64,000 bases of DNA from a virus, in IMG/VR virus record IMGVR_UViG_3300023184_000042, positions 1-64,000 of that record. The stretch is one strand, 5' to 3'. This document shows, piece after piece, positions 1 through 64,000 of this stretch. Both the position numbers and the translations under genes were made by a program. The notes beneath the pieces were generated by a model that did not search any database, was not told where the DNA came from, and saw only the letters and a program-made list of their open reading frames with translations. Position 1 is the stretch's first letter, and each line of letters starts with the position of its first letter.

Positions 1-8
1 ATTATCTT

Positions 9-1034
9 TTGAAATTTGATCCTAGAGAAGGATATTTTCTAGAAAGGAAAGATGCTTTTATTCTCCCAAAGAAAATTTATGGAGATCAATCTATTATCAA
101 AAGATGGTTGACGTCTTGGAAAACAAACTCTTCAAAGAATTTAGGTATTCTTCTAGCAGGAGTAAAAGGTTCTGGAAAAACTATCACTGCACAGAAATTC
201 TGTATGGATTCTGAATTGCCAGTAATTATCATCAATGAAGTATTTCAAGGAAGTGATTTCATAGATTTTATCACTTCGCCTAAGTTAGGAGAGTGTATTA
301 TCTTTTTAGATGAGTTTGAAAAAATGTATTCTAAACAAGAACATCAACAAGAGTTGCTTTCTATCATGGATGGTAATTACTCTACCAAGTTGATTTTCCT
401 TTTAACTGTTAATGAAGATAGACTTAATGACTATTTGGTTAATAGATTGAATAGAATCAAATACTGTAAAACATATTATGATTTAGACGTTGACACTATC
501 AATTCAGTTATTGATGATATGTTAGTTAATAAAGATCACGCTCAGTCAATTCATACCTTTTTTGAAAAAGTCAATTTAAGAACATTTGATTTACTTGTTA
601 ATTTAATCAAGGAAATGAATTTGTTCAATGAAGATGCTTTGGAATGTGGTAGTCACTTGAATTTAAAGCCTCATAACAAAACTTATGAAGTTTATGAGAT
701 TTTTGGCGGAAAAGAATATCCTTGTTACTCGACTACCTTCTTCCCAGGATTGGAATGGTTAGACGTTGAAAGAAAATCTTTGGAGTATTTGCCTGAAAAT
801 AAGAAAAGGTACACTAATGAAACAGTTGCTGTGGAAATTGAAGACGATCCTTTAGCATATGAAATGGGAGATGAAGTTGAAGAAAGTGCTCCAGGAAGAA
901 CTTGGTCAGTAAGATTAGCTATTGCAGATTGTAAAGTTGTAAAGAATGGTAATATAATCTTAATTAAAGAACCTTCTTCAGGAATACAATTTAGATTGAG
1001 AGAACAAAAATTTAATTTTTCATTAGTATTTTAG
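9..1034 (+). CDS. AAA+ ATPase (may start upstream of the window)
   Basis: Walker A GVKGSGKT, Walker B IIFLDEFEK, sensor LTVN, NRLNRI arginine finger. Confidence 0.8.
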   Translation: MKFDPREGYFLERKDAFILPKKIYGDQSIIKRWLTSWKTNSSKNLGILLAGVKGSGKTITAQKFCMDSELPVIIINEVFQGSDFIDFITSPKLGECIIFLDEFEKMYSKQEHQQELLSIMDGNYSTKLIFLLTVNEDRLNDYLVNRLNRIKYCKTYYDLDVDTINSVIDDMLVNKDHAQSIHTFFEKVNLRTFDLLVNLIKEMNLFNEDALECGSHLNLKPHNKTYEVYEIFGGKEYPCYSTTFFPGLEWLDVERKSLEYLPENKKRYTNETVAVEIEDDPLAYEMGDEVEESAPGRTWSVRLAIADCKVVKNGNIILIKEPSSGIQFRLREQKFNFSLVF

Positions 1035-1277
1035 ATGAAAGAAAAAAAGAAAAATATTGATTTATATGACAGGAAAGCTGCTTTTACAGAATTAAAGCAG
1101 TTCTGTCATTTAGCCAAAGAACATGACTTTGTTGAAGTCACTGAATGGCATAATGGGGAAGGATTTGATATCAATGTAAGCAGTACTGTCGACAGTGTTA
1201 TGTCTGTTACCTATGGACAATTTAACGCAATTAAAACATTAATTAAAAAACTAGAAAAAAGATATGAGCAACTATAA
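1035..1277 (+). CDS. hypothetical protein
   Basis: 80-aa ORF abutting both neighbours. Confidence 0.6.
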   Translation: MKEKKKNIDLYDRKAAFTELKQFCHLAKEHDFVEVTEWHNGEGFDINVSSTVDSVMSVTYGQFNAIKTLIKKLEKRYEQL

Positions 1278-2013
1278 ATTAATTAAAGAATATCCAGGTT
1301 CTCCAGAAGTAGGAACCATTGCAAAGGAATCAAGCCCGAAAGGTGGTAGCATTGCATATCAACTTCCAAATGGAGTTCAATATGTAGAGAGCTGTGCAAA
1401 TAATAATTTGTTTAAACAAAATATTGAAGCTCATCCTGAATTTTGGGAAAAACAACTCTTTGAAATTTTGCAATATGTACAAAAAGACAAACTTGCATTT
1501 ACTTCTAAAAGAAGAGGTGGTAAAGATCATGAAAAATATTGGAATATATTTTCAGTGAAACGTAACTCAGATGAAGAAGTATTTTGTATAGGTAATTCAA
1601 TTACAGGCGCTACTTATAATGATCCTAGAAAAATTGAAGGTATTATTTTAGATGGCGGAGGTGATATTTTATTTAATCAAGGTAAAGGTTACACTGAACT
1701 TGTTGATGCAAAAAAATGTAAACTACCTTTGTTTTTAACTGATGACGGTGTTGAAGTTTTTATTGGTGATATTATTTTTACGGTTCAAAGCAGTTTAAAT
1801 GATATTGATCAAATTATGGTATCATATTTTCGACCTGAAAATTATCCAACAATGAAAACATTTTCAACTAAAAAAGCAGCTGAAGATTACATCGTTAAAA
1901 ACAAATATGCACTTTCAATTGAAGACTTTTGGGAGGTATTTAATATGCCGACAAGTAACTTTAATAAAAGTGCTCATATGAAAAAATTAGTAAGAGAAAG
2001 ATTAGGACTATGA
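1264..2013 (+). CDS. hypothetical phage protein (YKLIKEYPGSP N-terminus)
   Basis: 249-aa ORF, overlapping operon arrangement. Confidence 0.6.
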   Translation: MSNYKLIKEYPGSPEVGTIAKESSPKGGSIAYQLPNGVQYVESCANNNLFKQNIEAHPEFWEKQLFEILQYVQKDKLAFTSKRRGGKDHEKYWNIFSVKRNSDEEVFCIGNSITGATYNDPRKIEGIILDGGGDILFNQGKGYTELVDAKKCKLPLFLTDDGVEVFIGDIIFTVQSSLNDIDQIMVSYFRPENYPTMKTFSTKKAAEDYIVKNKYALSIEDFWEVFNMPTSNFNKSAHMKKLVRERLGL

Positions 2014-2711
2014 AGATAACATTAATATCTGATACTCATACAAGACATCATGAAATAACAAATGACCTTCCAGGAGGAGATTTGCTTATTCATTCAGGTG
2101 ACATTATGAACTCAGGATACAATATAGAAGATATCAAATCATTTTGTAAATGGTTTGACTCGCTAGATCAATACACTCACAAAGTATTCATTGCTGGGAA
2201 TCATGATAAAATGTTTCAAGATGACCCAGAGAGAGCTATGGAAATAGTAAATTCATATAAAAACATTACTTATCTTCAAGACTCTTGGGTTGAGGTAGGA
2301 GATGATAATGAAAAATGTAAAATTTACGGGTCTCCATGGCAACCTTGGTTTTATGATTGGGCATTCAATCTTCAAAGAAACTCTATTGGATTAGCTTCTA
2401 AATGGGAAGCAATTCCAGAGGATACTGATATCGTTGTTACGCACGGACCGGCATACGGTATGTTAGATACAGTTATAAACCGCCAATATGACTATTTAGG
2501 TTGTGAGTTATTAAGAGAGCGATTAGATTTAATTCAACCTAAAATTCATACCTGTGGTCATATTCATTCAGGCAGAGGTTATCAAGAAAATGCTGGAACT
2601 CATTATTTCAATGCTTCAGTGTTAGATGAAAGATATGATTATGAATATAGACCTATTCATTTCGAATTTGATTTTAATTCAAATACTATTTCAGAAGAAA
2701 TAAATCTATAA
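2010..2711 (+). CDS. calcineurin-like metallophosphoesterase
   Basis: SDTH, HSGD, AGNHD, THGP and GHIH motifs. Confidence 0.9.
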   Translation: MKITLISDTHTRHHEITNDLPGGDLLIHSGDIMNSGYNIEDIKSFCKWFDSLDQYTHKVFIAGNHDKMFQDDPERAMEIVNSYKNITYLQDSWVEVGDDNEKCKIYGSPWQPWFYDWAFNLQRNSIGLASKWEAIPEDTDIVVTHGPAYGMLDTVINRQYDYLGCELLRERLDLIQPKIHTCGHIHSGRGYQENAGTHYFNASVLDERYDYEYRPIHFEFDFNSNTISEEINL

Positions 2712-3016
2712 TGAAGATAAAACAAAGAAAGATTTACAATGAATATAAAGATGCATCTAAAAAAGAAATCTGGGAGGGAGTTAGGGATAATTTTACTTTT
2801 GGATTTCTAGGTGCTACTTTAGTTGTATTCATTGCTACTCGCACAGATCTCGCAGTGCTAGCAGGATACATTTTATATTACATGTTCATGGGTAGAATTG
2901 TTAATAGACCTAAATATGTAACAGACCTCGGAAGAAAGATAGTATTTCCTATTCCGTCTGCTCTCGGAGCATTTGTAGGATATAAATTATCTTATATCTT
3001 GCTTCAATTAATTTAA
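2711..3016 (+). CDS. small membrane protein
   Basis: about three hydrophobic segments. Confidence 0.6.
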   Translation: MKIKQRKIYNEYKDASKKEIWEGVRDNFTFGFLGATLVVFIATRTDLAVLAGYILYYMFMGRIVNRPKYVTDLGRKIVFPIPSALGAFVGYKLSYILLQLI

Positions 3017-3035
3017 TGTGATTTATTTAAAATAC

Positions 3036-3044
3036 GATATTTAT
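3036..3044 (+). promoter_or_regulatory. putative late promoter RATAWTTAT (representative; also 5145, 5975, 11740, 26393, 38941, 47045, 48736, 50507, 54807, 56425, 61783)
   Basis: recurring motif about 20-35 nt upstream of most starts (further at 11740), enriched before leader-family and structural genes. Confidence 0.6.
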
Positions 3045-3071
3045 TTAAAAATAATAATCTAATCATATCGT

Positions 3072-4109
3072 ATGAAATCAACTCAACTTAATATTTTACG
3101 AAACTTAATTCGTGAAGAGGTTAAGAAGTCTTTAGCAACCAAAGCTCCTATCAATGAAGCGTTTGCTTCTCCTATCTTAAGAAGACTTTTAGCTCAAAAA
3201 ACTTATAGAACAACTATCGCGCCAGCATTCCAAAAAATGGCTCAAATTGCTTTAGATAAAGTAACTGACGATTGTATTACTAAAATGGACCCGACATCTG
3301 CTTACAAAGAGCTTAAAAAAGCAGGAGGTAAAGTAGTTGTATTTTACGTTTCAGAAAAAGGTACTACTAACAGCTATGCAAAAGATGCATATTATCAAAA
3401 AGTTGCTCCAGGAACTGTGTTAGGGCTTGCATCCGGAGATAATAAATTCTTTGATGTAAATTACATTAGATATGGAGCTGACAATGGTAAACAAACTATG
3501 AGTGCTGGTAAAACAGGAGACTCTGTTGGTGTTCAAAAATCAGGTTCAGGATATGGCTCAACAGGATTATATAATGTTAAACGCGTAGCTGAAATAGCTG
3601 ACGTAGCTTATGTAATTGATTTAGAAAAATTAAAAGATAAAGGTTTAGGGACTTCAGCATTAGCTTCAAAAAGATTTAATCAAAAATTCGGAGCTATTGC
3701 ATTTAAATCAGATGCTCAATTCAAAAAAGAAAATTTAGCTAGATATAAAGAAGCTTTGCAAGGTAGAGCTGCTAAAGGAGATATTGATACTATGGTGTTA
3801 GAAGCTATTAATCAAGTAACTAAACAAATATCTGCAGCTGTAGCTGGTAAATCATTATCTCAATATGGAGATGTTCTTATTGGTAAAAGTCCAAAAGGTA
3901 GAGATGTAACTGCATCAGACGCTTCTAATGCTTTAAATAGATTGCTTCAAGACTTTGCTAGATACTCTTCTGCTAAAATAGAGTTAGAAAAATCTCAAGC
4001 TGGTGATGCTAATTATCGTTCTAGCTATTCAGAAACTAGAGTAAAAGAGTTTGCTTTGGATATTAAAAATCACTGTATCAAAATCAATAAATTAGATTAC
4101 GGCTGGTAA
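3072..4109 (+). CDS. putative virion-internal protein, class B leader (LRNLIREEVKKSL...INE)
   Basis: shared N-terminal leader motif. Confidence 0.6.
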   Translation: MKSTQLNILRNLIREEVKKSLATKAPINEAFASPILRRLLAQKTYRTTIAPAFQKMAQIALDKVTDDCITKMDPTSAYKELKKAGGKVVVFYVSEKGTTNSYAKDAYYQKVAPGTVLGLASGDNKFFDVNYIRYGADNGKQTMSAGKTGDSVGVQKSGSGYGSTGLYNVKRVAEIADVAYVIDLEKLKDKGLGTSALASKRFNQKFGAIAFKSDAQFKKENLARYKEALQGRAAKGDIDTMVLEAINQVTKQISAAVAGKSLSQYGDVLIGKSPKGRDVTASDASNALNRLLQDFARYSSAKIELEKSQAGDANYRSSYSETRVKEFALDIKNHCIKINKLDYGW

Positions 4110-4118
4110 TCATAACTA

Positions 4119-4451
4119 ATGAAAAGAACCATAAACGAACATCTTAAAGATATTATCAGACAGGAAATTAAAAGTGCCCTGTCTGAAAATAGAATGTCAA
4201 TAGGCAAAGGAGTGTATTCAATTCGTGTATTTTCTGATAGAAAGGGAATTGCATTGTCATTCTTACCTGACTCTAAAACTTTAGATATTCCAGTAAATAC
4301 TCAAGTAAATGATATTAATGAAGTACTTAATATAAAGTTAGGTCCTTTAGGAAAAGCTTTTTATTTTGAATCAGGTCATGAAGCAGCTGGAAGAATATAT
4401 AGATTAAACAATGACGAGTTCACTGATATAATAACTAAAATGCTATCTTGA
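4119..4451 (+). CDS. putative virion-internal protein, class B leader
   Basis: LKDIIRQEIKSALSE. Confidence 0.55.
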   Translation: MKRTINEHLKDIIRQEIKSALSENRMSIGKGVYSIRVFSDRKGIALSFLPDSKTLDIPVNTQVNDINEVLNIKLGPLGKAFYFESGHEAAGRIYRLNNDEFTDIITKMLS

Positions 4452-4565
4452 TAAAGTGGAAGAGCAATCTAATGTGGGAATGTACCTTCAAATAGGTATT
4501 TTCATTTTTGGAGTCATATTAATTGTGCTGGAATCACTTCCTAACAATAATAAAAAAAATAAACT

Positions 4566-5093
4566 ATGAAAGTATCTGAATTAAGACAATTAATAAGAGA
4601 GCAAGTTAAGCAAATTCTTGCACAGCCTTTAAATGAAAATTTTGCAGTGACTATAAAAGATATTCACTTTGAAACCGATCCAGTTAAAGCTGAAACTCTT
4701 AAAAAAGCTTATGGTAAATCGACCGGAGAGTTATTTCCTTCTAAACAAATTGCCTCTGCAAATTATGCTTTAGCAAAATACAGAAAGCAAATTGGATATG
4801 ACAATGGTAAGTCAGGTACTGCGGGATCAACGGATGTATTCGTACCTCACTCGTCAATGGCAGCTTTTTCTACAGTAGGTAATGGCCCACATTCTAAACC
4901 TATGAAATGGAATCGAAAAGAATATGACAAATGGATTAAAGGAATGGCTGGTGACGGAGGAGCAAATAATGCTTACGATATGGCACAAAATGCTAAACAT
5001 GAACCAGGCTTAATTGATTGGGTAAAAAGAAATGTAGCAAATGGAGAGAACCCATTGGAAAGAATTCAATGGGATATTGAAGCTTATACATAA
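4566..5093 (+). CDS. putative virion-internal protein, class B leader
   Basis: MKVSELRQLIREQVKQIL...LNE. Confidence 0.6.
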   Translation: MKVSELRQLIREQVKQILAQPLNENFAVTIKDIHFETDPVKAETLKKAYGKSTGELFPSKQIASANYALAKYRKQIGYDNGKSGTAGSTDVFVPHSSMAAFSTVGNGPHSKPMKWNRKEYDKWIKGMAGDGGANNAYDMAQNAKHEPGLIDWVKRNVANGENPLERIQWDIEAYT

Positions 5094-5099
5094 TATAAG

Positions 5100-5131
5100 A
5101 AAGCTAGGCATCAGTCTAGCTTTTCTACTGA
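5100..5131 (+). terminator. intrinsic terminator
   Basis: AAAGCTAG/CTAGCTTT stem followed by TTCTACTGA. Confidence 0.65.
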
Positions 5132-5170
5132 TTTATCCGTACTTGATATTTATTATTAAATAAAGTTTAC

Positions 5171-5833
5171 ATGGGCAAATTTGGAGAATACAAAGGACTA
5201 CAAATATTAGAAAGTCAGATTAGGTATGCTATGGATAATACCTCTTCTAATTCAGAGGCAGCTAAATGGCTTCACATTTCATTTTCTACATGGAAGAAAT
5301 ATGCATCTATGTATATTGACGAACCTACAGGAAAGACTTTGTTTGTATTACACAAAGAGACTGGGTTTGCAAAAAGATTAGTACTTCCACAAACAAGATA
5401 TAGAAGAAAGGCATCGGCTCCTTGGGCATTTCAGCCTACACCAATTCAAGAAGTGTTTGATAATAAACATCCTAAATACTCTCTGAATAGATTTAAAGAG
5501 CGTTTAATCAAAGAAGGTCATATAGAAGAAAGATGTTCGTGCTGTGGGTTTCAAGAACGAAGGGAACACGACTATGATATGCCTTTGAAAATGCATTGGA
5601 TAGACGGAAACAAAGCAAACTATGCTTTGTCTAATATTCAGCTGCTTTGCTTTAACTGTTACTTTCTTAATGTAGGAAATCCTTTCGGTGGAAAGGAAAG
5701 ACAATTTTACATAGATGAACACACAGGAGAACCTGTTCCTGTGCGTGGAGATAGAAAGTCTTTAAAAGAACAAATTATAAAGACTGGACCTCGATATTAT
5801 CGAGACAAGCTTGTTCCTCCTTCTTCTGAGTAA
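5171..5833 (+). CDS. HNH-type endonuclease with N-terminal HTH-like region
   Basis: CSCC...HWIDGNKANYALSNIQLLCFNC. Confidence 0.75.
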   Translation: MGKFGEYKGLQILESQIRYAMDNTSSNSEAAKWLHISFSTWKKYASMYIDEPTGKTLFVLHKETGFAKRLVLPQTRYRRKASAPWAFQPTPIQEVFDNKHPKYSLNRFKERLIKEGHIEERCSCCGFQERREHDYDMPLKMHWIDGNKANYALSNIQLLCFNCYFLNVGNPFGGKERQFYIDEHTGEPVPVRGDRKSLKEQIIKTGPRYYRDKLVPPSSE

Positions 5834-5933
5834 GCAGAAACTCTTCATATTGTAAATATTCATCCCAAAATTGATTTGGATTTTCTTCTTCAAAGAATCC
5901 TATAGATTCTAAATAACGTTTAGTATAACTCAT
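5775..5933 (-). CDS. small acidic protein MSYTKRYLESIGFFEEENPNQFWDEY... (52 aa, not in ORF track)
   Basis: minus-strand ATG at 5933, open to TAA at 5775, preceded by minus-strand CTTATATTTA (5959-5950). Confidence 0.5.
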   Translation of the reverse strand: MSYTKRYLESIGFFEEENPNQFWDEYLQYEEFLLTQKKEEQACLDNIEVQSL

Positions 5934-5995
5934 AATTTCTTTATTTGTCTAAATATAAGTATTTCTTATGAATTGATAATTATTATAAAGAAATT

Positions 5996-6499
5996 ATGTC
6001 ATTATTAGACTCCTTAAAGAATTTAAGACCTGCAGAAAGATTCAAAGCCTTTTTGATAGTAGTCGTGCTATCATCAATCACTCCGCTAGCTACTATGTAT
6101 TTAAAAACTGATGATTGTAAAGGAATTTCAACTCAGTATGAAAGTTTAGTTGATAATCATACTAAACTAATGGAAACTAATAATAAAATAATTCAAGACA
6201 ATACTTCAAAAACAGAAGCTATTAGAAAATTAGATTCTATTTTAGTTACATTATCTCAGCAAGAAGCTGTAGTAGCAACTAAAGTAGAGCAAATACCAGT
6301 TAAACGACAAAGTCAAGTTGTAGTAAATGAAACTGGCTGTGGCGATAATGGAGAAGTTGTATTAGCTAAAAGTGTAATTGAAGAACCGGAACCTAGAATA
6401 TTAATTGTTAAATCAACAACAAAGACAGACTTAAATAAAACTCAAAAAGATTTAGTTAAATCTGCATTGAAAATAACAAAAGAATACAAAAATGATTAA
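5996..6499 (+). CDS. membrane-anchored coiled-coil protein
   Basis: N-terminal hydrophobic helix followed by heptads. Confidence 0.55.
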   Translation: MSLLDSLKNLRPAERFKAFLIVVVLSSITPLATMYLKTDDCKGISTQYESLVDNHTKLMETNNKIIQDNTSKTEAIRKLDSILVTLSQQEAVVATKVEQIPVKRQSQVVVNETGCGDNGEVVLAKSVIEEPEPRILIVKSTTKTDLNKTQKDLVKSALKITKEYKND

Positions 6500-7310
6500 A
6501 CTTAAAGATATATTAACAGAATTAAAGTCTATTGAAAATATAGATAAGGTTGATACTACTAAACCATATTCCATAATATGGAACAATGGAGATTTAGTTG
6601 CTATGTCTCCGGGTGCTATGCCTCCTATGTCTTTAGGTAAGATGTTTCCGATGATGGTTGAGCCTTCTAAGAAAATAGTTAAGCTGCAAGACTATGACGA
6701 TTGGTCTAGCTTCAAAGACATTTTGAAAATGCAACAAGCTGTTAAAGATATGCTTAAAGCTAAATTAATTGATATGACCTGGAAGGTTGATATTCCAATG
6801 TCTGATGTAAAAAAGAATATTGGTTCATTGAAAATTGCAGAGTTTTTAAAATACAATGCTACATTTTCAAACACGATAACAAAAGCATTTCACGGAACCA
6901 CTGATAAAGAATTAGCGTCTATTCAAAGGATAGGTATTACACCTCCGTCTAAAACAGATCAAGAAATTCTAAAATGGGATCAATTCTATGGAGAAGATTC
7001 AAAAGATAAAACATATTGGTCAATTGATTTTGATCGTGCTAAGTATTATGCGGAGCATGCTGTTGGATTATATGATAGAATGGGAATAAAAGCAAAGCCT
7101 ATTGTAATTGAAATAAACAATTGGCCAATGTCAATGACAACTGCAGACGATGACTTTCAGTCTAATATGAGTATGATTCAAATGTTAGCTGTAATGCAAC
7201 ATGGTAAGTTAGATAATACATCAGCTATTCAGTCAATCAGAATGACTTCGCAATTTGCTATTAAAGGAAGAGTACCAGCTTCTAAAATTATAAAAATACA
7301 TAAAGTATGA
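6492..7310 (+). CDS. class A leader protein with putative H-clade ADP-ribosyltransferase-like domain
   Basis: MIKLKDILTE; AFHGT...TYWSIDFDRAKYYA...PIVIEI. Confidence 0.55.
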   Translation: MIKLKDILTELKSIENIDKVDTTKPYSIIWNNGDLVAMSPGAMPPMSLGKMFPMMVEPSKKIVKLQDYDDWSSFKDILKMQQAVKDMLKAKLIDMTWKVDIPMSDVKKNIGSLKIAEFLKYNATFSNTITKAFHGTTDKELASIQRIGITPPSKTDQEILKWDQFYGEDSKDKTYWSIDFDRAKYYAEHAVGLYDRMGIKAKPIVIEINNWPMSMTTADDDFQSNMSMIQMLAVMQHGKLDNTSAIQSIRMTSQFAIKGRVPASKIIKIHKV

Positions 7311-7891
7311 TAAAACTTAAAGATTTACTTTCTGAAGCTTGCTGGAAAGGATATAGACAATTCGGAATGAAAAAGAAAGGTAAGAGACAAGTACCTAATT
7401 GCGTTCCAGTAGAGGAAGAGATAGTGAATGAAATAGGTGATGGCTCGTCAGGGACTTATAAATGGGAATTTAAGCAGTATGGAGAGTCTTATCAAGATTC
7501 TGAATTTAGTTTTGTCACTGATTTAGATACTAAATATAATTTAGTGTTAAATAGCAAACAATGGGTAGATGCTGAATTAGATAATATTCCAGCAGTTGAA
7601 GTTGAATTTTTAGTACAAAACATAACTAGTATAGGTCGAGGATATTCTTCTAAAATAACAACTAACAAAGGAGAGCATTTAAAAGTAATGTCTACTATAG
7701 TTGATATATTAAAAGAATACATTAAAAAGAATCCAGCAGTAAAAGCTATTATGTATTCTCCTGCTAAGAAAGACAATGAAGAAGTATTTGGAACACAAAG
7801 AGATATGCTTTACAAAGCATTTATTAAGAAAGCTGTTCCTTCTGCTACATTTGTCAGAGAAGATGATTATACTATTGCTATAATAAAATAA
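7307..7891 (+). CDS. class A leader protein with CWKGY...VPNCVP motif
   Basis: MIKLKDLLSE-ACWKGYRQFGMKKKGKRQVPNCVP. Confidence 0.6.
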   Translation: MIKLKDLLSEACWKGYRQFGMKKKGKRQVPNCVPVEEEIVNEIGDGSSGTYKWEFKQYGESYQDSEFSFVTDLDTKYNLVLNSKQWVDAELDNIPAVEVEFLVQNITSIGRGYSSKITTNKGEHLKVMSTIVDILKEYIKKNPAVKAIMYSPAKKDNEEVFGTQRDMLYKAFIKKAVPSATFVREDDYTIAIIK

Positions 7892-7892
7892 T

Positions 7893-8678
7893 ATGATTAA
7901 GTTAAAAGATTTATTAAACGAGTTAGACTTTGGTAAGTATCCATTTACAGACGTTACCTCATTGAAAAATTCTTGGACTCAAGAACATTTCAAACAATTA
8001 CTTGATCAATGGAAATTTGTTGAAGAACCTAATACCAAAGACGAAGCAAAATTTCTTAAAGCTTTAACTAGATATTTCAAAGACGCTAAAAATCCTATAT
8101 CTGTTTCAGACTTAAATCAATTGTTATCAATTAAATCTAAATTTCCAGGACTTTTAGATCCAGCATCAAGTACAATATATTCTAAACTTTACAGAGGTAC
8201 TTCAATTCCAATAAAAGATGTTTTGCGATACTCTTGGTCGAGTCCATCATGGGGTGTATATGAATGTAGTACTCCTATTACAATAAATTCTAAAACTACT
8301 AGAGGTTTTACTTCATTTTCAATATCTCAAAACACAGCTACTGAATTTGCTGTTGACGCTTGGCCAAATGGATTCGATGATAGTGAATATCAAGATGAAG
8401 CAGGGGCTTTAGAAGCTATTAATATGCATTTAGTTCCGGCAGTAGTATCTATAGATATTTCAGACCCTAATGCATTATTCAATCCAGAATTTTCTGAATT
8501 ATTTAACATTCACGGTAATGAAGGGGAAGTTTTATATATAGGCAATTCATATAAATCAATTAAAACAAAAATAGTAGCTTTAGATGATATTTTTTCATAT
8601 GTCAAACAATGGTCAAAAGGTAAATATGATGAACAATGGTTAGCTTTAGCTGAATATTTAAAAGTAAAATTAAAATGA
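7893..8678 (+). CDS. class A leader protein, putative R-S-E ADP-ribosyltransferase
   Basis: LYRG...FTSFS...NEGEV. Confidence 0.6.
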   Translation: MIKLKDLLNELDFGKYPFTDVTSLKNSWTQEHFKQLLDQWKFVEEPNTKDEAKFLKALTRYFKDAKNPISVSDLNQLLSIKSKFPGLLDPASSTIYSKLYRGTSIPIKDVLRYSWSSPSWGVYECSTPITINSKTTRGFTSFSISQNTATEFAVDAWPNGFDDSEYQDEAGALEAINMHLVPAVVSIDISDPNALFNPEFSELFNIHGNEGEVLYIGNSYKSIKTKIVALDDIFSYVKQWSKGKYDEQWLALAEYLKVKLK

Positions 8679-9436
8679 TAAAATTAAAAGACCTTTTAAA
8701 AGAATTAGACTTTGGTAAATTTCCATTTACAGATCCTGACGCAGTGCAGTTGGGTATGATGGAGAAAATGTCTTTGGAAAGATTGATTGACAAATACAAA
8801 TATGTCACAGAACCTAATACCAAAGATGAGCAGAAACTCTTGAAAGATTTAAGTAAGTATTTTGAAAATGAAGAGAATACAGTTCAAGTTTCAGGATTAA
8901 AAGCTCTTTTAGCTGTTAAATCTAAATTCCCAGGTATACTTGATCCGGAACAAGCTGATGATTTTAGCTATGTATATCGAGGTACTTCAATGCCAATCGC
9001 TGAAGTATTGAAATATGATTGGAATAAGCTTAAGGATCAATTTGGTCAATCTGAATTTGAATGTAAATCTAATAATGTAATGATAACTGCTAAAGGAGAC
9101 AGAGGGTTTTCTTCATTTTCAGTATATGAAGACACTGCTGCAGACTTTGCTAATGAACAATATATAGACTTTCCAGCTCATTACATTAAAAATAATTTAG
9201 TTCCTGTAGTGACTTCTATATATATTTCCAATCCTAATGCATTATTCAATCCTGCATTTTCTAAAATATTCAACATACATGGTAATGAAGGAGAAGTTTT
9301 ATTGATAGATACAAAATATAAGTCTCCTAAAACTAAATTGGTATTTTTAGATGATGTATTTGAAAATATTCAAGATCAAGGAAAATTGAGTAGCGAATGG
9401 AAAGCTTTAGCCAAACATCTTAAAATTGAATTGTAA
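8675..9436 (+). CDS. tandem paralog of 7893..8678, putative R-S-E ADP-ribosyltransferase
   Basis: VYRG...FSSFS...NEGEV; shared blocks ELDFGK.PFTD, EPNTKDE, KSKFPG.LDP, NALFNP.FS. Confidence 0.65.
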   Translation: MIKLKDLLKELDFGKFPFTDPDAVQLGMMEKMSLERLIDKYKYVTEPNTKDEQKLLKDLSKYFENEENTVQVSGLKALLAVKSKFPGILDPEQADDFSYVYRGTSMPIAEVLKYDWNKLKDQFGQSEFECKSNNVMITAKGDRGFSSFSVYEDTAADFANEQYIDFPAHYIKNNLVPVVTSIYISNPNALFNPAFSKIFNIHGNEGEVLLIDTKYKSPKTKLVFLDDVFENIQDQGKLSSEWKALAKHLKIEL

Positions 9437-9530
9437 TGTTGAAGTACTTTTTAATCTGGTTAGGATACGAATTTATAAGACCAAAATTAATTTGGTTATG
9501 GTATTATTTAATTAAAAAAGGAGGAGGAGA

Positions 9531-9881
9531 ATGATTAAACTTAAAAACATTTTAAACGAGGCAGAACCTGTAAAAGAAGAAAAGAATTTTGAAGAATTTG
9601 CAGAAACTCGAGAAGAAGGGGCTTCTACAATTGTAGACAATGCTAAAAAGAAAGGTGGGCTAGCTATGCTAACTTGGCATCACTTCAAAGTTAAACTTCC
9701 TTACTATGAAAAAGCTGCTGAAGGTTCTTTAGATATTGAGAAAGCTCAGTCAGAATATATAGAGTTGTTAGAACAACTTTATAAATTAACTAACAAAAAA
9801 ATGGATATCGAGCAAATTGCTTTTCAAGAGTTAGTTGGTAAAATAGAAGTTTTAGGAGAACTCTTGATTAAGCATAAATAA
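9531..9881 (+). CDS. class A leader protein, unknown cargo
   Basis: MIKLKNILNE. Confidence 0.6.
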   Translation: MIKLKNILNEAEPVKEEKNFEEFAETREEGASTIVDNAKKKGGLAMLTWHHFKVKLPYYEKAAEGSLDIEKAQSEYIELLEQLYKLTNKKMDIEQIAFQELVGKIEVLGELLIKHK

Positions 9882-10399
9882 TGAGAGTTAATTTAGACAT
9901 ATCACAAAAACGAGAAACTAATTCAATACTACGACTTAGCGATGTACTCTTAAAGAAAAACTTTAACGCCTCTAACACAGTAATTATTTCAGTATCAGCT
10001 GATTATTCTAATATAGCAGGTCAGTTATTAAGACATTCATTGAGCTATGATGGAGAAATTTGTGATGGATTCAGCATAGACGTGCCTTATCCTGATGAAG
10101 TTTGGGACTCTATTTATATACGTGAGTTAGAGTCTTTGATGAATTTATACAAATACAAATTAACTAATAAAAAAATACTTTTAGTTGAAGCCGGAGTTAT
10201 CAGAGGTTCTAATTACAAATTCATTATAGATTATTTTAGAACTAATTTGAAACTTACTGAAGAAATTTATACATTAGCAGTGTATGAGAATATGCATTCA
10301 AAATTTGAATCAGACTTTGTAGGAGAATATTATAATGACGAAACTCAAGATTTAACATTTTGGTGGGAACGATATAACAAACATTGGAATAATGATTAA
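9881..10399 (+). CDS. phosphoribosyltransferase-fold-like protein
   Basis: KILLVEAGVIRGSN resembles a degenerate PRPP loop; C-terminal FWWE. Confidence 0.45.
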   Translation: MRVNLDISQKRETNSILRLSDVLLKKNFNASNTVIISVSADYSNIAGQLLRHSLSYDGEICDGFSIDVPYPDEVWDSIYIRELESLMNLYKYKLTNKKILLVEAGVIRGSNYKFIIDYFRTNLKLTEEIYTLAVYENMHSKFESDFVGEYYNDETQDLTFWWERYNKHWNND

Positions 10400-11360
10400 A
10401 CTTAAAGATTTATTAAAGGAATTAGAGTCCAAAGACAATTATTACATTGCTAATAATATCATGGAACCTAGATTAGCAGTGAGAAAATATTTCAATGCTA
10501 ATAAAGACTCTTTGGAAGTACTCATGGACCAAGATAGATGGCATGAAGTATATCAAATAATCTTTAAACAATTTCCACAATTTGAACAGCATATACTATC
10601 CACTGCAATTAATAACGAAGCTCTAGATGCAGGATGGCTGACTAAACAAGTTCCTGTAAATGCAAAATTATCTTTAGATGTTAATAGTGAAGTAGGAGAA
10701 ATTCAAACTACAATTTCTGCCTGGGTAGCTAAAAATAAAAATAAATTAATAAAGCTAGCAGACGATGATGACTATACAAAATTCTATCAAGCTGCTAGAG
10801 ATCAATTTCCTGGAGTTCAAGATGATAAACTTTTATTTGCTTTGAAAGTAGCAGCTGTGGAACATGATATTCATTATGATGTATTGACAGATGGAGTAAT
10901 CAAACTTAAAGATTTACTAAAGGAATCTAAATATTCAGAATTGTTATACCATGGAGGAGATGTAGATTTTAATAAACCAATGTACTTCTCTGATAGTTTA
11001 TTAATAGCTCAATCATATGGAAAGGTTACTGGGCCGTATCAAATCACTCTTGATAAATTCATTACATTAGATTTTAGTACTGCTGAAGGATGGTGGTTAC
11101 CTGAAATTGCTGCTAAAAATGAAGTTAAGAAATTTGGTATGAAACTAGAAGACTTTGATAAGTACAAGTCAAATCCAGAAATTAAATCTATAAAGACTGA
11201 CCATTTTGTTAGAGCAGCTATTGATAAAGGTTTTGATGGAATAGTCTTTCAAAATATTATGGACGCTGGAAGTCATCCAGTAAAAGGAAACAAATATATA
11301 CGAACAACTAATGTGGTTGCTATAAACCCTACAAAGTCAGCAAAATTAAAAAAAGACTGA
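10392..11360 (+). CDS. class A leader protein with a second internal leader and C-terminal ART-PolyVal-like domain
   Basis: MIKLKDLLKE and internal VIKLKDLLKE; LLYHGG..MYFSD..AQSYG..GFDGIVF. Confidence 0.55.
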   Translation: MIKLKDLLKELESKDNYYIANNIMEPRLAVRKYFNANKDSLEVLMDQDRWHEVYQIIFKQFPQFEQHILSTAINNEALDAGWLTKQVPVNAKLSLDVNSEVGEIQTTISAWVAKNKNKLIKLADDDDYTKFYQAARDQFPGVQDDKLLFALKVAAVEHDIHYDVLTDGVIKLKDLLKESKYSELLYHGGDVDFNKPMYFSDSLLIAQSYGKVTGPYQITLDKFITLDFSTAEGWWLPEIAAKNEVKKFGMKLEDFDKYKSNPEIKSIKTDHFVRAAIDKGFDGIVFQNIMDAGSHPVKGNKYIRTTNVVAINPTKSAKLKKD

Positions 11361-11364
11361 GATA

Positions 11365-11727
11365 ATGATAAAACTTAAAGATTTACTAAAAGAATCCTCA
11401 GCTCATGAACAAGCTTTGTCTTACACTGAAGAGCAAGCTCTTGAGTTAGCACATAAAAATTGGAGTACATTTACTGGTAAAGTATGTAATTCAGGATTTT
11501 GTGATATCTATGCATCTAAATTATCTAAATTACTTCCAGGATCTGTGCAATGGGACACTGAAGAACAAGGTCCTTCAGGCACTCTTGGTCACGTTTGGGT
11601 TGAGTTCAAAGGTAAATTCTATGACGCAGAGACGCCAGACGGAGTTACCGATTGGAAACGATTGCCGTGGATGCAGGAGTTTTTCAAGGCTAAAAAGCAA
11701 TATCCAAAAGATATTAAAAAGCTATAA
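11365..11727 (+). CDS. class A leader protein, papain/transglutaminase-like Cys-His-Asp
   Basis: NSGFCDIYA...GHVWV...FYDAE. Confidence 0.55.
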   Translation: MIKLKDLLKESSAHEQALSYTEEQALELAHKNWSTFTGKVCNSGFCDIYASKLSKLLPGSVQWDTEEQGPSGTLGHVWVEFKGKFYDAETPDGVTDWKRLPWMQEFFKAKKQYPKDIKKL

Positions 11728-11757
11728 ATAAAATACTTAAATATTTATATTAAATAA

Positions 11758-11789
11758 TTTGGTAAACCAAAAGAAATGTCTTATCTTTA
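11758..11789 (+). promoter_or_regulatory. Bacteroidota-type promoter TTWGG-N19-TATCTTTA (representative of at least 19 copies)
   Basis: same spacing at 11758, 16788, 17107, 18417, 21360, 22922, 23419, 25733, 27654, 28561, 33726, 34808, 36567, 38263, 40401, 41999, 43724, 44001, 49469. Confidence 0.8.
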
Positions 11790-11807
11790 TATAAAGAAAT
11801 AAAAACT

Positions 11808-13202
11808 ATGAAAAAATCGGAATTAAGAGAGCTTATCAGAGAGCAAGTTCGAACTTTAATCAAAGAGGCTAGCGTATCTCAAGAAGCCTATACAATTCAC
11901 AACATAACAAAATGTGGGCAAGATGCCGCTCAAAATTTTATTGATGACAATAAATTAGACGGTAAAAAGTTAGCTGCTTACGTTAGACAACACTCAAACT
12001 CAAAAGAAAAGTATGATGTTCGAGACATTATTGCTGGTACAGGAGTAGGAGCTAACGTTGGATTTAAATCTAGATTTGTTAAACAATTCAAAGAATCTGT
12101 AATTAAAGAAGCTAAAGAATATTCTTTTACTTTTGACTATAATACAGATGATGATGATATTGAATACATCAACGACTTATTAAAAAAAGCTAGAGTAAAT
12201 GCAACGGCAGAGGCGGGAACGTTTGATGATGAAATGGTTGTCAAAGCTTTAAATGCAATTGAATTGAATAAAGCTAAAAAAGCAATTAAAGCTGATGGAT
12301 TTGAAATCAATGAAGCTGTGATTAATGAAAATGAGCATCTTGATTTATCAAAATGGAAAATAGGAGACAATGTTGAGTTTTCTAATGGTGAAATTTGGAA
12401 AGTAGCAAAGCCAGGATATAAAAAAGCAAATGACTCTATATTTTTAGCTCCATTCAATGCCATTGCAAAGAAAGGACATATTTCACTTGCAATTGAATTT
12501 ACGGCAGATGAATTAACAAATACAGTGACAGAGTCTGTACTTAAAGAAGCTGATATGACTAGATTTTATGACGGGTTTATTGTTCTTGACGGCAAAACAA
12601 AAAAGACATACAAATTTAAGTATATTAAAGGCAGAAAAAATACTGACGTGGAAAATGAAGCTTTTGCTAAAATAATGAAAGCAACTGGTTCTCCAAGATC
12701 AAATTTCGGAGTGCATGGGTTTGTTAAAAAAGGACAATTCGATACAGACAAAACACCTGTATTTACAGAGTCTGTGCTTAAAGAAGACGCGGGAATGGTT
12801 ATTGATGTAGCGATGGGCGTTGCAGTAGGCTTAATGGGTTTATGGGCATTAGTTCAAAGTGCACCTTTAGTAGGTAGAGTATTTGGGGATGCTGCAGAGT
12901 ATTTAGCTAATAAATCTGAAAAGAAAGCTAAATTGGCATTGAAAAATCAAAGAAAAGAAACCATAGCTCCTATCATTGCCAAATTTAAAAATGACAAGCA
13001 GTTAGCCGATATGTATCAAAACTTAACTCCATATAGCGCAGCAGCTAAATTAGGTAGCAGTCAAGCCGGACTTAAAGCACAACAAGGAAGAGTGAACCAA
13101 TTAACAAAAATTGGTAAATACATTAAATCTAAATTAACTCCTGAAGAATTAGTATATTTCAAAGATATATCTGCAATGTTAAGAGACGGAGATTTAAAAT
13201 AA
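11808..13202 (+). CDS. class B leader multi-module protein with internal ESV(I/L)KE linkers
   Basis: MKKSELRELIREQV; KESVIKEA, INEAVINE, TESVLKEA, TESVLKED. Confidence 0.65.
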   Translation: MKKSELRELIREQVRTLIKEASVSQEAYTIHNITKCGQDAAQNFIDDNKLDGKKLAAYVRQHSNSKEKYDVRDIIAGTGVGANVGFKSRFVKQFKESVIKEAKEYSFTFDYNTDDDDIEYINDLLKKARVNATAEAGTFDDEMVVKALNAIELNKAKKAIKADGFEINEAVINENEHLDLSKWKIGDNVEFSNGEIWKVAKPGYKKANDSIFLAPFNAIAKKGHISLAIEFTADELTNTVTESVLKEADMTRFYDGFIVLDGKTKKTYKFKYIKGRKNTDVENEAFAKIMKATGSPRSNFGVHGFVKKGQFDTDKTPVFTESVLKEDAGMVIDVAMGVAVGLMGLWALVQSAPLVGRVFGDAAEYLANKSEKKAKLALKNQRKETIAPIIAKFKNDKQLADMYQNLTPYSAAAKLGSSQAGLKAQQGRVNQLTKIGKYIKSKLTPEELVYFKDISAMLRDGDLK

Positions 13203-13208
13203 GCTATT

Positions 13209-13424
13209 ATGAAAAACACAGAATTAAAAGCTCTTATAAGAGAAGAAGTTAGAAAAGCGCTAAACGAAGACATTGATATTCACAATGATGAATCTGCTAT
13301 GAAAGCTCTAGAAGATATCGCAGTTAACATGACAAAGTGGAAAGGCTCTGAAGGAGCTCATTATACAGATTTACTAGAGAAAGTAATAGACTTTTTGAAA
13401 TACGGTAACCATAGAACAAATTAA
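13209..13424 (+). CDS. class B leader protein
   Basis: MKNTELKALIREEVRKALNE. Confidence 0.6.
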   Translation: MKNTELKALIREEVRKALNEDIDIHNDESAMKALEDIAVNMTKWKGSEGAHYTDLLEKVIDFLKYGNHRTN

Positions 13425-13425
13425 A

Positions 13426-13905
13426 ATGAAAAAATCAGAATTACAATCTCTTATAAGAGAAGAGATAAAGAAAACTCTTAATGAAGAACCTTCAGGTGCC
13501 TGGAAATCATTTAATACTCCAGCAGATCAAAATTTCATGGCAGATGTTAAACAAGAAATTTCCAATTGGAATTGGGTTGCAAACATTGCAAAAGAAGCTG
13601 ATAAGTCAAGACAAATGTTAATTAAAATTTTAGTTAAACTAGGATATGATAATTTTGATACTTCAGATATGGGCTTTGAAATTAGAGGTTTGAATTCAAA
13701 TGAAGGGCCTTTTAAATACAGAGGAGCTATCTTTTGCGATGTAAATAAAGGAAGACAAGCTGATGTTGATTATAAAAAAATACAAAACGACCCAGACTTT
13801 AAAAAGTATTTTGAGTCGATAGGACCTGTAACTTGGGTAAGTCAGCCAACCAATAAGAAATACGCTTCCATGATTATAATGAATAGATCTAAACTACCAA
13901 ATTAA
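13426..13905 (+). CDS. class B leader protein
   Basis: MKKSELQSLIREEIKKTLNE. Confidence 0.6.
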   Translation: MKKSELQSLIREEIKKTLNEEPSGAWKSFNTPADQNFMADVKQEISNWNWVANIAKEADKSRQMLIKILVKLGYDNFDTSDMGFEIRGLNSNEGPFKYRGAIFCDVNKGRQADVDYKKIQNDPDFKKYFESIGPVTWVSQPTNKKYASMIIMNRSKLPN

Positions 13906-13906
13906 A

Positions 13907-14488
13907 ATGAAAAAATCAGAATTAAGATCTTTAATTAGAGAATGTGTATGTGATGCTTTGAAAGAAGTAAACACAACTGGATGGGAAACCTATTCAGATT
14001 CACAGCTTGAAGCTAAGTTCAAAGACTTTGAAAGAAGAAAATATGACTTAACTGCGCAAGCTTCTAAAGATTTCATTGATTTGAAAAAAGAAATTTCTAA
14101 TAGAAATTTAGAAGAATCTAAAATAAACGAGGTAGCAGTTACCAATGCAGTTTCAATTAAACAAATTCTTAAGAATTCTTTTAGATTTAAAAGAACTCCT
14201 AGAGGAGGTATGTTAGGGATACCATTAGGTAACAACAACAATGATGATATCGAGTCTAATTCAATTGCAATGCAAGGCATCGCTAATTTAGTAAAGCAAT
14301 TAAAGAATACAAAAGAAATGAATGTAGTATCTGTACTGCAATCAGGTCCTGCAGATATTGAGTTTACAGTTAAAACAGACACGGCTAGATATACAGTTAA
14401 TTTACGTGCCGGGACAGTAAGAAATTCTTTAATATCTAATTCATCAAGCTTTTGGATGCTTTTAAACTCTATCAAAAAATCTAAATAA
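13907..14488 (+). CDS. class B leader protein
   Basis: MKKSELRSLIRECVCDALKE; internal ESKINE. Confidence 0.6.
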   Translation: MKKSELRSLIRECVCDALKEVNTTGWETYSDSQLEAKFKDFERRKYDLTAQASKDFIDLKKEISNRNLEESKINEVAVTNAVSIKQILKNSFRFKRTPRGGMLGIPLGNNNNDDIESNSIAMQGIANLVKQLKNTKEMNVVSVLQSGPADIEFTVKTDTARYTVNLRAGTVRNSLISNSSSFWMLLNSIKKSK

Positions 14489-14489
14489 A

Positions 14490-14804
14490 ATGAAAAAATC
14501 AGAATTAAGATCTCTTATAAGAGAACAAGTAAAAGCTATTCTTAAAGAAGCTACTATAGATACTATAAACTATACAAAAGCAATTAAGTTTTTCAATCAA
14601 ATGAAAAGAGAATATTTTGAAGATGAAGATGCTCAAGAAGATTTCATTAATGAAATTGCTACAATTGCGAAGCAATTAGGTATTACTGAAGATGTTACCA
14701 ATGATGATATAATTGCAGGATTTTTAGAAGATGTACAAGATGTAGACGTTACTGCTGTCATTATGGTAAAAATGTTAAAGAAATTCTTATCAGAATTACA
14801 ATAA
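14490..14804 (+). CDS. class B leader protein, acidic helical
   Basis: MKKSELRSLIREQVKAILKE. Confidence 0.6.
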   Translation: MKKSELRSLIREQVKAILKEATIDTINYTKAIKFFNQMKREYFEDEDAQEDFINEIATIAKQLGITEDVTNDDIIAGFLEDVQDVDVTAVIMVKMLKKFLSELQ

Positions 14805-14808
14805 CTGC

Positions 14809-15732
14809 ATGAAAAAGACAGAGTTACAACAACTTATCAGAGAAGAAGTTCGTAAAGTACTTAAAGAAGCTATATCTATAGATTCTGCTAACTTTTCTAA
14901 TCTTGCTAAAGTCATTAAAAAATTACGAGATGACAATGCTACGCAGCAAGACTTAGCAAAAGAGTTAAGTGTTATAGGTAAACAATTAGGACTTCCAGAA
15001 GATATTGAAAAGGAATCTGATTTAATCGATAAGTTGGAACTTGCTATTAATACTGATGACTTTGGTATAGGAGATGCAATAGATGTAGTTAAAGATTGGT
15101 TTCTTGATAATTTTATTAATGCTAAAACGTCTACTAGAAATATAGCAGAAAATCCTAAAAATACAATTACAGAGGCTGAGGTTAGAAGTTTATGGAGTAG
15201 TTTAAACACTGTAGATTTTATACAAAATAATCGCACTTTAAAAGGAGTAAATAACTTAAGTATAGAAGATTTATCTAAAGTGTTTAAATTGCAAGATGCT
15301 AAATTTTACTTTCAAAAAACTCAAGCTACTGGTAAAACAAAGACTGAATTTATTTACAGTAAATCTGCAAATGTACTTATCAATGTTGGTATTCCATTTT
15401 CAGGAACTGCCGAACCAACTATAATGCTAAAATCTGATTCTCAATCTAAATTAGATCAGCTTAAAAAATTATTTTACGAGTCGAAGTTTTATGATGAAGA
15501 GCATAATCAAAAAAATGCAAATGGTCAGATATCTAGTACAAATGCCAATGCAAAGACCATGATGTCTTACATGTTAAATGCCGTTCCAAAAGATAAGCTT
15601 GATGGTATATTAGATAAGCTATATGACTCATGGACAAAATTAAGTATCGATACTAGATTAAATAAATATAAATTAGATCCTACGAAATACGCAGTTGAGT
15701 TTAATACTAAGTACAAAGAAACTCAAAAATAA
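14809..15732 (+). CDS. class B leader protein; N-part weakly similar to 14490..14804
   Basis: MKKTELQQLIREEVRKVLKE; IxKQLG shared. Confidence 0.6.
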   Translation: MKKTELQQLIREEVRKVLKEAISIDSANFSNLAKVIKKLRDDNATQQDLAKELSVIGKQLGLPEDIEKESDLIDKLELAINTDDFGIGDAIDVVKDWFLDNFINAKTSTRNIAENPKNTITEAEVRSLWSSLNTVDFIQNNRTLKGVNNLSIEDLSKVFKLQDAKFYFQKTQATGKTKTEFIYSKSANVLINVGIPFSGTAEPTIMLKSDSQSKLDQLKKLFYESKFYDEEHNQKNANGQISSTNANAKTMMSYMLNAVPKDKLDGILDKLYDSWTKLSIDTRLNKYKLDPTKYAVEFNTKYKETQK

Positions 15733-15736
15733 TAAA

Positions 15737-16264
15737 ATGATACTTTTAAAAGATTTACTAACGGAGTCGACTGTAAGTAATGTTATAGAAAAATACATTA
15801 AATGGTCTAAACATGATATCTTAAACTCATGGGGTTCATGTGCCTTCTATACACAAGACTTTTTAAAATTCTGTAAAGCAACTGGCCAGTCTTATAAAGT
15901 AGTTTACCTTCCGCTAGCTAACCCTACTTCTGATGATCCTGAAGATCATATCATACCGATGTACAATAATACGTTAATTGACTTTGCATACGTAATAGGC
16001 AAAGGAGTTTCTAAACATGATCGAACAGGTACTCCTCCAGGTAAGATAACTTCTTCATGGCCATTAGTAAGTAAAGCGTCTCCTAAGCTTTTCGAAAAAC
16101 AAGGAATGTATGGCAAATTAGGATATTTAAAAGATGCAAAATATGCTGATTGGGAATATGATGAATTTCTTGAATTAAAGAAACGCAGTTATCCTATTAT
16201 ATTAAACAAAGTACCTAGTTTCTCACAAGACTCTATTAAAGACGGAACTCCTGATTTAAAATAA
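15737..16264 (+). CDS. class A leader protein, papain/transglutaminase-like (start revised from 15695)
   Basis: ATG 15737 gives MILLKDLLTE; WGSCAFYT...DHIIP...LIDF. Confidence 0.55.
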   Translation: MILLKDLLTESTVSNVIEKYIKWSKHDILNSWGSCAFYTQDFLKFCKATGQSYKVVYLPLANPTSDDPEDHIIPMYNNTLIDFAYVIGKGVSKHDRTGTPPGKITSSWPLVSKASPKLFEKQGMYGKLGYLKDAKYADWEYDEFLELKKRSYPIILNKVPSFSQDSIKDGTPDLK

Positions 16265-16266
16265 TC

Positions 16267-16299
16267 GAGCTCAAAGATTCCTTTGGGCTCTTCTACTGA
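16267..16299 (+). terminator. terminator ending the late block
   Basis: GAGCTCAAAG/CTTTGGGCTC stem followed by TTCTACTGA. Confidence 0.65.
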
Positions 16300-16760
16300 A
16301 TAAAATCAACAGAATGACGCGGGAAAGGGTTGACGAAGTCAGGCCCTGTATTAGCAAAATATATATACAACTACACGTATATATGCTCGTACTCAATATA
16401 CAGATACTACATATACACTTGATACAGATAATACTCTATATACATGAACTACAGCAAAAGACATAGAAATTGATATAAATCACTCTATATTTAGTATTGA
16501 TTAATTTAAGAATCAGACTCGTATAGGAAAAGGCAATTACTAGATCCTTATTAGACACATCTAGCATATACGGTAATCTATATAGGTGACACGTAGACGG
16601 TTTTAAGGCTATTGAGAATAATGGTTCGCAGATAGATTTTTCTGTCGCGACAATCGAATTTTTATATAGCGGTTTTCTTTTACTTCGCTTCGCTCGTATA
16701 TATAGGTTCTTCATATATGTTTATCGCTCTTATATATAGATCTTTATATAACGAGCGTAA
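16300..16760. other. non-coding TATATA-rich region (candidate genome end, packaging site or origin)
   Basis: no credible ORF, many TATATA/ATATAC units, inverted repeat CGCTCGT (16691) / ACGAGCG (16751). Confidence 0.45.
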
Positions 16761-16846
16761 AATACTTTTAAAATTTCTTTCAAATGATTTGGTACTTAGG
16801 TTTATTTACCTTATCTTTATATATAGGAATTAGAAATAATATTATT

Positions 16847-17089
16847 ATGAAATTAGTAGACATTGATAGATTAGACGGTTCAAGTAAGGTTAATGATTTG
16901 CGTAACGCTATCGATCGTATATATAGTGATAATTACTCTTCCACTAATCGATCTCGATTAGTTAAGGTATCTGATTGTGGTGAGTATTGTTATACTGAGG
17001 AAGTTCCTTCAGAGTATAATCAGAGAGTCCCGAAACCAGGCCTCTCAAAACAACCTTCTTGGTTGGTATGGAATGGAATATTTTTTTAA
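16847..17089 (+). CDS. hypothetical early protein (start revised to ATG 16847)
   Basis: the annotated upstream part is the promoter itself; MKLVDIDRLDG. Confidence 0.55.
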   Translation: MKLVDIDRLDGSSKVNDLRNAIDRIYSDNYSSTNRSRLVKVSDCGEYCYTEEVPSEYNQRVPKPGLSKQPSWLVWNGIFF

Positions 17090-17162
17090 AAATAGTTTGA
17101 AAAAGATTAGGATTGTAGGATTCTTTTCATTATCTTTATGTATAGAAATTAATTAATAATAA

Positions 17163-18344
17163 ATGACAAATTTTATGAAAGCAGTTGTAACTCAGGAAGG
17201 TAGATTTTTAGTAGCTAGGTTGGCAGATGGATCGGATGTATCCAATCAAATTGATAGAGATATCAGAAGAAAGGCAGTTGAATTAGGTGTCGAGTGTATA
17301 TATACCGATGGCGAATGGTCTGTGCCTGGATACTCTAAACCGGCAGGTGGTTTTAGTTTTGCTAGAGCAACAATGCCAGAGCCAGAGATTATTGAGATTG
17401 TTGAACCTGACGCGGGTCATAAGGAAGTAACCGACTTCATCCATAAGTCTGTGGGTCTTAAGCCTCAGTCTTTGATTATGAATGATTTGAAGTGGAAGTA
17501 TTTAGTTCGCTCCGCTATGCGTGGAAGAAATATTATGATGACGGGTCCTGCAGGTACTGGTAAAACCATAGCTGCTAAGGAGTTAGTGAAGGCGTTAGAG
17601 CGTCCAGACTTTTATTTTAATTTAGGTGCCACGCAAGATCCCCGAGCTACCTTAATTGGTAATACTCACTTCTCCAAAGAAGATGGAACTTATTTTGCGG
17701 AATCGTTGTTCGTTAAAGCGATCCAAACCGAAAATGCCGTTATACTTTTAGATGAGTTGTCGAGAGCGCATCCAGAGGCTTGGAATATCTTAATGACTGT
17801 ATTGGATTTGAACCAAAGGTATTTAAGATTAGATGAGAAAGATGGTGCTCCGACTATTAAGGTTGCTCCAGGTGTATCCTTTATAGCGACTGCGAATATT
17901 GGTAATGAGTATACTTCCACTCGTATTATGGACCGTGCCCTTCAGGATCGTTTCATTACCATAGAGATGGACCAGTTAGATGAGATTACAGAGTTTGAGT
18001 TATTGAAGATGAAATATCCTTTAGCACACCAGCCATCACTTCAGGCTGTGGCAGAGATAGCTTCAACCACTCGTAAAGATATGAAGTCAGCCTCACCGAA
18101 GTTATCTAGTTGTTTATCAACCAGAGCATGTGTTGAGATCGCTTCACTTATATTTGATGGCTTTTCATTGACAGAAGCCGCAGAGGTTGCTATTTATCCT
18201 TTCTTCTCTGAAGACGGTGGTGTGGACTCTGAAAGAACCTATGTGAAGCAGATAGTTCAAAAGTATTGTGTAAACCCTGAGACAGAAGGGGAAGATTTAT
18301 TTGGAGCGGATGATGTCGCTAAAGACGCCTCAATGCCGTTCTAA
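17163..18344 (+). CDS. MoxR-family AAA+ ATPase (CbbQ/NirQ/NorQ/CobS-like)
   Basis: GPAGTGKT, ILLDELSRA, IATAN, MDRALQDRF, LSTR. Confidence 0.9.
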   Translation: MTNFMKAVVTQEGRFLVARLADGSDVSNQIDRDIRRKAVELGVECIYTDGEWSVPGYSKPAGGFSFARATMPEPEIIEIVEPDAGHKEVTDFIHKSVGLKPQSLIMNDLKWKYLVRSAMRGRNIMMTGPAGTGKTIAAKELVKALERPDFYFNLGATQDPRATLIGNTHFSKEDGTYFAESLFVKAIQTENAVILLDELSRAHPEAWNILMTVLDLNQRYLRLDEKDGAPTIKVAPGVSFIATANIGNEYTSTRIMDRALQDRFITIEMDQLDEITEFELLKMKYPLAHQPSLQAVAEIASTTRKDMKSASPKLSSCLSTRACVEIASLIFDGFSLTEAAEVAIYPFFSEDGGVDSERTYVKQIVQKYCVNPETEGEDLFGADDVAKDASMPF

Positions 18345-18370
18345 TTATTTGTTAGTTTCTATCCGAAGAG

Positions 18371-18393
18371 TGGGGCCTGTCAGCCCCATTTTT
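18371..18393 (+). terminator. intrinsic terminator
   Basis: TGGGGC/GCCCCA stem plus TTTTT. Confidence 0.7.
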
Positions 18394-18474
18394 CATGTAA
18401 AATAATCACGAAATGATTAGGATCTTATTGAAATTCACCTTATCTTTATGTATAGAAATTAAATAATAGACAAT

Positions 18475-20655
18475 ATGGCAAAAAGCAGATTTTCGACGAA
18501 AGGTTTAGTAAGCAAGTATAGTAGATGGGACTCGAGATCATTCCGTACCGGATATAAGAGTACCAATACTTTATATGGTAACTCGTCATTCTGGATGGAT
18601 GATGAATTCCTTACTGATAAGCGTGAGGCGGGGCAGAGAGTAGATTATGTTAAGCTAGCTGGATATAAAAGAGCTATTGCGAACTTCGTAAGAATTGTAA
18701 CCAATAAAGATAATATTCCAGTAGTATTCTCTTCGGGTCAGGATTCCTATACCGATGGTCAAAAAGTAGTTATCTCAGCTAAATTAGATGAGAAGGTGTT
18801 TGACTCGACTGTGGGTCTTGCACTCCATGAAGGGTCTCATATTGCCTTAACCAACTTCAATGTATTGAGTAACCAATTAGGTTATGGATCGACAGAGACC
18901 GATAGATTGGTTCAATGGCATAAAGAAACCTTCGATGAGAATATAAATGCTAGCTCAATCGCTCCTAAGGTTAAGGATTTAGTAAACATCATTGAGGATA
19001 GACGTATAGATAGATTCGTATTTAACTCGGCTCCAGGTTACCAAGGTTATTATTTGGCAATGTATGATAAGTACTTCAACTCAAAGGACATTGACAAAGC
19101 TTTGTTATATGGATTGAAAGCAGAGTCTACCTGGGATGATTATATATTCCATGTATGTAATTTTGCTAACCCAAATAGAAAGTTAGATACTCTTCCTTCC
19201 TTAAGAGCCATATGGGACAAGATTAATATTGCCAATATCTCGAGACTTAAGACTACCGATGAGGTTTATGAAGTAGCCGTTGAGGTTTATAAGATGATAA
19301 TGGAAGCAATCGGTGGAATGGAAGCCAATGAAGAAAAGTCTAAAGACGGTCAAGGTAAAGGTAATAATAGCCCAGACTCAATAGAAGGAGAGCCAGGAGA
19401 GGGTGAAGGAGAAGGAGACGGAGAGAGCGATCCTAATATGGACCAAGGTACTCCCGGGAACGGTGAGCCGAAAGACGGTAAGCCTGGAGATGTTAAAGGT
19501 GATCAATCAGGAACTCCTAGACAGCCAATGACAGATAAAGAGAAAGCAGATCTTGAGAAAGTTAAAAGAACTCTAGGTAAAGCCATTGCAGCTCAGAAAG
19601 AGTTTATTGCTGGTAAGATTAAGAAAGGTAGACTATCAAAGACAGACGCCGCTAAGATTAATGCAGCAGCTGAGTCTAATATGAGTTATGAAACCGTAGG
19701 TGGTGACATTCATAATAATACGGGAAACAAGTTATCACAGAAGACTACTCGTTGTATGGTTATCAAAGGTATGAATGCCAAAGTGATTGCAACCGGAATG
19801 TTAAATAACCATTTTAGTACTTATAAGACTCCAGAAAGATTTACTGGAGACAATGACTTTGTTAATCAAGGTATGGTTCTTGGAACTCTATTAGGTAAAA
19901 AACTTAAGACTCGAGATGAAGAAAGATCTCTTAAGACAACGAGAATGGAAACCGGTAGAATGGATAGAAGAATGATTGCGGAGCTAGGTTTCGGTAACGA
20001 TAGAGTATTTTCTCAAACTCATCATTATACAGTGACTCCAGCATTGGTTCACATTAGTATAGATGCCTCGGGATCAATGGGAGGAAGAAAATGGAAGTCA
20101 GCCTTAAAGACTGCAATAGCAATTGCCAAGGCAGCGTCAATGACTTCTTCACTTCATTGTATTATTTCCTTAAGGGGCTGTTTCCAATCAGGAGGTTATT
20201 CAACCGAAGCTCCTTTAATGTGGGAGATATATGATTCTAGAAAAGACAAATTGCAAGCTTTAAAGAACAAATTTTATTCTTTAGATTGTAATGCATCGAC
20301 TCCAGAAGGTTTATGCTTCGAGGCTGTATTGAATGATGTGATTAAATCAGCTCAAGGTAAAGACATGTACTTCATTAATATATCCGATGGAGAGCCTGGA
20401 TACTCTGATCAAAATATCAATTATGGTGGAGACTATGCAGTACAGCACACTAAAATTCAAGTAGACAAAATGCGTAAGGCAGGAGTTAATGTATTATCTT
20501 ATTTCGTATCCGAAGGAAGTTCAGATTGGGGTATGTCTCGAGCTAAGTCCGCATTCGATACAATGTACGGGAAGGGCGCAGCCTATATAGACCAAAATAA
20601 CTTAAACGAGTTATCAAGAACTCTTAACCACTTATTTGAGCGTAAAGCAATATAA
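18475..20655 (+). CDS. CobT-like partner: N-terminal HExxH metallopeptidase-like domain, G/E-rich linker, C-terminal VWA
   Basis: LHEGSH, IEDRRID, MIDAS DASGS, TPE, ISDGEP. Confidence 0.85.
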   Translation: MAKSRFSTKGLVSKYSRWDSRSFRTGYKSTNTLYGNSSFWMDDEFLTDKREAGQRVDYVKLAGYKRAIANFVRIVTNKDNIPVVFSSGQDSYTDGQKVVISAKLDEKVFDSTVGLALHEGSHIALTNFNVLSNQLGYGSTETDRLVQWHKETFDENINASSIAPKVKDLVNIIEDRRIDRFVFNSAPGYQGYYLAMYDKYFNSKDIDKALLYGLKAESTWDDYIFHVCNFANPNRKLDTLPSLRAIWDKINIANISRLKTTDEVYEVAVEVYKMIMEAIGGMEANEEKSKDGQGKGNNSPDSIEGEPGEGEGEGDGESDPNMDQGTPGNGEPKDGKPGDVKGDQSGTPRQPMTDKEKADLEKVKRTLGKAIAAQKEFIAGKIKKGRLSKTDAAKINAAAESNMSYETVGGDIHNNTGNKLSQKTTRCMVIKGMNAKVIATGMLNNHFSTYKTPERFTGDNDFVNQGMVLGTLLGKKLKTRDEERSLKTTRMETGRMDRRMIAELGFGNDRVFSQTHHYTVTPALVHISIDASGSMGGRKWKSALKTAIAIAKAASMTSSLHCIISLRGCFQSGGYSTEAPLMWEIYDSRKDKLQALKNKFYSLDCNASTPEGLCFEAVLNDVIKSAQGKDMYFINISDGEPGYSDQNINYGGDYAVQHTKIQVDKMRKAGVNVLSYFVSEGSSDWGMSRAKSAFDTMYGKGAAYIDQNNLNELSRTLNHLFERKAI

Positions 20656-20957
20656 TAAGGGTAGAGTATATATAGAGCGATAGAATACCCTAGGGATCAG
20701 TTAATATATAACTCAAGAACCCTAGGGTTATCGTCTATAGAACCCTTAATATATAGAGTAGACTAAGGGTATTCCCTATATATAGACCTATGTATTAAGG
20801 GTAAACCCTGGTATAATTTCACTTAAAACAGAAGAAAAGATCGACCCGGAGGGGGCCTATATCACGTTTTTATTGAGGCAATAGTTTTTTTCATATAGAC
20901 CTTGGTTTGGATGGTTAAGGTACCCTTAATCCATTCCGCAGGCCGAAAGCCTGCTCC
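20656..20957. repeat. palindrome/repeat-rich non-coding region
   Basis: repeated AAGGGT/ACCCT, AACCCTAGGGTT palindrome, TATATAGA units, hairpin GCAGGC-CGAAA-GCCTGC. Confidence 0.55.
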
Positions 20958-21008
20958 ACAAAACAATTTACGCTCATAACGCAATAAACAAAATAAAATT
21001 AAATAACA

Positions 21009-21251
21009 ATGAAAAAACACATGAAGGCAGTTATTCGTCAAGCTGAAAAAGCAGGCGATTCGAAAATTACGGCACGGGTGCTAACGCACTTCAAAGATCA
21101 AGGCTTTGAGTTAGTACTTAAAAGTGACCTTAAAGCAATGGAAAAACTTAATAAATTATACAAGAGTCAAATCAACGATTTAGTCGACGTCAATTGGGAG
21201 ATTCAAATGCGGCTGTATGACGCCCAATTGACTCGAAAAGACCGGCCGTAA
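21009..21251 (+). CDS. hypothetical protein
   Basis: 80-aa ORF with A-rich upstream region. Confidence 0.5.
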   Translation: MKKHMKAVIRQAEKAGDSKITARVLTHFKDQGFELVLKSDLKAMEKLNKLYKSQINDLVDVNWEIQMRLYDAQLTRKDRP

Positions 21252-21417
21252 ATGCTTCGAAACTGCAAAGCGCATATAAAGACCTTGCGGCCTAAAAAAT
21301 CGGCATTCTAATAGACCCAATTCCAGTAGTTTCCAGTAGGTAAAATTTCTTGAAAATGATTAGGATCATACCAAATTTATTCATATCTTTATGTATAGAA
21401 ATTAAAATGAATCAATT

Positions 21418-21579
21418 ATGAACCGAGTAAAAAAGACTTTTATTGTGCGAGTTATTAATCGAGATGGCTCAATTGTGCTAATACCATTTTCTTCAAAGAC
21501 CGCAGCTAGAGCTCAAGAGAAAAAAGAAATGAAAAAGCCAACCACGAGTTTTGTAGTTCTAACCGAAATTCTCTCTTAA
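21418..21579 (+). CDS. small early protein MNRVKKTFIVRV... (53 aa, not in ORF track)
   Basis: ATG directly downstream of promoter 21360. Confidence 0.55.
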   Translation: MNRVKKTFIVRVINRDGSIVLIPFSSKTAARAQEKKEMKKPTTSFVVLTEILS

Positions 21580-21676
21580 TATGGAATTCTGGAAAGTATG
21601 GCTCATAGCCGCGCCGCTATGGCTAATAGCAATGAAGTTATATGATATTGAAAAACACTTAAAAAACAAATAAGAT

Positions 21677-22024
21677 ATGAAAGAATTTAAAGAAATGCAG
21701 GCTTTTAATAAGCAACAAAAGGAAGAAATGTTAAGAGTAGCAGTTAAAGCATTAGGAGTTCTTCCTGAAAATGTATCAATTAGTTGTTGGACTACAAGTT
21801 TAATAGTTTTAGAAGTAAATAAATCCTCAGCATTAAGACTATTAATAGTTGATAAAATTGTAAAAGAACCTTTGTTAAGAGTAGAGAAAGACGTCCAATT
21901 TTTAAATGCAGAACAAGAATCTCTTAAGAAGTTAGTAATGAAAAAGAAAGCTCACTACTCTTCAATAATTCTTCCACTTTATTTGAAGATGAAACAAGAG
22001 ATGGAACAATTTAAAAACAAATAA
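21677..22024 (+). CDS. hypothetical protein
   Basis: ORF track. Confidence 0.55.
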   Translation: MKEFKEMQAFNKQQKEEMLRVAVKALGVLPENVSISCWTTSLIVLEVNKSSALRLLIVDKIVKEPLLRVEKDVQFLNAEQESLKKLVMKKKAHYSSIILPLYLKMKQEMEQFKNK

Positions 22025-22027
22025 GAT

Positions 22028-22474
22028 ATGAAAAACATACACATCGTACCAACAGACAAACCAAGTAGGTTGATAATTTACTCAACTTTATTAAATGAGT
22101 TTAGATTGTTAGATGAACCATATGATGATTGGAAGCATAAACGAAACATCCACATCACTTCTGATGAAGAAATTAAAGAAGGAGATTGGTTTTTAACTGA
22201 TGACAAAAGAGTTGAAAAATGTGCTCCTGATTGGAGAGCAAGAGAATGGCATAAAAAAATCATTCTAACAACAGATGACCAACTTATCAAAGATGGTGTA
22301 CAAGCTATTGATGATGATTTTCTTAAATGGTTTGTTGAAAATCCAAATCATGAGAAAGTTGAGGTTGTTAAAGAACAATATTATCAATTTGTAGGGAATG
22401 CCAAATTACGACTTAAACCTAATTACAAAATCATAATCCAATGGAAACTAACTGCAAAGACTGTAATCGATTAA
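22028..22474 (+). CDS. hypothetical phage protein (MKNIHIVPTDKPSRL...EEIKEGDW)
   Basis: ORF track; motif recalled from uncultured freshwater phages. Confidence 0.6.
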   Translation: MKNIHIVPTDKPSRLIIYSTLLNEFRLLDEPYDDWKHKRNIHITSDEEIKEGDWFLTDDKRVEKCAPDWRAREWHKKIILTTDDQLIKDGVQAIDDDFLKWFVENPNHEKVEVVKEQYYQFVGNAKLRLKPNYKIIIQWKLTAKTVID

Positions 22475-22845
22475 TAGATGAATGTACCTGTTTAGAAGAC
22501 ACAATCGACTTTCCTAAATACACTCGAGATCAAAAGCGCCGCGCTGTGCAAGAGATAGTTCGTCGTTTAAACGAATTCGATTCGACTTTGAAACTTGTTC
22601 GCCAATTCGACATCACTAAAGAAGACATACTCGAGTACACTGCGGCTCGATACGTTAATTCATCGAAATATACATTTGATCAAGCAGTTGAAGAAGCGAC
22701 TGAGCTTCGAACTCGCGCAATAGAAGCGGCTCGAGATCGTGAGGAGATGCTGAAAGAAGCTCATACGGCATCTGTAGCTAGATACATGAAGAGCGCAGGA
22801 ATGGTACCTCATTCGAGCATAAAATCATATACGGATTGGGCATAG
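22441..22845 (+). CDS. hypothetical protein
   Basis: ORF track; N-terminal CxxC-x5-CxC. Confidence 0.5.
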   Translation: METNCKDCNRLIDECTCLEDTIDFPKYTRDQKRRAVQEIVRRLNEFDSTLKLVRQFDITKEDILEYTAARYVNSSKYTFDQAVEEATELRTRAIEAARDREEMLKEAHTASVARYMKSAGMVPHSSIKSYTDWA

Positions 22846-22979
22846 ATTTTGGATGTCTTAACCGCAGCGTTTACCGCACGAAATGCTGGAACGCCCGCCG
22901 CCAAAAATAATTGCCAAATGATTAGGTTTGTATTGTTTTTATTCTTATCTTTATGTATAGAAATTAAAAAATAGACATT

Positions 22980-23399
22980 ATGAATTTAGTAAACCCGGAA
23001 TCGTTAGCTCAAGTATTGAAGTCGAAAAAGAGAAACAAAGGCGGTAATTTAACTGTAGTAAGTAAAGCAACCAAGAAAGAATTTACCTATAGAATTGCTA
23101 GAAGTGAGTTCAAAGATAAATGGTATACGCAGGTGTATGTGGAAACTCAATATTTGCAATTCAAGCATTTAGGTGTGTATAAAGAAGGAGGATTGTTTAA
23201 AGCGGGTCAGGCTGTTGTTACTCCTGCTGCATTAGGAGCTAGTTGGTTATTAAAGCATTGTGAAAATGGAAATCATACATTGGTAACTACTCAGGCTGAA
23301 ATTTATCACACTGGTAGTTGTTTGAAATGTGGTAAGGAATTAACCGACTCTGAATCTATTAAAGCTGGATTAGGGCCGATTTGTAGATCAATAAAATAA
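22980..23399 (+). CDS. DUF6011-like zinc-binding protein
   Basis: CLKCGKELTDSESIKAGLGPIC. Confidence 0.75.
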   Translation: MNLVNPESLAQVLKSKKRNKGGNLTVVSKATKKEFTYRIARSEFKDKWYTQVYVETQYLQFKHLGVYKEGGLFKAGQAVVTPAALGASWLLKHCENGNHTLVTTQAEIYHTGSCLKCGKELTDSESIKAGLGPICRSIK

Positions 23400-23477
23400 T
23401 AAAAGATATGCCAAATGATTTGGTTCTTACAGATATTTTACTTATCTTTATATATAGAAATTTAAAAATTGACAATT

Positions 23478-23609
23478 ATGAAAAATGTATTTAATGTGTT
23501 CCGTGAAACTTATGTAACGGATAAAAAAGAGTTTTTTGGTTCAATCGCGTTTATTATTATATGGGCTTCCATGTTGTATGCAGCGTTAATAATTGGAGGA
23601 GGTAAGTAA
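23478..23609 (+). CDS. small membrane protein (43 aa, not in ORF track)
   Basis: ATG after promoter 23419; FFGSIAFIIIWASMLYAALII. Confidence 0.5.
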   Translation: MKNVFNVFRETYVTDKKEFFGSIAFIIIWASMLYAALIIGGGK

Positions 23610-23610
23610 T

Positions 23611-24477
23611 ATGAAGAAGATGAATCACGTTGTAGACCGTAATTTAATTAAATGGGGGTCGTTTGGTAAGTATGGTAATGAGCCAATAAAGTATACTTTG
23701 ATTAGAGATCTTTCTGATTCTCACTTAATGAGAATTGTAGAATGGGTTAAAGACAATCCACATTATCATCCAGATATTTTGAGGTTGATGAAAGATGAAG
23801 TAAAATTTAGAATTAAGAATTTAATATTTGTTCCAGACTATGAAAACAATTAAGATGAATCCTTCTCAAGAGTTTATTGGGATGAAACTATTATCTGATA
23901 AGCCTGTAGAGGTGAATTTCAGAAAAGGCAAAAAGAACATTATAATCTGTAATGAGATTGAATGTACAAATGCTAATGCGACCGGTCGAAGGTTGACATT
24001 GACTTTCAAAGATAATAAAGGTACTGAGTTAGGTACCCGTCGAGTTTATTTTGAACATTTTGAAAAGATGGGTGATAGATTTGGTATTGACATTTATGAT
24101 AACTAAACCCTGAACCTATGTTTAAAAAATTAAGAGCGAAGTTTGCATATAAGCCAGACTTTCAAGAAACGCAGTTTATTAACATTGTAGATACTTTACT
24201 TAAGCATCCAAAGACCTCGGTAGTCATGACTCCGTTATCTAATAAGTATTTTGTAATTAATGAGTCTAAACACTATTACATTAAATTGCAGAGTCCTAAT
24301 ATTCAGTTTACAAATTCTAAATTTTCGTTTGCAAAGTCACTTAATTTCAAAGCGTGTGATATCATTACTAAAATGATTCATGACGTAATAGAAAAAGATC
24401 GTCAGCAAATTGAGGATAGAATTTTCACTAACGAAAAATGTATGTTAGATAGTGTTATTAATAACTTAAACAAATAA
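23611..24477 (+). CDS. three consecutive hypothetical proteins (about 23611-23853, 23840-24106, 24118-24477)
   Basis: tightly packed ORFs. Confidence 0.5.
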
Positions 24478-24480
24478 ATT

Positions 24481-25038
24481 ATGTTTTATAGATACAATTC
24501 AGATCAATTAGCTTTTGAACGAGTCAGGACTAAAACCTTTGTCAAAGCCATTGCAATATTAGTTGCAGTAGTTGTTGTATTTGGCTGGAGTATTGCTCCT
24601 AGAGCTACTATTAAAAATTTGAGCCCTGAAGAAAAACTTATTGTAGTTCGAGAGTATAATGAGTTTTCAGAGGCTAAACTTATTGATGAGATCAAGTCTC
24701 TTAATTTTAAATTTCCTTATATTGTTCTAGCACAATCTTATCAAGAGTCAGGTCATTATAAGTCTACTATCTTTCGAGAAAACAATAACATGTTTGGAAT
24801 GAAAGAAGCTGTAGTTAGGTCTAATTTAGCGAAAGGAACTAACCGCGGTCATGCAATGTATGATACCTGGCAGGATTGTGTAATTGACTATGCTTTATAT
24901 TACTCTACCTATTTATCAGACATTAAGACTGAAGGAGAGTATTTCGAGTTTTTAAGACAAAATTATGCTGAAGATCCTACTTACGTTACCCGATTAAAAA
25001 ATATTATTAAAACAAGAAACCTTAAAACAAAATTCTAA
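24481..25038 (+). CDS. GH73 glucosaminidase-like peptidoglycan hydrolase with N-terminal TM helix
   Basis: AQSYQESG, NNMFGMK, YAEDPTY. Confidence 0.8.
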   Translation: MFYRYNSDQLAFERVRTKTFVKAIAILVAVVVVFGWSIAPRATIKNLSPEEKLIVVREYNEFSEAKLIDEIKSLNFKFPYIVLAQSYQESGHYKSTIFRENNNMFGMKEAVVRSNLAKGTNRGHAMYDTWQDCVIDYALYYSTYLSDIKTEGEYFEFLRQNYAEDPTYVTRLKNIIKTRNLKTKF

Positions 25039-25126
25039 ATGGAACCAACTTACGCAGAAAGATTACTTATGGATTACAATCCAATTACCGGAACAACTTA
25101 CGGTTTAGTTATGGTAGATGTAACAA

Positions 25127-25726
25127 ATGAAGAATCTGAAAATTAATTTAATACAAGCAGATATGTCACAAAATTTACCAGCACCAAAGGAAAGAGTACT
25201 TTACATCGCAAAACAAGTAGATCAAGATTCTATTAATGAATTAACTAAATCTATCATCTCTATCAATGAAGATGACAGACATTTAGAAAAGGTATATTCC
25301 TTACAAGATATTGACTACAAACCAAAGCCAATTAAAATTTACATAGATTCTTATGGAGGATATGTATATCAATGTTTTGGATTGTTAAGCATAATTGCCA
25401 CTTCAAAAACGCCTATTCATACAATCGTAACTGGATGTGCAATGAGTTGTGGATTCTTAATTGCTATCTCAGGTCATAAGAGATTTTGTTATCCAAAGTC
25501 GACTTATATGTATCATCAAGTATCTTCTGGAGCTATTGGAAAAGTAAAGGATTTAGAGGAAGATGTGTATGAGACTAAACGTTTACAAAAAATGTTAGAG
25601 CAACATACTTTGGAGTTTACAAAAATATCTAAAAAGCGTTTGAAAGAAGTTTATAAAACTAAATTTGATTGGTTTATGAACTCGGAAGAAGCTAAAAAAT
25701 GCTCTGTAGTAGACGAAATACTTTAA
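25127..25726 (+). CDS. clpP: ClpP-like protease subunit (likely start 25163)
   Basis: IYIDSYGG, AMSCG (catalytic Ser), MYHQ, DWFMNSEEA. Confidence 0.8.
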   Translation: MKNLKINLIQADMSQNLPAPKERVLYIAKQVDQDSINELTKSIISINEDDRHLEKVYSLQDIDYKPKPIKIYIDSYGGYVYQCFGLLSIIATSKTPIHTIVTGCAMSCGFLIAISGHKRFCYPKSTYMYHQVSSGAIGKVKDLEEDVYETKRLQKMLEQHTLEFTKISKKRLKEVYKTKFDWFMNSEEAKKCSVVDEIL

Positions 25727-25782
25727 CAGAAATTAGGATTTAAGAAAATTAATTCTTATCTTTATATATAGAAATTAGAAAG

Positions 25783-26394
25783 ATGAAGTCAATAGTAATT
25801 TATATTCACGGTTTTGCCTCAGGCCCCGGTCTTAAGGCAGAATTGATGAAAAACGCGTTTCCGAATTCGGAGATAGTAGCTCCCCAATTAACAGGACATG
25901 TAGAAGAAGATTTAGTAACTTTGAAGAAGTTAGTTTTCCAATATACAAAGTATGGTAACCAAATTCACATTGTAGGAACTTCGTTAGGAGGGTTTTATAC
26001 ATTATGTATAGCTGCTTCTTTGGATATAAAAAAAGTGGAAACCCCTCCTAAATTTTATGTAATTAATCCTTCATTCAGCCCTCATGAAACGCTATTAAGA
26101 CATAAAGATAAAGAGGTACCTAATTATAAAATTGGACCTGCTATTACGTTAATTGACGCTGACTTCGGAGCTTTAAAAGCTAATAAAGACTATATGATGA
26201 AGAACTTTCCAGGAGGTATTGATTTGAATGTATTTATTGGTACTAAAGATGAAGTGTTAGTATTTGATGAATTTCTTGAGTTTCTTGAAACGGTACCGGG
26301 GCTTATGACTAATATGCATTATTCAGATCAAGCTCACAGATTTACTAATATTGATAGTGTTATTAAATCTTTAACGTTAAATGGAGTTAGTTAA
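25783..26394 (+). CDS. YqiA/YcfP-like alpha/beta hydrolase
   Basis: YIHGF, GTSLGG, INPS, DEV, HRF. Confidence 0.8.
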   Translation: MKSIVIYIHGFASGPGLKAELMKNAFPNSEIVAPQLTGHVEEDLVTLKKLVFQYTKYGNQIHIVGTSLGGFYTLCIAASLDIKKVETPPKFYVINPSFSPHETLLRHKDKEVPNYKIGPAITLIDADFGALKANKDYMMKNFPGGIDLNVFIGTKDEVLVFDEFLEFLETVPGLMTNMHYSDQAHRFTNIDSVIKSLTLNGVS

Positions 26395-26422
26395 TATTTA
26401 TATAAGTAATTAACCATATACT

Positions 26423-26968
26423 ATGTTAAAACTAGCTGACCTTTTAAAAGAATTAAACCTTCCAAAAAACAAATGGGTACCTGTACCTCATAATGAATTG
26501 GATGCGTTCAAAGAACAAATATTTCAATTAATTGATACTGCATATGCATCTATAGGAGGGCATCCTAATTATAGAAGTGCTAATGATGTAGAAAAGGAAG
26601 CTTCGGATACAGATTTTGAAGTTATTGATTTAGATGACACTCCTGGCATCGATGCTGTGGATGCATTTAAAACTACACCTGCTGGTGTTAAATTTGTTGC
26701 TACAGGACAAAATGGATCAAAAGCAGCTAAGTCAGCAATTATCAATAGAAAAGCAGAGTTGCTTAAACAAAGAGGTTATTATGTAGAAGTATCTGGTAAA
26801 ATTAAAGATATCTTTTTAGCCAAAGGAGTTCAGCCAGTAGACGATGAAGCTACGGTTAGAAAAGTTTTGAAAGGAAAAGATATCGAATGGCACGGAGACG
26901 GAACTTACACTAGAGATATTGCTGGAGAGCCTCATACAAAAATGTTATTAGGAAAACCTAAGGTATGA
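26423..26968 (+). CDS. class A leader protein isolated in the early region
   Basis: MLKLADLLKE; own AATATTTAT motif at 26393. Confidence 0.6.
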   Translation: MLKLADLLKELNLPKNKWVPVPHNELDAFKEQIFQLIDTAYASIGGHPNYRSANDVEKEASDTDFEVIDLDDTPGIDAVDAFKTTPAGVKFVATGQNGSKAAKSAIINRKAELLKQRGYYVEVSGKIKDIFLAKGVQPVDDEATVRKVLKGKDIEWHGDGTYTRDIAGEPHTKMLLGKPKV

Positions 26969-27073
26969 AACTAGAAGAAACTCAATTTACGATTCAAGAG
27001 ATATGGGCTGCGTCTCGACACCTTGTTCACAAAAACAAGAAGAAGTATCAGCGCAAGCCTAAACATAATAAAC

Positions 27074-28576
27074 ATGAAGAAAGAAAAGACTCTTAAAATT
27101 TTCATAGACGAATTTTATAAGTTTTTAAAGGTTACGGCAATTCCAGGTTCCATTCTTACTACTTCTATAATAAAGAAGTGGGTAATGTCTTTGGATGCTG
27201 AACATCCATTAATTCAATCTTATATAACGTTTAAAGACTTTGATGCTGATACAGTATTAAAGGCTGATGATTACAATTTAATTGTCTCACAAATGAAACA
27301 CTGCCCTGGGTATTATCAAGTAACTGCATATCAAAGAAGAGCAGGAACGGGAGCTTTACCTAAAGTAGTAAATGTAAAGAAAAATAAATTAAAAATTTAG
27401 TTATGGCCAAATTTGGTATTCACTCTCCTAATCAAAATACAATTCAAACGACTGTTGCAAAAGACTATGCAGCGATGATGGCTATTCATTTTGCACAATG
27501 GATGGCAATGAATTATGCTGAAGTGTTAAACACAGAAAATGGTATTTGGTATACAGAACAATTTTTACATTTTGAAACTCATGTATGGCCGAAATGGGTA
27601 GGCAATGGTGCAATGGTTGATTATTTAGATTTACTAAAAAAACAGCAAAATGATTTGGTAGTTAGATAAAAAATGCTTATCTTTATAAAAATTAAAAAAT
27701 ATGAATTTAGTCAATCATGAGCCTATGATTAAATGTTATGGAAATGGGTTTCAAATTACTTTTCCTAACAAATACACTCTTATTGTGAAGAATGGTTTAG
27801 GAGCTGCCTGCACTCAAAAACCTGCGTCTGACGATCCTGCAGAGATGCTATTAACTTATAAATTAGGCGGTAATTCAGGCCCTGACGTTCAAGTAGAGAT
27901 TTATTCTCCTTCTAAACAAGATATATCTAATACATTTGGAGATTTAAGTTTTATTACTCCCCTAGAATTAGTTAATCTATTATATATTTGTTCAGCCTTA
28001 AAACCCTAGATTATGAATGATATTTCGTTGACTGCTTATAAAGAACTAGATGTATCTACAAGAACGGCACTATTGAAATTCATTGAAGAATTTGAATGGA
28101 CATTTCCAGATGCTGATATTAATAATGCTCTAGTAAATTTGTATATAGCATACAGTGCTGGAACAGCCACTGATGGAAATGTTAGGAGTATGAAACATGC
28201 AGAATATCGCAGAAGAATATTTGATTTAGAATTGTATAAAGAATTTAGAATGATAGCTAGAAGTAAATCTACTTCAGTTAATTCATGGCCAGCTGCATTA
28301 TCTAGAAAAGAAGTTGCTATTTGTAAAATCACAATGATTACTACTTTATTCAGTATGTCTAGATATAATGCTATGGTAATAAAAGAAGGTCGCGAAATAT
28401 GTGAAATTATTGAAACTTTATTAAAGTCAATCGAGTCTTCTATTTACAAATGGAAATGGGATGACACTAAGCCTAAAGAAGTTTGGCCTGGTATAGATCC
28501 TGACGCCGCAGACTTTTTAAATACTTTATTTAAAACTTTTAGAAAAAACTTCCAAAAAGATTTGGCAGTTAGATAA
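27074..28576 (+). CDS. four hypothetical proteins (about 27074-27400, 27403-27669, 27701-28009, 28013-28576)
   Basis: packed ORFs, no recognisable motifs. Confidence 0.5.
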
Positions 28577-28614
28577 AAAATGCTTATCTTTATATTATAA
28601 TAAAAATAGAAATT

Positions 28615-28827
28615 ATGGATAATAAAAAAGTTTCCGGTAATGGAATTGGATTAGGAACTGTATTGTTTCTTATATTCTTAACATTGAAATTGGCCGAAGT
28701 AGGTCAAGTAGCGACATGGTCATGGTGGTGGATAACTTCTCCACTTTGGATTCCATTAGCTCTCGTTTTAGGCATAGCTGCTATAGCCTTAATATTAGCA
28801 GGAATTATTAAACTATTTAAAAATTAA
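28615..28827 (+). CDS. small two-TM phage membrane protein
   Basis: LFLIFLTLKL...WSWWWITSPLW. Confidence 0.7.
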   Translation: MDNKKVSGNGIGLGTVLFLIFLTLKLAEVGQVATWSWWWITSPLWIPLALVLGIAAIALILAGIIKLFKN

Positions 28828-28832
28828 TCATT

Positions 28833-29033
28833 ATGTATTACATGGCAAGAGTTCAATTGGAGTTTGAAAATGACAATGGACAAGTTAAAAAGAAATCAGA
28901 GACTTATTTAGTAAATGCAGAATCTGTCACAGACGCAGAAGCAATTGTGCATGCAGAGTTCAAAGACTACAAACATGAATTTGAAGTAAAATCAATTTCA
29001 CAGTCTAGAGTAATCGACGTATTAACCGCTTAA
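28833..29033 (+). CDS. DUF4494-like protein
   Basis: ENDNGQVKKKSETYLVNAESVTDAEA...I.DV. Confidence 0.65.
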   Translation: MYYMARVQLEFENDNGQVKKKSETYLVNAESVTDAEAIVHAEFKDYKHEFEVKSISQSRVIDVLTA

Positions 29034-29045
29034 TAAAAAGATACT

Positions 29046-29450
29046 ATGGCCAAGAGAATCAAGAAAAGAAAATTTTCAAATAACCAATTAGTTGTATTTC
29101 GATTTGGCGATAGAAAAATTGTAGGCAACGTTGTTTTTGTTAAGCCTGTAGGTAAACAATTTATTTATGATGTTGCGTGTGAAGACGGTAAAATATACTA
29201 TGAATTAACAGTAGACGGCCCCGTTAATAATTCTATCGATACTTATTTGACAAAACTATTTTATCAAAAATATAAAATAGATGGAAGTGCTATTCCAGAA
29301 ATTGAAGATGACACTCCAGTACTCAACTCAAAGAAGTTAGTAGAGTCTATTATCGAAACTCCTGACGAAATTCAAGAAGATGAAGAATATGAACTAGACG
29401 AAGAAGATTCTTTATTATTTACAGAAGAGGATGCAGATCCTAATTATTAA
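29046..29450 (+). CDS. hypothetical protein, SH3-like N-terminus and acidic tail
   Basis: ORF track. Confidence 0.5.
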   Translation: MAKRIKKRKFSNNQLVVFRFGDRKIVGNVVFVKPVGKQFIYDVACEDGKIYYELTVDGPVNNSIDTYLTKLFYQKYKIDGSAIPEIEDDTPVLNSKKLVESIIETPDEIQEDEEYELDEEDSLLFTEEDADPNY

Positions 29451-29468
29451 TCAATTAAAAAAAGAAAA

Positions 29469-29639
29469 ATGAAAAAAGTATTTTTAGCATTAGCAGTAGT
29501 AGCAGCTTTAACAGTTGTATCTTGTAAACAAGCCAATGAAGAAATGTCAAAAATTGACGCTCCAGCAGATAGCACTGTTGTAGTAACTGATTCAGTTCAA
29601 GTTGATTCAGTTCAAGTTGATTCTGCGGCAGTAAAATAA
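29469..29639 (+). CDS. small lipoprotein (56 aa, not in ORF track)
   Basis: MKKVFLALAVVAALTVVS-C lipobox; DSVQV tandem repeat. Confidence 0.75.
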   Translation: MKKVFLALAVVAALTVVSCKQANEEMSKIDAPADSTVVVTDSVQVDSVQVDSAAVK

Positions 29640-29756
29640 TTTACCAATGCTCGCTGTTAATTGATGATGGTGCTAAACGGATAAAAAAGGGTTTATAGTA
29701 ATCTAGAGTACAAGCAAATCATCAATCAGAAACCCTGAAAGACCAAGGTTGGTAAA
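29640..29756 (+). ncRNA. candidate pseudoknotted structured RNA
   Basis: TTTACCAA/TTGGTAAA, ATTGATGAT/ATCATCAAT and crossing AGGGTTT/AAACCCT. Confidence 0.5.
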
Positions 29757-29759
29757 AAA

Positions 29760-29833
29760 GAATCGGTTGGTGTAATTGGTAACATTGCCCCTCTCCCGGG
29801 TCAGATAAGGGTTCGAGTCCCTTACCGTATTCC
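29760..29833 (+). pseudogene. tRNA-like element, loop CTCTCCC (nominal CTC, Glu), irregular acceptor
   Basis: D arm TGGTGTAATTGGTAACA, T arm AAGGGTTCGAGTCCCTT. Confidence 0.5.
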
Positions 29834-29847
29834 AAAAATTAAAAAGT

Positions 29848-30904
29848 ATGACAAGTTTCGAATTCAACAAAAAGTATGAAGATTATCTAGAAGAAGGTCA
29901 CTATGGATTAGCAATTAACATTCCTTCAGTGGTTGAATTTTTAGATGAGATCTTCAGTAAAGTTCTTATTCATTTGCCTGATTTTAAATACAGTCAAATC
30001 AAATTGAAATTTAATTCTTCCAGGGTGTATACCACTTTGAAACACTCTGCAATGAATTATTGGATTGAAAAAGAAATTGATAATTTAGTAAAAAAATATG
30101 ATGACGACAATAATGCAAGCAGCTAATTACCTATTTATAGGAGCTTTATTAATGATTTTAGTTGATTCAATGTCACATTGGATGCAAAAGAATAATTCTG
30201 ATAATGATGTTATTTTTACTAATATAGAAAGAATTATTGTAATTGTATTTTGGCCTTTAGTCGTTTTATTTGCTATTATTAGAATTATAATTGGAGGAAA
30301 TAATAATTAGTATGAAAGATCAATATGTAATAATAGACCTTAGGAATATGGATTTTATGAAGGACAAAGACGGTAAGATTAACTATTACGATACAGAAGA
30401 AGACGCTTGTCTTACCTGTGGAATGTATGAGTTTGAAAATGCTTGGGTAATGAAATTAATTTATAATCACATTGAAGAAGATATGCAATCATGGGAGTAA
30501 CAAACAAATATGTAGACTTTATACTTGAGAATGTAATTCAAGATTCTATTACTGTACAACTTTACAAACCAATGGAAGACGGAGCTAGAATGTTTGTGAA
30601 GCTAGGGCCGATGATACATTGTAAGGTTCAAATTGAAGTGATTGAAAAATATACTCGATCTGCTAAAATTAAATTAACTTTTGATAAGTATGTACATGAA
30701 GATATCTTTTTTATTCCTTTCAGTTCCAGCCCAGATTCAATTGAAATGAAAACTCGCAAAAAGATAGAAAATATTGTTAATAAGACTTTTATTGATGATA
30801 ATAGAACTGAAGACATTAAGCAAATGTATGCAGCTAGATATACAAATTTTGCAGAGTCATTATCAAAATTTATAAGTGAGAAAAAGGATGAACAAACTAG
30901 ATAA
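29848..30904 (+). CDS. four hypothetical proteins (29848-30126, about 30113-30310, about 30312-30500, 30491-30904)
   Basis: overlapping packed ORFs; first has YSQIKLKF. Confidence 0.5.
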
Positions 30905-32252
30905 AGATTACCAAGCGCTTCTTCAAGACATACTTGATAATGGAATACATAAACAAGACAGAACAGGTACAGGAACAATCTCCATATTTGGAAGACAAAT
31001 ACGTCACAATATGAAAGATGGGTTTCCACTTCTTACGACCAAAAAAATGCCATTCAAAACTATTGTAACAGAACTTCTTTGGTTCTTACAAGGCAATACA
31101 AATATCAAGTTTTTAGTTGATAATGGATGTAATATTTGGAATGGCGATGCGTATAAGAATTATTTAAAAAATTGTACTGAAAACTACACCGCCCATAATG
31201 AAAAAGTAAATGAAACTGATATTCCAAGTCATTGGAAAGGTAGTGTTAAATTAGATTTAAGTGAATTGTTAACACAAGAAGAATTTATCAACAAAATAAA
31301 AACAGATGATGAGTTTGCTAAAAAGTGGGGTGAGTTAGGTCCAATTTATGGTAAACAATGGAGAAAGTGGAGAGAAGGTAAATACACAAATGAATTAGTA
31401 GTTGGTGGTTTAGAAATCCCGGATGGTCCAACTTATTGGAAAGAGGGTATAGACCAAATCCAAAACCTAATCAACGACCTCAAAACAAATCCAGACTCAA
31501 GACGATTAATGGTTAATGCTTGGAATGTAGGTGAATTAGACCAAATGGTTCTTCCACCTTGTCATTATGGATTTCAAGTTTATACAAGAGAGTTGAGTAG
31601 AGAGGAGCGATACAACTTGATGCCTTCTACAACAGGACATTCAGAAAAGAATATAGAGGTTAGAAAGAAAATAAATAATTGTAACGGAAATATTCCTGGA
31701 GTATCATATCACGAGGAATGGTTAGACAGTTTTAGTATTCCAACCAGAGCAATCTCTTTAATGTGGAATCAACGTTCAGTAGATACATTCTTAGGTTTAC
31801 CATTCAATATTGCTTCTTATGGATTGTTATTGGAAATAATTGCAAAAGAAGTTAATATGGTTCCTGAAGAGTTGATTGGAAACTTAGGTGATGTTCATTT
31901 ATATTCAAACCATATTGAACAAGCAAAAGAACAGATTGGAAGAAAATATACTCACGAAGAAAGAACTGAATTGTTAAAACAAGCGATGGGTGAAGAAAAT
32001 TATAATAAAGCGGTTGATGAATTAATGCCATTTGGAGGAGGATTAAGTGAATATTATGAGTCACATAAAATTACATATTCGTCTAGAGAACCATTTTCAT
32101 TACCAAAAATAAATTTCAATTCGGAATGGTGGGACAAGCCATTTTTTGAATTAGTTATGAATGATAATTTTTGTAAGTGTTTATTAGAAGAAGATATTCA
32201 ATTATATGATTATCAATCACACCCAACAATCAAAGCACCATTATCCAATTAA
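30888..32252 (+). CDS. thyA: thymidylate synthase ThyA with insertions
   Basis: DRTGTGT, FPLLTTKK, ELLWFL, LGPIYGKQWR, SRR, LPPCH, QRSVD..LGLPFN, HLYSNH. Confidence 0.95.
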   Translation: MNKLDKDYQALLQDILDNGIHKQDRTGTGTISIFGRQIRHNMKDGFPLLTTKKMPFKTIVTELLWFLQGNTNIKFLVDNGCNIWNGDAYKNYLKNCTENYTAHNEKVNETDIPSHWKGSVKLDLSELLTQEEFINKIKTDDEFAKKWGELGPIYGKQWRKWREGKYTNELVVGGLEIPDGPTYWKEGIDQIQNLINDLKTNPDSRRLMVNAWNVGELDQMVLPPCHYGFQVYTRELSREERYNLMPSTTGHSEKNIEVRKKINNCNGNIPGVSYHEEWLDSFSIPTRAISLMWNQRSVDTFLGLPFNIASYGLLLEIIAKEVNMVPEELIGNLGDVHLYSNHIEQAKEQIGRKYTHEERTELLKQAMGEENYNKAVDELMPFGGGLSEYYESHKITYSSREPFSLPKINFNSEWWDKPFFELVMNDNFCKCLLEEDIQLYDYQSHPTIKAPLSN

Positions 32253-32255
32253 GTT

Positions 32256-32441
32256 ATGAAAAAAAGTGATTTTAATAACAAACTAATTTATAGAATTAAA
32301 GTGTTAAGGACTGGTATAGAAAAAGCTTTAGTTTTAGATGACATTAATGAAATAAAAAAAGTCTTATCTAATTCTATAGAAGATGTACCAACAACTTCAA
32401 ATGGAAAATGGCAAAAAATACAACAAGATGAAAAAGTATAA
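32256..32441 (+). CDS. hypothetical protein
   Basis: ORF track. Confidence 0.45.
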   Translation: MKKSDFNNKLIYRIKVLRTGIEKALVLDDINEIKKVLSNSIEDVPTTSNGKWQKIQQDEKV

Positions 32442-32543
32442 TAAATTAAATAATCCATTAGATTGGAATTGGACAGCAATTATTACTTGGGCAGTTATAA
32501 GCACAATTGCATATAATATATTTTCATTCCTATATTCATTAGT

Positions 32544-32972
32544 ATGTTAGGAGTAGTAGCAGGTAGCTTTGATGTTATACATCCAGGTTATATAAAAATG
32601 TTCAAAGAGTGTAAAAAAAATTGTGATGAGTTTGTTGTATTATTGCAAACAGATCCTACAATAGAACGTCCCGAAAAATGTAAACCTATTTTAGATTATT
32701 TAGATCGAATAGAAATTCTTGAATCTATAAAATACATTGATAGAGTATATGTATATGAAACTGAAAACGACTTGTATATGTTACTCAAAGCACTCCGTCC
32801 GGACATCAGATTCCTTGGAGATGACTATCTAGATAAAAAATACACAGGAGATGATTTATACATTCCAATTTGGTGGATAGGAAGATCTCATGGATGGTCA
32901 ACTACTAAATTCAAAGAAGTAATTTCCAATCAAATAGAGGTTCAAAGATTACAAAAATTAGCTGCTAAATAA
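32544..32972 (+). CDS. cytidylyltransferase (TagD-like)
   Basis: GSFDVIHPGY, GDDY, RSHGWSTT. Confidence 0.85.
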   Translation: MLGVVAGSFDVIHPGYIKMFKECKKNCDEFVVLLQTDPTIERPEKCKPILDYLDRIEILESIKYIDRVYVYETENDLYMLLKALRPDIRFLGDDYLDKKYTGDDLYIPIWWIGRSHGWSTTKFKEVISNQIEVQRLQKLAAK

Positions 32973-33008
32973 TTTGTTTAATTCAAAAGAAATACTTAAA
33001 TTTATAGT

Positions 33009-33413
33009 ATGAAAAGAATATATTTAGACGACGTAAGAACACCAGTAGATCCAGATTGGATCGTGGTAAGAAACTATGAGCAGTTTGTTGATACTGTAAC
33101 TTTCCATGGTTTAGATCAAATTGATTTAATCTCTCTTGATCATGATTTAGGCGATTCAGCAATGGCAGAATGGCATAAGAATGTGTATCATAATTACACT
33201 TTGAATTACGATAACATCACTGAAAAAACAGGAATGGATTGTACTAAATGGTTAGTTAATCAATGGTTAGACGGTCAGCCAGTTGTTGATGTAGTTATTC
33301 ATTCTGCTAATGCAGTTGGTAGTGCAAACATGATGGGATATATTAATAATTACAGACACGTGCACAGACTGCCTCAGAATTGTGTACGAGTTCAAATAGA
33401 ACATACAGTATAA
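33009..33413 (+). CDS. cyclic-phosphate-processing receiver-domain protein
   Basis: IYLDDVR, ISLDHDLG, TGMDC, IHSAN. Confidence 0.8.
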   Translation: MKRIYLDDVRTPVDPDWIVVRNYEQFVDTVTFHGLDQIDLISLDHDLGDSAMAEWHKNVYHNYTLNYDNITEKTGMDCTKWLVNQWLDGQPVVDVVIHSANAVGSANMMGYINNYRHVHRLPQNCVRVQIEHTV

Positions 33414-33416
33414 ATT

Positions 33417-34218
33417 ATGACTTTATTAGATACTTTAAGAATGAACTTTTCAGGTGAATATTCACCCGATATGCCTGAAACTCATGCACAAATTGCAGCG
33501 TTTATTGCTGAAGATTTTGCTATGAAATTTCATATGTGGATGATGCAAAATGATACTCAAGCAAATGCAGAAATGTTTTTTGGATATACAGATCAAGATA
33601 TGATGAATGTATTTAAACAACAAATGGGTTTATGACAGAGGTATTACATCTCATTGGAATCTGTCCGGACCATTTTGCCCACAATAATTTAATTGAATTT
33701 TGTATGGCAAATAGTTCGGAATTTTCTTGGTTATATCAGAAATTTTGCTTATCTTTATCTAAATTAAAAAAATAAAATTATGGCAGCAGAAAGTAACACT
33801 TCAGTAGATATTGAATTATGGATCAAAAAAATTATAACATCAATTGATCATCCTACACAATTTAAAGCAGCTAGAAAATTAATTGCTCGTTATATGGTTA
33901 GATTGCAACAAGATGGGTTGGATTGGTATATCAGAAATCACATTGATAACAAATTTGATACATTAATTACAAGACAGCGTCAAACTTTACGAGATAACCT
34001 TAATGCAAAATTAAATGTCTAATACAAAAATAACAATTGAGCTCAATGATTTACAGCAAGCTCAATACGACGATTGGTGTGCTACCATTAAAAAGTTATA
34101 TGGTAAGATTGGAAATATGACCTGGTCCGTTTCTGATTGTGGAATAGGTCAAACTATTAAAGTGTATAGTGAGCTTACAAAATTGACATTAAATTTAACA
34201 GATATAGATTCTTGGTAA
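33417..34218 (+). CDS. three small hypothetical proteins (33417-33635, 33780-34022, 34015-34218)
   Basis: ORF track. Confidence 0.5.
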
Positions 34219-34805
34219 TGAAAGTAATATTTTTAGATAACGATGGTGTAATCTGCCTTTCTAACAATTGGGGTGGCAGAGCAAAAAAATATAAGAAATA
34301 TCGCAAACTTCATCCAGAAGCTACTTCTTATAGTCAAGTAGATGTGTTTCATAGATTTGACGATTTTGACAAAAAAGCAGTAAAGGTTCTAAATGAAATT
34401 TTAGAAACTACCCAAGCTGAAATTGTAGTATCTTCCGATTGGAAGAAACATGCTACTCTAGAAGAGTTAGGAGATTATTATGAGTCACAAGGAATAATTA
34501 AACGACCTTTAGCCTTTACTCCTTCATTCATTGGGTGTGATAAACCTGAAGATTTTGTGTGGCAATTTTACCAAAGATATGAACAAGAAAGAGCTTTGGA
34601 AATACATCAATATTTAAAGGATCATCCTGAAGTTACTCATTGGGTTGCAATAGATGATTTAGATATGCGTTATGATATTGTCTATACAGACGGTGTAGAA
34701 GACATCAATCCATGGGGACTTAAGAATTTTGTGTATACAGCTCTTCCTAGCGAAGGAATCAAGCAACATGGAAAAAAAGAAAAAGTATTAAATTTTCTTC
34801 AATAA
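34218..34805 (+). CDS. HAD phosphatase, Swiss-Army-knife RNA-repair type
   Basis: FLDNDGV, VVSSDW, WVAIDD. Confidence 0.8.
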   Translation: MKVIFLDNDGVICLSNNWGGRAKKYKKYRKLHPEATSYSQVDVFHRFDDFDKKAVKVLNEILETTQAEIVVSSDWKKHATLEELGDYYESQGIIKRPLAFTPSFIGCDKPEDFVWQFYQRYEQERALEIHQYLKDHPEVTHWVAIDDLDMRYDIVYTDGVEDINPWGLKNFVYTALPSEGIKQHGKKEKVLNFLQ

Positions 34806-34858
34806 GATTAGGATTTAAGGAATTAATGTCTTATCTTTAAGTATTAATAAAAAGAGAT

Positions 34859-35500
34859 ATGAAAATAGTAGCAAAAAATGTTTGGTTTACGTCCGATTCT
34901 CATTTTGGACATACCAATATTTGTAGAGGAGTTTCTAAATGGAACACAGGAGATGAAGAAGAGTTTAATGCTGCTACTCGTAATTTTCCAGACTTAGAAA
35001 CAATGAATGAACACATTGTTGAGAACATTAATAATTGTGTCGGAGAAAATGATTGGTTAATACATCTTGGAGATTTTTCCTTTGGAGGAATTGAAAATAT
35101 TGAAGTTTTACGTTCTCAAATCAAATGTAAAAACATTGTATTGATTATAGGAAATCATGATCATCACATTGAAAACAACAAAGAAAATGTCAGAAAACAT
35201 TTTCGTCACGTTGCCCATTATGAGGAACTAGATGTGACTGTAGAGAATAGATTAGGTGCTAATAAACACAAATTTGTTCTTTGCCATTACCCAATTGTAT
35301 CTTGGAACAATATGCCAAGAGGAGCATTTATGTTGCATGGTCATCAGCATTTGAAAGGCGATTCTAGATTTGGAGAAGGAAGAAGAATGGATGTTGGAAT
35401 GTGTGGATCTCCTGAATTTAGACCCTACCATATTGATGAAGTTTTAGAGTTGTTAAGTGGTAGAGATTCTAGAGAAAGACATTCTAGAGACGAAAAATAG
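34859..35500 (+). CDS. metallophosphoesterase
   Basis: SDSHFGH, HLGD, GNHD, CHYP, HGHQH. Confidence 0.9.
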   Translation: MKIVAKNVWFTSDSHFGHTNICRGVSKWNTGDEEEFNAATRNFPDLETMNEHIVENINNCVGENDWLIHLGDFSFGGIENIEVLRSQIKCKNIVLIIGNHDHHIENNKENVRKHFRHVAHYEELDVTVENRLGANKHKFVLCHYPIVSWNNMPRGAFMLHGHQHLKGDSRFGEGRRMDVGMCGSPEFRPYHIDEVLELLSGRDSRERHSRDEK

Positions 35501-35611
35501 TCAGGTGGCGGAATGGTAGACGCACCGAATAGTTAAACGGAGTGGAATAAGTCGCAATATAGTTGAGATACACATAAGACCCATACGCAGGTTCGATTCC
35601 TGTCCTGACTA
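35499..35611 (+). ncRNA. tRNA-like RNA lacking an anticodon arm
   Basis: AGTCAGG/CCTGACT acceptor, Leu-like D arm, GCAGGTTCGATTCCTGT T arm. Confidence 0.6.
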
Positions 35612-35631
35612 CTAAATTAAAATAATAAATT

Positions 35632-35787
35632 ATGATAATAGTATTAGCACAATTTGGATTAATGTCATTAAATTTAATGACAGCACATATAACAAAACAA
35701 AAAGGAGGTAATCCTGCGTTTAGCTATTTCGTAGCCGGCATACTTTGTGGCTTTGGAATTTCAGCATTGATTAAATTATTAGTATGA
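35632..35787 (+). CDS. small membrane protein (not in ORF track)
   Basis: 51-aa hydrophobic ORF overlapping the next start (ATGA). Confidence 0.45.
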   Translation: MIIVLAQFGLMSLNLMTAHITKQKGGNPAFSYFVAGILCGFGISALIKLLV

Positions 35788-36269
35788 GAATAATCTATTT
35801 TATGATAATGTTAGTGTCAATGTCTACATTTTCACAAAACATTATAATAGGAGATTCACAAGTTCCATTTATTGATGCTCAAACTCACAAAGCAAATAGA
35901 GTGCCTCAATTATGGAGAGGTGGTATTGGAGTTGCAGATTTAACTGCAATGGTTAATAACTATCCAATTACTCCTTCCATACAAAATGTAGTAATTAGTA
36001 TTGGAACTAATGATAGATTTCAAAGCGATGTAGTGCAATTATTTTCAGCACTTAAACGTAAGTTTCCAAAAGCTAAATTTTATGCAGTGCAAGGCTCGTG
36101 GGGCTGGGGTGGAGTTAAATCAATATCTAGAACTACTGTATATTCATATTATACAAAGTTTTTACCTTATGGAGTTGTAATAATTCAACCTGCGATAGGT
36201 CCGGGAGATCCGCATGGGCCAAAAGCATCTTATAATTTAATAGGAGAAAGTTTAGATAAAATATTGTAA
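35784..36269 (+). CDS. SGNH/GDSL hydrolase-like protein with signal peptide
   Basis: IIGDS, IGTND, DPH. Confidence 0.65.
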   Translation: MRIIYFMIMLVSMSTFSQNIIIGDSQVPFIDAQTHKANRVPQLWRGGIGVADLTAMVNNYPITPSIQNVVISIGTNDRFQSDVVQLFSALKRKFPKAKFYAVQGSWGWGGVKSISRTTVYSYYTKFLPYGVVIIQPAIGPGDPHGPKASYNLIGESLDKIL

Positions 36270-36270
36270 T

Positions 36271-36549
36271 ATGGATTATAAAAACGAATTAGATAAAATT
36301 ATCAATCAGTTAGATGCATTTTCAAATACATGGATTGGCCAGTATATTTTTAATTTCTTAATAGGCATAGCTATTATATTACTAATAGGTACTGGATTAT
36401 ATTTAGGAGCTGCTTTTGTAACTTGGTCATTTCCTTCATTGAAATGGTTTTTAAGTGGGTCTAATTCTCTATACAGAATAATTGTATTAGTATATGCTTT
36501 CGCAGTATTTATAGGTACTATAGATAATGGAGATGATTATCCTATGTAA
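36271..36549 (+). CDS. membrane protein
   Basis: two hydrophobic helices. Confidence 0.55.
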   Translation: MDYKNELDKIINQLDAFSNTWIGQYIFNFLIGIAIILLIGTGLYLGAAFVTWSFPSLKWFLSGSNSLYRIIVLVYAFAVFIGTIDNGDDYPM

Positions 36550-36624
36550 AAATACTTTAAAAAAGATTTGGTTCCTACAATATAATTTCTTATCTTTATG
36601 TATAGAAATTAAATAATAAGACAT

Positions 36625-37923
36625 ATGAAAAATGATTTTCAGTTATTAAGGTTGATGGTAGACGAGTTGAACTCGACAAATAGCATCAATGACAAAAAAG
36701 AAATTTTATCGAAATATGATGACGAGTTTATTAAGAAAGTAATTTATTACACTTATAATCCGACATTTCAATATTACATAACTCCTGATAATTTAGAGAA
36801 GAATTACTCTAATGATTTAGGTAAAGTCGTTAAGTATAGTGATTTATTTGAATTGTTAGATGCTTTGAAATCTAGATCAATCACAGGTCACTTGGCTATT
36901 AACTCAGTCAATGATTTTTGTTTTGATAATGAAAAGTATAAAGACTTAATTTATAAAATAATTGGTAAGGATTTAGAAATTAGAATGGGAGACTCTTTAA
37001 TTAATAAAGTATTCCCTGACTTAATTCCAACCTTTGACTGTGCTTTGGCTACCGATTTTGATAAGGTGCAAGTAGACTTTGCCAAAGATACCTTTTTTGC
37101 TTCTAGGAAGTTAGACGGTGTTAGATGTTTAGCAGTAGTAGATGATATGGGTGGAGTGACTTTGTGGTCTAGACAGGGTAATCAATTTCTTACCCTAGAA
37201 AAGGTAGAAAAAGAAATAGCTTCTTTAGGTATGCGTGATGTGGTATTTGACGGTGAAATATGTCTGGTAGATGCCTTAGGTAATGAAGATTTCCAGGGTA
37301 TTATGAAGCAAATTCGTAAGAAAGACCATCAAATTGCCAATCCTAAATACCTAATCTTTGACACTATTTCCGGAGATGAGTTTAGAACTAAAACGGGTAC
37401 CCTTAAATATTCAAGCAGATATGCTAGATTAGGAGAGATCTTTTTTGATCCTTCTAGGTATAATCACTTAAAAGTAGTTACTCAAACGGTAATTACCACA
37501 GAAGATCAATATATTAATATGATGACTCAATCTGATGCTGATGGCTGGGAAGGATTAATCTTAAGAAAAAATGTTGGTTATGAAGGTAAGCGTAGTAAAA
37601 ATATGCTTAAGTGTAAATCATTTAAAGACGCTGAATATAGAGTTATTGACTTAGAAGTTGGTCCTTTTAGAATGATTGAAAATGGTTTGGAAATAACCAG
37701 AGAAGTTTTAAGTAATGTAGTTATCGAGCATAAAGGTAATAGAGTGTCAGTTGGTTCAGGATTCTCACTTAATGAAAGACAATATTTTTATGACAATCCA
37801 GCAGAGATCTTAAATAAAATTATTACCGTTAAGTATTTTCAAGAGACACAAAACCAGGCAGGTAATTGGAGTTTGCGTTTCCCGACAATTAAAGTAATTC
37901 ACGGAACGAAAAGAACAGTATAA
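36625..37923 (+). CDS. ATP-dependent DNA ligase
   Basis: KLDGVR, FDGE, WEGLILR, VGSG, LRFP. Confidence 0.95.
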   Translation: MKNDFQLLRLMVDELNSTNSINDKKEILSKYDDEFIKKVIYYTYNPTFQYYITPDNLEKNYSNDLGKVVKYSDLFELLDALKSRSITGHLAINSVNDFCFDNEKYKDLIYKIIGKDLEIRMGDSLINKVFPDLIPTFDCALATDFDKVQVDFAKDTFFASRKLDGVRCLAVVDDMGGVTLWSRQGNQFLTLEKVEKEIASLGMRDVVFDGEICLVDALGNEDFQGIMKQIRKKDHQIANPKYLIFDTISGDEFRTKTGTLKYSSRYARLGEIFFDPSRYNHLKVVTQTVITTEDQYINMMTQSDADGWEGLILRKNVGYEGKRSKNMLKCKSFKDAEYRVIDLEVGPFRMIENGLEITREVLSNVVIEHKGNRVSVGSGFSLNERQYFYDNPAEILNKIITVKYFQETQNQAGNWSLRFPTIKVIHGTKRTV

Positions 37924-38171
37924 TGGATTCGAAACCAACTCCAATGAAAAAGCCTAAATACAAAATAGGTCAGCTAGTATATGTAAATTTTTTAGGTTCT
38001 CCTAAATTAAGTAGACTAACTGAGTTGCGTGGTAAACATGGCAGAGATCAAGACAGATGGATTTATTATGCAGTCGACGTTTATGACGGAACGGTATATC
38101 CAAATGTAGGAGTAGGTAATACAGAAAAGACATTTAACATTAACATTGAAAAAACTAAACAATTATCATGA
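37923..38171 (+). CDS. hypothetical protein
   Basis: ORF track; PKYKIGQLV. Confidence 0.5.
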   Translation: MDSKPTPMKKPKYKIGQLVYVNFLGSPKLSRLTELRGKHGRDQDRWIYYAVDVYDGTVYPNVGVGNTEKTFNINIEKTKQLS

Positions 38172-38321
38172 TGCAAATTTTCTTAAAAGTAATTATCAGT
38201 TTAGTGCTTTGGTTAGTGGTAGCAAAAGTATTTTTATATTTCGGTAAAAAAATATTTAAAGATTAGGATACTCCAAAAGGTTATCTTATATTTATGAAGT
38301 AATTAAAATTAAATAGTCAAT

Positions 38322-38498
38322 ATGGCAACAGTACAAAAACGTTCGAGACAATCGAGAGCATTAGATATGCTTGAAGCTCAATTAAAGAGTGGAGTAAAAA
38401 CTGAAAAGAAAACTACGGATGTAAAAATTCCTTTAACAGATTCTGATAGAAGAAGAATTGAAAAGGAAATAGAAGTCCTAAAATCTAAATTAGTTTAA
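38322..38498 (+). CDS. small basic protein MATVQKRSRQ... (58 aa, not in ORF track)
   Basis: ATG after promoter 38263. Confidence 0.6.
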   Translation: MATVQKRSRQSRALDMLEAQLKSGVKTEKKTTDVKIPLTDSDRRRIEKEIEVLKSKLV

Positions 38499-38508
38499 TT
38501 TTAATTGT

Positions 38509-38907
38509 ATGGCTCTTAAGGCAGATAATAAAATTTACTTAAGTTGGGACGACGTAAGTGATTTAGTTGATACACTTTGTGAAAAGATTGTAACTGAACA
38601 ACCTCAAATTGATTCTATATTTGGAATTGCTCGAGGTGGTATGATCCCAGCAGTAATGGTATCACATAGATTAGGCTTGACCTGGTCAAATGTAATGTTA
38701 CCTAATACTCTAGTAATAGATGATATTTGTGATACAGGGCATACATTAAAAAATTGTATAGGAGGTTATACCGCAGTGTTGCATCATAAACCGCATACTG
38801 CTTGTTTAACTCCTACCATATATGCTTCACTGCATGAAGGTGATGAATGGATAATTTATCCATGGGAAAGAAATGATTCTGCACCAGTGCAAGATTATTT
38901 AAAATAA
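38509..38907 (+). CDS. purine phosphoribosyltransferase (Gpt-like)
   Basis: LSWDD, IARGG, LVIDDICDTG, WIIYPWE. Confidence 0.85.
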   Translation: MALKADNKIYLSWDDVSDLVDTLCEKIVTEQPQIDSIFGIARGGMIPAVMVSHRLGLTWSNVMLPNTLVIDDICDTGHTLKNCIGGYTAVLHHKPHTACLTPTIYASLHEGDEWIIYPWERNDSAPVQDYLK

Positions 38908-38966
38908 TATAAAAAAATCGCCTGAAAATATAGCTAGGTGCATATTTATATTAAATAAAAAACAAA

Positions 38967-39113
38967 ATGACACAAGTCCATACATATCAATCACAATCGT
39001 TTAGAATGCTTCAAGGAGCAGGAGCTACAATATGTAATAATGATGTGATTTTAGGCTCTTTACGTAATGATAGTATTACATGGGAACTGAAAAATGGAGG
39101 GACTGAGGTATGA
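38967..39113 (+). CDS. putative leader peptide upstream of the tRNA array (48 aa)
   Basis: MTQVHTYQSQSFRM...WELKNGGTEV*, between a late motif and a terminator. Confidence 0.5.
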   Translation: MTQVHTYQSQSFRMLQGAGATICNNDVILGSLRNDSITWELKNGGTEV

Positions 39114-39142
39114 TATAGGTAATTTACATATTACTATAATTT

Positions 39143-39175
39143 AAGCCTCGGACCATAAAATCCGGGGCTTTTTTA
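39143..39175 (+). terminator. intrinsic terminator / attenuator before the first tRNA
   Basis: AAGCCTCGGA/TCCGGGGCTT plus T run. Confidence 0.75.
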
Positions 39176-39200
39176 TTGGCCTGGTCATAAAGAATAAATT

Positions 39201-39277
39201 GCGGTGCTGGTGTTTAACGGTTAGCATATGAGTCTTCCAAACTCGAGGTAAGGGTTCGAATCCCTTGCGCCGCTCCA
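39201..39277 (+). tRNA. tRNA-Gly(TCC)
   Basis: cloverleaf, loop CTTCCAA, CCA encoded. Confidence 0.9.
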
Positions 39278-39282
39278 ATATT

Positions 39283-39363
39283 GGGATGCTTCAGTCACTG
39301 GTGTGATAAGCGGTCTGTAAAATCGTTCTGTAAGAGGGTATGGTTCGATTCCATAGTGTCCCA
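39283..39363 (+). tRNA. tRNA-Tyr(GTA)
   Basis: loop CTGTAAA, long variable region, odd D arm. Confidence 0.8.
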
Positions 39364-39375
39364 CAAATATTAATT

Positions 39376-39447
39376 GGGTTGGTAGCTCAGAGGCAGAGCG
39401 GCTGTTTGTTAGGCAGCGGGTCGAGATTTCGAAATTCTCCCAGCCCT
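39376..39447 (+). tRNA. tRNA-Asn(GTT), atypical T arm
   Basis: loop TTGTTAG; T arm GAGATTTCGAAATTCTC. Confidence 0.75.
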
Positions 39448-39453
39448 CAAAAT

Positions 39454-39524
39454 ACGCCAGTAGTGCAATGGTAGCATCTCGGTCTCCAAAACCGATGGTG
39501 GGGGTTCGAATCCCTCCTGGCGTG
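39454..39524 (+). tRNA. tRNA-Trp(CCA)
   Basis: loop CTCCAAA. Confidence 0.9.
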
Positions 39525-39555
39525 CGAATTAAGTGTGTAACGTAAATTAGAGATT

Positions 39556-40062
39556 ATGAATAAATATCAAAAAACGCTTGTCGTAGATTCAAGCTTTATG
39601 GCGAGATCTATTATTAGTGCAGAGAGAGCATTTGTGATTTCTTATAAAGGTAATGCTGAAGTTGTTTCTGAACATCCTGAAACTTTTGGATTGGTTAATC
39701 CAGAGTTAAAGATTAATAAACCTTCTATTATACGTGTTTATAAGTATGTTAAACAGCATATTCATAAAGTGCCTTTAACAAGAGAAAATGTTTATAGAAG
39801 AGACAATTTCGAATGTGTATATTGTGGATGTTCAAATATCAAGTTGCTAACTTTAGATCATGTTATACCTCAATCAAAAGGAGGTCAAAACTCTTGGGAC
39901 AATTTAGTTACTGCATGTAAATTTTGTAACTCTGAAAAGGCTGATTTAACTTTGGAAGAGTTTGGTAAGGAAATTCCCGAACCAAAAAGGCCTCATTATT
40001 TAATGTTAATGAAGCAAGTAAATTATATACCTAAAGAATGGGAGTCCTTTCTATTCTTTTAG
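39556..40062 (+). CDS. HNH endonuclease within the tRNA array
   Basis: RRDNFECVYCG..LTLDHVIPQSKGG..WDNLVTACKFCN. Confidence 0.9.
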   Translation: MNKYQKTLVVDSSFMARSIISAERAFVISYKGNAEVVSEHPETFGLVNPELKINKPSIIRVYKYVKQHIHKVPLTRENVYRRDNFECVYCGCSNIKLLTLDHVIPQSKGGQNSWDNLVTACKFCNSEKADLTLEEFGKEIPEPKRPHYLMLMKQVNYIPKEWESFLFF

Positions 40063-40068
40063 AATTAA

Positions 40069-40135
40069 TTGGAATTAGCTTATAGTAAAGCAGCAGGGGC
40101 TAACCTGTAGAACGGATACGAGAACCGATTCCAAT
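40069..40135 (+). pseudogene. degenerate tRNA-like element with a CTA-containing 6-nt loop
   Basis: TTGGAAT/ATTCCAA, D stem GCTT/AAGC, GCAGG-GGCTAA-CCTGT, no TTC. Confidence 0.45.
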
Positions 40136-40141
40136 TAAAAT

Positions 40142-40213
40142 GCCTTGGTAGCTCAATGGTAGAGCACTTGTTTTGTAAACAAGAAGTTGCAGGTTCGAGT
40201 CCTGTCCTCGGCT
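40142..40213 (+). tRNA. tRNA-Thr(TGT)
   Basis: loop TTTGTAA. Confidence 0.85.
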
Positions 40214-40219
40214 CAAAAT

Positions 40220-40293
40220 GATGATATAGCTCAATTGGTTGGAGCACCTCGCTGATACCGAGGAGGATATAGGTTCGAGTCCTATTATCATCA
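40220..40293 (+). tRNA. tRNA-Ile(GAT)
   Basis: loop CTGATAC. Confidence 0.9.
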
Positions 40294-40304
40294 CAAATAT
40301 ACTT

Positions 40305-40380
40305 CTGGTAGTATAGGAGTCCGGTTTATCTAGCCTACCTTGGATGTAGGAGCACGCAGGTTCGAATCCTGCCTATCAGA
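40305..40380 (+). tRNA. tRNA-Pro(TGG)
   Basis: loop CTTGGAT. Confidence 0.85.
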
Positions 40381-40448
40381 CAAATTTTCTTTTAAGAAGG
40401 TTAGGATTAATCAAAAGAATTCTTTATCTTTATGTAAGAAAATAATTA

Positions 40449-40519
40449 GCCCTCTAGGCTTTAAAGTGAAGCACCTAGCTTTTAACTAGGGAAAGAAGGA
40501 GCATTACCTTCAGGGGGTA
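40449..40519 (+). tRNA. tRNA-Lys(TTT), non-canonical T loop
   Basis: CCTAG-CTTTTAA-CTAGG; T arm GAAGG-AGCATTA-CCTTC. Confidence 0.7.
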
Positions 40520-40578
40520 CACAGATGAGATTGTTATTAATTCATAGAGCTACATATTGCGAGCATAGAATTAAATTT

Positions 40579-40649
40579 GCCTCGTTGGCGTAATGGAAGC
40601 GTATTTCTTTTACATGGAAATGGCAGTGGTTCGATTCCACTACGAGGTA
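40579..40649 (+). tRNA. tRNA-Val(TAC)
   Basis: loop TTTACAT. Confidence 0.85.
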
Positions 40650-40655
40650 CAAAAT

Positions 40656-40729
40656 GTCCTTTTAGCTCAGCTGGTCAGAGCAGCTCGCTCATAACGAGAA
40701 GGTCACAGGTTCAAATCCTGTATAGGACA
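40656..40729 (+). tRNA. tRNA(CAT), elongator Met or Ile2
   Basis: loop CTCATAA. Confidence 0.85.
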
Positions 40730-40737
40730 CAAAAATT

Positions 40738-40809
40738 GGTCTATTGGTCCAGGGGTATGGATGTCTGCCTGTCACGTAGAAGACTCGGGTTCGAATCCCG
40801 AATAGACCG
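40738..40809 (+). tRNA. tRNA-Asp(GTC)
   Basis: loop CTGTCAC, G73. Confidence 0.9.
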
Positions 40810-40848
40810 CAAATGGTTTTGAACTTTTTCTTTATGTGTTTGTTTTTG

Positions 40849-40959
40849 AGGCATTTGACTTTCCATGCCAGTTAGCTTATATGCTGTGTCATGGATACCG
40901 AAGGAAGCTGAGTAAAAATGTAAATGCCTTTATATGAGAAGCCTGGTTTCGAGCCAGGC
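40849..40959 (+). ncRNA. candidate pseudoknotted spacer RNA
   Basis: AGGCATTT/AAATGCCT, TCCATG/CATGGA, crossing TTAGCTT/AAGCTGA, 3' hairpin GCCTGGT/GCCAGGC. Confidence 0.5.
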
Positions 40960-40962
40960 AAT

Positions 40963-41035
40963 GGGTCTTTGGTATAGCTGGTGCGTACGTTAGTCTGAAG
41001 AACTAAAGGAGCAGGTTCGATTCCTGCAGGACCCA
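40963..41035 (+). tRNA. tRNA-Phe(GAA)
   Basis: loop CTGAAGA. Confidence 0.9.
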
Positions 41036-41045
41036 CAATTTAATT

Positions 41046-41113
41046 GCCGAGTGGTCAGGGACCGGAGATGGCTCATATCTATTTCTAGAATGGCTCGATA
41101 CCATTACTCGGTA
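41046..41113 (+). tRNA. compact non-canonical tRNA(CAT)
   Basis: GCCGAGT/ACTCGGT, D arm GGTC-AGG-GACC, 7-bp anticodon stem, T loop CTCGATA. Confidence 0.6.
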
Positions 41114-41120
41114 CAAATTT

Positions 41121-41192
41121 TGGGTTATAGTGTAACGGTTAGCACAAATCACTTTGGCTGATTTAGTCTAGGTTCGAATCCTAGTAACCCAA
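41121..41192 (+). tRNA. tRNA-Gln(TTG)
   Basis: T1-A72, loop CTTTGGC. Confidence 0.9.
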
Positions 41193-41202
41193 CAAAATAC
41201 AT

Positions 41203-41276
41203 GGTGATTGTAGCTGAATTGGTAAAGCACCTGATTGTGGTTCAGGCGATTGTGGGTTCGAGTCCCACCCTTCACA
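41203..41276 (+). tRNA. tRNA-His(GTG)
   Basis: G-1, loop TTGTGGT. Confidence 0.9.
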
Positions 41277-41370
41277 CGACGACGCCCAGAGGACGTAAGT
41301 CTTGGTTAGAGATTTATTCTTACAGACTCGGTACCTAAAGCTGAGCGGCTATTTGAAAGAATAGCTTTAT

Positions 41371-41458
41371 GCGCCTGTGGTGGAATGGTAGACACGTTGG
41401 ACTTAAAATCCAATCCTCAGGATTGGGGGTGCCGGTTCGAGTCCGGCCTGGCGTACCA
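41371..41458 (+). tRNA. tRNA-Leu(TAA)
   Basis: loop CTTAAAA, long variable arm, CCA. Confidence 0.9.
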
Positions 41459-41460
41459 AT

Positions 41461-41548
41461 GGAAAGTAATGCAACTAGGAGTTGTCACTGTTTGCTAAAC
41501 AAGTGGTCCGGGAAACTGGATAGGGTTCGATACCTTTGCTTTCCTCCA
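41461..41548 (+). tRNA. tRNA-Ser(GCT), bulged anticodon stem
   Basis: loop TTGCTAA, long variable arm, CCA. Confidence 0.75.
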
Positions 41549-41556
41549 TAATAAAT

Positions 41557-41629
41557 GCCTCTATAGCATAAATGGAAATGCAACATCCTTCTAAGATGTT
41601 AAATGGAGATTCGAATTCTTCTAGGGGTA
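41557..41629 (+). tRNA. tRNA-Arg(TCT)
   Basis: loop CTTCTAA. Confidence 0.85.
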
Positions 41630-41748
41630 CAATAAGAAACAGAGTAAAGCCTGGACAGCGAAAGCAGGGTAGTTTTTAACTTGGACAGTTTCTTTTAGCA
41701 GTTTAAGAGTCAGAGCTGACTTCTGCTTATCAAAAATGCTCTGCCACT

Positions 41749-41822
41749 GCCCGAGTAGCCGAATTGGTATAGGCGCTAGACTTAGGATCTAGATTTTGCG
41801 AGTTCGAGTCTCGCCTTGGGTA
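41749..41822 (+). tRNA. tRNA-Leu(TAG), short variable loop
   Basis: loop CTTAGGA; variable region only ATTTT. Confidence 0.85.
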
Positions 41823-41828
41823 CAAAAT

Positions 41829-41900
41829 GCTCTTATAGTTTAATTGGAAAAACGTTTGGCTACGGACCAGATGATATAGGTTCGAGTCCTATTAGGAGTT
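41829..41900 (+). tRNA. tRNA-Arg(ACG)
   Basis: loop CTACGGA. Confidence 0.85.
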
Positions 41901-41907
41901 CAATAAT

Positions 41908-41978
41908 GGCGTGATGACCGAATGGTTAGGTGCAGGTCTGCAAAACCTGTTATGCTGGTTCGATTCCAGCTCGCGCCT
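41908..41978 (+). tRNA. tRNA-Cys(GCA)
   Basis: loop CTGCAAA, U73. Confidence 0.9.
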
Positions 41979-42044
41979 CAAAATAATTTTAAATAATATT
42001 AGGTTCCTCCAAAAGGGTATCTTATATTTATGAAGAATTAAAAG

Positions 42045-42134
42045 GGAAGGTTGGCAGAGTTGGTCTATTGCACCGGTCTTGAAAACCGGAGAGCGTGTAA
42101 AAGCGCTCCGTGGGTTCGAATCCCACATCTTCCT
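42045..42134 (+). tRNA. tRNA-Ser(TGA)
   Basis: loop CTTGAAA, long variable arm. Confidence 0.9.
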
Positions 42135-42140
42135 CAAATT

Positions 42141-42212
42141 GGCCCTATCGACTATCGGTTAGGTCGTCAGGTTTTCATCCTGGAAAGTCGGGTTCGATTC
42201 CCGGTGGGGCTA
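42141..42212 (+). tRNA. tRNA-Glu(TTC)
   Basis: loop TTTTCAT. Confidence 0.9.
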
Positions 42213-42220
42213 CAAAAAAA

Positions 42221-42292
42221 GGGGTTATAGTGAAATTGGCATCACGATAGATTTGCATTCTGTTATTCCGAGTTCGAGTCTCGGTAGCTCCA
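42221..42292 (+). tRNA. tRNA-Ala(TGC)
   Basis: loop TTTGCAT, G3:U70. Confidence 0.9.
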
Positions 42293-42326
42293 CTAATTTA
42301 TTAACAAATACTAAATATTATCTATT

Positions 42327-43238
42327 ATGAAAAATTCATTATCTACTAAAGGGTTATCTTTGTCTCAAGCACAATCAATCTCTAATTTGTGTAACCAGAG
42401 ATCTATCGAATTGTCTAATACATTGTCAGATGTTAATAACGTTGAAAAGACGTTGACAATTGGTTCTGACACTTATATTGAAACTCCAGCAAAACCTTTA
42501 CCAGGTAACGTAGCTGAGTTAATTCAAGAAAAAGCGAGACTTGCTGCTACTCAAGCTTTTTTAATGGAAAATATCAAAGCGAAAGATTCTTTGATTAAGT
42601 CTATTCAAAAAGAGCAATATTATGCTTCAGCTCCGAGACCAACGTCTCCAGAGTATGTTGAAATTGATTTAAAAGAACTTGTTTCTGAAGAGTGGGCATG
42701 GAATGAATTATCAGCTGCTGAGTATAATGAATTTTTAGAAGCGGAGGCTTATGCAGCGCACATCGGTCAATTTATCCATAAAGGAGGAACTTTAGATCGT
42801 TTAAGAACAGAATTGCCAAAAATTAAAACTTTGGAATTCATGGAAATTGAAACAGGAAAGAAAACTCCTATGAAAGTAGCAGTTCATCACACTTCCGCTC
42901 AATTGCTTTCAATACATGAAGAGTTAGCAAATACTCATAGAGAGTATGAGCAAAAAGTAAATTACTTCAAGTCAAAAGTAAAAAATGCTGTGACTAAAGA
43001 AAATGCTCGAATTGCAAATGAAAATGCCGATGTAGTAGCAAAGGCAAATGAAACTAACCAAACTTTGCGAGACGAATTCAGAAAGTTAAATGAAGAATGG
43101 AACGCTTTCGTAAGAAAAGAAACTCAAGAATTTGAGGCTAAACGCCAAGGAAGAATTGAAGCTGCAGTGTCTCTTAAAATAGACGTTGCTCCTAGATTCC
43201 AACCAGTAGTGGATGAGTTTCTTAAAACAATAAAATAG
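42327..43238 (+). CDS. alpha-helical/coiled-coil protein of unknown function inside the tRNA array
   Basis: 303-aa ORF, E/K/A-rich heptads. Confidence 0.75.
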   Translation: MKNSLSTKGLSLSQAQSISNLCNQRSIELSNTLSDVNNVEKTLTIGSDTYIETPAKPLPGNVAELIQEKARLAATQAFLMENIKAKDSLIKSIQKEQYYASAPRPTSPEYVEIDLKELVSEEWAWNELSAAEYNEFLEAEAYAAHIGQFIHKGGTLDRLRTELPKIKTLEFMEIETGKKTPMKVAVHHTSAQLLSIHEELANTHREYEQKVNYFKSKVKNAVTKENARIANENADVVAKANETNQTLRDEFRKLNEEWNAFVRKETQEFEAKRQGRIEAAVSLKIDVAPRFQPVVDEFLKTIK

Positions 43239-43244
43239 AAAAGT

Positions 43245-43583
43245 AGTTATGGTACTGAAAGGATAAGCAAACGCCGATACCTGGAAGTTTAATATCGGGA
43301 GGTGTAAAGCAATTTATACTTACAAAGATATAAGATACAAATCAACTTTTAATTGATTATAGGCCCCGTGCCTATACAGCCAACTCGCTTCTGTTACAAA
43401 TTAAACCAAACTGAGATAGAACTCAATAGCTCGACATGTTACTCCTAATGGGAGATTAAAAGTGGCCAGCGAACCGAGACTTAGTTTTTGTTTTTGTCTT
43501 TGCTGTAACGGAAGGTCTTTGACATTGATTTTGATTTTGATTTAGTCTATATACTTTATTCTCCCGATAACATAATTATTACC
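43245..43583 (+). ncRNA. candidate ~340-nt structured ncRNA with hexamer repeats
   Basis: TATCGGGAG (43293) / CTCCCGATA (43561), CTTCTGTTACA (43388) / TGTAACGGAAG (43504), several hairpins. Confidence 0.65.
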
Positions 43584-43590
43584 AATATAC

Positions 43591-43663
43591 CGCGGGGTAG
43601 TGTAAGGGTAGCACGAAGGGCTCATAACCCTAAAGTTCGGTTCGAATCCGGCGACCGCTACCA
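43591..43663 (+). tRNA. initiator tRNA-fMet(CAT)
   Basis: C1 mismatch, GGG/CCC anticodon stem, CCA. Confidence 0.85.
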
Positions 43664-43670
43664 ATAAGTA

Positions 43671-43705
43671 AAATGCATTGAAGAAATTCAGTGCATTTCT
43701 ACTGA
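43671..43705 (+). terminator. terminator ending the tRNA array
   Basis: AAATGCATTGAA/TTCAGTGCATTT followed by CTACTGA. Confidence 0.65.
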
Positions 43706-43782
43706 AAAATACTTTGGAAATGATTAGGACGTTAATTAAATTATACTTATCTTTATGTATAGAAATTAGAAATAGACAAATT

Positions 43783-44744
43783 ATGAGAACATTAAGATTA
43801 TCAATCGCTATCCAAAGTCATTTAAGTGACGCCTTATTTGAAATGAGTTTCAATCCTGAAATGGCAGAAAATCGAATTCATTTTGTGAAAACGTTAATTA
43901 ACCTGTATCCTAATACCGATGTAGAAGTTGAGGAAGCAGAATTGACTAGAATTTATAAAGAACGAATTTTAGGAATTGTTGAAAAATAAATTGAAAAAGA
44001 TTAGGACATAAGAAATATTATCCTTATCTTTATATATAGAAATTAGAAATAATAAAAATTTAAAAATTAAAAATTATGTATTTACAAGTAACGAATTCGA
44101 AATTAGCAAAATTTAACCAAATTGGTACCACTTCAAGTAAATTGATGTCAGACTTAGCAAATATGGGTTGGAAATTATCTGACTGTAAAGTGTCTGAAAT
44201 TAGAAAAGAATTAGTCGAAGCCAATTATAAATGTGTAGATGGTAAGACTTCAAAAAGATTTTCAGTAAAGTAATTTAACCCAAATAAATTTAAAAAGTAT
44301 GAAAGCTCAATCAATCCAACCAGGTCAGACAAATACTATTAGTTTTGGTAATTTCGCAATAGTTTTAGAAAAAGAACAGTTACATTATTATTCAGATGGT
44401 GAAATTACCAGAGTAATTGATGTAAGCTATGAGTTCAATTATAAAGATTTATTTGATTTAGGAACAAGAATTGCTACCAAGAACACCTTAGGTGCTGTGA
44501 AGTTTGTAAATAAAAGAGATGTAGTAAAAAATTCTAAATAATGAAGAAATCAAGTTATAGAGTAGTCCCAACTCAGCACGAAAAATTTGGTGCGTGTTGG
44601 GCTATTAAACAAGGTAAAGTAGTTGTAGGTACTTTTATTAGTAAAATAAAAGCCGATCAAAAAAAGATGGCACTAGATGCTTTAGAGCAAGAAGATTTCC
44701 TTTTAGGTAAGACAATAAATCAAGAATTAAAAATAGAATTATAA
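43783..44744 (+). CDS. four small early hypothetical proteins (43783-43989 start revised, 44076-44273, 44299-44541, 44541-44744)
   Basis: follow promoters 43724 and 44001. Confidence 0.55.
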
Positions 44745-46057
44745 TGGCGTATGCAGCAATAGTCACTAGACTTAAAAATGTAAGACCGCATTCCAATGCT
44801 GATAAGGTGCAATTAGCAACTTGTCAAGGTAATCAGGTCGTAGTAGGATTAGACAACAATGAAGATGCTTTAGGAGTTTATTTTCCTACCGATGGGCAAT
44901 TATCTCATGAATTTTGTTTTGCTAACAACTTGTATCGTAAAGCAGAAATGAATAAATTTCCAGACGAGAAGCCAGGTATGTTTGACGAGAACCGAAGAGT
45001 TCGAACACAAAAATTCAGAGGTGAAGTGTCAGACGGTTTTTGGGTTCCACTTCATCAATTTGGGTTTATTCAAGTTACTGGATTAGACGTTGAAGGTTTT
45101 GAATTTACTGAATGGAAAGGAATTCCTATCTGTGATAAGTATATCAACCCAAACACTTTGAAATTAGCTAGAGAGAACCAAGGTAAGAAATTAAGAACTG
45201 CAAAGTCCTCAATTATGTTCAAAGAACATTTTGATACTGCCCACTTTGGTAAGCACGTTCATGAATTTAAACCAGGTCATAGAATTGTAGTTACTGAAAA
45301 AGTACATGGTACTTCTGGTAGAGTAGCAAGAGTTCAAGTAGATAAAAAATTATCTAGACGAGATAAGATTGCTAAATTTTTCGGAGCTAATGTAGAAGAA
45401 AAAGAGTGGACTTACCTTAATGGAACTCGAAGAGTTGTGTTAGAAGAAACTTCTGGAACTCAATATCATGACCCAACAATTAGACAAAAAGCGTTTTCTT
45501 TGTTCAAAGACAATTTAAGAAAAGGCGAGTCTGTGTTTTTTGAGATTGTAGGTTATGAATCTACCGGAGCCGCAATTATGCCTTCAGTTGATACAACTAA
45601 ATTAGGAGATAAAGAATTTTCTAAATTGTTTGGAAAGACAATGTCTTACTCTTATGGGTGTGAACCAACAGAACATAAAGTGTATGTGTATAGAATTACC
45701 AACACCAATGAAGATGGTCAGTCTGTTGATTTAACTTGGGATGATGTTAAGACTCGTTGTGAAGAGTTAGGAGTAAATCATGTTCCTGAATTGTTTATAG
45801 CTTCTATAGAAGTAATTGCCGCATATTCTAAATCTAAAGATGACAGAGATATTTATAACTTATTAACTGAAATTGTAGATACCGCTGCTAAAGGAGCTTC
45901 TGTAATTGATCCTTTTCATATTAGAGAAGGTGTATGTGTTAGAATTGATAATTTTGGTATGACTCCAAAAGTGTACAAACACAAATCTTTTGAGTTTAAA
46001 GTGTTAGAAGGTATTGTAAAAGATACAGGAGTTGTTGATATGGAAGAATCAAATTAA
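44744..46057 (+). CDS. RNA ligase (DRB0094/Rnl-like, N-terminal OB-like domain)
   Basis: PHSNADKV, KFRGEVSDG, VTEKVHGT, FFEIVG, REGVCVR, KHKS. Confidence 0.85.
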   Translation: MAYAAIVTRLKNVRPHSNADKVQLATCQGNQVVVGLDNNEDALGVYFPTDGQLSHEFCFANNLYRKAEMNKFPDEKPGMFDENRRVRTQKFRGEVSDGFWVPLHQFGFIQVTGLDVEGFEFTEWKGIPICDKYINPNTLKLARENQGKKLRTAKSSIMFKEHFDTAHFGKHVHEFKPGHRIVVTEKVHGTSGRVARVQVDKKLSRRDKIAKFFGANVEEKEWTYLNGTRRVVLEETSGTQYHDPTIRQKAFSLFKDNLRKGESVFFEIVGYESTGAAIMPSVDTTKLGDKEFSKLFGKTMSYSYGCEPTEHKVYVYRITNTNEDGQSVDLTWDDVKTRCEELGVNHVPELFIASIEVIAAYSKSKDDRDIYNLLTEIVDTAAKGASVIDPFHIREGVCVRIDNFGMTPKVYKHKSFEFKVLEGIVKDTGVVDMEESN

Positions 46058-46063
46058 TATAAT

Positions 46064-46600
46064 ATGAAAGAAGAAAATTCAATTTTAGACACTTATATGG
46101 CAGGATTACAAGGAAGTGATATGAGCTCTATAATGTCGACAGAAATGTTTAGGAAAATTTTAGAAGTTGCTAATGAAACTGTTGAGTTCAATACTAATAG
46201 TATGCTGTATCATAAATTGCAGCAACTTAACAAATTTATTGCTGGAAAAGTTAGTGAATCTAGACCAGGTATTGATGACACTATTTGGGTGACGACGATA
46301 GATGGTAGGCCAGGCAAAATGTCTTTAACTTCTGCACAATTTTTAATTGAAACTAATTTGAAATTAGCAGAAGCATCTAAAGAGTTTAAATTAGATACTA
46401 CCGTGGCTCATAATATTGGTCAAGTGTCAAAATCTTTAGGCTTTAAATTTCAAGAAAGTAAAGTACCGTCTGATTTAGATTATGGTTCTTTATTTCATAA
46501 GTTTAAATACTTAACTGATTATAAGCGAACTCCTTCACAAAATTCACATATTCCAATTTCAGAAGATATATTAGAAAATAATAATGATGGCATTGGTTAA
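46064..46600 (+). CDS. hypothetical protein
   Basis: ORF track. Confidence 0.5.
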   Translation: MKEENSILDTYMAGLQGSDMSSIMSTEMFRKILEVANETVEFNTNSMLYHKLQQLNKFIAGKVSESRPGIDDTIWVTTIDGRPGKMSLTSAQFLIETNLKLAEASKEFKLDTTVAHNIGQVSKSLGFKFQESKVPSDLDYGSLFHKFKYLTDYKRTPSQNSHIPISEDILENNNDGIG

Positions 46601-46610
46601 TTTATTGATA

Positions 46611-46640
46611 ATGCAGTCGGGTAATTCCGGCTGTATTTTC
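46611..46640 (+). terminator. intrinsic terminator
   Basis: ATGCAGTCGG/CCGGCTGTAT plus TTT. Confidence 0.65.
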
Positions 46641-46708
46641 ATACGTTAAGCCGTCTAACGCCTACGTAAATTAATTAAACTAAGCTCCAAGGATAAAAGA
46701 TACACAGA

Positions 46709-47044
46709 ATGATAAATTACACAAAAGAAGAGATTAAAACAATAGAAAAATATAAAAGAAGAGTGCATAAACAATATCCAGGCGCGTTCTTAACGCAAAT
46801 TAGAAAGGGGTATTATTCTATTGTGCAAGAAAAAACCGATTTTTCTGTTGTAGATGTTTTAGAAGAGCAATTGATGCCTGCTCAAATCAGTCCATTATTA
46901 GCTTGGGAAACGGCTCAGCTATCATGTAGAATATCACAAAATTTGAATAGAACTCATCCAATGCGAGCTGAAGGTAGAAATATGGCAGATAAAATTGCTA
47001 AAAAATTAAAACCTGAATTTAATTCGCGAAATTCAAATGATTAG
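46709..47044 (+). CDS. hypothetical protein
   Basis: ORF track. Confidence 0.55.
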   Translation: MINYTKEEIKTIEKYKRRVHKQYPGAFLTQIRKGYYSIVQEKTDFSVVDVLEEQLMPAQISPLLAWETAQLSCRISQNLNRTHPMRAEGRNMADKIAKKLKPEFNSRNSND

Positions 47045-47078
47045 GATATTTATTTGTATAACCAATTAGTTACATTTT

Positions 47079-47864
47079 ATGTTTAAGAACATTTTTAAAA
47101 AAAATACTGATTCTGAAGTTATGACTGACGATGACGTAGCTGTAGAAAATATTGAAGTTATCGACAGTGAAATTGTATATCCTAAATATAATGAAGAGGT
47201 TGAAGAAGCTCTTTCATTTCCAAATTTAGATCAAGACCTTGATCAACAAGAATATACAGAAGAAGAAAATCAATTACTTAACGAAGAAGTTGAGCAAGCC
47301 ACAGAAGAATGGGATATCTTTACTTCACCTCAAGTTGTAGGCTGGTCTTCTAAAGAAGAACAAGAAACTCTTTTTGACGCCGCTTTATGGTTAGCATCAA
47401 CACCAGGTCTATCTATTTTAGATGTAGGCTGTGGTCGTGCTGATTTGTATGTTAAGGCAACTGAAAAAGGTTTAGTTTACAAAGGAATTGATTACAATCC
47501 AAACATCATTAATATTGCACAGCAAAAGTATCCAGAAGTATCTGTTGAGGCTCTAGACGTGTTAGATATTGATGCTGGTGCGGATTATGACTGGGTGGTG
47601 GGCTCAGGATTGTTTAATTTAGCAGTTAAAGACCCAGCAAATTATGCTCAGGCAGTTGTCGCAAAAATGTATGACAAAGCCAAGATCGGTGTAGCATTTA
47701 ATTTATTAACAAGTATCCCAGAGGATATTGCAGAAGAAGACAAACAGCAATTAGTTGTTTGGGAGCCAGCCGCTTGGTTAGCTTATTTGGAATTGACTTA
47801 TAAAAAAGTTATATGCAGAACCGATTACCTTGAAGGAGATACTACATTTTACATTTTAAAATAA
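47079..47864 (+). CDS. class I SAM-dependent methyltransferase with acidic N-terminus
   Basis: ILDVGCG, YKGID, YDWVVGSGLFN, VAFN. Confidence 0.85.
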   Translation: MFKNIFKKNTDSEVMTDDDVAVENIEVIDSEIVYPKYNEEVEEALSFPNLDQDLDQQEYTEEENQLLNEEVEQATEEWDIFTSPQVVGWSSKEEQETLFDAALWLASTPGLSILDVGCGRADLYVKATEKGLVYKGIDYNPNIINIAQQKYPEVSVEALDVLDIDAGADYDWVVGSGLFNLAVKDPANYAQAVVAKMYDKAKIGVAFNLLTSIPEDIAEEDKQQLVVWEPAAWLAYLELTYKKVICRTDYLEGDTTFYILK

Positions 47865-47869
47865 ACATT

Positions 47870-49457
47870 ATGATTTTAGTTTATGTGATTACTGCAGTTT
47901 TATTAGCTGCAGGTGCCATTTTTTATAATAAAATGGACAACAAATTTAAGCAAGAAATTGCAGATCAAAAAGCAATCGTTACTGCACTTCAGGCGCATGT
48001 AGATGTTTTAACAAAAAAGAGAGATCAATTAGTAAATGATTTGAGAAGTTATACTTCTACAAAACAAGTATCTGAAAAGAAAGCTCCTGAATTTCCAGTA
48101 ACTGAATCAACTCCTGAAGTTGCTGCGGCTCCAATTAAAAAGAAAAAGGTTTATAAAAGAAAACCAAAAGCTAAAGTAGTAGCAGCAGAGTAATGGCAGC
48201 TCCTTTTGAATCATTTATCAATCATGTAATGTCTAAACAAGACACTGCAGATAAGTTAAGACAAATTACTCATGTACAAAGTCCAACTAGCAGCAGTTTA
48301 GGTGAGTCTGTTAATTCAATGTTAGTCGAGCAAGAATTTGCTAGTCAATTTGATTATAATGGATATGATTCAGAAGAGAGAAAACAAAAAGTATTGGAGA
48401 AGTTGTATGAAGTTCGATCAAAAATTTCAAAAACATTCAATCCAAATCACAAAGAGTATATGACTGTTCTGCTATGTATTAAATATGTAGCAGAAGGTTA
48501 TGCTCTAACACCAGAGATTACATTATATCTAAATACTCTTTACAAAAATGTCTAAAACAAAACTAGTTGAGTTAATTCAACAATTTCTATCTATATCTGA
48601 AATTGCATCATTAAATGAAATTAATGGTATTGTAGATTCAGAAGACCGTCAAAGACAGTTAAGAACGTTTTTCCATAAACCGGAAATATTTTTAAAATTA
48701 AAGCACCTAACTGACCCGGCTTGGCTATCTTATGAGATATTTATTAAAGGGAAAGCGTATGAATTTTAAAGACTATATAATATCAGAATCAGATTATTCA
48801 TTCTTTGACAGTTTGCCAGAGGATGAAAAATTACTGTTCATGTATGATTTAATATGTGAAGAGTCGTATGGAGTTGGGTCAGACACTTTAGAAGAACCAA
48901 ATTCTAAATATGATACCGCAGAAATTAAATCTGATTTAGATAAATTTGATACTATAGTTGATACATTTAAAAGTAAACTTCAGACTATTGTAGCCGCTTC
49001 TATTTCAGAAAAAGCTCCTGTTAACATGATATTTTTAAATGATAAGCTTATTATCAATTCAGAGTCTTTAGCACTTATCATGGATACAGTTAATCAAATG
49101 ATATTAACTGGTTATTTATTATCAGAGCAAATATTAACAAAACCACAAAGAAAAGTATTTCACCAACAAAAATATTGTAAAGTTTATACAATGTTAGGTA
49201 AGGTAAGTAGAATTTCAGAAAATTAAGTTATGATTCCAACTTCAACGAATTTCGTGCGCTTCAATGACAGCTTACTTCAAATTTTACGATACTACCCAGA
49301 ATCCAGGGTAAGAGATGTAGACGGCATTAAAAAATGGCTAAATGCGGATATTGCTATTCGCAGAGAAGGCATTATGTATTTTTGTCAAACTATAGAAGAT
49401 GCTTTAGAAGAAATTGACCAGGTCGTAGAAATTGAAGAGACTGCTCAAGAAAAATAA
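47870..49457 (+). CDS. five hypothetical proteins (47870-48193, 48193-48555, 48548-48769, 48759-49226, 49230-49457)
   Basis: packed ORFs. Confidence 0.55.
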
Positions 49458-49536
49458 AATAAGATTCATTTGGTATTATCGAATGAATTTCTTATCTTTA
49501 TACTATATAAAAAATAATAATTAAAAAATACAAGTT

Positions 49537-50469
49537 ATGGGTAATATTGGTTATGCGTGTATTAACATGGCGCTAGGTTCTAAAGGTATACTTACCGGAA
49601 GAGCAATGCGCAAAGCAACTTTAGAAGAAAAAGGTATTGAGCATGCTTCAATGTTAGCATTGAAAAATGCTTTAGATTTAGAGACTATCCTTAAGTGGAA
49701 CGTAGCTAATGACATTTTCTTTTTTCGATTAGGTAGTGATTTATTCCCATGGGGCAATAAAGTCGACGTATCTACATTTCCAGACTATAACGAAATATGT
49801 ACCGTGTTAGCCCGTTGTGGTCAATACGCTACTGACAATGGTGTGCGTATAACGACTCACCCAGGTCCATTTAATTTACTTGCATCTCCGCGTGAAGAAG
49901 TAGTACTCAATACTATTTTAGATTTAGAGATGCATGGTAAACTATTTGACTTAATGGGTTTGTCTCGTACTCCTTATAATAAGATTAATATTCACGTTGG
50001 TGCAACTTATGGTGATAAGTATACAGCAGCTGCTACATGGTGTAAAAACTTTTATAGGCTATCCGAGGGCGTCCGAGCCCGTTTAACTATTGAAAATGAC
50101 GATAAAGCATCTATGTATTCAGTGCGAGACTTACATGAGTTGATTCATATGAAAACAAAAATACCAATTGTTTTTGATTATCATCATCATACTTTTTGTG
50201 ATGGCGGTCAATCTGAACAAGAAGCTTTAGAGCTTGCTATGTCGACCTGGTCGAATTGTAAGCCTGTAGCACATTATTCTGAGTCTAAAGCAGTACACGA
50301 ATCTAATGACAAGCTTAATCCTAGAGCGCATTCAGATTACGTTACTAACTATATAGATACTTATGGTAATGATATTGATATTATGATTGAAGCTAAGGCA
50401 AAAGAACAAGCTTTATTAAATTATCGATTGCTGCATAAAAATACTTTGCAAAAAGAGTCTGTTTCATAA
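49537..50469 (+). CDS. uvsE: UV damage endonuclease UvsE/UvdE
   Basis: IGYACIN, FFRLGS, THPG, NIHVG, TIENDD, FDYHHH, HYSE, AHSD, IEAKAKE. Confidence 0.95.
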   Translation: MGNIGYACINMALGSKGILTGRAMRKATLEEKGIEHASMLALKNALDLETILKWNVANDIFFFRLGSDLFPWGNKVDVSTFPDYNEICTVLARCGQYATDNGVRITTHPGPFNLLASPREEVVLNTILDLEMHGKLFDLMGLSRTPYNKINIHVGATYGDKYTAAATWCKNFYRLSEGVRARLTIENDDKASMYSVRDLHELIHMKTKIPIVFDYHHHTFCDGGQSEQEALELAMSTWSNCKPVAHYSESKAVHESNDKLNPRAHSDYVTNYIDTYGNDIDIMIEAKAKEQALLNYRLLHKNTLQKESVS

Positions 50470-50574
50470 ACAGTTACATAATTATATTTTCTTTTATTAA
50501 TATTATAATATTTATTATTATATTATTATACTAGTATTATAATAAATTTTATTAACTATAAATTATAATTTGCC

Positions 50575-50754
50575 ATGCGCTACAAAGAAAACACCGTTAG
50601 AAGGCTAGAAGCTCAATCTCAAAAACTAGCAACACTAGAAAGAGCAATTTCAAATGCTGACATTTCCGGTCCTGATGCAATTTCATTAATTCAAAACATT
50701 AGAAAAGAATTAGACTCTATTGTTGAACGATTAGGATTGGAATCTGATGAATAA
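50575..50754 (+). CDS. small helical protein MRYKENTVRRLE... (59 aa, not in ORF track)
   Basis: overlaps the next start; downstream of late motif 50507. Confidence 0.55.
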   Translation: MRYKENTVRRLEAQSQKLATLERAISNADISGPDAISLIQNIRKELDSIVERLGLESDE

Positions 50755-51757
50755 AACAGTACTAAAAATATTAGTAGGATTTGTCGCGCTTGCATTAGCT
50801 GCTTGCGCGGCATTTTTTTCTATAGTAGGTTTATCTAAATTATTTGCTGGCGCTATGTTAGCAGTAATAGCAATGGCATCTACTCTGGAAATTTCCAAAT
50901 TGGTTATTGCTTCTTATCTTTATCAACAATGGAAAATTGTTAATAAGACATTGAGAGTGTATTTAGTTTCTGCTGTTGCAATAATTGCTATAATAACTTC
51001 TATAGGTATTTATGGATTTTTATCTGGCGCATATCAAACAACAAAATCTAAATATGATTTGACGCAATCTATCACTGACAGTTTAAGTGTTAAGAAATCT
51101 TATTTTGACACTGGGTTAATATCATATCAATCACAATTAGATAGCAAAACAAATCAATTGAATAGTTTATCTTCTATTAGAAATTCTCAAGAACAGCGAG
51201 CATCAAATTTAGTTAATTCTAATAAATCATTTAAATCAGTAGATAAGTCAGCTTTAAATACAGATAAGTCTATTAAAATTTTAAATAAAGAAATTGCTCA
51301 GTTAAATGATAGTATTGTAAAATATTCCACAGAAGCTTCTAAATTAAAATTGAATATTACTCAAGCAAGTTTAAAAAATGAATTATCATCAGAGTTAGGT
51401 TCACTTACTTACATTTCAAAAGTATTAAACGTACCTATGGATAAAGTTGTTAATATATTAATAATTTTATTTATGATTGTATTTGACCCACTTGCTATTT
51501 GTATGGTAATTGCATATAATCAGTTAAATGAATCTAAACCAGATAATGAAGATAATTTAGATGATTTCAGTGATGAAGAACTAGCTGAAATAGTTCAAGA
51601 TATACAATCAGAAACACCCCAAGAACCAATCGATTCAATTCCAATGGATATTGTACCCCAGGAACCTATAATTGATGAAGACGCGGCTAAGACAGCGGCT
51701 AAATTAGAAGCTAAAAGAGCACAAGATCAATCAGCATATGGAGTTAAGATTTATTAA
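50747..51757 (+). CDS. multi-TM coiled-coil membrane protein
   Basis: AAFFSIVGL..LE.SK, TSIGIYGFLS, IVFDPLA. Confidence 0.7.
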   Translation: MNKTVLKILVGFVALALAACAAFFSIVGLSKLFAGAMLAVIAMASTLEISKLVIASYLYQQWKIVNKTLRVYLVSAVAIIAIITSIGIYGFLSGAYQTTKSKYDLTQSITDSLSVKKSYFDTGLISYQSQLDSKTNQLNSLSSIRNSQEQRASNLVNSNKSFKSVDKSALNTDKSIKILNKEIAQLNDSIVKYSTEASKLKLNITQASLKNELSSELGSLTYISKVLNVPMDKVVNILIILFMIVFDPLAICMVIAYNQLNESKPDNEDNLDDFSDEELAEIVQDIQSETPQEPIDSIPMDIVPQEPIIDEDAAKTAAKLEAKRAQDQSAYGVKIY

Positions 51758-51770
51758 TTAAATAAAAGTT

Positions 51771-52295
51771 ATGAGAGCAAAAACAATTAGAAAAGTTGCA
51801 GAGTCAAAGTACAAATCTAAAATTAAAGACAATCAAAGAATAATGATTTGTCAAAATTCAATACCTGGCGGTAAATGGTGGAAAGGTACTGAATGTAAAG
51901 AATGGGTTATAGTATCTGAAAAAGCGACTGCAGTTCTATGTCACAGATGTGTAAATTTACATGTAGAGGCGCCTGTTGAAAGAGGAGCTTCAAATCGATC
52001 TGGTCATCCTAAAGGTTGGAAATTTATGAAATTATATGTAGCTCAAGATGGTACTGTATTTCATAAAGGGGTTGAGCAAGCAGACTTAAAAGGAACTATG
52101 CCAGTAACTGTTATTGAACCTAAAGTAGAAAAAGTAAAAATGTCACTTCAAGAAAAACAAGATGCAATTTTGTCCTTAGGTTTGGAAATTAAAAGTTTAA
52201 AGTCAGAATTAATTGTCGAAACTCGAAAAGGTAAAAGAGCTGAATTAACTAGAGGTTTATCAAAAGCAACTCGTGCTTTGAAAAAGTTAATGTAA
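51771..52295 (+). CDS. hypothetical zinc-binding protein
   Basis: C...C...CHRC; GHPKGWKFM..V..DG.VFHKG. Confidence 0.6.
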   Translation: MRAKTIRKVAESKYKSKIKDNQRIMICQNSIPGGKWWKGTECKEWVIVSEKATAVLCHRCVNLHVEAPVERGASNRSGHPKGWKFMKLYVAQDGTVFHKGVEQADLKGTMPVTVIEPKVEKVKMSLQEKQDAILSLGLEIKSLKSELIVETRKGKRAELTRGLSKATRALKKLM

Positions 52296-52347
52296 TATCT
52301 TTTAATTACAAAAGGAAACCTTATATTACTTTAAATTAAAAATCGAT

Positions 52348-52983
52348 ATGACAAAAACTATAAAAATGGACACCATTTATGATGAGCCAATAAAACCAAA
52401 AAAGAAAATTGTTGATTTAGAAGATTCAAAAAAAGAAGATGATACTTTCAATGAAATTGACTATGGATTAAATATAGATGATTCTGTAATTTATATGCAT
52501 GGAGATATTATGTTAGGGTCACTATTTGATTTTATTTCTAAAGTAAGAATTATTCTTAAAAATAGACCTGAAGAAAAATCTTTAGATCCAATTAACTTGT
52601 TAATTAATTCCAATGGCGGTGATGTATATGAAGCTTTAGGTATAATTGATTATATTGAATCTTTATCTGTACCTGTTAATATTGTAGCTAGAGGAAGAGC
52701 AATGTCTGCAGCTGCAATGATTTTAGCATGTGGTACTGGAAAAAGAATTGCTTCTAAATTAACTACTATTATGCTTCATGAAGCATCAGCTGAAATATTT
52801 GGTAAGTCTGCAGATATAAAAGCAAATGCAGATCATATAGATGGTTTAGAAAATGACTTTTATACTATGATGGCTGAGAAGACAAATCAGACTGAAGATT
52901 TTTGGAGAAAGTCATGTAGAAAGGATTTCTATATTTCAGCAACTAGAGCAAAAGAGTTAGGAGTAATTGACGAAGTAATTTAA
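52348..52983 (+). CDS. clpP: second ClpP-like protease subunit
   Basis: INSNGGDV, AMSAA, MLHE, DFYISA.RAKELGVIDEV. Confidence 0.85.
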   Translation: MTKTIKMDTIYDEPIKPKKKIVDLEDSKKEDDTFNEIDYGLNIDDSVIYMHGDIMLGSLFDFISKVRIILKNRPEEKSLDPINLLINSNGGDVYEALGIIDYIESLSVPVNIVARGRAMSAAAMILACGTGKRIASKLTTIMLHEASAEIFGKSADIKANADHIDGLENDFYTMMAEKTNQTEDFWRKSCRKDFYISATRAKELGVIDEVI

Positions 52984-52987
52984 AATT

Positions 52988-53731
52988 ATGAAAATAGAAG
53001 ATACTGAAAAGCAATGGGATAGATTAATTAATACCATTGACACTTATATTGAAAGTCCTAGAAAAGAAAAATTAACTAAAATGTATGAAGGTTTAGCAGA
53101 AAAGATTTGTACTGCACCTGCATCATCACATTCAACAAGACATAATTGTTTTCCTGGAGGTTATATTGATCACGTAAATAGAGTAGTAAAATGTTCATTA
53201 GAGTTATATACAACTTGGCAAGCTTCTGGAGCAAACGTAAGTAATTTTACAAAAGAAGAGCTAGTATTTGCAGCCTTGAATCATGATTTAGGTAAAATTG
53301 GAAATGCTAAAGAAGATTATTATATTCCAAACGATTCAGATTGGCACGTTAAAAGAGGTCAAGTATACAAAATCAATGGAAGATTGACTTTTATGAAAGT
53401 TCCAGATCGAAGTTTATTTTTACTTCAAGAATATGGAATTGACGTTTCTGAAAATGAATTCCTTTCAATTAAATTACATGATGGTTTATATTCTAAAGGA
53501 AATGAATCTTATTTAATGGGAGGACTTCCTGAATTTTCACTTAATTGTGATATGCCTATTTTACTACATCATGCAGATCATTTAGCTACTTTAATTGAAG
53601 GTAATCTAAATCACACTCCAGAAACTTCTAAACAAGAACCAAAAGTAAAATCAAAATTGTCTAATATCGGAGATCAGGTTACAAATGAAAATTTAAAATC
53701 TGCCTTTGATGAAATATTTGGAACACCATGA
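52988..53731 (+). CDS. HD-domain phosphohydrolase
   Basis: APAS..H..FPGGYIDH, NHDLGK, LHDG, HHAD. Confidence 0.85.
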   Translation: MKIEDTEKQWDRLINTIDTYIESPRKEKLTKMYEGLAEKICTAPASSHSTRHNCFPGGYIDHVNRVVKCSLELYTTWQASGANVSNFTKEELVFAALNHDLGKIGNAKEDYYIPNDSDWHVKRGQVYKINGRLTFMKVPDRSLFLLQEYGIDVSENEFLSIKLHDGLYSKGNESYLMGGLPEFSLNCDMPILLHHADHLATLIEGNLNHTPETSKQEPKVKSKLSNIGDQVTNENLKSAFDEIFGTP

Positions 53732-54009
53732 TAGCAGTAATTTGTATATTGATTTTGATTATAGCCATAGGAACTTATGGCATTATTAATTTATTAAAAC
53801 AATTAGAACAATTAGAAGATCAAGTATCTTTTTATATAGACGTAGTAGATACGGTTAGAGAAAAAGTATTAGATGTTCAAGTTCAATTAAAAGAAATTGA
53901 TATTAAGGGGTCATTTGAAGCTGATGATGAAGTTGGATTTGTATTTAAAGAAATCAAAGAGCTAGCAGATGACTTAACTAATACAATAAATGAAGCGTAT
54001 GAGCGATAA
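53728..54009 (+). CDS. membrane-anchored coiled-coil protein
   Basis: TM plus GSFEADDEVG. Confidence 0.6.
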   Translation: MIAVICILILIIAIGTYGIINLLKQLEQLEDQVSFYIDVVDTVREKVLDVQVQLKEIDIKGSFEADDEVGFVFKEIKELADDLTNTINEAYER

Positions 54010-54805
54010 TATAGAAGAAGTGATAATTGAAGCTCCAGTAGCCGAAGTTATCACAGAAGTTTCAGAACCTAAAACAAGGGGACGGAAACCTAAAAATAAA
54101 CAATACTTTACAAAAGAAACTGAAAATGCAATTTTATTGTATAATCAGTTAGAAAACGAATATGAGCGTAATAGACTTTATGATGCTGAAATTAAATATC
54201 CATTTGATAAGTTAGTAGAAAACATTATTCATACTTTTAAATTTTATCACTTTGATGTTCCTTATGAAGATGTAAAACATGAAGTGGTAGCTTTTTTAAA
54301 TGAAAAAATACATAAGTATGTCGACCCTAATAAGGGTAAAGCCTTTTCATATTTTTCTATTATTGCAAAGAATTATTTGATTATTCATAATAACTCAAAT
54401 TACAATAAATTTAAAAATACTGAACCTACCGAAGCAATTGACGATGCTAGAAATATTATCAATGAAGTTTTGAGAGAAGAGGAAGTAGCTGAAAAGAAAG
54501 AGTTTATGGATTTGTTTGTAGAGTATATGGATAACAATTTAAACGTGTTATTTAAAAAGCAAGCAGATATTCAAGTAGCTGATTCAGTTTTAGAGTTGTT
54601 TCGAAACAGAGAAAACATTGAAAACTTCAACAAAAAAGCTTTATACATTTTAATTAGAGATAGGACCGGAGTCAAAACTCAATACATAACAAGAGTGGTA
54701 AATGCAATGAAAAATGCTTATGCTGAAATGTATTTTACTTATAAACATACCGGAAACGTTTCTTTAGATAAAGCGAAATTTAAAAAATCAGAATTCCTAG
54801 AATAA
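53990..54805 (+). CDS. phage sigma factor, gp55-like (late)
   Basis: YFT.ETE.AI..YN, KLVENII, KYVDPNKGKAFSYFSIIAKN resembles sigma region 2. Confidence 0.7.
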   Translation: MKRMSDNIEEVIIEAPVAEVITEVSEPKTRGRKPKNKQYFTKETENAILLYNQLENEYERNRLYDAEIKYPFDKLVENIIHTFKFYHFDVPYEDVKHEVVAFLNEKIHKYVDPNKGKAFSYFSIIAKNYLIIHNNSNYNKFKNTEPTEAIDDARNIINEVLREEEVAEKKEFMDLFVEYMDNNLNVLFKKQADIQVADSVLELFRNRENIENFNKKALYILIRDRTGVKTQYITRVVNAMKNAYAEMYFTYKHTGNVSLDKAKFKKSEFLE

Positions 54806-54828
54806 AGATATTTATTTTAAAGGAATTT

Positions 54829-55263
54829 ATGGATTTTGATATAGAAATTTTTAAAGGAAAGAAATTTTCCGATTTGATGAAAGACATTTACTCTAACAGT
54901 TCTAAAAAGGACCGTCAGATTAATATGTTGATTGGCGAGTTAAGACCGCTAATTAAAAACATAGGGGACGCGACAGTAATTGTACCTTTAATCAAAGAAT
55001 ATATAGAAGTAGGTGTTAAGAATGATGAACACCTTGTAAAACTAGCCGCTGTAGTCCAACGGTTAGTTTCTACTAACAATAGAGTACAAACTGATACTGG
55101 TAATTCTTGGATTTTATCTGACGAAGAAAAGAAACAGCTTTTAAGTGAGTTAGATAATCTTGCACAAGATGAAGAAACTATTAATAAAAAAGTAGTTGAT
55201 TTAACTTCACAACAAGATCAAATCGAAGCAGAACTTAACGATATTATAGACGGATTGAATTAA
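54829..55263 (+). CDS. conserved hypothetical late protein
   Basis: VPLIKEY.EV.VKNDEHLVKLA. Confidence 0.6.
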   Translation: MDFDIEIFKGKKFSDLMKDIYSNSSKKDRQINMLIGELRPLIKNIGDATVIVPLIKEYIEVGVKNDEHLVKLAAVVQRLVSTNNRVQTDTGNSWILSDEEKKQLLSELDNLAQDEETINKKVVDLTSQQDQIEAELNDIIDGLN

Positions 55264-55264
55264 T

Positions 55265-56401
55265 ATGAAATATGAAATCTCAGCCGGCGAAGTTTTAGAA
55301 GTCATTTATAATGATGATAAACCTAATTTAATATACGGTTTAAAAGTAAAAGAATTAGGAGGAGGTCCAGCTTCTGATGTAGCTGAAGTTACTACTATAA
55401 CTGCAAAACCATTAAATATAGGATTTTTAAGAATACCTATTGTGGGTGAAGCTGTACTATTAATTAAAGCTCCTTCCTCATATGGTACCTCAATTAGAAA
55501 TACTAGCGATACATACTATTTAGATGTAGTATCAATGCAATCTAGTATACACCACAATTCATTACCTACTCAAACTGCTAAAACAGTACAAAAAAATATG
55601 ACTTCTGGCGATGCTGGAAATTATAATTCTGCCGCTGCGGGTAACATTAACAAACCTAAAGACCCTAAAGTAGACGATAACTTTTCAGAAAATGCAAAAG
55701 TACAACCACTGCAGCATTATATAGGTGATATGTTAATTGAAGGTCGATATGGAAATTCAATTAGATTTTCTACAACACCTAAATCAGGTAAATTTACAGT
55801 TCAGCCAAAATGGTCAAATGGTAAACCTGCCGCCCCAATTACAATATTTAGAAATTCTGTTCAAGAAAAAGGCGGAAAGATAAATGGATTTATTACTGAA
55901 GATTTTAATAAAGAAGATAATGTAATAGTTCAAGCCTCTGGACAAAATATAGAATTCGAGCAAGCTTCTAAAGTATTATCTTCAACTAATAAATATAGTT
56001 TAACTTCATGGAAAGATGAGAATTGGGGAACCACTCCACAAACCTTAATTTCATCAGGTAGAATTGTATTTAATAGTTTTCAAAAAGAAATTATAGCGTT
56101 TGCTAAAAAAGGTATTGCATTGTCTTCTGAAACAGCTATTACAATTGACGCTAAGGACATGGTGTCTCTTAATGCTAAAAAGATGGAATTAGGAACTGGT
56201 TCCGAAGAGCCTTTAATTTTAGGTAAAAAATGGAAAGCATGGATGGAAGATTTAATAGATGCTATTGGAGATTTAACTGATATATCTCCGGTAGGCCCTT
56301 GCGCTCCTACTAAATCAGATCCACAATGGTCAAAGATAGCTTCTTTAAAAGCAAAAATACCTACTTTATTAAGTGATATTTCATTTACGAAAAAATCGTA
56401 A
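55265..56401 (+). CDS. baseplate hub/spike-like protein
   Basis: OB-like P.VGE.V, GD..IEGR.GNSIRF, beta-repeat C-terminus; next to gp25/gp6. Confidence 0.6.
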   Translation: MKYEISAGEVLEVIYNDDKPNLIYGLKVKELGGGPASDVAEVTTITAKPLNIGFLRIPIVGEAVLLIKAPSSYGTSIRNTSDTYYLDVVSMQSSIHHNSLPTQTAKTVQKNMTSGDAGNYNSAAAGNINKPKDPKVDDNFSENAKVQPLQHYIGDMLIEGRYGNSIRFSTTPKSGKFTVQPKWSNGKPAAPITIFRNSVQEKGGKINGFITEDFNKEDNVIVQASGQNIEFEQASKVLSSTNKYSLTSWKDENWGTTPQTLISSGRIVFNSFQKEIIAFAKKGIALSSETAITIDAKDMVSLNAKKMELGTGSEEPLILGKKWKAWMEDLIDAIGDLTDISPVGPCAPTKSDPQWSKIASLKAKIPTLLSDISFTKKS

Positions 56402-56446
56402 AATACTAGTAAATTAATAAACTAAATAATTATTAAAAAGAATAAT

Positions 56447-56929
56447 ATGAACTCAAAAGATTTTATACAAGCGCTTCGAAAAGTAATTCGTGAAGAAGTT
56501 TCGACCGCGGTTCGTACAGAGTTAAAGCAGTTTGGTTCCGTGATTACAGAAACAAAAAGACCTGTCAGACAAGAGCAAGCGCCTACATACACTAACACAT
56601 ATAAACCAAAACCTAAACCAAAGCAGACATTTTCAAAAAATTCTATGCTTAATGACATTTTAAATGATACTGGAGGATTTCGTTCTGAAAACCCTTATGC
56701 ATCGTTAAATGAAAGTATGGTTGATTATAGTGGAGATTTTGATGAATGGCCAACAATGCAAATGGGAGCAAGACCTTCAATGACTATGTCCAAAGCTGCT
56801 GCAATTCCAACTACTGATCCAGAAGGAAGACCTATAAACCCAGCAAATGTACCTGAGGAAGTAGTTAATGCAATTACAAAAGACTATTCAGCTTTAATGA
56901 AAGCAATTGATAAGAAAAAAGGATTATAA
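56447..56929 (+). CDS. hypothetical virion protein with class-B-like leader
   Basis: LRKVIREEV...VITE; TKDYSALMKAI. Confidence 0.55.
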   Translation: MNSKDFIQALRKVIREEVSTAVRTELKQFGSVITETKRPVRQEQAPTYTNTYKPKPKPKQTFSKNSMLNDILNDTGGFRSENPYASLNESMVDYSGDFDEWPTMQMGARPSMTMSKAAAIPTTDPEGRPINPANVPEEVVNAITKDYSALMKAIDKKKGL

Positions 56930-57378
56930 TGTCATACGAAAAAAGATATAACACGATTGATTTACTTCCTGATGTAGCAGTTGGAATTAAACTTCCAATG
57001 CTAAGATCTGACGGAGTACTATTCGAGTTATCTTATTCAACGGAAGATCAAATAATTTCAAATTTAAAAAATTTAATTCTTACGAGAAAAGGCGAACGTA
57101 TAATGCAGCCTGAATTTGGAACTACATTACAAGATTCTTTATTTGAACAAAACACGGAATTGTTAGTAACTTCTATTAGAAATTCTATACAAGATGCAGT
57201 AGCATTTTGGCTACCATATGTTAGTATTGATACATTAACAGTAGATCCTGTTATAGCAGTTTTAGGAAATCAAGAAGATCATGGAGTAACAGTATCAATT
57301 TCAGTTTTATTAAATGGTCGAAAATCAGAACAATCAATTACATTTTTAGTAACAGCAAATTCAATTGAATTAATATAA
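56929..57378 (+). CDS. baseplate wedge protein gp25-like
   Basis: NLKNLILTRKGERIMQPEFG...WLPYV. Confidence 0.9.
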   Translation: MSYEKRYNTIDLLPDVAVGIKLPMLRSDGVLFELSYSTEDQIISNLKNLILTRKGERIMQPEFGTTLQDSLFEQNTELLVTSIRNSIQDAVAFWLPYVSIDTLTVDPVIAVLGNQEDHGVTVSISVLLNGRKSEQSITFLVTANSIELI

Positions 57379-57379
57379 T

Positions 57380-59254
57380 ATGACACAGACTAAAAAAGAT
57401 ATAAGATATCTTAATAAAGATTTTGGACAGTTCAGAGCAAACTTAATTGAGTTTGCAAAAAATTATTTTCCAAATACTTACAACGATTTTAATGAAACCT
57501 CTCCTGGTATGATGTTTATAGAAATGGCATCTTATGTAGGCGACGTTTTATCATATTATACGGATAATCAATTAAAAGAATCGTTTTTGCAATTTGCAGA
57601 TAATAGGCCTAACATTTTAGCATTAGCACAAAATGTAGGATATAAAACAAAAAACACAATTCCGTCAACAGTTGATTTAGATGTATTTCAATTACTTCCA
57701 GCAAAAAATAGCGCAGAAGGAAAAGTGCCTGATTGGGCTTACACTCTTACATTGAAAGAAAATATGATAATAAGAGATGATAAAACTAATTCAGAGTTTA
57801 GAACGTTATCTTTAGTAAATTTTTCAGTATCTAGTAGTTTTAATCCAACAGAAATTTCTGTATATCAAGTTAATGATGTTGATAATACTCCTGAATATTA
57901 TTTATTAAAAAAGAAAGTTAAAACAATAGCAGGTACAATTCAAACTAAAACTTTTAATTTTGGAAATGCTAAAAGGTTTGATAAAATATTAATTGAAGAC
58001 ACTGATATTATAGAAGTTCTATCAATCACAGACTCTGATAATAATGAATGGATTGAAGTTCCATTTTTAGCTCAAGATATGGTATTTGAAACTATTTCAA
58101 ATACTGTACAAAATGATCCGGAGTTGTCAGCGTATAATGACGTTCCATATCTTTTAAAATTGAAAAAAACTGCTAGAAGATATATAACTAAATTTCGTTC
58201 TGATAAAAATTTAGAAATACAATTTGGACCGGGAGTATCGGATAACGACGATCAAGAATTAATTCCTAATCCTGATAATGTAGGTTCTAGTTTAAATGGA
58301 TTACAAATTCAATTTGATCATCCTATAGATCCTTCAAACTTTATGTATACTAAAACATATGGTATAGCTCCTTCTAATACAACATTAACCGTTAAATATA
58401 CGACAGGTGGAGGACTTAAATCTAATGTATCTGCAAATACATTAAAAAATATTGCTTCTATAGAATATCAAATAGACTCACAAAATTTAGATCCTACATT
58501 AATAGGTAGAATCAAAGCTTCAGTTGCATGTACCAATCCAACTCCAGCAGCTGGAGGTAAAAGTGAAGAAACTTTAGAAGAGATTAGACAAAATGCAATG
58601 GCTACTTTTGCTACTCAACAAAGAGCAATTACTGCACAAGATTATATTATTAGATGTTATTCATTACCTCCTAAATTTGGGTCTGTTGCAAAAGCATATG
58701 TAATTCAAGATCAGCAAATTAATCCTGATAATGGACAGCAAATGATTAATAATCCATTAGCAATTAATTTATATACTTTAGGTTATAATAAAGATGGTAA
58801 TTTAGTTGAATTGAACCCAGCAGTAAAAGAAAATTTAAAAACGTATATTAACCAATATAGAATGTTAACTGATGCTGTAAATATTAAAACAGCGTTTGTA
58901 ATTAATATTGGGATAACGTTTGAAATTATTACTTTACCTGAATATAATTCAAATGAAGTTCTAATTAAATGTGTTGATAAAATGAAGTCAATATTTGACA
59001 GTAAAATGTGGCAAATTAATCAGCCAATAGTAATGTCAAAAATATATACTGAGTTAGATAGAGTTGAAGGTGTTCAATCAGTTACTTCAGTAAAAATATT
59101 AAATTTATATAATACCACAGACGGTTATTCAGGAAATGTATATGATATTCCAGCTGCGACAAAAGCAGGAGTAATTTATCCTTCATTAGACCCAAGTGTT
59201 TTCGAAGTAAAATATCCTAACTCAGATATAGTAGGTAAAGTCGTTTCTCTATAA
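57380..59254 (+). CDS. baseplate wedge protein gp6-like (baseplate J)
   Basis: YLNKDF..FR..L, DFNE.SPG, GGK..ET.EEIR, RAIT..DY. Confidence 0.9.
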   Translation: MTQTKKDIRYLNKDFGQFRANLIEFAKNYFPNTYNDFNETSPGMMFIEMASYVGDVLSYYTDNQLKESFLQFADNRPNILALAQNVGYKTKNTIPSTVDLDVFQLLPAKNSAEGKVPDWAYTLTLKENMIIRDDKTNSEFRTLSLVNFSVSSSFNPTEISVYQVNDVDNTPEYYLLKKKVKTIAGTIQTKTFNFGNAKRFDKILIEDTDIIEVLSITDSDNNEWIEVPFLAQDMVFETISNTVQNDPELSAYNDVPYLLKLKKTARRYITKFRSDKNLEIQFGPGVSDNDDQELIPNPDNVGSSLNGLQIQFDHPIDPSNFMYTKTYGIAPSNTTLTVKYTTGGGLKSNVSANTLKNIASIEYQIDSQNLDPTLIGRIKASVACTNPTPAAGGKSEETLEEIRQNAMATFATQQRAITAQDYIIRCYSLPPKFGSVAKAYVIQDQQINPDNGQQMINNPLAINLYTLGYNKDGNLVELNPAVKENLKTYINQYRMLTDAVNIKTAFVINIGITFEIITLPEYNSNEVLIKCVDKMKSIFDSKMWQINQPIVMSKIYTELDRVEGVQSVTSVKILNLYNTTDGYSGNVYDIPAATKAGVIYPSLDPSVFEVKYPNSDIVGKVVSL

Positions 59255-59265
59255 AAAATTAAATT

Positions 59266-60372
59266 ATGATTTGGTCAATACCAGCATTACAAGATACAAC
59301 CATATATGAAAAAGATCAGTATAGAAATGCAGGTCTAGATCAAATATTAGAACTTCGAAGAGAAGGAAATTTTACTACTAGCAGTTTTACAGAATCTAGG
59401 ATATTAATGAAATTTGATATTTCACAATTACCTACAATATTATCACAAAACGGAATTTCTATAAATGATATATCTGCTAGTTTAAAATTATACACTGCTC
59501 AAGAATATGAACTACCAGCAACTCGTACGATAGAAGTAAAAGCTTTAGTAAATAATTGGAAAAATGGGTCTGGATTTCATTATTTCCCTGCAGGAATTCA
59601 AAATTCAGATTCAACTACAGACGGAGCAACTTGGATTACTACTCAAGGCACTGGATCTGCAATATGGTCAACAGGATCTGGTATTGATACTAATTATAAC
59701 AAAAATCCAGGAGGAGCTTCTTGGTATACTTCTTCTATAGTATCACAATCATTTAGTTACAAAACTCAAGATGATGTTAATTTAGATGTAACTCAAATAG
59801 TAAAAAATTGGGTTAATAATGTATATGACAATAATGGAGTTGCAATTACATTAAAAAATTCAGAATTAACAGGTTCAAATATACCTAATACAAATATTCA
59901 ATTTCATTCCTGCGATACTCATACAGTATACGAACCTCATTTATACATTAGCTGGACTGGAAGTTTAACATATTCAACAGGTAGCTTAGGAGCAATGACT
60001 TTTGAAGACGACCCAATTGTATATGTAAGATCATTCAATGCAGAATTTTTAAAAGATAAAAAGAACAGAATTTTAATTGCATCTAGACCTAAATATCCTA
60101 GACCTGCATTTACTCAAAATTCTACTTTTGCTGGAATTAAAGCATTGCCTAAAAACTCGTATTATCAAATTAAAGATGCTCATAATGATCAAATAATTAT
60201 TCCTTATAGCGAAGCAACTAAAATTAATACAAACACTTCAGGAAGTTATTTTGATTTTTACACTACAATGATGTATCCTGAAAGATATTATAAATTTGAA
60301 ATTCAAGCAAATTTCACAGACTTTACAGATTACTTTTCATCAAATGAATTTATTTTTAAAATAGTTAAATAA
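59266..60372 (+). CDS. baseplate/tail-associated protein (DNRLRE-like beta domain)
   Basis: QDTTIYE..N.GLD.ILE, SRILMKFD, DVTQIV. Confidence 0.6.
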   Translation: MIWSIPALQDTTIYEKDQYRNAGLDQILELRREGNFTTSSFTESRILMKFDISQLPTILSQNGISINDISASLKLYTAQEYELPATRTIEVKALVNNWKNGSGFHYFPAGIQNSDSTTDGATWITTQGTGSAIWSTGSGIDTNYNKNPGGASWYTSSIVSQSFSYKTQDDVNLDVTQIVKNWVNNVYDNNGVAITLKNSELTGSNIPNTNIQFHSCDTHTVYEPHLYISWTGSLTYSTGSLGAMTFEDDPIVYVRSFNAEFLKDKKNRILIASRPKYPRPAFTQNSTFAGIKALPKNSYYQIKDAHNDQIIIPYSEATKINTNTSGSYFDFYTTMMYPERYYKFEIQANFTDFTDYFSSNEFIFKIVK

Positions 60373-60373
60373 A

Positions 60374-61762
60374 ATGGCAATATACGAATTACATGAATTT
60401 GATAAAGATAAAGTATTTACTGGAGAAATTAAACCTTCAAAAGTAGCACATATAAAATATAATCCTTACGAAAAAAATTCTGTAGGGCAGACTGTTATTG
60501 ATATTAATAAAGATTTAAGTCATGTTAGAAATTTTATAAACTTAAATACTACCAAAGCTTCTCAAGAAAAATTTAATCAAGTTGTTGATATTGAAATTAA
60601 AGAATTTTTACCTACTTTAATCGACACTACTATTACAGATTTATCTAATAAAGTTTCTGAATTAGAAGGAGTTAAAGCAGAACTTGAAACAATTCATGTA
60701 TTACATACAGAAAAAATAGATAGATTAAATAATCAAATTGCAACGCTAGAAGCTAAAGCAACAATGACACCTAAGGTATTAGTTAATAAAATACCTGATA
60801 CATTATTAGCAAAAAGTACATTAGTATCTAGTACTGCTAAAGATAGGTTGCTATCTAAAGGTAGACAAGCTATAGCAGTTATTGAAGCTACAGGAAACTT
60901 TACAATATATACAGGAGAGTTTGATGAAAATGGTATACCATTGCCAAATACCACTCCAGAAATTCAATTTCAAAAATCAGTTATTGACAGTGATCAAGTT
61001 AGTTTTGTAAATAGATCATATCCATCATGGGGTTCATTTATAAATACATATGGAATTTGGCCATCAACATCTAATGAAGAAAACACAAACGGCACCTTTA
61101 AAAGATATGTATATATAGAAAAAGACGGTAATTATGGATTTAATACAACTGCTGACAATGCATGTACTGTCTATATAGATAATGTAAAAGTTGCTACGGG
61201 CGAATCATTCAGAGCTAATATACCTAACGTAACTAGTCAAAAAGTTTTATTAACTAAAGGATGGCATGCATTGAAAATTGCATATTATAATGAAACTGGC
61301 CCTGGAGGGTTTGCTTTAACAATCACAGCGCCAGACGGACCGTTAGTGCCAGTAACAAAACAAGTTACTACTAAAGAGTGGGTAAGAGATACAATGGGCG
61401 GTCAATACGGATTTGGCTTTCAGGAATATAAAGATGTTACTAAAACAGTTACTGTAAATGAACCATCTCCGAAAGGTGGAATAATATGGGATACTAGAAC
61501 ATATAAAGCAGCAGATTCTAGAAACTCAACACTTCCTATAGAAGCGAATGGAGCTCCTTACGTAATGTGGATATATCCAGGAGCTACAGATAACGACGGT
61601 CTAGGTCAAATTGAATTAGCTAAAACTAAACCTTCTTGGGAGTTAATGTGGGGTTCAGGAAGAACTAAATTATCAAAATTAGCAAAAGTCGTTTTAGATG
61701 ATAATGGTATTTTAAACCTATATGAAGGAAAATACTTAGTGTGGTCATCATACGCATTTTAA
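60374..61762 (+). CDS. structural protein with coiled coil, PA14-like domain and bulb-lectin-like motifs
   Basis: Y.F.TTADN..TVYIDN..GWH.LKI.YYNE.G; VVLDDNGILNLY..LVWSS. Confidence 0.6.
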   Translation: MAIYELHEFDKDKVFTGEIKPSKVAHIKYNPYEKNSVGQTVIDINKDLSHVRNFINLNTTKASQEKFNQVVDIEIKEFLPTLIDTTITDLSNKVSELEGVKAELETIHVLHTEKIDRLNNQIATLEAKATMTPKVLVNKIPDTLLAKSTLVSSTAKDRLLSKGRQAIAVIEATGNFTIYTGEFDENGIPLPNTTPEIQFQKSVIDSDQVSFVNRSYPSWGSFINTYGIWPSTSNEENTNGTFKRYVYIEKDGNYGFNTTADNACTVYIDNVKVATGESFRANIPNVTSQKVLLTKGWHALKIAYYNETGPGGFALTITAPDGPLVPVTKQVTTKEWVRDTMGGQYGFGFQEYKDVTKTVTVNEPSPKGGIIWDTRTYKAADSRNSTLPIEANGAPYVMWIYPGATDNDGLGQIELAKTKPSWELMWGSGRTKLSKLAKVVLDDNGILNLYEGKYLVWSSYAF

Positions 61763-61808
61763 TACCTACAATCTTTAACTTTAATATTTATATTAAAGAC
61801 AAATATAA

Positions 61809-64000
61809 ATGCTGACAGTTTACACAAATCAGAATGAAATTCTAAAATCAACCGGAGCTACTCAAGGTTCTAGGTTAGAAACTGTTGATAAAGAACTTCT
61901 TGATGTAAGGAATTTCGCTATTACATTTAATAAAGGAACTCTCCCTAATTTAGAGATGCACGTCTATACACCAGACGGAGTATATTTAACAGGAAATCAC
62001 AAAACTTTATACAAGATTGAAAACAATGATACTACCTCTCAAAAGGTAGCATATCAACATTTATCAATAGACAATGTAAAAGAGTTAGATGCTTTAGGAA
62101 TTTCTAGAGGTCAGTATAAAATTGTATATAATTTATTTGATAACCTTTTAGGTTCATATGAAGGGCAAAAAGCTTTTATAAAAGAAATATCTCCTTCTAG
62201 AAGAGAATTAAGAGTTCAGCTATCACAATCAAGTCCAGGTCTTTTATCTCAATTAAAATCTTTTAAAAATAGATGGGAGCAATTAACTAATGATGATATT
62301 TTTGATTCATTTGTTATTAACTTTGGATTTAACGAAACTTATCAAATTATTAATTTAAGATTTGATACAGATTCTGACATACCTGAAATTGTCGTAAAAC
62401 TTTACGAGCCACTTACTTCTAAATTTGGAGAAAAATCTAAAATTTGGTTTTCGGAAGAAATTTTAGTACCTATAATAGAGTCTGTATCTATTGTACCAAA
62501 ACATATAGGAGACCCTGTTAATACATTAGCTGCTCCTAATTTTGAATTAGAAGGAACTGACGGAGGTTCAATTGCTACTAATTTTAAATCTTGGAATGAT
62601 TTACTATCTGAAAATATGTCTACTTCTCAACAGCTAGTAGATAACTATTTTTCAGGGTCTTTATCTGGAATTAAATTACATATAAATTACAGAGACTTTT
62701 CTAGCTTTATTCATTATGGGTCAGCAGTAGAAAGAGTTAAGAATTTCAAATATAAATTAGAGTTAATTGAATATTTTACAGGACAATTAGATTCTTTAAA
62801 ATCTATAGGAGATACTGAAGTCGTTAATGTTAATATACAAGACACTTATCAAAAACGAAACCGAGTAGTTTCAGGATTCGATGATTTTGAAAAATATTTA
62901 TTTTTTGAAAATTCAGGAAGTGCATTATATTCTCATGTAGATAATACTTCAGGTTCTATTAATCCATGGCCTAAAAAAGGAATTTCAAATACTACTTATA
63001 CTTGGGCAGCTGCTTTTGAATATTGGAGTCAAGCTTACACGACATGGAATACATATGCTTCATATGATCCTTATAGTTATTTCGCAGACATAGCAGAAAC
63101 AACATCTACTGCGGGTACAGACTATTACTATAATTTGCTAGAACAAGCTGAAATCTACGATAAATTTAATGTGCATGCCTTAACAAATACAGTGCCAATG
63201 CAAATTCAAAATTCGTCTGATGGTGAAGATTATGCATTGTTTGTAAACATGATATCGCAGCATTTTGATATTTTATGGACTTACATTAATAATTTAACTT
63301 CTATAAAATATAGAGAAGAACACCCTAAAGATGGTATGCCTGATGATTTACTTTATCACGTTGCAAACTCAATGGGATTCAGTCTATTAAATGGTAAATC
63401 TACTTCTGAATTATGGAAATATTCGTTAGGTACAAATTCAGACGGAACTTTAAATTCAGATTCAATAGCAAATGTTAATACTTTATCTGACGAATCTAAT
63501 ACCAAAGAAGTTTGGAGAAGAATTGTAAATAATTTACCTTATATATTAAAAACAAAAGGAACGTCTAGAGCAATTAAAGCTTTAATGACCTGTTTTGGTA
63601 TACCACAATCCGTATTAACTATTAAAGAATATGGCGGGCCTTCTACATTCACAGACAATGACCATTTTCCAGAATATGTTCATGATGTGTATCATAAAGC
63701 ATGGAATGCAAATGGATTAACTAATTTACGTCTCCCAGGAAATAATTTAGATAACGGGACTGGAACTTTAGTAACTCCTAATACATTAGAATTTAGATTT
63801 AAAACAGATAATAATTATACATATGACTATGGCAATTCATATACAATATTACAAACACAAAATAGTGTCGTAACATTACAACGTCAAAATAATTACAATA
63901 ATTTAGGTTCAATAATTTATACTGATAGTACTAATACTATTCAAGTTAATAATCTAGAAATATTTGATAACAGCTGGCATTTGTTAACAATAGATCAAAC
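61809..64000 (+). CDS. large baseplate wedge protein (gp7-like), truncated at window end
   Basis: frame MLTVYTNQNE... appears open to the edge; EISPSRREL, LPYILKTKGTSRAIKALMTCFGIP..L.IKEYGG. Confidence 0.75.
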   Translation, partial: MLTVYTNQNEILKSTGATQGSRLETVDKELLDVRNFAITFNKGTLPNLEMHVYTPDGVYLTGNHKTLYKIENNDTTSQKVAYQHLSIDNVKELDALGISRGQYKIVYNLFDNLLGSYEGQKAFIKEISPSRRELRVQLSQSSPGLLSQLKSFKNRWEQLTNDDIFDSFVINFGFNETYQIINLRFDTDSDIPEIVVKLYEPLTSKFGEKSKIWFSEEILVPIIESVSIVPKHIGDPVNTLAAPNFELEGTDGGSIATNFKSWNDLLSENMSTSQQLVDNYFSGSLSGIKLHINYRDFSSFIHYGSAVERVKNFKYKLELIEYFTGQLDSLKSIGDTEVVNVNIQDTYQKRNRVVSGFDDFEKYLFFENSGSALYSHVDNTSGSINPWPKKGISNTTYTWAAAFEYWSQAYTTWNTYASYDPYSYFADIAETTSTAGTDYYYNLLEQAEIYDKFNVHALTNTVPMQIQNSSDGEDYALFVNMISQHFDILWTYINNLTSIKYREEHPKDGMPDDLLYHVANSMGFSLLNGKSTSELWKYSLGTNSDGTLNSDSIANVNTLSDESNTKEVWRRIVNNLPYILKTKGTSRAIKALMTCFGIPQSVLTIKEYGGPSTFTDNDHFPEYVHDVYHKAWNANGLTNLRLPGNNLDNGTGTLVTPNTLEFRFKTDNNYTYDYGNSYTILQTQNSVVTLQRQNNYNNLGSIIYTDSTNTIQVNNLEIFDNSWHLLTIDQ

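Follow-up and report, generated by a model that had tools for sequence, protein, structure and literature searches.

A structured phage RNA with phased hexamer tracts is linked to an orphan protein gene

Results

An orphan gene and a structured RNA lie beside a tRNA array

The window analysed here (64,000 nt, positions 1 to 64,000 of the IMG/VR virus record IMGVR_UViG_3300023184_000042) contains an ORF followed directly by a structured noncoding RNA, and both were confirmed as real features of its sequence. The features of the locus are as follows.

42221-42293, plus strand: tRNA-Ala, 33 nt upstream of the ORF start and the final clear tRNA in the array (ARAGORN, Rfam)
42327-43238, plus strand: partner ORF of 303 aa, orphan family (ORF list)
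43239-43580, plus strand: self-closing unit of 342 nt, candidate mature RNA, circle or head-to-tail (one RNA-library contig)
43246-43576, plus strand: structured noncoding RNA of 331 nt, closed by the terminal helix P1 (covariance model, covariation)
43479-43502, plus strand: first hexamer tract, with four units of NNNU(U/A)G (information profile, autocorrelation)
43516-43545, plus strand: second hexamer tract, with five units of NNNU(U/A)G (information profile, autocorrelation)
43592-43659, plus strand: weak tRNA-Met-like element, 15 nt after P1 (Rfam, 36.1 bits; gathering score 29)

The helices, hairpins, hexamer tracts and ORF that a first-pass annotation had read from the letters of the window were all located at the sites it gave, with the single exception of GTTATG, which is present but starts at 43246 and not at 43245. 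The long-range helices TATCGGGAG (43293) / CTCCCGATA (43561), CTTCTGTTACA (43388) / TGTAACGGAAG (43504) and AAACTGAG (43408) / CTTAGTTT (43480) are among them, and the tracts of that annotation span 43481-43504 and 43518-43547.

The RNA lies on the same strand as the ORF, just downstream of it, and it usually occupies the distal end of a phage tRNA array; same-strand tRNAs were found in the 3-kb upstream flank of 44 of 65 unique loci. The unit had been described as lying between two tRNAs, whose processing could release it. The tRNA-Ala is clear, whereas the 3′ element is only weakly tRNA-like and received no ARAGORN call. Release by tRNA processing fits the window and some distant loci (in locus L231 a tRNA abuts the 3′ end of the RNA) but is not general, since a downstream tRNA was present in the flank of only five of the 65 unique close or mid-distance loci, many of which have a terminator-like hairpin. 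No promoter or terminator pattern was found between the ORF and the RNA in the window. An RNA ligase gene (44744-46057) lies 1.2 kb downstream of the RNA.

The RNA forms a conserved and covarying fold

The helices and hairpins of the RNA are listed below.

43246-43251, plus strand: P1 5′ strand, GUUAUG, partner CAUAAU at 43571-43576 (81.6% paired against 58.6% in shuffles)
43254-43288, plus strand: P2 hairpin, whose apical loop UAAGCA(C/A)A(A/C)GCCGAU is conserved (helices 1-3 of the covariation table)
43293-43301, plus strand: P3 5′ strand, partner 43561-43569 (93.7% paired; double changes in 9/9 pairs)
43303-43320, plus strand: local hairpin GUGUAAA-GCAA-UUUAUAC (restricted to the lineage of the window)
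43359-43377, plus strand: hairpin UAUAGGC-CCCGU-GCCUAUA (double changes in 6/6 pairs)
43388-43398, plus strand: P7 5′ strand, partner 43504-43514 (98.0% paired; double changes in 9/9 pairs)
43408-43415, plus strand: P8 5′ strand, AAACUGAG, partner 43480-43487 (helices 8-9; little covariation)
43429-43470, plus strand: inner helices GCUCG/CCAGC and CAU/GUG (helices 11-12 of the covariation table)

P1 opens into a junction of the conserved-loop hairpin P2 and the long arm P3, which bears additional hairpins as well as an inner domain (P7 to P11). The P2 loop contains a 2-bp GC/GC mini-stem (43267-43268 / 43273-43274), and mutual information (MI) analysis added the P2 pair 43254-43288. Both local hairpins of the first-pass annotation are present in the window; in most relatives the stretch of the GUGUAAA hairpin extends P3 instead. 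P8 shows little covariation because its sequence is mostly invariant, and the near-invariant AUAGAACUC follows its 5′ strand. The inner helices enclose a variable-length hairpin, CUCC/GGAG (43442-43454), where relatives have insertions reaching about 45 nt.

Folding of the single window sequence gave z = -2.44, and none of 100 shuffles folded as well. Covariance model R1 matched the window at 43241-43579 with 277.8 bits and gave one full-length match in each of 100 out of 100 related sources. Among these 100 relatives, the nested helices covary: standard pairs occupy 92.6% of pair cells compared with 72.1% in shuffles, double (both-side) changes occur in 59 of the 63 modelled pairs, and the compensatory changes include strand-specific G-U pairs. 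The covariation score was 0.581 compared with 0.216 in shuffled alignments, none of 500 shuffles reached the real value, and slid controls did not exceed 0.134. As alignment A4 was fitted to the structure of the model, these pair counts are somewhat inflated; P1 and the MI analysis are less affected. P1, which lies outside the model and was tested separately, scored 0.547 compared with 0.184 shuffled, and the structure-free MI-APC analysis ranked the modelled pairs top and added P1. RNAalifold on a first MAFFT alignment recovered just 12 pairs because variable parts were misaligned, and the covariance-model alignment replaced it.

Core RNA identity is 70-84% at protein identities of 47-66%, indicating that the RNA is conserved more strongly in sequence than the ORF, and 1-nt indels occur within the RNA region among relatives. 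The first-pass annotation had not recognised the RNA as tmRNA, RNase P, SRP, 6S, GOLLD or ROOL, and the covariance models of Rfam 15 agree, matching no part of it. Only tRNA models matched 42200-43800 at E ≤ 10, the whole window gave only tRNAs at gathering scores, and seven relatives gave nothing in the RNA at E ≤ 0.1 (GOLLD, ROOL, tmRNA, RNase P, SRP, 6S and Y RNA included). Of the checks proposed with that annotation, homologue collection, covariation and an Rfam search yielded a conserved covarying downstream element with no Rfam family match.

Two hexamer tracts are conserved with a period of six nucleotides

The two tracts flank the P7 3′ strand on both sides, and a near-invariant CUAUAU (43547-43552) follows tract 2. 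In each hexamer, UUG (or UAG) recurs at or near invariance every 6 nt, and the preceding three bases vary moderately. The autocorrelation of conservation in tract 1 was 0.41 at lag 6 and fell to -0.51 at lag 3; in tract 2 it was 0.36 at lag 6, with a trough at lag 3. By the same analysis, the 6-nt period was absent from the rest of the RNA. On the plus strand of the 64-kb window, T[TA]G runs of at least four at period 6 occur three times; two of these are the tracts, and the run of five is unique. The tracts are retained in RNAs beside ORFs that are only 21-30% identical.

Positions 1-3 of the hexamers changed at a rate of 0.051 compared with 0.136 for other unpaired positions among relatives of 88-95% overall identity, and at 0.172 compared with 0.226 among those of 80-88% identity. 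The variable hexamer bases thus change no faster than other unpaired bases, indicating that they are not hypervariable spacers.

The A-rich 5′ half of the RNA could pair loosely with the U-rich tracts, so that the tracts need not be free single strands. RNAduplex energies of the A-rich 5′ middle with tract 2 had a median z of -0.2 against shuffled partners, with 5% of 100 sequences below -2; they give no support beyond composition and neither show nor exclude such pairing.

The partner protein belongs to a large orphan family

The AF2 model of the ORF product (mean pLDDT 86.3) is mostly helical with two beta-hairpins, arranged as two helix / beta-hairpin / long-helix modules followed by C-terminal helices. 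A total of 2415 homologues were found at E ≤ 1e-3; the family has 839 clusters at 50% identity and occurs in runs labelled lake, freshwater, estuary and marine. Residues H151, H204, R205, K215, N212, N20 and K86 are conserved family-wide.

Searches against Pfam, PHROGs, PADLOC and NCBIfam gave nothing above cut-offs (PADLOC none at E < 0.01), and Pfam on 36 distant family members gave just single coiled-coil-type matches, each in one of the 36. A PDB sequence search gave no significant match. With the model as query, Foldseek 'pdb' returned no match at E ≤ 0.001, BFVD a sole match to an uncharacterised homologue, and VIA-align a best wide Z of 7.7, inside the noise stated for helical models; none of these three fold searches gave a recognised RNA-binding fold. 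ESM Atlas contains the ORF sequence and yielded no usable match. No match was obtained by tblastn of the ORF against 50,697 GenBank phage records, blastn of 42200-43700 matched only the tRNA-Met-like part, and a distant single-protein search with P0250 found no relative. The genome-contig search gave six relatives, all of them on MAG contigs. Folding of the product as a three-copy homo-oligomer scored 0.14 and 0.08 against a mark of 0.42, which speaks neither for binding nor against it.

The RNA and the ORF are linked across loci

Of the 80 loci in the search that started from the ORF, 74 contained the RNA core. Among the six that did not, contig ends truncate four (L017 and L066, with partial covariance-model matches; L053 and L054, which end inside the ORF match), and in L042 the contig ends at the ORF match. 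The remaining locus, L080, has an ORF of 42% identity with no RNA within 3 kb, and a hairpin and another gene lie downstream instead. In the search that started from the RNA with a 15-mer, the core was present in 86 of 119 loci; an ORF homologue lay upstream in 84 of these 86, and in the other two the contig ends leave no room for it. Of 107 unique loci, 103 contain the ORF cluster, whereas the neighbour cluster that ranks second occurs in 23. In distant loci, where the ORF is 21-30% identical, a covariance-model match at E < 0.01 lay downstream of the ORF in 34 of 39.

Adjacency is not absolute, since at least 12 loci have another small ORF between the ORF and the RNA; intervening ORFs of 200-860 nt, with the RNA kept, occur in L011, L012, L018-20, L023, L027, L030-32, L038 and L040. 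Judged from gene order, the tie of the RNA to one gene family appears near-obligate, and the protein-ncRNA pair of the first-pass annotation is borne out as a conserved unit.

An RNA-library contig closes on itself

Four RNA runs were examined as contigs, in their covered parts only, and RNA libraries can contain DNA. Record 4 of the metatranscriptome run X15 is a closed cycle with the joint 43580→43239 (depth 10.4, both=1), whose ends lie 7 and 4 nt outside P1. This contig lacks the ORF, and its depth is about three times that of the ORF contigs (3.2-4.3). The 342-nt unit rests on this one contig from one of the four runs; in runs X16, X17 and X18 contigs continue straight across the ORF/RNA border, and no such joint was seen. 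The closed contig may point to a separate RNA species, possibly circular.

Scans for permuted junctions gave four viral matches to the pattern GTCTATAT..TAAGCACAAGC, none of them supported by the covariance model, no metagenome match when YGAT was added, and, for the broader pattern AAGGTY..., one metagenome match, not matched by the covariance model, and no viral match. The building-block motifs of the junction co-occur in just 19 of 107 unique RNAs (without the leading AA) or 47 of 107 (with AA), and the scans say only that tandem DNA copies of the unit were not seen.

Discussion

The locus probably encodes an undescribed class of phage noncoding RNA paired with a dedicated, equally undescribed protein. 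In the mechanism that we favour, the RNA would be transcribed as part of the tRNA-operon transcript, from which a discrete RNA of about 340 nt would be trimmed. This RNA would be a scaffold: copies or domains of the ORF product would occupy its approximately nine UUG units, spaced at 6 nt, and form a ribonucleoprotein with fixed stoichiometry. From periodic conservation and gene linkage, we infer that the ORF product, perhaps as an oligomer, binds the repeats. The neighbourhood of tRNA and RNA-repair genes suggests that the particle may act in RNA or translation biology. As a whole, the earlier interpretation, an RNA-protein pair with an oligomer on the repeats, is partly supported.

It is possible, if rather unlikely, that the RNA acts alone, either as a self-assembling ornate RNA like ROOL and GOLLD or as a sponge for a U-rich- or UUG-reading host factor, the protein being a maturation, stability or co-regulated factor. 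The upstream tRNAs, the higher conservation of the RNA than of the ORF, and L080, in which the ORF exists without the RNA, are consistent with this; against it stands the tie to one gene family, which persists even where the proteins are only 21-30% identical. Such a tie to a protein would also differ from ROOL and GOLLD: the available part of bioRxiv 10.1101/2024.12.08.627333 reports that ROOL has no identified protein partner and describes GOLLD as often longer than 800 nt, and 331 nt is far below the size of these cage-forming RNAs.

A doubtful extension of the scaffold model would have the RNA excised from the tRNA-operon transcript a few nucleotides beyond P1 and sealed as a 342-nt covalent circle, P1 being capped by an 11-nt loop. 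Sealing would fall to the RNA-repair enzymes of the phage, which has the RNA ligase gene at 44744-46057. Loaded with protein on its UUG tracks, it would form a nuclease-resistant circular ribonucleoprotein of a DNA phage, and the partner protein, via its family-wide conserved residues, might itself be the excising enzyme. A circular form, if true, would be unusual for a bacterial virus.

We consider it improbable that the RNA is merely a cis-acting 3′-UTR of the ORF mRNA, serving as a stabiliser or translational regulator. The RNA starts 8 nt past the stop codon, P1 overlaps the stop codon in other lineages, and both the linear contigs that span the border in X16, X17 and X18 and the missing promoter pattern between ORF and RNA are in its favour. 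Against this reading stand the intervening ORFs at 12 or more loci, the closed X15 contig without the ORF at about threefold depth, and the roughly eleven helices and phased repeats, which far exceed the needs of known 3′ stabilisers.

VIPR (Vipr plus vrRNA) appears to be the closest published concept. According to the available part of bioRxiv 10.64898/2026.04.26.720920, vrRNAs are about 100 nt long, with a tail and 9-16 tandem 5-nt repeats YNNGG, in which GGY is fixed and NN varies (variants NNNGG, YNNNG and NNNNG); Vipr is a RAMP that has an RRM core, a G-loop and a thumb, and its protomers line up along the repeats. Further related records are bioRxiv 10.64898/2026.04.26.720927 and 10.64898/2026.10.15.759431. 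The present pair is similarly phage-encoded, with a dedicated protein gene adjoining the RNA and a fixed triplet alternating with variable bases, which would suit a programmable guide whose protein grips the fixed triplets while the variable bases read a target non-contiguously. That it is such a guide is nevertheless very improbable. As far as sequence can tell, the repeat motif and hypervariability of VIPR members are absent: the period is 6 (NNN-UUG) and not 5, the triplet is UUG and not GGY or one of the variants, and the variable bases are not hypervariable. Each locus carries only one RNA, its units are fixed in number (about nine, in two tracts inside a 331-nt multi-helix RNA), and there is no vap-like accessory gene, the second neighbour cluster reaching at most 23 of 107 loci. 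The modelled partner is mostly helical where Vipr has a RAMP/RRM fold, and the Foldseek 'pdb' and VIA-align lists contain no RAMP or Cas7 chain; the two proteins may differ in fold. No description of the RNA or protein was found in the literature outside the supplementary cluster tables of bioRxiv 10.64898/2026.10.21.760802; the available part of that report gives RNA repeat periods of 5, 18, 60-79, 10, 8 and 7 nt, none of 6, and 20,149 candidate RNA-protein clusters, which may include the present family.

That the element acts as DNA (iterons, origin or promoter) or as a small protein-coding gene is hardly credible: the words TTGACA and TATAT occur in tract 2, which can also be read as X-Leu repeats in one frame, but their 23-nt spacing and a promoter scan that finds no site there speak against a promoter, the compensatory changes with strand-specific G-U pairs speak against both, and a coding gene is contradicted by the 1-nt indels, by the lack of any conserved frame or start (the median stop-to-stop frame, taken in any of six frames, is 51.5 aa) and by the UAA that closes the X-Leu frame in L005.

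Two further candidates were rejected. A group I intron with an internal ORF does not fit, as no Rfam Intron_gpI match was obtained, the flanks vary (tRNAs, terminators, other ORFs) and the end is U at 43580, not a terminal G. In type III toxin-antitoxin (ToxIN-like) systems, an array of RNA repeats of about 36 nt lies upstream of an endoribonuclease toxin gene; here the repeats are 6 nt long, inside one folded RNA and downstream of the gene, and PADLOC gave no match at E < 0.01.

If the pair is a ribonucleoprotein, it would represent a new and, with its 839 clusters, widespread piece of phage RNA biology, placed where phages keep tRNAs and RNA-repair genes. A conserved RNA with about nine binding steps, each of protein size and 6 nt apart, would add a third design to the Cas7-crRNA and Vipr-vrRNA filaments, and unlike these its sequence would be fixed and not programmable. 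To our knowledge, this would be the first phage 'tRNA-island' RNA, in the context of ROOL and GOLLD, with a partner protein, and the presence of that partner would make the function of tRNA-island RNAs directly testable.

Comparison with known systems

The stable RNAs of the T4 tRNA cluster (species 1 and 2, rnaC, rnaD) are non-tRNA species of about 140 nt processed from the phage tRNA operon; we know of no partner gene or repeats for them. By description, they resemble the present RNA as tRNA-operon RNAs and are far smaller. ROOL and GOLLD are likewise structure-conserved phage or prophage noncoding RNAs with no assigned function, often beside tRNA arrays. The phased hexamer tracts are a difference, none being described for ROOL or GOLLD in the available part of bioRxiv 10.1101/2024.12.08.627333. 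The present RNA also differs from them in its length of 331 nt, its apparently obligate protein-gene partner and its lack of an Rfam match.

Two systems offer parallels for the repeats. The TRAP site of the Bacillus trp leader comprises about 11 (G/U)AG triplets at a regular short spacing of 2-3 nt (a period of 5-6) with variable spacers, each bound by one subunit of a ring oligomer; TRAP itself forms an 11-mer of small beta-sandwich subunits, and its site is part of a 5′ leader that governs attenuation. Phased U(U/A)G triplets are present here too, in tracts that lie within a large closed RNA downstream of the gene. In the backbone of class 1 CRISPR complexes, Cas7 protomers line the crRNA with a 6-nt period; the present locus differs in having no repeat-spacer array, cas genes or recognised RAMP fold, and in that the periodic sequence itself is conserved.

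Locus of the RNA and its partner gene

The source virus record is 132,303 bp long, and the window is part of it. The features of the locus are as follows.

39201-42293: array of 21 tRNAs (ARAGORN)
42327..43238 (+): partner ORF, 303 aa, starting 33 nt past tRNA-Ala
43246-43576 (+): structured RNA, just 3′ of the partner ORF
43592-43659: tRNA-Met(CAU)-like element, directly 3′ of the RNA (Rfam tRNA, 36.1 bits, weakly over threshold; no ARAGORN call)
44744-46057: RNA ligase gene, 1.2 kb downstream of the RNA (Pfam RNA_ligase 6.1e-10; PHROG 968 1.3e-62; N-terminal PHA02142 OB-fold domain)

Past the partner ORF the sequence is poor in ORFs up to the weak tRNA-Met-like element, which has mismatches in its acceptor stem and whose first bases are kept in the close relatives L001 and L002. 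The helices, hairpins and hexamer tracts named by the first-pass annotation were all found in place, the sole exception being GTTATG, which starts at 43246; the observation is confirmed.

Three other elements were seen in the window. An HNH endonuclease gene lies within the tRNA array (39556-40062; Pfam HNH_5 1.6e-14; PHROG 16726 4.8e-31). Far from the array, a 113-nt Rfam tRNA match (35499-35611; 38.4 bits; no ARAGORN call) could be a tRNA carrying a long insert. A long motif, ATTAGGAC..TTATCTTTAT.TATAGAAATTAGAAATA, occurs in two intergenic copies (43718-43775 and 44003-44060) ahead of small ORFs and looks like a phage promoter word.

Linkage of the RNA to the partner gene

Viral contigs scanned with the partner ORF yielded 84 relatives, and 80 of them (42-95% identity) were kept. 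Comparison of the DNA downstream of these homologues by blastn and nhmmer showed the element in 74 of the 80 loci. The contig end cuts loci L017 and L066, which give partial covariance-model matches; the contigs of L053 and L054 stop within the ORF match, and that of L042 stops at it. L080 is the one locus that lacks the RNA despite a full flank: a terminator-like hairpin and then another gene come after its ORF homologue (42% identity) instead (L080:3907-4400).

The converse search, which started from the RNA and used a 15-mer taken from the near-invariant ACUGAGAUAGAACUC, returned at least 119 loci, 86 of which contain the conserved core of the RNA. Among the matches listed, an ORF homologue lies 5′ of the RNA in 84 of these 86, and in the other two (L139 and L169) the contig starts too near the RNA to hold the ORF; 33 of the matches listed are without core, and chance 15-mer matches are expected in a collection of this size. 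Many RNA-side loci overlap the ORF-side contigs, giving 107 unique RNAs in all. Clustering of all ORFs within about 5 kb placed the partner family in 103 of the 107 unique loci and no other neighbour cluster in more than 23. Within the reach of comparative genomics, the earlier proposal of a protein-ncRNA pair is supported.

R1, the covariance model described below, also matched at E<0.01 in 34 of 39 distant loci, whose ORFs are 21-30% identical to a distant member. The RNA there is shorter (about 260-280 nt), retains the two-tract hexamer layout and, where the tblastn match reaches the ORF end, begins directly after it. Conservation of both pair and layout at 21-30% ORF identity indicates that the RNA-protein pair is old. 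A phage-encoded tmRNA was seen upstream of one distant partner-ORF homologue (L218:1485-1869; Rfam RF00023, 61.7 bits, E 7.5e-22).

Among 65 unique close or mid-distance loci, 44 have same-strand tRNAs in the 3-kb upstream flank and only 5 have a tRNA in the downstream flank. Release of the RNA by tRNA processing, as first proposed, fits this window but is no general rule. At the distant locus L231 a tRNA (3207-3275, 39.6 bits) begins at the last base of the short-form RNA (2939-3207), showing that the ORF-RNA-tRNA order recurs far from the window's lineage. Different small ORFs, with gaps of 217-860 nt, lie between partner ORF and RNA in L011, L012, L018-L020, L023, L027, L030-L032, L038 and L040; genes seem to insert preferentially at this junction, just past the stop codon, as at a hot spot. 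The stretch right after the stop codon is also conserved and stays about 105-120 nt 5′ of the core even where an ORF of 200-860 nt intervenes, which makes the RNA a discrete module of about 305-390 nt.

Structure and covariation

The single-sequence fold beat all 100 shuffles (z -2.44). R1 (337 positions, 63 pairs) was built on the RNAalifold consensus of A3, an alignment of 26 sequences, after removal of four 5′-junction pairs and three small hairpins within U-rich tracts. R1 gave exactly one match, full-length, in each of 100 sources (93 to 353 bits). In A4, the resulting alignment of 100 sequences, 92.6% of 5986 pair cells hold standard pairs, compared with 72.1% in shuffles, and 59 of the 63 pairs show changes on both sides. 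The covariation score was 0.581 against 0.216 in shuffles, none of 500 reaching 0.581, and sliding the partners by 1-3 columns lowered it to at most 0.134.

Because A4 was fitted to R1, two checks less dependent on it were made. Mutual information with APC over all column pairs ranked the modelled pairs top and added a further P2 pair as well as the terminal helix, P1. P1 itself, absent from the model, was 81.6% paired (58.6% shuffled) with a score of 0.547 (0.184 shuffled). These data bear out the claim of a structured RNA, and the covariation, including that of P1, sets its bounds at 43246-43576. P1 closes a junction from which the long arm P3 and the hairpin P2, whose loop UAAGCACAAGCCGAU is conserved, extend. 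Farther inward the RNA comprises a variable hairpin, P7, P8, a 3-bp helix, P10 and an apical hairpin whose length varies. Rfam 15 returned only tRNAs in 42200-43800 at E<=10 and only tRNAs across the window at gathering scores, and it gave no match within the RNA in seven relatives (E<=0.1), in line with the first-pass remark that the RNA was not recognised as tmRNA, RNase P, SRP, 6S, GOLLD or ROOL. Almost certainly it represents a genuine and new class of structured RNA whose partner gene is obligate.

Hexamer tracts

Tracts of four and five hexamers flank the 3′ strand of P7, one on either side. UUG (sometimes UAG) is conserved at 0.84-1.00 in most units and the preceding three bases at 0.38-0.86. 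In both tracts the autocorrelation of information content is highest at lag 6 (0.41 and 0.36) and dips at lag 3, and this 6-nt periodicity is absent from the rest of the RNA. The variable positions are not hypervariable: in three of the four identity bands compared, their rate of change is below that of the other unpaired positions. Indels of 1 nt, closed frames and compensatory pairs rule out a coding sequence. The tracts may be either free or loosely paired, since tract 2 is able to pair with the A-rich 5′ middle, though no better than shuffled partners do.

The most economical reading is that an oligomer of the partner protein would bind the hexamer repeats, and the chance that the hexamers are its putative binding steps is close to even. 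The TRAP site and the Cas7 backbone may serve as mechanistic analogies.

The partner protein

The partner family comprises 2415 proteins at E<=0.001 in a word-indexed search and 839 clusters at 50% identity in an exhaustive one. All members are near 300 aa, with no fused forms among the 150 matches listed. The predicted model is a confident one (pLDDT 86.3) and has two helix/beta-hairpin/long-helix modules followed by C-terminal helices. Four HMM libraries gave no family, a PDB sequence search no relative, and fold searches with the model no convincing match. Residues kept family-wide include N20, K86, Y136, A143, G147, H151, H204, R205, N212 and K215; we infer that they could serve RNA binding or catalysis. 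The gene was found in no GenBank phage record; six genome contigs matched it, all from MAGs, and five of the six also carry the RNA.

RNA libraries and a possible circular form

Part of the stretch is present in twenty public runs, of which six are RNA libraries; four RNA runs (X15-X18) were compared, all as contigs. In X15 the RNA lies on a 372-nt contig (depth 10.4) whose ends overlap by 30 nt, so that 43580 joins 43239 and closes a cycle of 342 nt, in which only a single letter, at the joint, is ambiguous. The X15 ORF contigs have depths of 3.2-4.3 and none extends to the RNA; linear contigs span the ORF/RNA border in X16, X17 and X18. The joint falls 7 nt before and 4 nt after P1, in agreement with the boundaries derived from covariation.

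The joint could reflect a circular RNA, a possible form to which the RNA ligase gene is relevant, or it could come from an abundant linear RNA that has these ends and was reverse-transcribed into head-to-tail products. The X15 sample could also contain a tandem DNA copy, but R1 matched once per source at all 100 loci and pattern scans of limited reach found no such copy. Since contigs show neither level nor strand and RNA libraries may contain DNA, the joint is taken as a lead from one contig, and a circular mature RNA is an improbable candidate form.

Comparison with known systems

No description of the RNA or its partner protein was found in the accessible literature; the 20,149 Evo-PIN RNA-protein candidates (bioRxiv 10.64898/2026.10.21.760802) may hold the pair. 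VIPR combines a phage RAMP protein with RNAs of about 100 nt, whose 9-16 five-base repeats (GGY fixed, NN hypervariable) guide DNA binding (bioRxiv 10.64898/2026.04.26.720920). As in VIPR, a fixed triplet alternates here with variable bases beside a dedicated adjoining gene, whereas the tested defining features (period, motif and hypervariability) differ and the predicted partner-protein model, which is mostly helical, does not look RAMP-like, no RAMP chain being among its listed fold matches. The RNA shares its tRNA-island context with ROOL and GOLLD, as far as the accessible text on these describes it (bioRxiv 10.1101/2024.12.08.627333), but it differs from them in giving no match to their models, in its size and in having a protein partner.
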